IMG/VR virus record: IMGVR_UViG_3300029517_000099
Strand: one strand, 5' to 3'
DNA: 4,149 bases
Source of the DNA: a virus
Lineage: Duplodnaviria; Heunggongvirae; Uroviricota; Caudoviricetes
In this document: positions 1-4,149 of the stretch, in pieces
Position numbering within the stretch: the stretch's first letter is position 1
Layout of the letters: each line of letters begins with the position of its first letter
Made by a program: the position numbers and the translations under genes
Notes under the pieces: generated by a model
Databases searched by the model: none
Seen by the model: the letters and a program-made list of their open reading frames with translations, nothing else
What the model was told of the DNA's origin: nothing

Positions 1-176
1 AATCAGCGAGTCAGCTTGGGAAGAAATGACCTGCTTATTCGCACCTTCCCTAATAAAATGTATTTCTCTGATATTATGTTTATTTGTATTAGCTCAGACT
101 TGACATCACAGGTTTCGTATATAGAACATCATCAAATCTGTCAGTTTGCTATGAATGAGATATAGTAATTGAAGAG

Positions 177-572
177 CTAACCTCGCATGTCAAAGCCAGA
201 TTTCTGAAAATCTCTGTAGACTTCCGGATTGTTGAAGGCCGGAAATTTGGCTTTATGAGCTGCGGACTTTATCGCTTCGCAATAGGCTTTATCACCGTTA
301 CTGGTAGATATTTTTAACGCCGTGCCATCCTGAGAGAATTCCATATGCAACCTGCATTTTTTCCCTTTCCAGTTATGCGGCTCATCAAGTTTGGCATTAA
401 TTGCAGCTCTGATTCCCCGCGCTTGCGCCCCCCATTCATCCTGATCATCCCAGCGTCCTGAACTGCAACTACCTGTAGCAGTAGTTTTGTGGCAATCTGA
501 AGGGTGTAAAGGTGTGCATCCCGCAACAAAACCGACCCAAAAAGTCAACATAACGATTTTCTTTAATCCCAC
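177..572 (-). CDS. Second, divergent prophage lipoprotein with TolA domain III-like C-terminus (131 aa, GTG start)
   Basis: Strong RBS GAGGAG 6 nt upstream of GTG at 572; signal peptide with lipobox VAGC and Thr at +2. C-terminal region keeps the TolA-III pattern (I-x2-AI, GKxCxL, G...GD-x3-C-x-A, FP, EVY-x-F) but is much more diverged than the upstream paralogue. Confidence 0.75.
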   Translation of the reverse strand: MGLKKIVMLTFWVGFVAGCTPLHPSDCHKTTATGSCSSGRWDDQDEWGAQARGIRAAINAKLDEPHNWKGKKCRLHMEFSQDGTALKISTSNGDKAYCEAIKSAAHKAKFPAFNNPEVYRDFQKSGFDMRG

Positions 573-647
573 TTCTTGCTCCTCAATCCATTAAAATCTC
601 AGCAATAGTAGTTGTTACGTCCGCCACTGGCTCAGAGCTGACTATCC

Positions 648-659
648 GCTAAATTTAGC
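648..659. promoter_or_regulatory. Perfect 12-bp palindrome GCTAAATTTAGC between the two lipoprotein genes (candidate operator)
   Basis: Exact dyad symmetry at 648-659, flanked by CACTG / CAGTG inverted pentamers (626-630 and 662-666); lies about 75 nt upstream of the second lipoprotein start. Confidence 0.25.
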
Positions 660-722
660 TCAGTGCCGTAGCTGTGTCAGAACAAACCTAAGCCGAAACC
701 GTTTATTACAAAACAATAAATA

Positions 723-1151
723 TCAGGGTTTAAAATCCAGCACCCCATTTTGAAATACTTTATATACTTCCGGCGAAGGGGGGGCAGGTATATCAGCATT
801 CTTTATCGCATTCATCGCTTCACGACATAAATCGAGGTCTCCACTTTCTCTTTTAACCTCCAGTAGAAGGCCATTCGGGGCCATATGCATTCTCAGTGTA
901 CACTCTTTTCCTGAATACTTACTCGCATCCCCGGACTGTTTTTCGATGGCGCTCTTGATTTGATGGGCATACAGACGGATATCCTCACTAACATCAGAAG
1001 TACGTTCAGATGAACTCACATACTGTGTCTCTATTGCTTTATCGGGGTAATATGATGTACGGTCATGATAATTTGTCGATACAGCATCAGTGCACCCGAT
1101 AATAATCCCACTAATAATCAACGTAAGAATTGATGCGCTACGAAAACCCAT
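723..1151 (-). CDS. Prophage lipoprotein with TolA C-terminal domain III-like fold (142 aa)
   Basis: N-terminal signal peptide with lipobox IIGC and Thr at +2 (predicts outer-membrane sorting). The C-terminal ~85 residues (YAHQIKSAIE...SGKECTLRMHMAPNGLLLEVK...GDLDLCREAMNAIKNADIPAPPSPEVYKVFQNGVLDFKP) align nearly motif-for-motif with my recollection of the E. coli TolA C-terminus, including the terminal LDFKP. RBS GAGG precedes the ATG. Confidence 0.85.
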   Translation of the reverse strand: MGFRSASILTLIISGIIIGCTDAVSTNYHDRTSYYPDKAIETQYVSSSERTSDVSEDIRLYAHQIKSAIEKQSGDASKYSGKECTLRMHMAPNGLLLEVKRESGDLDLCREAMNAIKNADIPAPPSPEVYKVFQNGVLDFKP

Positions 1152-1180
1152 TTTTCCTCACATATGTCATATAGTAAAGG

Positions 1181-1210
1181 ATTATATATACCGTTGTTTT
1201 GGACGCTCAA
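1181..1210 (-). promoter_or_regulatory. Candidate sigma70 promoter for the first TolA-like lipoprotein gene
   Basis: On the minus strand TTGAGC (plus 1205-1210), 18-bp spacer, perfect TATAAT (plus 1181-1186), about 25 nt upstream of the GAGG RBS and ATG at 1151. Confidence 0.45.
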
Positions 1211-1323
1211 ACAGCGAATCAGATCAAATAAAACGCACATTTGTTAACATTTACACAAAGTCTGCGCGGGATATTCTGAAAGAATATCCATAATGTGGAG
1301 AGAATCTATTGAAGTGCATGGTG

Positions 1324-1414
1324 CCGGGTGCCTCCCGGTGAACAAAATGTTCGTGATACCTGTCGGCGACAGAAAAGGTTAATGGTATCACCCCACCGCA
1401 CAGGGGGATTCACC
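1324..1414. other. GC-rich island of nested inverted repeats (candidate structured RNA or protein-binding/recombination site)
   Basis: Within AT-rich non-coding DNA: CCGGG/CCCGG hairpin (1324-1338); outer pair GGTGAA (1337-1342) / TTCACC (1409-1414); inner 8-bp pair GTGATACC (1353-1360) / GGTATCAC (1384-1391) enclosing the palindrome TGTCGgCGACA (1361-1371); CCCC...GGGG hairpin (1391-1406). Confidence 0.3.
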
Positions 1415-1740
1415 ATGCAGGAGTTTTCTTAGCAAACTCACTGCGCGCCCGGCAACTCCCAACCACATAAAATGCGGAGTTTGTGGCATTTATGCATATA
1501 ACTCGCAGGAATTATCTTAAAAAACTGATGTCGATCCGGATTAAAAAGAAGCAGGTCATCATCAGATGACTGGAAAAAAGGAAAACAAAAAATACTCATC
1601 ATACAGTTTTGATTGCAGGGATGAGCCTGCTATGCACAATATGCAGAATATAAGCAAGATAAAAATATGCAGGCATATTATTTCGGATTTTGTTATTAAC
1701 ACAACCTTTTTAATAATCATTTGGCATACAATAAACCAGC

Positions 1741-1768
1741 CCAAAAAGAACCGCCTAAACAGGCGGTT
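1741..1768 (-). terminator. Candidate minus-strand intrinsic terminator
   Basis: 8-bp GC-rich stem AACCGCCT / AGGCGGTT with a 4-nt loop (1749-1768); on the minus strand it is followed by CTTTTTGG (plus 1741-1748). No T-tract on the plus strand, so it is unidirectional. Confidence 0.4.
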
Positions 1769-2022
1769 GGTCAATACAAAGGATGCTTCGTCTTTATTAT
1801 AGTAATCTGAGGCGTCGGGTGTCTTGTATCAGACAACATATTGTCCCGCTAAACAGCGAATTACAAACCACCCTGCAATGATCTCTCATCTCATTTTATA
1901 TGAGTTGACGACATCAGGATAACGCATCATCAGCCCCTGCCAAGAAATATCAAAACTCCCGCCAGCAATGTGTTATCACAATATTGTAAAAAAAACACAG
2001 CACCGAAACTATAACTGGTCTC

Positions 2023-2031
2023 TGTTATAAT
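2023..2031 (+). promoter_or_regulatory. Extended -10 promoter (TGtTATAAT) on the plus strand, convergent with Q
   Basis: TG at 2023-2024 and a perfect TATAAT at 2026-2031 with an A-rich tract upstream (1987-1999). The -35 is poor (CCGAAA), but extended -10 promoters tolerate that. Confidence 0.4.
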
Positions 2032-2037
2032 TTGGAG

Positions 2038-2113
2038 CAGAAAGACCAGTTGCCCAACTAGCAGCATTCTCCCCTGCTTTCCTGACGTAAAAAAACCGCA
2101 TTAAGCGGTTTTT
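2038..2113 (+). ncRNA. Candidate ~75-nt small RNA running from the extended -10 promoter to the bidirectional terminator
   Basis: Predicted start about 7 nt after the -10; transcript contains a short internal hairpin (AGCAG...CTGCT, 2060-2078) and ends in the terminator hairpin plus U-tract. It would be antisense to the leader of the minus-strand late transcript. Purely sequence-based. Confidence 0.2.
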
Positions 2114-2118
2114 TTACG
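2086..2118. terminator. Bidirectional rho-independent terminator (tR'-like)
   Basis: Perfect inverted repeat CGTAAAAAAACCGC / ATTAA loop / GCGGTTTTTTTACG. The GC core stem is flanked by a 7-A tract on one side and a 7-T tract on the other, giving a U-tract on either strand. Confidence 0.75.
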
Positions 2119-2195
2119 ATGTCCATGTCTGCAATCCGCCTCGCGATACAGCTTTGCGAAGCATAGCAAAATTGAAGCAGTTTATACGTAAGAAA
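2119..2195 (-). promoter_or_regulatory. Presumed late promoter (pR'-like) and qut region between the Q stop and the terminator
   Basis: By analogy with lambdoid phages the Q-dependent late promoter sits directly downstream of Q and upstream of tR'. A TATAAA element lies on the minus strand (plus 2181-2186) but no good -35 was found, so the exact promoter position is unresolved. Confidence 0.3.
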
Positions 2196-2738
2196 TCAAG
2201 CCATTTTCTCAGCAAATGATTCACGCATGGGAATATATAGGGCATACTCAGCAACAGCTAACCAATTAGCAATCCGTTTTTCGCATGTGCTAAAACACCA
2301 CTCTGGGTGTGCATCATTTAGCAATTCAGCCATTTTGCGCTTAGTCATCCCCCGCCCTTCATAGCGTTGCCGGAGAATGCAAATCAATCCTGGATGCTCT
2401 GCCAGCACCTCACTTATGACTCGATCAATACATAACGCCTCTGCATCAGTACAATGCGCCAGCCAGCTCTTTTGCTTGCCGTTGATCATCTCTCGCAAAA
2501 ACGCTTCCAGCTCAGCTTTCTCTATTCCCGCTTTTTTCATTCTGCGCAGGGCTTCATTGATGGCTGTTTTCGTCAATTTTTTGGATGCCAACAACTGATT
2601 GAACATATTTCCTGACCTGCCACCGCCAATATACGACCAGCGCCCCCACATACGCAGTTTGCCCTGAATCCAGACACTTTCCAGCGTGGCGAGACGAAGG
2701 TGTTCTCCGCTTTTTCCTGTATTCGTTGGGTAAATCAC
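2196..2738 (-). CDS. Late-gene antitermination protein Q-like (P22 gp23 / Phage_antitermQ family), about 180 aa from a GTG start
   Basis: Strong RBS AAGGAGGG 7 nt upstream of GTG at 2738, which overlaps the TGA stop of the upstream gene (GTGA). Translation carries a WGxW motif (LRMWGRWSY) and a Y-x-G-x-GMT-x3-MA segment recalled from P22 gene 23-type antiterminators. Position is immediately upstream of a short spacer plus intrinsic terminator, the canonical Q-pR'-tR' arrangement. The track's ATG at 2858 would overlap the preceding gene by 124 nt and lacks an RBS, so GTG is preferred. Confidence 0.7.
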   Translation of the reverse strand: MIYPTNTGKSGEHLRLATLESVWIQGKLRMWGRWSYIGGGRSGNMFNQLLASKKLTKTAINEALRRMKKAGIEKAELEAFLREMINGKQKSWLAHCTDAEALCIDRVISEVLAEHPGLICILRQRYEGRGMTKRKMAELLNDAHPEWCFSTCEKRIANWLAVAEYALYIPMRESFAEKMA

Positions 2739-3025
2739 AAATATCCCTCCTTTCTCCAGATTTCTTGTGTGCGAAAAACACCTTCTGCATGCATCAGGCG
2801 TAATTCTTCTTTGGTGTAATCGCTGGTTTTTACCCGCCCGTCGATTAGATCGTGGCATGAGCTACAGGCAATCGCCGCCTGCATATCGTGTGGTTTTGTC
2901 GCTGTTCCGCACGTTCCCGCCAGTCGGTAATGCGCCAGCACAGACGTTTCCGGATCGTGATTGCAGTAGCCAGGAATTCTGACGGCGCACATCTGCCCCC
3001 GCGCCGCTTTACGTAAATCCACCAT
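2735..3025 (-). CDS. DUF1364 / YbcO-like Cys/His-rich phage protein, putative Zn-binding nuclease (96 aa)
   Basis: 96-aa ORF beginning MVDLRKAARG with conserved Cys/His positions (CAVRIPGYC, ACSSCHD) closely matching my recollection of E. coli DLP12 YbcO; start coupled to the upstream stop and its TGA stop overlaps the downstream GTG start. Confidence 0.8.
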   Translation of the reverse strand: MVDLRKAARGQMCAVRIPGYCNHDPETSVLAHYRLAGTCGTATKPHDMQAAIACSSCHDLIDGRVKTSDYTKEELRLMHAEGVFRTQEIWRKEGYL

Positions 3026-3624
3026 TACGCAAACTCCAGCAGCTGCGCGGCCACATTTTCGACTTGTTCCGGAGAGGAAAATTTACGGAACAGAATCCAG
3101 TTCCACAGCACATTCAGAACAGATTTATAAACCTGCTGAAACTCGGTTTCATCCATATTCGCAAAAGCGATGGATTTCGCCCGACGCCCATGGCTACCGT
3201 CCGGATAAAAATGTTCGGTGTAAAATCCAGCCTGAATGGTTACCCACTCGCGAAAAGCCTCAAACGACTTTAGCAATGCCGTATCCCGGGTTCTGCGTGT
3301 CGCAACTGTATTCAGATATTGCTCTGCGGCCTCACTCAGGGCTGGCGTGTGTTCCCGACCAACTGATTCGCACAGGTAATCAACGAAACCAGACAGCAGT
3401 TCTCGTTCGCGAGGCGTGATCGCCCCACCGACCGGAGTCCAGTAATCGAATCCCAGTTGCAGGAGTTTGAAAAAACGCTTGTGGAATGCGTAGTTACGCA
3501 CACGCTTAAAATCTGCGTGTATCCACTCACCTATTTTGATTTGATGCAGAAAATCGCAACTCTCCGGCGTCGCCGGGAGAAGTAAACCAGAAGAAGTTTG
3601 TTTGACCAGTTGTATATGCGCCAT
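3025..3624 (-). CDS. Phage nin-region protein, DUF1367-like (199 aa)
   Basis: Intact 199-codon ORF with ATG start at 3624 and weak GAGA-type RBS; its TAA stop overlaps the ATG of the next gene (TAATG at 3023-3027), indicating translational coupling; sequence resembles proteins found upstream of Q in lambdoid prophages. Family name is from recall, not a search. Confidence 0.75.
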   Translation of the reverse strand: MAHIQLVKQTSSGLLLPATPESCDFLHQIKIGEWIHADFKRVRNYAFHKRFFKLLQLGFDYWTPVGGAITPRERELLSGFVDYLCESVGREHTPALSEAAEQYLNTVATRRTRDTALLKSFEAFREWVTIQAGFYTEHFYPDGSHGRRAKSIAFANMDETEFQQVYKSVLNVLWNWILFRKFSSPEQVENVAAQLLEFA

Positions 3625-3682
3625 TTCTCAATCTCTCGATGGCGCAGTGCAGCAGATGCCAGTTGTTCAGGCTGACGTATAA

Positions 3683-3710
3683 AGTATAAATAAACTGGTT
3701 CCAGTGTAAA
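3683..3710 (-). promoter_or_regulatory. Candidate sigma70 promoter for the minus-strand nin-like/Q operon
   Basis: On the minus strand TTTACA (plus 3705-3710), 16-bp spacer, TATACT (plus 3683-3688), about 50 nt upstream of the ATG at 3624. AT-rich context, so it could be a chance match. Confidence 0.35.
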
Positions 3711-3746
3711 GCCCCCACATTGATGGAATAAAAATCAAACAATAGA

Positions 3747-3775
3747 TTGCTGGGATAAAATACAACGCTTATTAT
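3747..3775 (+). promoter_or_regulatory. Candidate plus-strand sigma70 promoter upstream of the small ORF
   Basis: TTGCTG (3747-3752), 17-bp spacer, TATTAT (3770-3775). AT-rich context makes a chance match plausible. Confidence 0.2.
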
Positions 3776-3898
3776 TAAAAGCGGTTAGACAAATTAAATT
3801 TTAATGTTATGCAAATTTGTCAGATCACCATAATATCTCATTTAAAAACCGCTGAAATAACAACCCTATCAGGGTTAATCATATTAAGGTGAGTAAAT

Positions 3899-3985
3899 AT
3901 GGAAAACAACAAATCTGCACATTACGTTCCTTTTTTATCTGTAATACTTTTTGTTTTATGCTGTGCGTGGGCATTATTTTTATAA
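3899..3985 (+). CDS. Candidate small hydrophobic membrane peptide (28 aa: MENNKSAHYVPFLSVILFVLCCAWALFL)
   Basis: ATG at 3899 preceded by a good SD (AAGGTGAG, 3886-3893); polar N-terminus followed by a single predicted transmembrane helix; lies in an AT-rich region, divergent from the phage operon. A perfect hairpin AACCCT-atc-AGGGTT (3862-3876) sits just upstream of the RBS. No homology was established. Confidence 0.3.
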   Translation: MENNKSAHYVPFLSVILFVLCCAWALFL

Positions 3986-4149
3986 AAATATTTACAGATG
4001 AAGTAAACCCGCCAATCAGGTTAACTGTGGCTGCGTTGAGGATGCATAATACATCAGAGGTTGCGGGGATTTCTCCCATAAGCGCTAACTTAAGGGTTGA
4101 ACCATCTGAAGAATGCGACGCCTCGGTGCCTCGTTAAGACGATGCCTCG

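Follow-up and report, generated by a model that had tools for sequence, protein, structure and literature searches.

What are the two small proteins encoded between the late-gene regulator and the lysis genes of a lambdoid prophage, and what could they do for the element that carries them? TolA domain III (TolA-III) links group A colicins and Ff-type phages to the energy supply of the cell. An earlier note on the 4,149 nucleotides of viral DNA analysed here (the window) had proposed that two adjacent genes, 1151→723 and 572→177, encode lipoproteins that mimic this domain. Both open reading frames are present on the minus strand, and the proteins are referred to below as copy 1 and copy 2.

Copy 1 (723–1151, minus strand) starts at an ATG and encodes a TolA-III lipoprotein of 142 residues followed by a stop codon. 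The N-terminus (MGFR...) has a basic n-region and a hydrophobic core that lead into the lipobox, MGFRSASILTLIISGIIIGC followed by TD; the signal peptide and lipobox (1092–1151, residues 1–20) end in IIGC with Cys20, Thr at +2 and Asp at +3. Residues 21–50 (1002–1091) form a tether that is predicted to be disordered (pLDDT <50) and evolves fast, with a dN of 0.40 against 0.12 in the domain. The TolA-III domain itself (726–1001, residues 51–142) is modelled at a pLDDT of about 90 and identified by Foldseek. It matches Pfam PF06519 with 78 bits (E 6e-22; gathering threshold 25 bits) and the solved E. coli TolA-III chains in the PDB with an E of 9e-27, and shares 58% identity with E. coli TolA residues 334–421. 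The best PDB match of the AlphaFold2 (AF2) model is 2x9a_B (TM 0.96 normalised to the target, r.m.s.d. 0.7 Å). A public collection contains the exact protein within a 520-member cluster, and PGAP labels it ‘cell envelope integrity protein TolA’. A lipobox is found in 33 of the 46 database sequences of its family, the others being fragments or frameshifted.

Copy 2 (177–572, minus strand) encodes a diverged TolA-III lipoprotein of 131 residues plus stop. It starts at a GTG that is preceded by GAGGAG (584–579) and aligns with the ATG of homologues beginning MGVKK. Its own N-terminus (MGLKK...) again consists of a basic n-region and a hydrophobic core before the lipobox, MGLKKIVMLTFWVGFVAGC followed by TP, and the signal peptide and lipobox (516–572, residues 1–19) end in VAGC with Cys19 and Thr at +2. 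The mature N-terminal segment (429–518, Cys19 to Gly48, CTPLHPSDCHKTTATGSCSSGRWDDQDEWG) contains two extra cysteines. AF2 confidence is low over residues 1–39, and the TolA-III domain (180–452, residues 41–131) is modelled at a pLDDT above 90 and recognized by Foldseek. Here the PF06519 match is 54.6 bits (E 1e-14), the match to the E. coli TolA-III chains in the PDB has an E of 5e-9, and identity to TolA residues 334–421 is 31%; the best PDB match of the model is 3qdp (TM 0.89, r.m.s.d. 1.1 Å). The database name is ‘TolA family protein’ (A0A023LDS1_ECOLX), and the exact protein occurs on at least 1000 contigs. Among the family-2 proteins listed, 118 of 120 have a lipobox.

Both proteins are TolA domain III by sequence and by fold, with matches far beyond chance. 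The PF06519 threshold is passed by a wide margin in each case, and the top PDB matches of both models are all TolA-III, including the g3p and colicin A complexes 1tol, 2x9a and 3qdr. Profile and structure searches with both proteins are significant and agree; the resemblance read from the letters alone was borne out. The two disulfide cysteines, equivalent to E. coli C363 and C388, are kept in both copies and do not vary across an alignment of 21 members of the family. Both copies share Pfam family, fold and disulfide with the TolA-III of the Tol–Pal system (1TOL, 2X9A, 3QDP/3QDR, 1S62).

Neither protein is a genuine second TolA. The equivalog model NF007065 (cut-off 213) scores copy 1 at 102 bits and copy 2 at 54, over its last 80–100 positions only, whereas TIGR02794 (cut-off 59.45) is passed by copy 1 alone with 72, which explains the PGAP name. 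The inner-membrane anchor and the long helical domain II are missing from both proteins, whose N-termini instead consist of a cleavable lipoprotein signal and a segment of 20–30 residues. Neither gene lies in a tolQRA-tolB-pal locus; both sit between a prophage Q-like gene and the holin. The shortfall against NF007065, the missing domains I and II and the prophage location together rule out a true TolA. In comparison with the TolA of Tol–Pal, the prophage proteins would be anchored to the opposite membrane by a short tether and could not be energised by TolQR.

The lipoprotein signal, with its lipobox Cys followed by Thr, is confirmed in both translations. IIGC and VAGC fit the lipobox pattern [LVI][ASTVI][GAS]C. 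In E. coli lipoprotein sorting Asp at +2 is the established Lol avoidance signal. This residue is absent from +2 in both copies, which have Thr, and in relatives, which have Ala, Ser, Thr or Gly; both families conserve a lipobox followed by Thr or Ala, and such a lipobox is present in 53 of the 72 short representatives (100–170 residues) recovered by an exhaustive HMMER search. Outer-membrane anchoring of both lipoproteins is therefore predicted from the Thr at +2. Pfam matches are limited to TolA and TonB_2, with no homology to Cor or Llp, and neither Pfam nor PDB fold searches revealed a relation of sequence or fold to TraT, Bor, Iss, Cor or Llp. A fold search against the viral structures of BFVD gave nothing at E ≤ 0.001, and neither protein matches a catalogued defence protein in PADLOC-DB v2 at E ≤ 0.1. 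The PHROG assignment is 5772, ‘unknown function’, and no functional study or description of any member was found in the literature searched, in keeping with the original view of the genes as uncharacterised.

Copy 2 had been described as a diverged tandem paralogue of copy 1. The divergence stands, given the 31% identity to TolA-III, but the tandem paralogy does not. The copies are only 27% identical to each other, and copy 2 is far closer to plasmid genes (88% identical) and to chromosomal genes of other genera (78–89%), which rules out a local tandem duplication; sequence comparison places the two in separate lineages. Diversifying selection, also suggested earlier, is unsupported. Judged by pairwise dN/dS, purifying selection on the copy 2 family is strong (0.07–0.17), and copy 1 has a value of about 0.3 (0.12–0.3 in its domain). 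No pairwise value reaches 1; the exceptional one is 0.86, for the signal and linker of copy 1 in one close pair, and is based on 15 changes. The mature N-terminal segment of copy 2 is more conserved (dN/dS 0.01–0.08) than its domain (0.06–0.17). In 80 prophage loci, which had been selected for their strong matches to copy 2, every locus has an identical copy 2 and 78 have an intact copy 1 frame. Frameshifted database variants of copy 1 break at a G7 homopolymer (778–784). Phase variation at this tract was considered and rejected as a general feature, its length being the same in 79 of the 80 loci.

Relatives of copy 2 are found well beyond prophages. About 30 Enterobacterales species carry a member of the family as a lone gene, in 22–27 differing chromosomal contexts among 31 species representatives, and many genomes of Enterobacter, Leclercia, Citrobacter, Serratia and Raoultella carry it, mostly among housekeeping genes. 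This distribution could reflect an accessory physiological protein of the envelope that interacts with TolB, with Pal or with some other periplasmic protein under certain conditions and whose carriage by mobile elements is incidental. The chromosomal copies in many genera fit such a role, as does the very strong purifying selection, which extends to a Cys-containing N-terminal segment that a simple tether would not need. We nevertheless consider it improbable: the insertion site varies in nearly every genus, the usual pattern for accessory genes that spread horizontally, a conserved operon partner is absent, and the family recurs on plasmids, in prophages and in defence-rich spots.

On about 600 plasmids of E. 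coli, Shigella and Salmonella the copy 2 family gene directly follows nikA-nikB. On I-complex plasmids, resistance plasmids among them, it lies 67 bp after this pair, of which nikB encodes the relaxase, and in the same orientation. Such an arrangement would suit a factor for I-type conjugation or host interaction, acting in surface or entry exclusion or in serum resistance in the manner of TraT, Bor or Iss. A distant TolA-III lipoprotein adjoining a thioredoxin-fold gene on a Klebsiella MPF_I plasmid points the same way, and lambda bor and F traT are precedents for lipoproteins as cargo. We regard this as very unlikely all the same, since Pfam and PDB fold searches showed no relation to TraT, Bor, Iss, Cor and Llp, the gene is kept on chromosomes and on the non-conjugative pO157, where it is intact beside a truncated nikB, and TolA-III is natively periplasmic rather than surface-exposed.

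A further lineage is found on about 370 ColRNAI-type bacteriocin plasmids of Klebsiella. Here a TolA-III lipoprotein (lipobox LTAC followed by K; 48% identical to E. coli TolA-III) precedes a TonB C-terminal domain (TonB-CTD) that bears a signal peptide, and the pair adjoins a cloacin-like rRNase bacteriocin operon, the TonB-CTD gene being divergent from the bacteriocin-lysis operon. The plasmid lipoprotein is short and borne by a mobile element like the copies in the window, but it belongs to a lineage distinct from both, and its setting is a TonB-CTD partner and a bacteriocin operon rather than a prophage late region. A ‘tolA’ on E. coli MOBRNA type 4 plasmids has been mentioned as an annotation only (PMC6807383). 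Two distant short relatives, P0174 and P0188, are visible in the context of contigs of about 1 kb only.

In the prophage itself, annotated relatives place both genes between the Q-like gene and the holin. The Q-like late-gene regulator (2196–2738, minus strand) is a DUF1133 protein with a weak Phage_antitermQ Pfam match, and its annotated start at 2738 overlaps the ybcO stop (RefSeq, 17136–17678 of relative L001). About 80 nt downstream, at 2088–2115, an A-run, hairpin and T-run (aaaaaaccgc-attaa-gcggttttttt) was read by eye as a candidate tR' terminator. The hairpin was not returned by the terminator scan and is overlapped by weak sub-threshold isrK matches; from its sequence it looks like a bidirectional terminator. 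Directly upstream of copy 1 lies an STnc100-family prophage sRNA gene (1262–1448, minus strand; Rfam RF02076, 85.5 bits against a gathering score of 47), in a layout repeated in L080 (114 bits), and STnc100 adjoins stx2 too (PMC12370729). In other prophages a copy 1 relative occupies exactly the stx position, in the order Q, tRNAs, gene, nanS-p esterase, holin. The assignment of the genes to the cargo slot after Q therefore holds; the slot is the one used by Stx cargo, filled here by an envelope lipoprotein and not by a secreted toxin.

The 3' part of STnc100, copy 1 and copy 2 make up a mobile cassette (50–1342) that is common, at about 99.7% identity, to lambdoid prophages with differing Q regions; 34 of the 80 IMG/VR prophage loci match the window over 50–1342 only. 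The GC content is 0.39–0.46 in the cassette against 0.47–0.53 in the nin and Q genes, as in a mosaic insertion of deviating composition between conserved modules. The two-gene module is present in 776 of 5,426 complete E. coli genomes (~14%).

The claim that the genes have their own sigma-70 promoter fared less well. The match on the minus strand at 1181–1210 (TTGAGC-18-TATAAT), some 30 nt ahead of the copy 1 ATG, agrees with 10 of 12 consensus positions, and the promoter scan found 10 sites where 6.6 were expected from shuffles. In strain M9 the -10 element is TGTAAT, and in O22:H8 the entire region differs. The terminator scan found no intrinsic terminator after either gene or before the holin, which makes expression from the late operon at least as likely as from an own promoter; no expression data were found for any family member.

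Late expression would suit a dominant-negative modulator of Tol–Pal that serves the mobile element. The tethered TolA-III would be produced, like holin, endolysin and spanin, from the late transcript that depends on Q. By titrating TolB or Pal it would weaken the attachment of the outer membrane to peptidoglycan and so aid vesiculation, faster or fuller lysis, or the release of phage or bacteriocin. Leakage reportedly follows from an excess of periplasmic TolA-III (the 1993 study discussed below), and tol mutants bleb and leak periplasm (PMC6455109). The position directly upstream of the holin in a late-transcribed cargo region shared with stx, the retention in copy 1 of the C-terminal segment to which TolB binding is assigned and the bacteriocin-lysis operon beside the Klebsiella relatives are all consistent with such an activity. 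Yet the lysis cassettes adjoining the genes are already complete (holin, lysozyme, Rz-type lysis protein), the solitary copies on the chromosomes of some 30 species and those in relaxase operons have no lysis context, and the TonB-CTD twin has no known link to envelope integrity and is divergent from the bacteriocin-lysis operon. The TolA–TolB affinity is weak, so that titration would require high levels. On balance a dominant-negative modulator appears unlikely, although it is the main rival to the reading that follows.

The best explanation, to which we give a little short of an even chance, is that the proteins act as outer-membrane-tethered decoys that intercept Tol-dependent bacteriocins and the g3p of filamentous phages. 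A lipid-anchored TolA-III would dangle beneath the outer membrane, on a flexible tether of about 30 residues in copy 1 and on a conserved short Cys-containing segment in copy 2. There it would catch ligands that need the real, inner-membrane-energised TolA-III for entry: the N1 domain of g3p, those regions of a group A colicin or related bacteriocin (A, N, K and others) that bind TolA, and, for the E-type colicins, the N-terminus of TolB in its colicin-activated state. Ligands held by the decoy would be uncoupled from the proton-motive force and their import would stall, so that a lysogen, a plasmid host or a chromosomal carrier would turn tolerant. The native TolA–TolB contact is weak (Kd 40–250 µM; PMC7066135), and the contacts made by invaders are put at about 1 µM; from this difference we infer that a modest amount of decoy could stop invaders and spare Tol–Pal.

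The ligand-binding faces of TolA-III are treated differently by the two copies. The roles of the colicin A strand and of the cation-pi lysines on TolA-III have been described, and its C-terminal segment is the face assigned to g3p, ColN and TolB (PMC3365938, PMC7066135). In alignment with E. coli TolA, copy 1 retains the colicin A strand (LLEVKR against LLDIKP) and two of the three lysines (K379, K396), and its C-terminal 22 residues are its best-conserved part, with 15 of 22 kept. All three lysines are gone from copy 2. The colicin A face and the C-terminal face both differ between the copies, which therefore probably cover different ligands. A TolB-box-like motif in copy 2 (SGRWDDQDEWG, compared with the colicin E9 box) was discarded, because its Trp spacing differs and the segment opens helix 1 in the AF2 model.

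Several observations accord with a decoy. The genes act as autonomous mobile cargo, as seen in the cassette, the varied contexts and the plasmids. Excess periplasmic TolA-III in wild-type E. coli is reported to have given tolerance to colicins E1, E2, E3 and A, while killing by the TonB-dependent colicin D was reportedly unaffected (Levengood-Freyermuth, Click and Webster in 1993). TolA and TonB are the hubs for group A and group B bacteriocins, respectively, and we know of no role of TonB in outer-membrane integrity; their pairing on the Klebsiella plasmids thus favours interference with import over envelope remodelling. The I-pilus phage g3p–TolA-III complex is PDB 2x9a, the structural match obtained here. 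The domain copied is exactly the domain parasitised; relatives lie near the defence systems Gabija (GajA), PARIS (AriAB) and Nsn (NsnA); purifying selection is strong; and I-complex/MPF_I plasmids make the pili that I-pilus filamentous phages exploit.

Other points weigh against it. The periplasmic TolA-III of 1993 is also said to have caused leakiness and deoxycholate sensitivity, and a decoy may therefore be costly. With no terminator before the holin, the late operon may express the genes mainly during lytic growth, when protection of the host would be of little value. E-type colicins do not contact TolA directly, so that a decoy could stop them only by binding TolB, the same route by which the host would be harmed. 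Being 31% identical to TolA-III and altered on both known ligand faces, copy 2 could have another ligand. Several group A colicins still kill O157:H7 in spite of its pO157 homologue. The solitary conserved chromosomal genes of the copy 2 family are also compatible with a housekeeping-like envelope role.

A decoy of this kind would differ from the known systems closest to it. The engineered periplasmic TolA-III of 1993 was reportedly likewise free TolA-III in a tolA+ cell, but it was overproduced and of native sequence, whereas the prophage proteins are natural, diverged, carried by mobile elements, under purifying selection and equipped for lipid anchoring. Cor (phi80/N15), Llp (T5) and TraT (F) are also small outer-membrane lipoproteins of prophages or plasmids that stop competitors at the envelope; these have unrelated folds and plug an outer-membrane receptor, and the TolA-III lipoproteins would instead sequester the ligand of the invader. 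Llp is described as an inner-leaflet lipoprotein that binds FhuA. Superinfection exclusion by g3p acts on the same interaction of g3p-N1 with TolA-III, with the roles reversed: there g3p occupies the TolA of the host, and here surplus TolA-III would occupy the incoming g3p. The natural protections known are immunity proteins at the target of the toxin and Cor, Llp and TraT at the outer-membrane receptor.

A widespread annotation can be corrected at once: these lipoproteins are not TolA. If they are decoys, a mobile membrane-tethered copy of a co-receptor would be a strategy of another kind, and a very simple one, which would bear on the colicin and phage sensitivity patterns of natural isolates, on the design of colicins and bacteriocins as antimicrobials and of phage-display hosts, and on how conjugative plasmids limit the cost of pili that phages exploit. 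More broadly, and with somewhat less than an even chance, Enterobacterales mobile elements may carry unrecognised ‘import-hub decoys’, that is exported stand-alone C-terminal domains of TolA, held by a lipid anchor beneath the outer membrane, and, on bacteriocin plasmids, also of TonB. The genes in the window would then be the prophage representatives of a third mode of protection beside immunity proteins and receptor blockers. Carriers would gain broad tolerance, whatever the receptor, to filamentous phages and to bacteriocins that depend on Tol or Ton, and the TonB version might alter the uptake of siderophore drugs.

Copy 1 (1151-723, minus strand; 142 aa) and copy 2 (572-177, minus strand; 131 aa) are two open reading frames, both as described in the earlier note, which had read them as lipoproteins resembling the C-terminal domain III of TolA (TolA-III). 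The N-terminus of copy 1 is MGFRSASILTLIISGIIIGC followed by TD, and that of copy 2 is MGLKKIVMLTFWVGFVAGC followed by TP. Copy 2 starts with GTG, with GAGGAG upstream, at a position where its homologues have ATG. Both carry the lipoprotein signal reported earlier, a canonical lipobox with Thr at +2. In E. coli the +2 residue sets the membrane destination of a lipoprotein, and both copies are therefore predicted to be outer-membrane lipoproteins.

The likeness to TolA-III, close for copy 1 and diverged for copy 2, holds for both in profile searches, sequence searches and superposition of AF2 models. Pfam PF06519 matches copy 1 with 78 bits and copy 2 with 54.6 bits (cut-off 25), and phmmer against solved E. 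coli TolA-III chains gives E-values of 9e-27 and 5e-9. Identity to TolA 334-421 is 58% for copy 1 and 31% for copy 2, with both disulfide cysteines retained in each. The AF2 models are confident over the domain; copy 1 superimposes on 2x9a_B (TM 0.96, r.m.s.d. 0.7 Å) and copy 2 on 3qdp (TM 0.89, r.m.s.d. 1.1 Å). Residues 21-50 of copy 1 are predicted to be disordered, which suggests a tether. The two copies fail every test as genuine TolA, and this identity is ruled out: membrane anchor and domain II are both missing, the genes lie outside the tol operon and the scores fall under the NF007065 cut-off. PGAP's label 'cell envelope integrity protein TolA' is a case of over-annotation.

All genes of the window lie on the minus strand. 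A DUF1367 gene (3624-3025) is followed by ybcO/DUF1364 (3025-2735) and a Q-like DUF1133 gene (2738-2196), and about 1 kb without long ORFs separates the latter from copy 1. The mechanical ORF of the Q-like gene (2196-2858, minus strand; 220 aa) overlaps ybcO by 124 nt. In RefSeq the gene starts at 2738, its first codon sharing the tetranucleotide ATGA with the stop codon of ybcO, and Pfam similarity sets in at residue 41 of the 220-aa ORF; the shorter, 180-aa RefSeq version is probably correct. Some 80 nt past the end of this gene, an A-run, hairpin and T-run found by eye (~2088-2115; stem ACCGC/GCGGT extended by A-T pairs) looks like a bidirectional terminator, a candidate tR'. Matches to isrK over this hairpin are weak and sub-threshold (~21 bits against 50). 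A second terminator-like hairpin (1737-1768, minus strand; AACCGCCTGTTTAGGCGGTT then CTTTTT) occupies non-coding sequence that separates the Q-like gene from an sRNA gene of the STnc100 family (1448-1262, minus strand; Rfam score 85.5 bits, gathering threshold 47), which immediately precedes copy 1. A sigma-70-like site at 1210-1181, a candidate promoter, matches at 10 of 12 positions; the scan that gave it had 10 hits where 6.6 were expected, and one variant has a changed version of the site while another lacks it. In annotated relatives, a holin, then a lysozyme and then an Rz-type lysis gene lie to the left of copy 2. Together with the gene order of the window, these neighbours indicate the late-regulator-to-lysis stretch of a lambdoid prophage, which many E. 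coli genomes carry at the Rac site and which also occurs in phage mEp460_ev081. Positions 1-49 are matched by some relatives only (mEp460_ev081, strain B19374), most genomes diverging left of position 50 to join a different lysis cassette. The AT-rich right end (3650-4149, GC 0.31-0.35) has IS1, IS5/ISKpn26 and IS421 inserted in several genomes.

The two genes had been taken for tandem paralogues. Tandem duplication is ruled out by their identity of 27% and their separate family memberships, and the pair in the window is one mosaic. The copy 1 family is narrow and belongs to E. coli/Shigella prophages. Other prophages have variants of 65-90% identity and no copy 2, in the order Q, tRNA genes, TolA-like gene, nanS-p esterase, holin; this is the exact stx position of Stx phages and supports the proposed cargo slot after Q. 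The copy 2 family is much wider (370 clusters at 90% identity). Some 600 plasmids of E. coli, Shigella and Salmonella carry a gene with 88% identity to copy 2; on I-complex plasmids (IncK2/Z, MPF_I) it lies 67 bp after the relaxase genes nikA-nikB. In pO157 (related stretches L003, 6003-8523, and L005, 1924-4396) the nikB remnant is truncated and the TolA-III lipoprotein gene directly after it is intact, as in every O157 plasmid among the matches listed. Solitary chromosomal genes 65-89% identical to copy 2 occur in 31 species representatives, from genera including Enterobacter, Leclercia, Citrobacter, Klebsiella, Raoultella, Serratia, Pantoea and Rouxiella. Among these 31 loci, 22 distinct contexts occur upstream and 27 downstream.

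Among 80 IMG/VR prophage loci, 34 match the window over 50-1342 only (99.7% identity); the right junction of this cassette falls inside STnc100, beyond which the Q region differs. Phage mosaics seem to be joined by recombination at this sRNA; STnc100 is reported to lie downstream of stx2B in Stx2 phages (PMC12370729). Of 5,426 complete E. coli genomes, 776 have the two-gene module at 99% identity or above; of the 50,697 phage genomes on deposit, only one has it. The copy 2 gene of strain LR-64-1 (L001, 15128-15491) is annotated as frameshifted, so the module decays in some cryptic Rac-site prophages.

Diversifying selection, suggested previously, has left no sign in the dN/dS of either family (~0.3 for copy 1; 0.07-0.17 across genera for copy 2). 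In the copy 1 family the linker changes fast (dN 0.40 against 0.12 in the domain). In the copy 2 family, mature residues 1-30 (copy 2 residues 19-48; window 429-518, minus strand) are more constrained than the TolA-III domain, with a dN/dS of 0.01-0.08. This segment, CxPLHPSxCHKTTAxGSCSSGRWDDQDEWG, has two extra cysteines and could not be modelled with confidence by AF2; distant short relatives retain a C-x6-8-C-x8-C pattern. As constraint is even stronger here than in the domain, the segment is more than a tether. This constraint and the chromosomal spread of the family would suit a physiological envelope role, an unlikely reading that is at odds with insertion sites that keep changing. Copy 1 is intact in 78 of the 80 prophage loci and copy 2 identical in all 80, which were chosen for having the best matches to copy 2. 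Numerous copy 1 variants in databases (e.g. P0009-P0016) are frameshifted at a homopolymer (778-784; G7 on the plus strand, C7 in the coding strand), so that an out-of-frame tail stands in for the C-terminal 17 residues. As 79 of the 80 loci keep the same tract length, phase variation is unlikely to be a regular feature.

Short lipoprotein versions of TolA-III form a sizeable group without a name, judging from an exhaustive HMMER search with copy 2, which recovered 130 representatives (clustered at 50% identity); 72 of them measure 100-170 aa, and a lipobox is present in 53 of the 72. The Klebsiella plasmid relatives are the most informative. Small ColRNAI plasmids carry cloacin-like rRNase bacteriocin, immunity and lysis genes, and divergent to this operon lies a 123-aa TolA-III lipoprotein (LTAC, then K) followed directly by a 121-aa protein consisting of a signal peptide and a TonB C-terminal domain (Pfam TonB_C 9e-11; PDB TonB 1e-15). 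The pair occurs on ~370 plasmids, mostly small and mobilizable. In K. pneumoniae p3_020143 (NZ_CP028545.2; L006, 5905-6638) the lipoprotein gene overlaps the start of the TonB-domain gene, and the pair adjoins the bacteriocin operon and a CopG/ParE pair. Speculatively, the secreted TonB domain might affect siderophore-linked drug uptake. In a 2019 survey of small E. coli plasmids such a 'tolA' appears only as an annotation (PMC6807383). Genes of known defence systems lie within a few kb of TolA-III lipoprotein genes: Gabija GajA with a UvrD-like partner (L007, a Klebsiella MPF_I plasmid, 1-2394), a PARIS AriAB fusion (L106, K. indica, 7320-8948) and NsnA with a HEPN protein (L011, Serratia, 8957-10736).

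TolA-III is the periplasmic contact for g3p of filamentous phages, colicins A and N and the TolB N-terminus, and E-type colicins are relayed to TolA by TolB (PMC3365938, PMC7066135, PMC6455109). On the inner face of the outer membrane, a tethered TolA-III could not be energised by TolQR and would stand where incoming ligands first arrive, so that the simplest mechanism would be a decoy, on which either the TolA-binding element of the invader or a complex of colicin with TolB is caught and import stalls. That both copies are decoys against TolA-using invaders is our tentative reading, at a little under even chances. The native TolA-TolB contact is weak, 40-250 µM (PMC7066135), compared with ~1.3 µM for colicin A (PMC3365938), from which we infer that a modest amount of decoy could be selective. 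Copy 1 retains the colicin A strand (LLEVKR for LLDIKP), K379 and K396, and its C-terminal segment is conserved at 15 of 22 positions; in copy 2 the three cation-pi lysines are all replaced, as is much of the C-terminus. With their ligand faces kept and altered respectively, the copies probably have different ranges of ligands.

Blocking of colicins by free TolA-III is an old idea. In the 1993 work of Levengood-Freyermuth et al., excess periplasmic TolA-III reportedly made wild-type cells tolerant to colicins E1, E2, E3 and A, and not D. The same experiment is said to have produced leakage, and the genes sit in the late operon, where no terminator separates them from the holin, so tethered TolA-III could instead act as a dominant negative on Tol-Pal, loosening the envelope and aiding lysis or vesicle release. 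This is unlikely given that nearby lysis cassettes are complete, many contexts are non-lytic and the bacteriocin plasmids carry a TonB twin. TolA and TonB are the two hubs for group A and group B bacteriocins, and TonB is not known to have a part in envelope integrity. The copying of both hubs on bacteriocin plasmids is the strongest argument for interference with import. Filamentous phages of the If1 type, with a g3p that binds TolA-III (PDB 2x9a), use the pili that I-complex plasmids build, and the link of the copy 2 family with these plasmids is therefore suggestive for the decoy idea. A part in I-type conjugation or serum resistance is highly improbable.

The TolA-III domain itself is known and already labelled in databases. 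Cor, Llp and TraT are likewise exclusion lipoproteins on mobile elements, as proposed here for copies 1 and 2, but they plug outer-membrane receptors and have an unrelated fold. Full-text searches of open-access papers and preprints gave no functional study of such TolA-III lipoproteins (a subscription-journal report could be missed), PHROG 5772 is labelled 'unknown function', PADLOC has no model and no BFVD viral structure matches. A natural, mobile and, as predicted, lipid-anchored copy of the co-receptor itself thus appears to be undescribed. The anatomy of the two genes is solid and the genes are common; the proposed decoy mechanism is plausible and would be cheap to test.

Follow-up and report, generated by a model that had tools for sequence, protein, structure and literature searches.

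Positions 1324-1414 of the window (the whole 4,149-nt stretch of DNA analyzed here) are almost certainly the structured core of a copy of STnc100 (RF02076), an sRNA family of gammaproteobacterial prophages. The best overall explanation is an STnc100 sRNA copy read from the minus strand of a lambdoid late region, a reading to which we attach a probability of roughly 0.8. An Rfam scan of the window places RF02076 on the minus strand at 1448..1262, with 85.5 bits—above the curated gathering score of 47 bits—and E = 4.8e-18. The match spans the full model (positions 1-206 of 206) and has 1324-1414 as its core; no other Rfam family overlaps 1262-1448 at E up to 10. The helices P1, P2, and P4, as well as the conserved sequence blocks of the family, are intact in the window copy.

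The element is therefore real but ordinary, an already catalogued sRNA family in its canonical genomic position. The original prediction of a structured, multi-stem RNA other than tRNA is borne out, and the covariance-model search it proposed identified STnc100 immediately, on the minus strand. Its further claim that nothing known explains the segment does not survive: the family is catalogued, and some of its members are experimentally detected, Hfq-bound sRNAs.

Inverted repeats and the minus-strand fold

The four dyads from which the element was first recognized were all located in the DNA at the positions originally given, and the local rise in GC content is likewise real (0.556 at 1325-1414, versus 0.27-0.47 across most of the surrounding gap). 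The pairing segments, read in the DNA, are as follows:

1324-1328 / 1334-1338: dyad CCGGG/CCCGG
1337-1342 / 1409-1414: dyad GGTGAA/TTCACC
1353-1360 / 1384-1391: dyad GTGATACC/GGTATCAC, flanking CTGTCG/CGACAG
1360-1365 / 1367-1372: inner dyad CTGTCG/CGACAG
1391-1394 / 1403-1407: C run and G run
1315-1323 / 1411-1419: perfect 9-bp closing helix, TGCATGGTG with CACCATGCA (100% paired)
1340-1344 / 1348-1352: small hairpin GAACA/TGTTC, absent from the earlier list of dyads

The element extends beyond 1324-1414 and is closed by the 9-bp helix, which the description of four interlocking dyads had overlooked; that description also gave no strand. All four dyads exist, but GGTGAA/TTCACC overlaps the closing helix and is in competition with it; neither the Rfam structure nor the minimum-energy fold contains this pairing. 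On the minus strand, 1262-1448 folds at -68.5 kcal/mol (z = -5.1) and the core, 1313-1421, at -45.6 kcal/mol (z = -3.5); in each case 0/200 dinucleotide shuffles equal the observed energy. Folding energy nevertheless cannot assign the strand, because the plus strand folds as well as the minus strand (z = -5.0), and as a means of strand choice it was set aside as uninformative.

The minus-strand RNA forms a five-way junction composed of P1, P2, P3, P3b, and P4, which minimum-energy folds reproduce. Its features are these:

1262..1448, minus strand: full-length RF02076 match, model 1-206
1462..1457, 17 nt, 1439..1434, minus strand: weak promoter-like option 2, TTGGGA and GAGTTT
1455..1450, 18 nt, 1434..1426, minus strand: weak promoter-like option 1, TTGCCG and TGcTAAGAA
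1411..1419, minus strand: P1 5' strand UGCAUGGUG, 9 bp (minimum-energy fold, covariation)
1410-1408, minus strand: junction AAU, after the P1 5' strand
1392..1407, minus strand: P2 hairpin CCCCC-UGUGC-GG(U)GGG (minimum-energy fold)
1353..1391, minus strand: P3 hairpin, 8-bp helix GUGAUACC/GGUAUCAC (minimum-energy fold)
1340..1352, minus strand: P3b hairpin GAACA-UUU-UGUUC (minimum-energy fold)
1324..1338, minus strand: P4 hairpin CCGGG-AGGCA-CCCGG, abutting the P1 3' strand directly
1315..1323, minus strand: P1 3' strand CACCAUGCA (minimum-energy fold, covariation)
1290..1314, minus strand: single-stranded 3' tail CUUCAAUAGAUUCUCUCCACAUUAU, unpaired in the minimum-energy fold
1269..1289, minus strand: AT-rich tail hairpin GGAUAUUCU-UUC-AGAAUAUCC, no U-tract after it
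1267..1234, then 1233..1226, minus strand: weak terminator-like hairpin (~ -8 kcal/mol, long loop), then UUUUAUUU

P2 has 5 bp, a loop of 5 nt, and a single bulged nucleotide, U1395. P3 encloses the small hairpin CUGUCG/CGACAG, four of whose pairs are used in the minimum-energy fold, and corresponds to the variable middle region of the family, which is nested here and a pseudoknot in most members. P3b reads GGAC...GUUC in a sibling copy (L006:3239-3359), where an A-to-G change produces a G-U pair. P4 is 99.6% paired across relatives and its compensatory variants are rare, a near-invariance partly imposed by the patterns used to gather those relatives. The unpaired tail at 1290..1314 is a candidate pairing region, by analogy with the PasD sRNAs, whose seed is carried by the 3' tail, beyond the conserved domain (PMC8550237 supplements). 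The hairpin at 1226..1267 with UUUUAUUU is a possible 3' end of the RNA, and the promoter-like sequence at 1426..1462 would occupy the position held in relatives by a TTGACN/-10 promoter.

A multi-arm junction of approximately tRNA size invites comparison with a degenerate tRNA or a tRNA-like element, the more so as the 5-bp P4 abuts the 3' strand of the closing helix much as a T arm abuts the acceptor stem, and as genuine tRNA genes adjoin STnc100 copies elsewhere (L002:3043-3292, L006:4009-4160, L081:8146-8219). But the window element has five arms, a P4 loop of 5 nt rather than 7 with no T-loop motif, no anticodon features, and no anticodon arm of fixed length. ARAGORN finds 0 tRNA or tmRNA genes in the window, and Rfam returns no tRNA match there at E up to 10, in agreement with the earlier remark that tRNA hallmarks are missing. 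A tRNA-derived element is, on this evidence, highly improbable.

Relatives, covariation, and strand

Relatives of the element were gathered by three pattern scans, two of viral contigs and one of genome representatives, which together recovered ~310 loci and 274 cores, 200 of them distinct. Their hosts include Escherichia, Kosakonia, Enterobacter, Klebsiella, Raoultella, Citrobacter, Leclercia, Superficieibacter, and others. The divergent relatives tested score 57-137 bits against RF02076, all past the gathering score; the 85.5 bits of the window copy are below the scores of many relatives (up to 137 bits). Some prophages and viral contigs carry STnc100 cores in tandem arrays of 3-5 copies with a period of ~255 nt (L171, L256, L265, L283, L006). 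Beside the L081 copy, the tRNA begins at the base right after the Rfam match, and the sequence downstream of the copy at L099:6310-6431 resembles a tRNA 3' half, GGTTCGACTCCCCGGTGGCGGACCA.

In a MAFFT alignment of 150 distinct cores from Enterobacteriaceae prophages, P1, P2, and P4 together are 92.9% paired in the Rfam register, with ten pairs varying on both sides; because the gathering patterns fix parts of P1, P2, and P4, block conservation is inflated in these figures and covariation undersampled. This paired-cell level is reached by 0/500 shuffles, and slid controls attain 46-53%. Taking both possible P2 registers into account, 92.9-95.4% of cells are paired and 10-11 two-sided changes are found, with slid controls at 41-53%. 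Covariation is strong in P1 (GC 82 / AU 55; UA 55 / CG 45). The compensatory base changes that the original prediction had proposed to seek among homologous regions are thus present. For P2, shifting the register to give a UNNGC loop of 5 nt and a single bulged nucleotide, an arrangement that the Rfam consensus lacks, brings pairing to 97.2% versus 88.4% for the Rfam register, and the minimum-energy fold of the window core uses the shifted register too.

The alignment contains 76 G-U plus U-G cells versus 28 A-C plus C-A cells. An excess of this kind supports an RNA read from the minus strand, against a DNA cruciform, and this asymmetry together with the orientation of the Rfam match assigns the element to the minus strand. 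The segment had also been likened to a multi-arm protein-binding or recombination site, and a DNA-level site—cruciform, recombination site, or att scar—would draw on the fact that the inverted repeats exist in the DNA and that in silico both strands fold equally. However, relatives conserve pairing while sequence changes, and a DNA cruciform would have mismatches at the 76 G-U cells. The element also lies internal to the late region, away from the prophage boundary, and occurs both in tandem arrays and at the same internal position in many phages. The likeness to a DNA site consequently falls away, and we regard such a site as extremely unlikely.

A small protein-coding gene, or the remnant of one, is suggested by stop-free frames that cross the core (ORFs 1328-1432 (+) and 1306-1416 (-)) and by the annotation of a hypothetical protein over related copies in some genome records. 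Yet core length modulo 3 is evenly spread (60/55/47 among 162 variants), the small ORFs are without a Pfam match, and the observed variation suits base pairing, not codons. A coding remnant was rejected on the first two of these grounds, and a coding explanation of either kind is scarcely credible.

Departures of the window copy from the family

The window copy shares with STnc100 at large the conserved blocks UGGUGAAUCCCCC... and CACCGGGAGGCACCCGGCACCA, the helices P1, P2, and P4, and both position and orientation in lambdoid late regions. It differs in having two nested middle hairpins, no strong terminator, and weak promoter-like sequence.

The first of these differences concerns the middle region, in which, among relatives, the segment 3' of P2 complements the loop of the hairpin before P4. 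MAFFT columns are unstable here, and loop-strand pairing was therefore assessed sequence by sequence. At least 6 contiguous loop-strand pairs are found in 66% of 157 relatives versus 13% of cross-sequence controls, and the pairing is built from many different sequence pairs. This pseudoknot is missing from the Rfam consensus structure, and a loop-strand tertiary pairing outside that structure is likely, judging from these complementarities, in most STnc100 members. In the window copy and the L006 sibling, the partner lies 5' of a small separate hairpin, and the fold is fully nested, with no loop-strand pseudoknot. The multi-way junction, the near-invariant unpaired nucleotides, and the covarying loop-strand pairing of most members also bear on a different reading, rather unlikely in our estimation, in which the conserved core, beyond serving as an Hfq sRNA scaffold, is an RNA domain that folds autonomously and has a specific partner, protein or small molecule, in lambdoid late regions. 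If this were so, the window copy would represent a topological variant, its pseudoknot replaced by nested hairpins and the remaining fold kept.

The second difference concerns the ends of the element. A terminator (hairpin and U-run) is found in 152/195 relatives (78%), at a median of 45 nt past P1. The window copy has no intrinsic terminator shortly past P1: copies of the window and mEp460 type have only a weak hairpin and U-run, 81 nt past P1. The RF02076 terminator stem (model ~170-206) aligns to the AT-rich hairpin in the window, with the U-tract deleted. Upstream, many relatives carry TTGACN, 17 nt, and a -10 element, with a start 0-6 nt before P1, whereas the promoter-like hexamers of the window have 3-4 of 6 matches each; a scan for consensus promoters and terminators called nothing at the ends of the element, including no sigma-70 site just upstream. 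The missing terminator lowers confidence in a discrete sRNA from the window copy, not in its homology.

The weakness of the window terminator makes a cis-acting role within a longer transcript the strongest competing explanation for this copy: the folded domain would act as a leader or as a processing/stability element within the late transcript or the TolA-like mRNA, whose start would lie ~110 nt downstream of the Rfam match. The window and mEp460 copies, both without a strong terminator, lie directly upstream of a same-strand TolA-like gene, the promoter-like sequence of the window is weak, and the element is always co-directional with late transcription. Against this, most members have their own promoter-like site and a terminator ~45 nt past P1, discrete RNAs have been observed for relatives, and the genes downstream vary between copies (TolA-like, sialate esterase, holin). 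The TolA-like gene, further, has its own promoter-like site at 1210-1181. We consider a cis-acting role unlikely.

A riboswitch-like domain, sensing a ligand or a protein and controlling a downstream terminator, would suit the order of parts seen in the family: a promoter, a conserved multi-helix domain with near-invariant unpaired bases, a variable linker, and a terminator. Copies of the common E. coli type have one sequence, GGAGGGGC, both as the 3' strand of P2 and as that of the terminator, which in principle would allow this strand of P2 to pair with the 5' strand of the terminator. Where P2 or the terminator has another sequence, however, no matching change is seen, and an antiterminator switch based on GGAGGGGC was rejected on the ground that the identity is not kept across copies. 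The window copy is without any such terminator, no Rfam riboswitch family matches, and a domain of this type is very unlikely. The minus-strand STnc100 sRNA copy remains the preferred reading.

Genomic setting and possible function

The window belongs to a defective lambdoid prophage that lies at the Rac locus of E. coli. The series in strain LR-64-1 runs ompN, uspF, ydfK, pinR, tfaR, trkG, lysis protein, rrrD, and essD, continuing with two TolA C-terminal-domain genes, the STnc100 element, DUF1133, DUF1364, DUF1367, IS421, and hokD. Upstream of the element are the Q-like gene (DUF1133 and Phage_antitermQ), YbcO, and DUF1367; downstream are the two TolA_C genes, essD, and rrrD. The Phage_antitermQ match of the DUF1133 gene is marginal (26.1 bits vs a cut-off of 26), and Pfam also confirms YbcO, DUF1367, and the two TolA_C proteins. 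The element thus sits between a Q-like antiterminator gene and the late/lysis genes, on the late-transcription strand, which is the usual place of the family. In phage mEp460, a copy with 80% identity occupies the corresponding position, with Q on one side and a TolA-like gene on the other. A 201-nt query matches 1,568 of 5,426 complete E. coli genomes, 545 records at at least 95% identity, and the prophage with the window copy is found largely in commensal, animal, and environmental isolates. No annotated feature lies under the match in any listed RefSeq record carrying the window copy. At the edges of the window (1-49 and 4100-4149), homology ends at 50 and 4099 in most E. coli genomes; in LR-64-1 the IS421 transposase gene starts 33 nt past the right-hand window end, and other strains have IS1 or IS5 insertions inside the window region.

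Several other elements accompany the STnc100 copy. On the minus strand, 723-1151 and 177-572 are tandem lipoprotein-like ORFs with a TolA C-terminal domain (Pfam 78 and 55 bits), preceded by a promoter-like TTGAGC, 18 nt, TATAAT at 1181-1210. The pair looks like a moron-type insertion before the lysis genes, and the second ORF is frameshifted in LR-64-1. At 2087-2117, just downstream of the Q-like gene (minus strand; stop codon ends 2196), lies AAAAAAACCGC-TTAAT-GCGGTTTTTTT, a hairpin of 14 perfect base pairs flanked on each side by A and T runs (-23.7 kcal/mol, z = -3.6). A short PR'-type transcript probably terminates at this hairpin, which could act as a bidirectional terminator; sub-threshold Rfam matches to isrK, AgrB, and OrzO-P coincide with it. 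Between these features, 1737-1825 (minus strand) holds a promoter-like AAGACA, 18 nt, TATAAT (10/12 matches), followed by a terminator-like hairpin AACCGCCTGTTTAGGCGGTT and CTTTTT, and could yield a transcript of ~50 nt. Rfam gives no match there, and homologs in sequenced phages are almost absent. When the gap at 1455-2195 is compared with sequenced phages, similarity is confined to the 60 nt that directly follow Q, so the comparison is of no use for dating the insertion or accounting for it.

The STnc100 copy lies in an insertion-tolerant zone that has the Q-like gene and its probable terminator on one side and the late genes on the other; it is co-directional with late transcription and followed by the two TolA-like genes, then holin and lysozyme. 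Transcription would run on the minus strand from roughly 1440-1420 to 1262-1226, giving an RNA of ~170-210 nt in which the five-way junction—P1 (1411-1419 with 1315-1323), P2, P3, P3b, and P4—is followed by a largely single-stranded 3' tail. By analogy with EcOnc27/sRNA103 and the more distant PasD1/2, this RNA may bind Hfq and pair with mRNAs via its variable 3' tail, and the conserved 5' domain may, as relatives suggest, provide a stable scaffold or a site to which a partner binds. We give the trans-acting, Hfq-dependent mechanism an even chance for the window copy, held at that level because its promoter-like and terminator-like signals are weak.

The literature on other copies frames these expectations. 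In E. coli O157:H7 EDL933, the 11 STnc100 copies annotated through Rfam were all transcribed, and a northern blot confirmed one of them (PMC5331693). A copy just downstream of stx2B overlaps the Hfq-bound EcOnc27/sRNA103, overexpression of which raises fimZ and espA transcripts (PMC12711010, PMC7873438). Such sRNAs lie in an insertion-tolerant zone from PR' to the lysis genes in eight Sakai prophages (Tree et al., PMC4104026), and STEC outer-membrane vesicles contain STnc100 (PMC12370729). The window copy belongs to the same family as EcOnc27/sRNA103 of EHEC Stx2 phages and occupies the same PR'-to-lysis zone; EcOnc27/sRNA103 is Hfq-bound and northern-detected. In Stx phages, however, BLAST finds only the conserved 5' block of the window (P1 5' strand and P2), and the studied O157 and EPEC copies are ~72% identical to the window copy over part of its length only. 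The effect of sRNA103 on fimZ and espA is not transferable to the window copy, because the tails differ. EHEC copies are, in addition, paired with a convergent anti-sRNA of the AsxR/AgvB type, described as a convergent dyad, whereas the Rfam scan of the window yields no AsxR or AgvB match and the window is also without the GC-rich terminator typical of the family.

EPEC PasD1 and PasD2 have been reported as structural relatives of STnc100 (bioRxiv 10.64898/2026.05.13.724894). These Hfq-dependent sRNAs of EPEC E2348/69 share with the window copy a location downstream of Q and a similar organization: P1 and a P2-like hairpin are present, and the structured 5' domain leads into a seed-bearing 3' tail. 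They differ in lacking P4, in scoring below the STnc100 gathering score, and in keeping a pseudoknot-type middle; the PasD seed, UGUGAG, is absent from the window tail. A PasD identity was rejected for the window copy because PasD is without P4 and falls short of the gathering score. The window copy classes as STnc100 proper, unlike PasD, since the divergent copies tested pass the gathering score and PasD1/PasD2 fail it. PasD1 (L123:1961-2133, E. coli E2348/69) keeps P1, the P2-like hairpin, and the loop-strand pairing and has lost P4 (AGCGGGAGGCGCC); the window copy is the reverse, with P4 kept and the pseudoknot lost.

The medical interest of the family lies in copies that stand beside Shiga toxin genes, are Hfq-bound, occur in vesicles, and overlap reported HUS-predicting variants, and to this the window copy adds little. 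The remaining interest is at the level of the family, in its loop-strand pairing and modular tails, and none is specific to the window. For annotation, the intergenic island should read as an STnc100-family sRNA gene, or as the relic of one. The window copy illustrates the modular evolution of these elements, in which middle regions, 3' tails, and terminators can be swapped while the 5' domain is conserved.

Follow-up and report, generated by a model that had tools for sequence, protein, structure and literature searches.

A late-strand composite of two prophage modules as the likely source of an apparent promoter–terminator cassette downstream of a DUF1133-family Q gene in Escherichia coli

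Bidirectional terminators of E. coli consist of a GC-rich hairpin located between an A-tract and a T-tract, and can stop convergent transcription on both strands. Among short RNAs encoded next to phage antiterminator genes, IsrK of Salmonella Gifsy-1 has been experimentally characterized as a terminated transcript located directly downstream of antQ, whose read-through gives a longer mRNA (PMC4825925). In the case of StxS and lambda 6S RNA, a constitutive late promoter (PR') located right after Q is followed within about 75-200 nt by a terminator (tR') that is overridden by Q-modified polymerase, and short PR' transcripts such as StxS are known as a general by-product of Q antitermination (PMC7547250). 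On the other hand, OOP RNA (77 nt) and aQ RNA are cis-antisense RNAs of lambdoid phages (PMC12197685); both form conserved units, whose promoters have been mapped and whose targets are known (cII and Q).

The DNA analyzed here (hereafter the window, i.e. the whole stretch of 4,149 nt from IMG/VR record IMGVR_UViG_3300029517_000099) is a piece of a Rac-like lambdoid E. coli prophage. At least 80% of the window was present in 437 of 5,426 complete E. coli genomes (e.g. strain SE11), the window type, with the junction described below, being found in about 8% of them. Since these carriers were almost identical (at least 99% identity in 431 of 506 matches), their number is uninformative about selection on any putative RNA. 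The coordinates of the main features are given in Table 1. Besides PF06576, the Q protein showed a marginal match to PF06530 (Phage_antitermQ), and the gene is also annotated as Q in SE11 and in phage 683R6. Downstream of Q, a late leader of approximately 1 kb without conserved ORFs is followed by the lipoprotein genes and, in SE11, by the essD-rrrD-Rz lysis cassette; based on this order of Q, lipoprotein and lysis genes on the minus strand, the minus strand is the late strand. The TolA-domain lipoprotein genes, situated between the late leader and the lysis cassette and present in phage mEp460 too, look like moron-type prophage cargo.

Table 1. Features of the window and their coordinates.
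Feature	Position	Strand	Basis
DUF1367	3025-3624	minus	
YbcO/DUF1364	2735-3025	minus	
Q antiterminator gene, DUF1133 family, 180 aa	2196-2738	minus	PF06576, E = 4.5e-107
Putative late promoter PR'	2171-2199	minus	Predicted: -35 TTGATT (2199-2194), 17-nt spacer, -10 TTCAAT (2176-2171)
Predicted short PR' transcript, ~75 nt	2089-2164	minus	Leader hairpin GCUUCGC...GCGAGGC and tR'; fold z = -4.74
tR', intrinsic terminator of the late promoter	2086-2118	minus (Q strand) for the conserved function	Palindrome and relatives
Hypothetical antisense RNA, ~78 nt	2038-2115	plus	Fold; no comparative support
Junction of two modules: Q/PR'/tR' (from 2036 upward) and downstream late leader (up to 2035)	2035-2036		Comparison with L193
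Helix 5 of the late-strand element	2006-2033	minus	5' arm 2033-2024 AAAUUAUAAC, loop 2023-2016 AGAGACCA, 3' arm 2015-2006 GUUAUAGUUU
3' end of the late-strand element	1988-2005	minus	Closing-stem 3' strand CGGUGCU (2005-1999), GUG, U8 run (1995-1988); terminator-like
Two tandem lipoprotein genes, TolA C-terminal domain	723-1151, 177-572	minus	PF06519, E = 6e-22 and 1e-14

A first-pass annotation had proposed that a plus-strand extended -10 promoter and a shared bidirectional terminator, in an interval 78-173 nt downstream of the Q stop codon, define a candidate prophage sRNA antisense to the late leader. The individual sequence features and their late-leader context were upheld by the present analysis, while an evolved prophage sRNA gene was not. 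In agreement with the annotation, the terminator hairpin is a perfect palindrome (CGTAAAAAAACCGC-ATTAA-GCGGTTTTTTTACG), with 14-nt arms that are 100% complementary, a 5-nt loop and A7/T7 tracts; as the T-run is absorbed into the stem, this hairpin was missed by the consensus scan. Reading from Q along its own strand, it is the first terminator encountered. The putative PR' has a -35 that overlaps the Q stop codon, and aligns with the mapped isrK promoter region; from the sequence we infer this promoter location and a start site near 2164.

In order to place this unit among its relatives, 33 distinct sequences from downstream of related Q genes were compared, all containing the pattern TTCAAT-N6-12-GCTTCGCANAGCT and originating from E. 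coli, Shigella, Salmonella, Citrobacter, Pantoea and IMG/VR contigs. They had in common a -35 (TTGATT or TTGCNN), a 17-nt spacer, the -10 TTCAAT (a hexamer that belonged to the search pattern itself) and the leader hairpin GCTTCGC...GCGAGGC. The PR' core was conserved across the 33 sequences despite differing downstream modules, and at least eight unrelated terminator hairpins followed the constant core and leader. In the window, the leader hairpin (GCTTCGC-N10-GCGAGGC) lies at 2120-2164 on the minus strand; both this hairpin and TTGATT-17-TTCAAT were nearly invariant, the terminator alone being swapped among types. The PR' core and leader are probably where Q proteins of the DUF1133 family load and where polymerase pauses, and an un-annotated PR'/tR' unit of this family, at a position corresponding to that of IsrK, is thereby delineated. 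Nearly all terminator variants had a U-tract on the Q strand, whereas the opposite-strand tract was perfect only in two types, that of the window and of locus L193 (strain 2020N21-246-1) and the unrelated type of locus L067, and was degraded elsewhere (e.g. GGGTTCTTTCAGG in FORC_028). The window hairpin shares the layout of bidirectional terminators, but its relatives conserve only the Q-strand U-tract. Joint conservation of a convergent promoter and an opposite-strand T-tract was not found among them. In L193 the palindrome is perfect although the -10-like motif is located ~620 nt away, and the L067 type has a perfect palindrome, yet the covariance model described below finds no copy of the adjacent element near its tR'. 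Judging from its sequence, tR' could also terminate transcription on the plus strand; based on these comparisons, its symmetry looks incidental, rather than selected for a convergent partner. Symmetric terminators can suggest convergent genes.

The minus-strand unit resembles IsrK as a predicted short terminated Q-strand transcript right after a DUF1133-type Q, and the IsrK model (RF01394) aligns end to end with window positions 2162-2089 (minus strand; 21.6 bits, gathering threshold 50). The same model scored 20.1 bits at 2034-2115 of the plus strand, both scores being driven by the terminator. The minus-strand unit is not a member of RF01394, and differs from IsrK in its promoter and leader sequences, which are of another type, and in that no C4-like RNA, orf45 or anrP follows in the window. 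The likeness applies to the minus-strand unit; the proposed plus-strand RNA is not encoded on the strand expected for IsrK. True IsrK (67-76 bits) was found at the same post-Q position, on the Q strand, in loci L008 and L011, and the Q genes of the IsrK-bearing Gifsy-like loci were 84-88% identical to that of the window. In these two loci a C4 antisense-RNA match follows immediately after IsrK (L008:3588-3776 and L011:3588-3768, plus strand), c4-a1b1 was also detected in L008, and the region downstream of Q resembles the P1 immI (c4/ant) module. Regarding StxS and lambda 6S RNA, the likeness lies in the arrangement of a putative late promoter and a terminator behind Q and, for StxS, in transcript size (74 nt vs. 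~75 nt predicted for the window), whereas the Q of the window belongs to the DUF1133 family, there is no sequence similarity, and promoter, start site and Q dependence are predictions for the window.

Related copies (69-79% identity) of the sequence at and below 2035 were found behind tRNA-Gly genes in prophages of strains A10, UMNK88, AST20 and O166:H15, whose Q proteins are unrelated. The best-conserved stretch reads GAAAyyATAACTGGyCTCyGTTATArTTyG, ATAAC-N8-GTTAT being invariant. Folded as late-strand RNA, these sequences give a three-way junction built from a closing stem of 7 bp, a short hairpin (3 bp, U-rich loop), a bipartite hairpin and the 10-bp helix 5; a G/U-rich sequence and a U-run come directly afterwards, and the whole element measures about 95-120 nt. 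In many lambdoid prophages this element is situated in the late leader, immediately on the 3' side of tRNA-Gly. Intact copies are located at L113:2613-2730 (-), L002:3415-3536 (-), L080:4052-4174 (+) and L193:3054-3172 (-); in phage 683R6 the copy at 3415-3536 is adjacent to a tRNA-Gly gene (3556-3627). In a six-sequence alignment, 98.3% of the cells were paired and three pairs showed compensatory double changes. A G·U pair was present in 19 cells, the opposite strand thus pairing only 151 of 172 cells; since these wobbles fit the late strand only, the structure is one of late-strand RNA.

A covariance model (R1), built here from the element alignment and not an Rfam family, detected diverged copies in many further loci, all of them on the late strand and adjoining tRNA-Gly wherever tRNA positions were known. 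Over 16 distinct sequences, 95.2% of the cells were paired and 15 of 29 pairs showed compensatory changes, counts that are inflated by the fitting of this alignment to the structure of the model; the margin was nonetheless large, as none of 500 shuffles reached the observed pairing percentage, number of compensatory pairs or covariation score, and slid controls remained below 50% paired. Helix 5 in particular kept 94% of its cells paired, with compensatory changes in 7 of its 10 pairs, and its diverged arms, which read for example GGCUAUGAUU/GGUGUAGCC, kept their complementarity. A conserved GAGRCC motif is present in its loop. No Rfam family matched the three-way-junction element. The element is probably a terminator or a stable 3' structure behind a phage tRNA cluster, although it may also be an sRNA. 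A reading of the intact element as a tRNA or pseudo-tRNA was discarded: ARAGORN finds none in L193, RefSeq has none at the L113 element, and the helix lengths do not fit. This un-annotated, covarying RNA behind phage tRNA-Gly genes, whose intact form lies outside the window, is the more interesting object, and may merit a study of its own.

The window itself gave a hit of 44.1 bits to model R1, covering helix 5, the closing-stem 3' strand and the U-run, while only 5 nt stand in for the 35 model positions of helices 3-4, and helix 2 is missing. The window copy is truncated and holds the 3' third of the element (1988-2033), with helix 5 as its only intact helix. Structure on the minus strand of window segment 2088-1975 was not above that of shuffles (z = -0.54), and is visible only in intact copies; a possible residual closing stem (GGCAaCUG/CGGUGCU) gives a model-like fold of -10.7 kcal/mol, vs. 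-16.0 kcal/mol for the minimum free energy fold. The origin of this copy was apparent from L193, which carries the same prophage with the same Q and PR', an identical tR' palindrome and the full element. After ...AACTGGTCTTTCTGCT, L193 contains ~560 nt of extra DNA, comprising unique sequence, a tRNA-Thr/Gly remnant and the 5' two thirds of the element, and then rejoins the window sequence at ...CCAAATTATAAC, so that the SE11/window type matches only positions 1-179 and 740-801 of the L193 late strand. The four bases that follow the junction, TGCT, are common to FORC_028 and L193 and absent from the window. Each module was found without the other elsewhere. Homology to FORC_028-type prophages ends at 2036, and homology to the 683R6-group phages at 2137, within the leader. 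The full, undeleted form was present in 3 E. coli genomes, vs. about 440 with the short junction form. Because a truncated copy of the element must be secondary, it follows that a deletion, or an equivalent illegitimate recombination, gave rise to the window type. A perfect 9-bp inverted repeat (AACTGGTCT/AGACCAGTT; 2013-2021 and 2043-2051) straddles the junction, one arm being the helix 5 loop and the other Q-module sequence that FORC_028 and L193 carry too; the complementarity may be due to chance or may have had a part in the rearrangement.

Against this background, the extended -10 motif can be evaluated. It reads TGTTATAAT at 2023-2031 of the plus strand, as the first-pass annotation stated. 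The pattern TGNTATAAT was found once in the window vs. 0.23 times expected, and 42 of 200 window shuffles contained at least one match; the significance of the motif is modest, and alone it is not above chance. No usable -35 was found upstream (CCGAAA at 2003-2008, 3/6 consensus matches), and because of this poor -35 the consensus promoter scan did not list the motif. Moreover, the motif lies inside two inverted repeats not mentioned previously, namely 2006-2015/2024-2033 and the 9-bp repeat described above. Viewed from the minus strand, TGTTATAAT is the complement of the helix 5 5' arm (AUUAUAAC) plus the first loop base. Conservation of the -10 element in homologous regions, set beforehand as a check, was largely lacking: a perfect TGnTATAAT occurred only in the window/L193 type and in the L005 lineage, it was degraded in two further lineages to CG+TATAAT (UMNK88 type, TG lost) and TG+TATAGT (AST20 type), and seven diverged versions of the element showed at most 5/6 hexamer matches and no TG. 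Helix 5 pairing was retained in the diverged copies that had lost the motif. What is conserved is therefore pairing on the late strand, not a promoter on the plus strand, and the -10-like motif would simply be a by-product of an A/U-rich stem. Textbook -10 elements can be mimicked in this way by A/U-rich hairpin arms, and comparison across mosaic prophages settles such cases. As TGnTATAAT does not depend on a -35, the motif may still initiate transcription incidentally, and any RNA thus produced would stop at the symmetric hairpin; we place the chance of a detectable plus-strand transcript, by our own estimate and not by computation, somewhere between even and one in three.

Taken together, we consider it likely, on comparative sequence grounds, that the interval is a composite of two late-strand features brought together by a ~560-nt deletion or an equivalent recombination, and that it holds no evolved plus-strand sRNA gene. 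As the terminator belongs to the late-gene switch and the "promoter" is a hairpin arm, such a gene is unlikely, and nothing in the comparison indicates that plus-strand transcription was selected. Several observations weigh against the composite: a perfect TGnTATAAT strongly determines promoter activity even where a -35 is lacking, it is accompanied by an A8 tract (about -43 to -50), A2 and T6 of the hexamer are retained in each of the three closest lineages, as TATAAT or TATAGT, and the terminator is, by its sequence, fully competent on the plus strand. The predominance of the short junction form is compatible with an advantage, though there is no evidence for one, and the composite also draws on an alignment fitted to a model structure and on a predicted PR' and start site. 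The rival reading, that a sigma-70 extended -10 promoter drives a ~78-nt RNA that stops at the plus-strand face of the palindromic terminator and regulates, in cis as an antisense RNA or in trans, either the late transcripts that read through or the downstream lipoprotein genes, and that this RNA is a young gene born from the junction, seems unlikely to us. Several parts of it were borne out. The RNA from 2038 to 2118 folds, as claimed, into an internal 5-bp hairpin (AGCAG/CUGCU) plus the terminator (-25.2 kcal/mol, z = -5.55, dominated by the terminator), it would be convergent with Q, and, as the terminator is the first after Q, an RNA starting near 2038 would be complementary to the initial stretch that late transcripts acquire on read-through. 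A perfect motif, a symmetric A7/T7 terminator 55 nt downstream, a predicted 3' end with a GC hairpin and U7 typical of Hfq-type sRNAs, the occurrence of the junction form in about 8% of complete E. coli genomes, and the existence of lambdoid cis-antisense RNAs near regulatory genes (OOP and aQ; PMC12197685) speak in its favor. If it held, the RNA would share with OOP and aQ an own promoter, convergence with a regulatory gene or operon, an intrinsic terminator and perfect complementarity; in contrast to them, the window -10 is not conserved, the unit was assembled by the junction event, and the RNA would not overlap Q. An OOP-like promoter–terminator unit conserved across relatives was not found, the unit occurring only in the junction variant. 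That a -10 and a shared terminator define an sRNA gene was also not supported, given the separate origin of the two, since the junction falls between the "-10" and the predicted start at 2038 and promoter and RNA body come from different modules, and given the limited conservation of the motif and of the plus-strand terminator. In the other settings of the motif-bearing module (the T1/T2 loci and L193) the motif faces a tRNA-Gly gene or its remnant, with no evident plus-strand terminator, while the palindrome also occurs far from the motif (L193) or with no element copy found near tR' (L067). The motif is no more frequent than chance would give and has no -35, helix 5 pairing accounts for it, and the near identity of the carriers leaves no selection signal. 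For the plus-strand candidate, a whole-window scan at E <= 1 gave no Rfam family, only the sub-threshold, terminator-driven isrK match. BLAST of 1960-2140 and of 1800-2036 against a phage GenBank collection gave no match, for which reason the comparison was based on E. coli genomes and IMG/VR and GTDB loci, and no published TSS or RNA data were found for the locus. It is quite improbable, in our view, that the ~560-nt loss created a promoter–terminator cassette de novo, and with it, in about 8% of sequenced E. coli, a young ~78-nt RNA perfectly antisense to the start of late transcripts that escape tR'; if true, leaky expression of late, lipoprotein or lysis genes in lysogens could be reduced by the RNA, which would then exemplify the birth of an sRNA by rearrangement.

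Two further readings dispense with an sRNA. The inverted repeat TATAAC-N8-GUUAUA (2006-2033) might be a DNA operator through which a dimeric regulator, of phage or host origin, controls late-leader transcription, with neither RNA hairpin nor promoter. An invariant ATAAC-N8-GTTAT at fixed spacing in five loci from three lineages, together with the fairly conserved GAGRCC in the spacer, would agree with this reading; the diverged arms, however, are wholly changed and still complementary (GGCUAUGAUU/GGUGUAGCC), the mismatches form G·U pairs solely on the late strand, and the hairpin sits within a larger covarying three-way junction ending in a U-run. Covariation and the strand asymmetry of G·U pairs led us to discard the operator, which we regard as very improbable. 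It is extremely improbable that the plus-strand face of the terminator serves to end a longer transcript of a moron gene (ORF 1566-1802, 78 aa), the -10 motif being then irrelevant. The ORF is present, and a similarly placed one is annotated in strain A10, but it has no Pfam hit, the homologous A10 DNA has frame-breaking indels, the two ORFs are not colinear, and the window ORF runs through a conserved minus-strand terminator (1749-1768; stem kept, loop variable). On these grounds it was rejected as a convergent gene in need of a terminator.

Under the composite explanation, PR' would fire constitutively in the lysogen and polymerase would stop at tR', producing the ~75-nt RNA. After induction, Q would load at the conserved promoter–leader region, and the modified polymerase would pass tR' as well as the element relic, terminators such as 1768-1749 and the STnc100-family RNA (1448-1262), reading through the ~1-kb late leader into the two TolA-like lipoprotein genes and the lysis cassette. 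The loss of ~560 nt, which removed the tRNA remnant and all but the 3' third of the element, would have placed helix 5 at 55 nt from tR', giving the appearance of a promoter–terminator cassette. As first proposed, the locus would have added one more prophage antisense RNA; the evidence points instead to an ordinary Q-dependent leader and terminator beside a relic.

Additional features were observed in the late leader and at the ends of the window. The STnc100 member located in the late leader (1262-1448, minus strand; 85.5 bits, E = 4.8e-18) precedes the first TolA-like gene, and STnc100 has been related to the prophage sRNA PasD in a 2026 preprint (10.64898/2026.05.13.724894). The terminator at 1749-1768 (minus strand) is strong (AACCGCC-loop-GGCGGTT plus a T-run) and one of several in the ~1-kb leader; it is kept in strain A10 with the same stems and an altered loop. 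Homology to the prophage begins at position 50 in most genomes, while window positions 1-49 matched unrelated phage and plasmid records (98-100%) and terminate in ...CTTATTCGCACCTTCC, which we take to be an IS5-family terminal repeat; ISKpn26/IS5-like elements are annotated near this match in some genomes. At the right end, matches stop at 4077 or 4099 in many genomes, a few extend to 4149, and in SE11 an IS3-family element follows the end of the window, indicating another mosaic or insertion boundary (4077-4149).

Follow-up and report, generated by a model that had tools for sequence, protein, structure and literature searches.

A probable but unannotated 28-codon gene for a hydrophobic peptide in a modular AT-rich cassette of Escherichia coli prophages

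The window, by which the whole analysed stretch of 4,149 nucleotides is meant, derives from an E. coli lambdoid (Qin-like) prophage. Near its right end there is a 380-bp gap with the first gene of a Q-type operon on one side and the tail of a hok locus on the other, and this gap contains a small ORF on the strand opposite to the DUF1367, DUF1364 and DUF1133/Q-like genes. The features of this region are:

About 2196 to 2738, minus strand: DUF1133 gene, a Q-like antiterminator, named antitermination protein Q in GenBank phage records
About 2735 to 3025, minus strand: DUF1364 gene, from the annotation of near-identical loci
3025 to 3624, minus strand: DUF1367 gene, the first gene of the divergent DUF1367-DUF1364-DUF1133 operon (PGAP/GenBank annotation of near-identical loci)
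3649 to 3988, both strands or none: conserved AT-rich cassette of ~340 bp with 29% GC that carries the small ORF
3886 to 3893, plus strand: Shine-Dalgarno (SD) sequence AAGGTGAG, 5 nt before the ATG, with a distance of 7 nt from the AAGGTG core
3899 to 3985, plus strand: small ORF with its ATG at 3899 and its TAA at 3983-3985, 28 codons: MENNKSAHYVPFLSVILFVLCCAWALFL
4005 to 4077, minus strand: hokD 3'UTR remnant, with 84% identity to the K-12 sequence that directly follows hokD
4078 to 4149, strand not given: end of an IS421 copy (IS4 family) that is inserted in the hokD 3'UTR

The hokD 3'UTR remnant is convergent with the small ORF and contains a degraded copy of a terminator hairpin that is intact in relatives (AACCCGC-CGAA-GCGGGTT), which is consistent with the decay of a hok locus that has been cut off by the IS. 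The IS421 element itself is found in opposite orientations at the same hokD 3'UTR site in two otherwise collinear strains (L001 5439-6805, L002 5438-6804); the inverted segment comprises the whole element and about 15 flanking bases, L001 and L002 are 99.4% identical in it when one of them is inverted, and the orientation in the window is that of L002. K-12 has no cassette and carries rem instead, between ydfU and hokD.

Directly 3' of the Q-like gene, within 2034-2162, there is a bidirectional terminator-like hairpin (AAAAAACCGCATTAAGCGGTTTTTTT), and the same segment gives isrK-like Rfam matches on both strands that stay below the threshold (20-22 bits vs a gathering score of 50). Also downstream of the Q-like gene, at 1262-1448 on the minus strand, lies a full-length match to STnc100 (Rfam RF02076; 85.5 bits vs a gathering score of 47, E = 5e-18). 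The PasD prophage sRNAs have been found next to Q genes and are linked to STnc100 (2026 preprint, 10.64898/2026.05.13.724894); the Pas sRNA loci of that preprint are near lysis genes and Q/STnc100, and the cassette is not among them. Two adjacent minus-strand genes (~178-552 and ~724-1152), which are flanked by the Q region and the lysis genes (essD, rrrD), encode TolA C-terminal-domain or TolA-like cell-envelope proteins according to the PGAP annotation of near-identical loci, and these may be accessory (moron) genes.

With a query of 291 nt (3700-3990), the cassette is detected in 1184 of 5426 complete E. coli genomes (22%), usually as one copy each, and among the matches listed in complete E. 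coli genomes there is no annotated feature under it. It is also present in four induced temperate phages, including vB_EcoS-683R6 and -666R9. Four clades can be distinguished, all of them within Escherichia/Shigella: the window type with 95-100% identity, which is carried for example by E. coli EH10-18-47 (NZ_CP063499.1, 1284951-1285425), the 683R6 type with about 93%, the Qin-locus type (clade 3; about 89%), which is found in about 340 genomes, e.g. that of strain G3/10, and a distant clade (clade 2; 72-76%). The left limit of the cassette at 3649 follows from the alignment of clade 3, and at the right limit the homology ends 2-4 nt past the stop codon of the small ORF in three different downstream contexts. 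The left neighbour is either DUF1367 or a gene for a 92-aa hypothetical protein followed by DUF968/ydfU, and the right neighbour is the hokD 3'UTR, the anti-phage pair iteS/iteA, or a DUF1971 gene. In a first sample of 124 loci from IMG/VR and genomes, 49 had the whole cassette and 73 gave no match, even with DUF1367 proteins that share 96% identity or more. In Salmonella, Citrobacter, Pantoea, Kluyvera and other genera, no analogous small ORF was found ahead of the DUF1367 homologues, degenerate back-translated patterns for codon-divergent homologues had 0 hits in IMG/VR, and these searches yielded no homologue more distant than the four Escherichia/Shigella clades. The inheritance of the cassette is modular, and as it is kept while both neighbours change and has no match in other genera, it is an independently inherited unit that is restricted to Escherichia/Shigella and the far end of which is marked by the small ORF.

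The slot to the right of the cassette has a cargo that depends on the strain, with Sll1717-family P-loop ATPases, AbiH, IteS/IteA, or hokD-relBE (read at L002 7038-9106, L125 3623-4531 and L126 2839-5286), and since this defence-type cargo differs between strains, the slot behaves as a defence/accessory hotspot. The cassette is thus at the border of a variable accessory/defence region (hokD, relBE, IteAS, AbiH and others) and a DUF1367 or DUF968-Q antiterminator operon.

The initial annotation of this DNA had drawn attention to a 28-codon ORF with a well-spaced SD, and this ORF is present exactly at 3899-3985, where an in-frame TGA (3890-3892) blocks any upstream extension. Also the peptide has the proposed layout, with a polar N-terminus (residues 1-10) that is followed by a single, uninterrupted hydrophobic helix of 18 residues at the C-terminus (P11-L28); of the paired cysteines that had been pointed out, C21 is invariant, whereas C22 becomes F in one clade. 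The region is AT-rich as described, with a GC content of 0.29 over 3675-3899 vs 0.45-0.56 in the neighbouring genes, and the ORF is indeed divergent from the Q-type operon, as DUF1367, DUF1364 and DUF1133 are all on the minus strand. Longer overlapping ORFs, which had been noted on both strands, exist at 3889-4137 (plus) and 3879-4079 (minus); these can be dismissed as genes, since they continue past the limit of conservation, into what is left of the hokD 3'UTR and into the end of IS421, and are therefore unconserved. A comparison across relatives had been proposed as a check, and it identified the 28-codon ORF, not the longer ones, as the conserved frame with signs of selection at the protein level.

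As a single-sequence observation, the small ORF is not beyond chance: when 3625-4004 was shuffled 3000 times with its dinucleotides preserved, 8.2% of the shuffles had one or more equivalent ORFs, which start with ATG, are 25 codons or longer and are preceded at a suitable distance by an SD-like pentamer, and T-rich DNA gives hydrophobic peptides by default. Its significance rests on the comparative data. An exact look-up of 8 peptide variants among 15 billion proteins found none of them, a full-text literature search for the peptide sequence returned nothing, and the small-gene list from Ribo-seq of the Sakai strain (supplement of PMC5597208) has no match to the peptide, with the cassette probably being absent from this strain.

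In all of 171 complete copies from IMG/VR contigs and genomes, the ORF has exactly 28 codons, and the 13 peptide variants encoded by these copies include no frameshift and no nonsense mutation. When substitutions were counted by Fitch parsimony on an NJ tree of 62 cassette haplotypes, 43 changes were placed in the ORF, no indel occurred in its 87 nt columns while the leader has indels, and the SD together with the ORF had 0.43-0.56 changes per column vs 1.09-1.34 in the adjacent spacers. The changes in the ORF are distributed over the three codon positions as 7:15:21, and 17 of them are synonymous and 26 non-synonymous. Synonymous sites conserved in a way that points to a different reading frame had been named as a finding that would speak against the ORF, and here frame +0 turned out to be the most synonymous of the six, with two other frames reaching 15. 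A simulation in which the observed mutation spectrum was re-drawn at random over the ancestral ORF gave a probability of 0.03 for 17 or more synonymous changes, of 0.003 for two or fewer replacements by polar residues or stops in codons 11-28, and of 0.23 for the chance absence of any new stop.

The replacements in the helix are V/A, V/I, V/L, C/F, C/G, L/F and I/V, and Ser is introduced by two rare tip variants. Invariant residues are M1-E2-N3-N4, H8, P11-F-L-S14, I16-L-F18, C21, W24-A25 and F27-L28. Between the window-type clade and clade 2, which are about 76% identical, also TTAAGGTG-N7-ATG is invariant, although the preceding 25 nt cannot be aligned. In the Qin-type clade 3 (roughly 340 genomes), the SD is weakened to AAAGTG, as it is to AAGGTA in one haplotype; the ORF of that clade is intact and differs from the window ORF at only three positions. 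The coding statistics are modest and come from tests of modest power, but the constant length, the excess of synonymous changes, the bias of helix replacements towards hydrophobic residues, and the SD and ATG that are kept between clades can be taken together as signs of protein-level selection, and the small ORF is probably a real but unannotated gene.

The best explanation, to which we assign a probability of about 0.5, is that this is a moron-like gene for a small inner-membrane peptide that is transcribed against the phage early operon. Its own SD would drive the translation into a 28-residue peptide. As a single hydrophobic helix, the last 18 residues of the peptide would insert into the inner membrane and probably leave the N-terminus, which is polar and bears Lys, on the cytoplasmic side. 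In size and composition, the peptide agrees with the small hydrophobic peptides (<60 aa) that are a hallmark of type I toxins, its membrane insertion being predicted. Because of the orientation of the gene against the early-right operon and a base composition unlike that of the adjacent genes, a moron-like behaviour can be expected, with expression from the repressed prophage and with an opposing convergent early transcription in lytic growth; a transcription against the phage early operon would thus be suited to expression in the lysogen. The likeliest class of product would be a small membrane-acting modulator, for example one with a role in exclusion or in the envelope, or else a mild toxin of the membrane. 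Morons are recognised by a composition that is distinct from that of the flanking phage genes, and here a GC content of 0.29 contrasts with 0.45-0.56; they are further recognised by a variable presence among close relatives and a place between phage gene blocks, and the cassette, which lies between two such blocks, is present in 49/124 loci vs absent from 73/124, and occurs in 22% of the genomes. Also an own promoter and terminator belong to this picture, and for these there are candidates among the non-coding elements of the cassette:

3710 to 3683, minus strand: promoter-like site TTTACA-16-TATACT (10/12) that reads into the DUF1367/DUF1364/Q operon, with the DUF1367 start about 60 nt further on
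3747 to 3775, plus strand: candidate promoter of the small ORF, TTGCTG-17-TATTAT, from which transcription would start near 3782 and produce about 115 nt of 5'UTR
3767 to 3812, no strand assigned: block B, an imperfect inverted repeat GCTTATTATTAAAA - 18 nt - TTTTAATGTTATGC with arms that are near-invariant across clades and a variable spacer
3856 to 3827, minus strand: weak promoter-like site TTCAGC-18-TATGGT, the -10 of which is the conserved block C (CACCATAAT on the plus strand)
3862 to 3876, no strand assigned: perfect hairpin AACCCT-ATC-AGGGTT with a 6-bp stem and a 3-nt loop
3905 to 3878, minus strand: promoter-like site TTTCCA-16-TATGAT that overlaps the ORF start, a candidate for an RNA antisense to the ORF leader

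The candidate promoter TTGCTG-17-TATTAT is found in three clades (window, 683R6 and Qin type) and is missing from clade 2, where the -35 is displaced by an insertion of 7-8 nt. It is below the threshold of 9/12 in the promoter scan, and a PWM scan of clade representatives detected no plus-strand sigma-70 promoter that is common to all clades. The hairpin downstream of the small ORF, a putative terminator, belongs to hokD or, in the 683R6 type, is bidirectional; in clade 2 it is weak.

The main rival to the moron-like gene is a non-coding divergent regulatory spacer, a view that we consider tentative and on the improbable side. The cassette would then be the divergent control region of the Q-antiterminator operon, consisting of the TTTACA-16-TATACT promoter, an upstream palindromic operator or UP region (block B), and weak terminators against transcription that reads through from early-right, and the 28-codon frame would persist merely because the T-rich DNA is constrained for regulatory functions. 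TTTACA-16-TATACT is in fact the sole promoter-like site that is kept at the same position in all clades, including clade 3 with its different downstream gene, and because of this it is suggested that the Q-type operon may have its own promoter in these phages. Moreover, conservation in the cassette is highest in non-coding sequence, namely in block B, which is its most conserved non-coding element and may act as an operator, as an UP element or as an RNA stem, and in the Q-operon promoter region; block B and 3649-3712 are conserved as much as the ORF or more, with the block-B-anchored sample being biased for block B and not for the ORF. On the minus strand there are terminator-like hairpins with T-tails at 3877->3861 and 3783->3766, which could deal with the read-through, but they are weak and unconserved across clades. 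Within the ORF, the two runs CCTTTTTTATC and TGGGCATTATTTTTATAAA are conserved at the nucleotide level and show no synonymous change at all, possibly owing to a role of the DNA or RNA itself, and the degraded SD of clade 3 as well as the 8% chance of such an ORF in a single sequence fit this view, too. What speaks against a regulatory spacer is that variation in the ORF has a three-base periodicity with a synonymous excess and with replacements that preserve hydrophobicity, that SD and ATG are kept where the directly adjacent bases vary, and that no haplotype has an indel in 87 nt. In addition, some 190-300 bp separate the ORF, at the far end of the cassette, from the Q-operon promoter, and no regulatory role is evident for that end.

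A type I toxin-antitoxin module, in which a membrane-depolarising toxin is held by a cis-encoded antisense RNA, is an unlikely alternative, although several observations would fit it. The size and composition of the peptide are like those of ShoB- or Ibs-like toxins, with a short polar N-terminus and a hydrophobic C-terminus that ends with LFL, and the ORF adjoins the toxin/defence genes hokD, relBE, IteAS and AbiH. The antisense RNA would have to start from the minus-strand sites 3905->3878 or 3856->3827, overlap the leader or block B, and end near 3766-3757, and promoter-like sites are indeed found on this strand at the same alignment positions in several clades: the -10-like sequence of block C is TATGGT, TATGAT or TATGCT at the same alignment position in all clades, and at the other site the -35 TTTCCA is fixed by the ATGGAAA of the ORF while the -10 varies between clades. 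Block B, the best conserved non-coding part, would be part of such an RNA, and a plus-strand helix, 3804-3811/3829-3836, switches from G·U to G-C between clades. The sole terminator-like stem for the candidate antisense RNA has only 5 bp and decays to G·U pairs and mismatches in clade 2, and the plus-strand promoter that is needed for an overlapping leader is missing in that clade. The predicted folds are no better than shuffles (z = -1.3 for the candidate antisense RNA and +0.9 for the presumed mRNA), and RNAalifold gave weak consensus structures on both strands.

Also the family searches did not point to a toxin. The resemblance to type I toxins that had been noted initially has no counterpart in any known toxin family, as the peptide has no match above noise in Pfam, NCBIfam, PHROGs and PADLOC at E<=10; its best profile matches are a 12-bit lipoprotein leader and the leader of an Rz-like spanin in PHROGs (E = 0.009). 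The cassette matches no Rfam family and no antitoxin RNA even with permissive filters, and no direct repeats were found that could supply a trans-acting antitoxin. The search for an antisense RNA over the leader, which had been recommended, thus led to no Rfam family and to no convincing antisense gene, but only to weak promoter-like sites and the decaying 5-bp stem.

It had further been proposed that a perfect hairpin that abuts the RBS could occlude translation. The hairpin at 3862-3876 is perfect, but it is nine bases away from the SD and does not overlap with it, its occurrence is confined to the window-type and 683R6-type clades, with no counterpart in clades 2 and 3, and the MFE fold leaves the SD largely unpaired. 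Among its variants in the two clades, one is compensatory (AATCCT/AGGATT), and several have wobbles or mismatches or are one-sided, fitting neither strand consistently. A boxB/nut-like element can be dismissed, as the loop does not fit, a boxA is missing and the hairpin is unconserved. A masking of the SD by a 12-nt inverted repeat (3825-3836/3881-3892) was also rejected, since the anti-SD TCACC changes to TTAGC or TCAGC while the SD is fixed, which is no covariation. An mRNA structure that masks the RBS, one of the features by which type I systems are recognised, was thus not found, with the hairpin being 9 nt off and unconserved, without covariation, and with z = +0.9 for the fold. The type I toxin-antitoxin reading and the hairpin-occlusion mechanism are therefore not supported as far as can be judged from comparative sequence data, and we regard it as doubtful that the cassette represents a new family of prophage small membrane toxins or exclusion peptides that is controlled by a short block-B antisense RNA and unannotated in about 22% of the E. 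coli genomes.

It is very improbable that the ORF is a relic, i.e. a signal peptide or lipoprotein leader that was orphaned when its gene was truncated at a recombination boundary: the end of the ORF coincides with the homology boundary, there is the weak PHROG match to the Rz-like spanin leader, and clade 2b has a lipobox-like LFAGC, but the same stop codon and the C-terminus WALFL* are found in four clades before three unrelated downstream sequences, so that the ORF end is inside the conserved unit, and the n-region has no net positive charge. A lipoprotein or spanin leader was also rejected on the basis of the lipobox [LVI][ASTVI][GAS]C, which is approximated in clade 2b only, the other clades having VLC, VFC or ACC with L, F or C as the -1 residue.

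The moron-like gene thus stays the preferred reading, and as the probability of translation is the sum of those of the moron-like and the type I toxin readings, the ORF can be considered a likely translated gene. The sequence family is new, whereas the kind of object is familiar, being a tiny hydrophobic prophage ORF that was missed by annotation. If the peptide is made, a widespread unannotated small membrane protein would have to be added to the prophage repertoire of E. coli, with an occurrence in about one fifth of the complete genomes, and it would be a concrete case of what is missed by the length cut-offs in annotation pipelines. It would then also be a candidate for effects on lysogen fitness, exclusion or abortive infection, because its site is the junction of an accessory/defence hotspot and a late-gene regulator operon. 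If the ORF is untranslated, the cassette still marks a previously uncharacterised, conserved divergent control region of the Q operon, with a promoter and a palindromic upstream block.

Among known systems, the small hydrophobic type I toxins of E. coli, such as ShoB, Ibs, TisB, ZorO, DinQ and Hok, are comparable in several respects. Like in these cases, the product would have less than 30 residues with one hydrophobic helix, the SD is strong, and the ORF is intergenic, was missed by annotation pipelines, and has a neighbourhood rich in toxin and defence genes. Unlike these toxins, it has no sequence similarity to the ShoB, Ibs, TisB, ZorO, DinQ and Hok families, and an antitoxin RNA, a conserved SD-sequestering structure or a long structured leader were not found. 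YnfS and YnfU, small proteins of the K-12 Qin prophage that were found by ribosome profiling, are unrelated in sequence and position, and K-12 has no cassette, but they are likewise encoded by tiny intergenic ORFs of a Qin-type prophage that were long unannotated.

Phage morons are autonomous accessory genes that are inserted between phage operons, for example bor and lom of lambda or the morons of HK97 and HK022. In comparison with classic moron proteins, a 28-residue product is far smaller, the promoter and terminator of the cassette are only candidates, and the cassette is no simple insertion, since the conserved region with the promoter of the neighbouring Q operon is part of it. Like morons, it is small, AT-rich with a foreign composition, placed between two phage gene blocks, and present in only some of the close relatives, and its orientation would allow an expression that is independent of the lytic operons, with a hairpin that follows it in most contexts.
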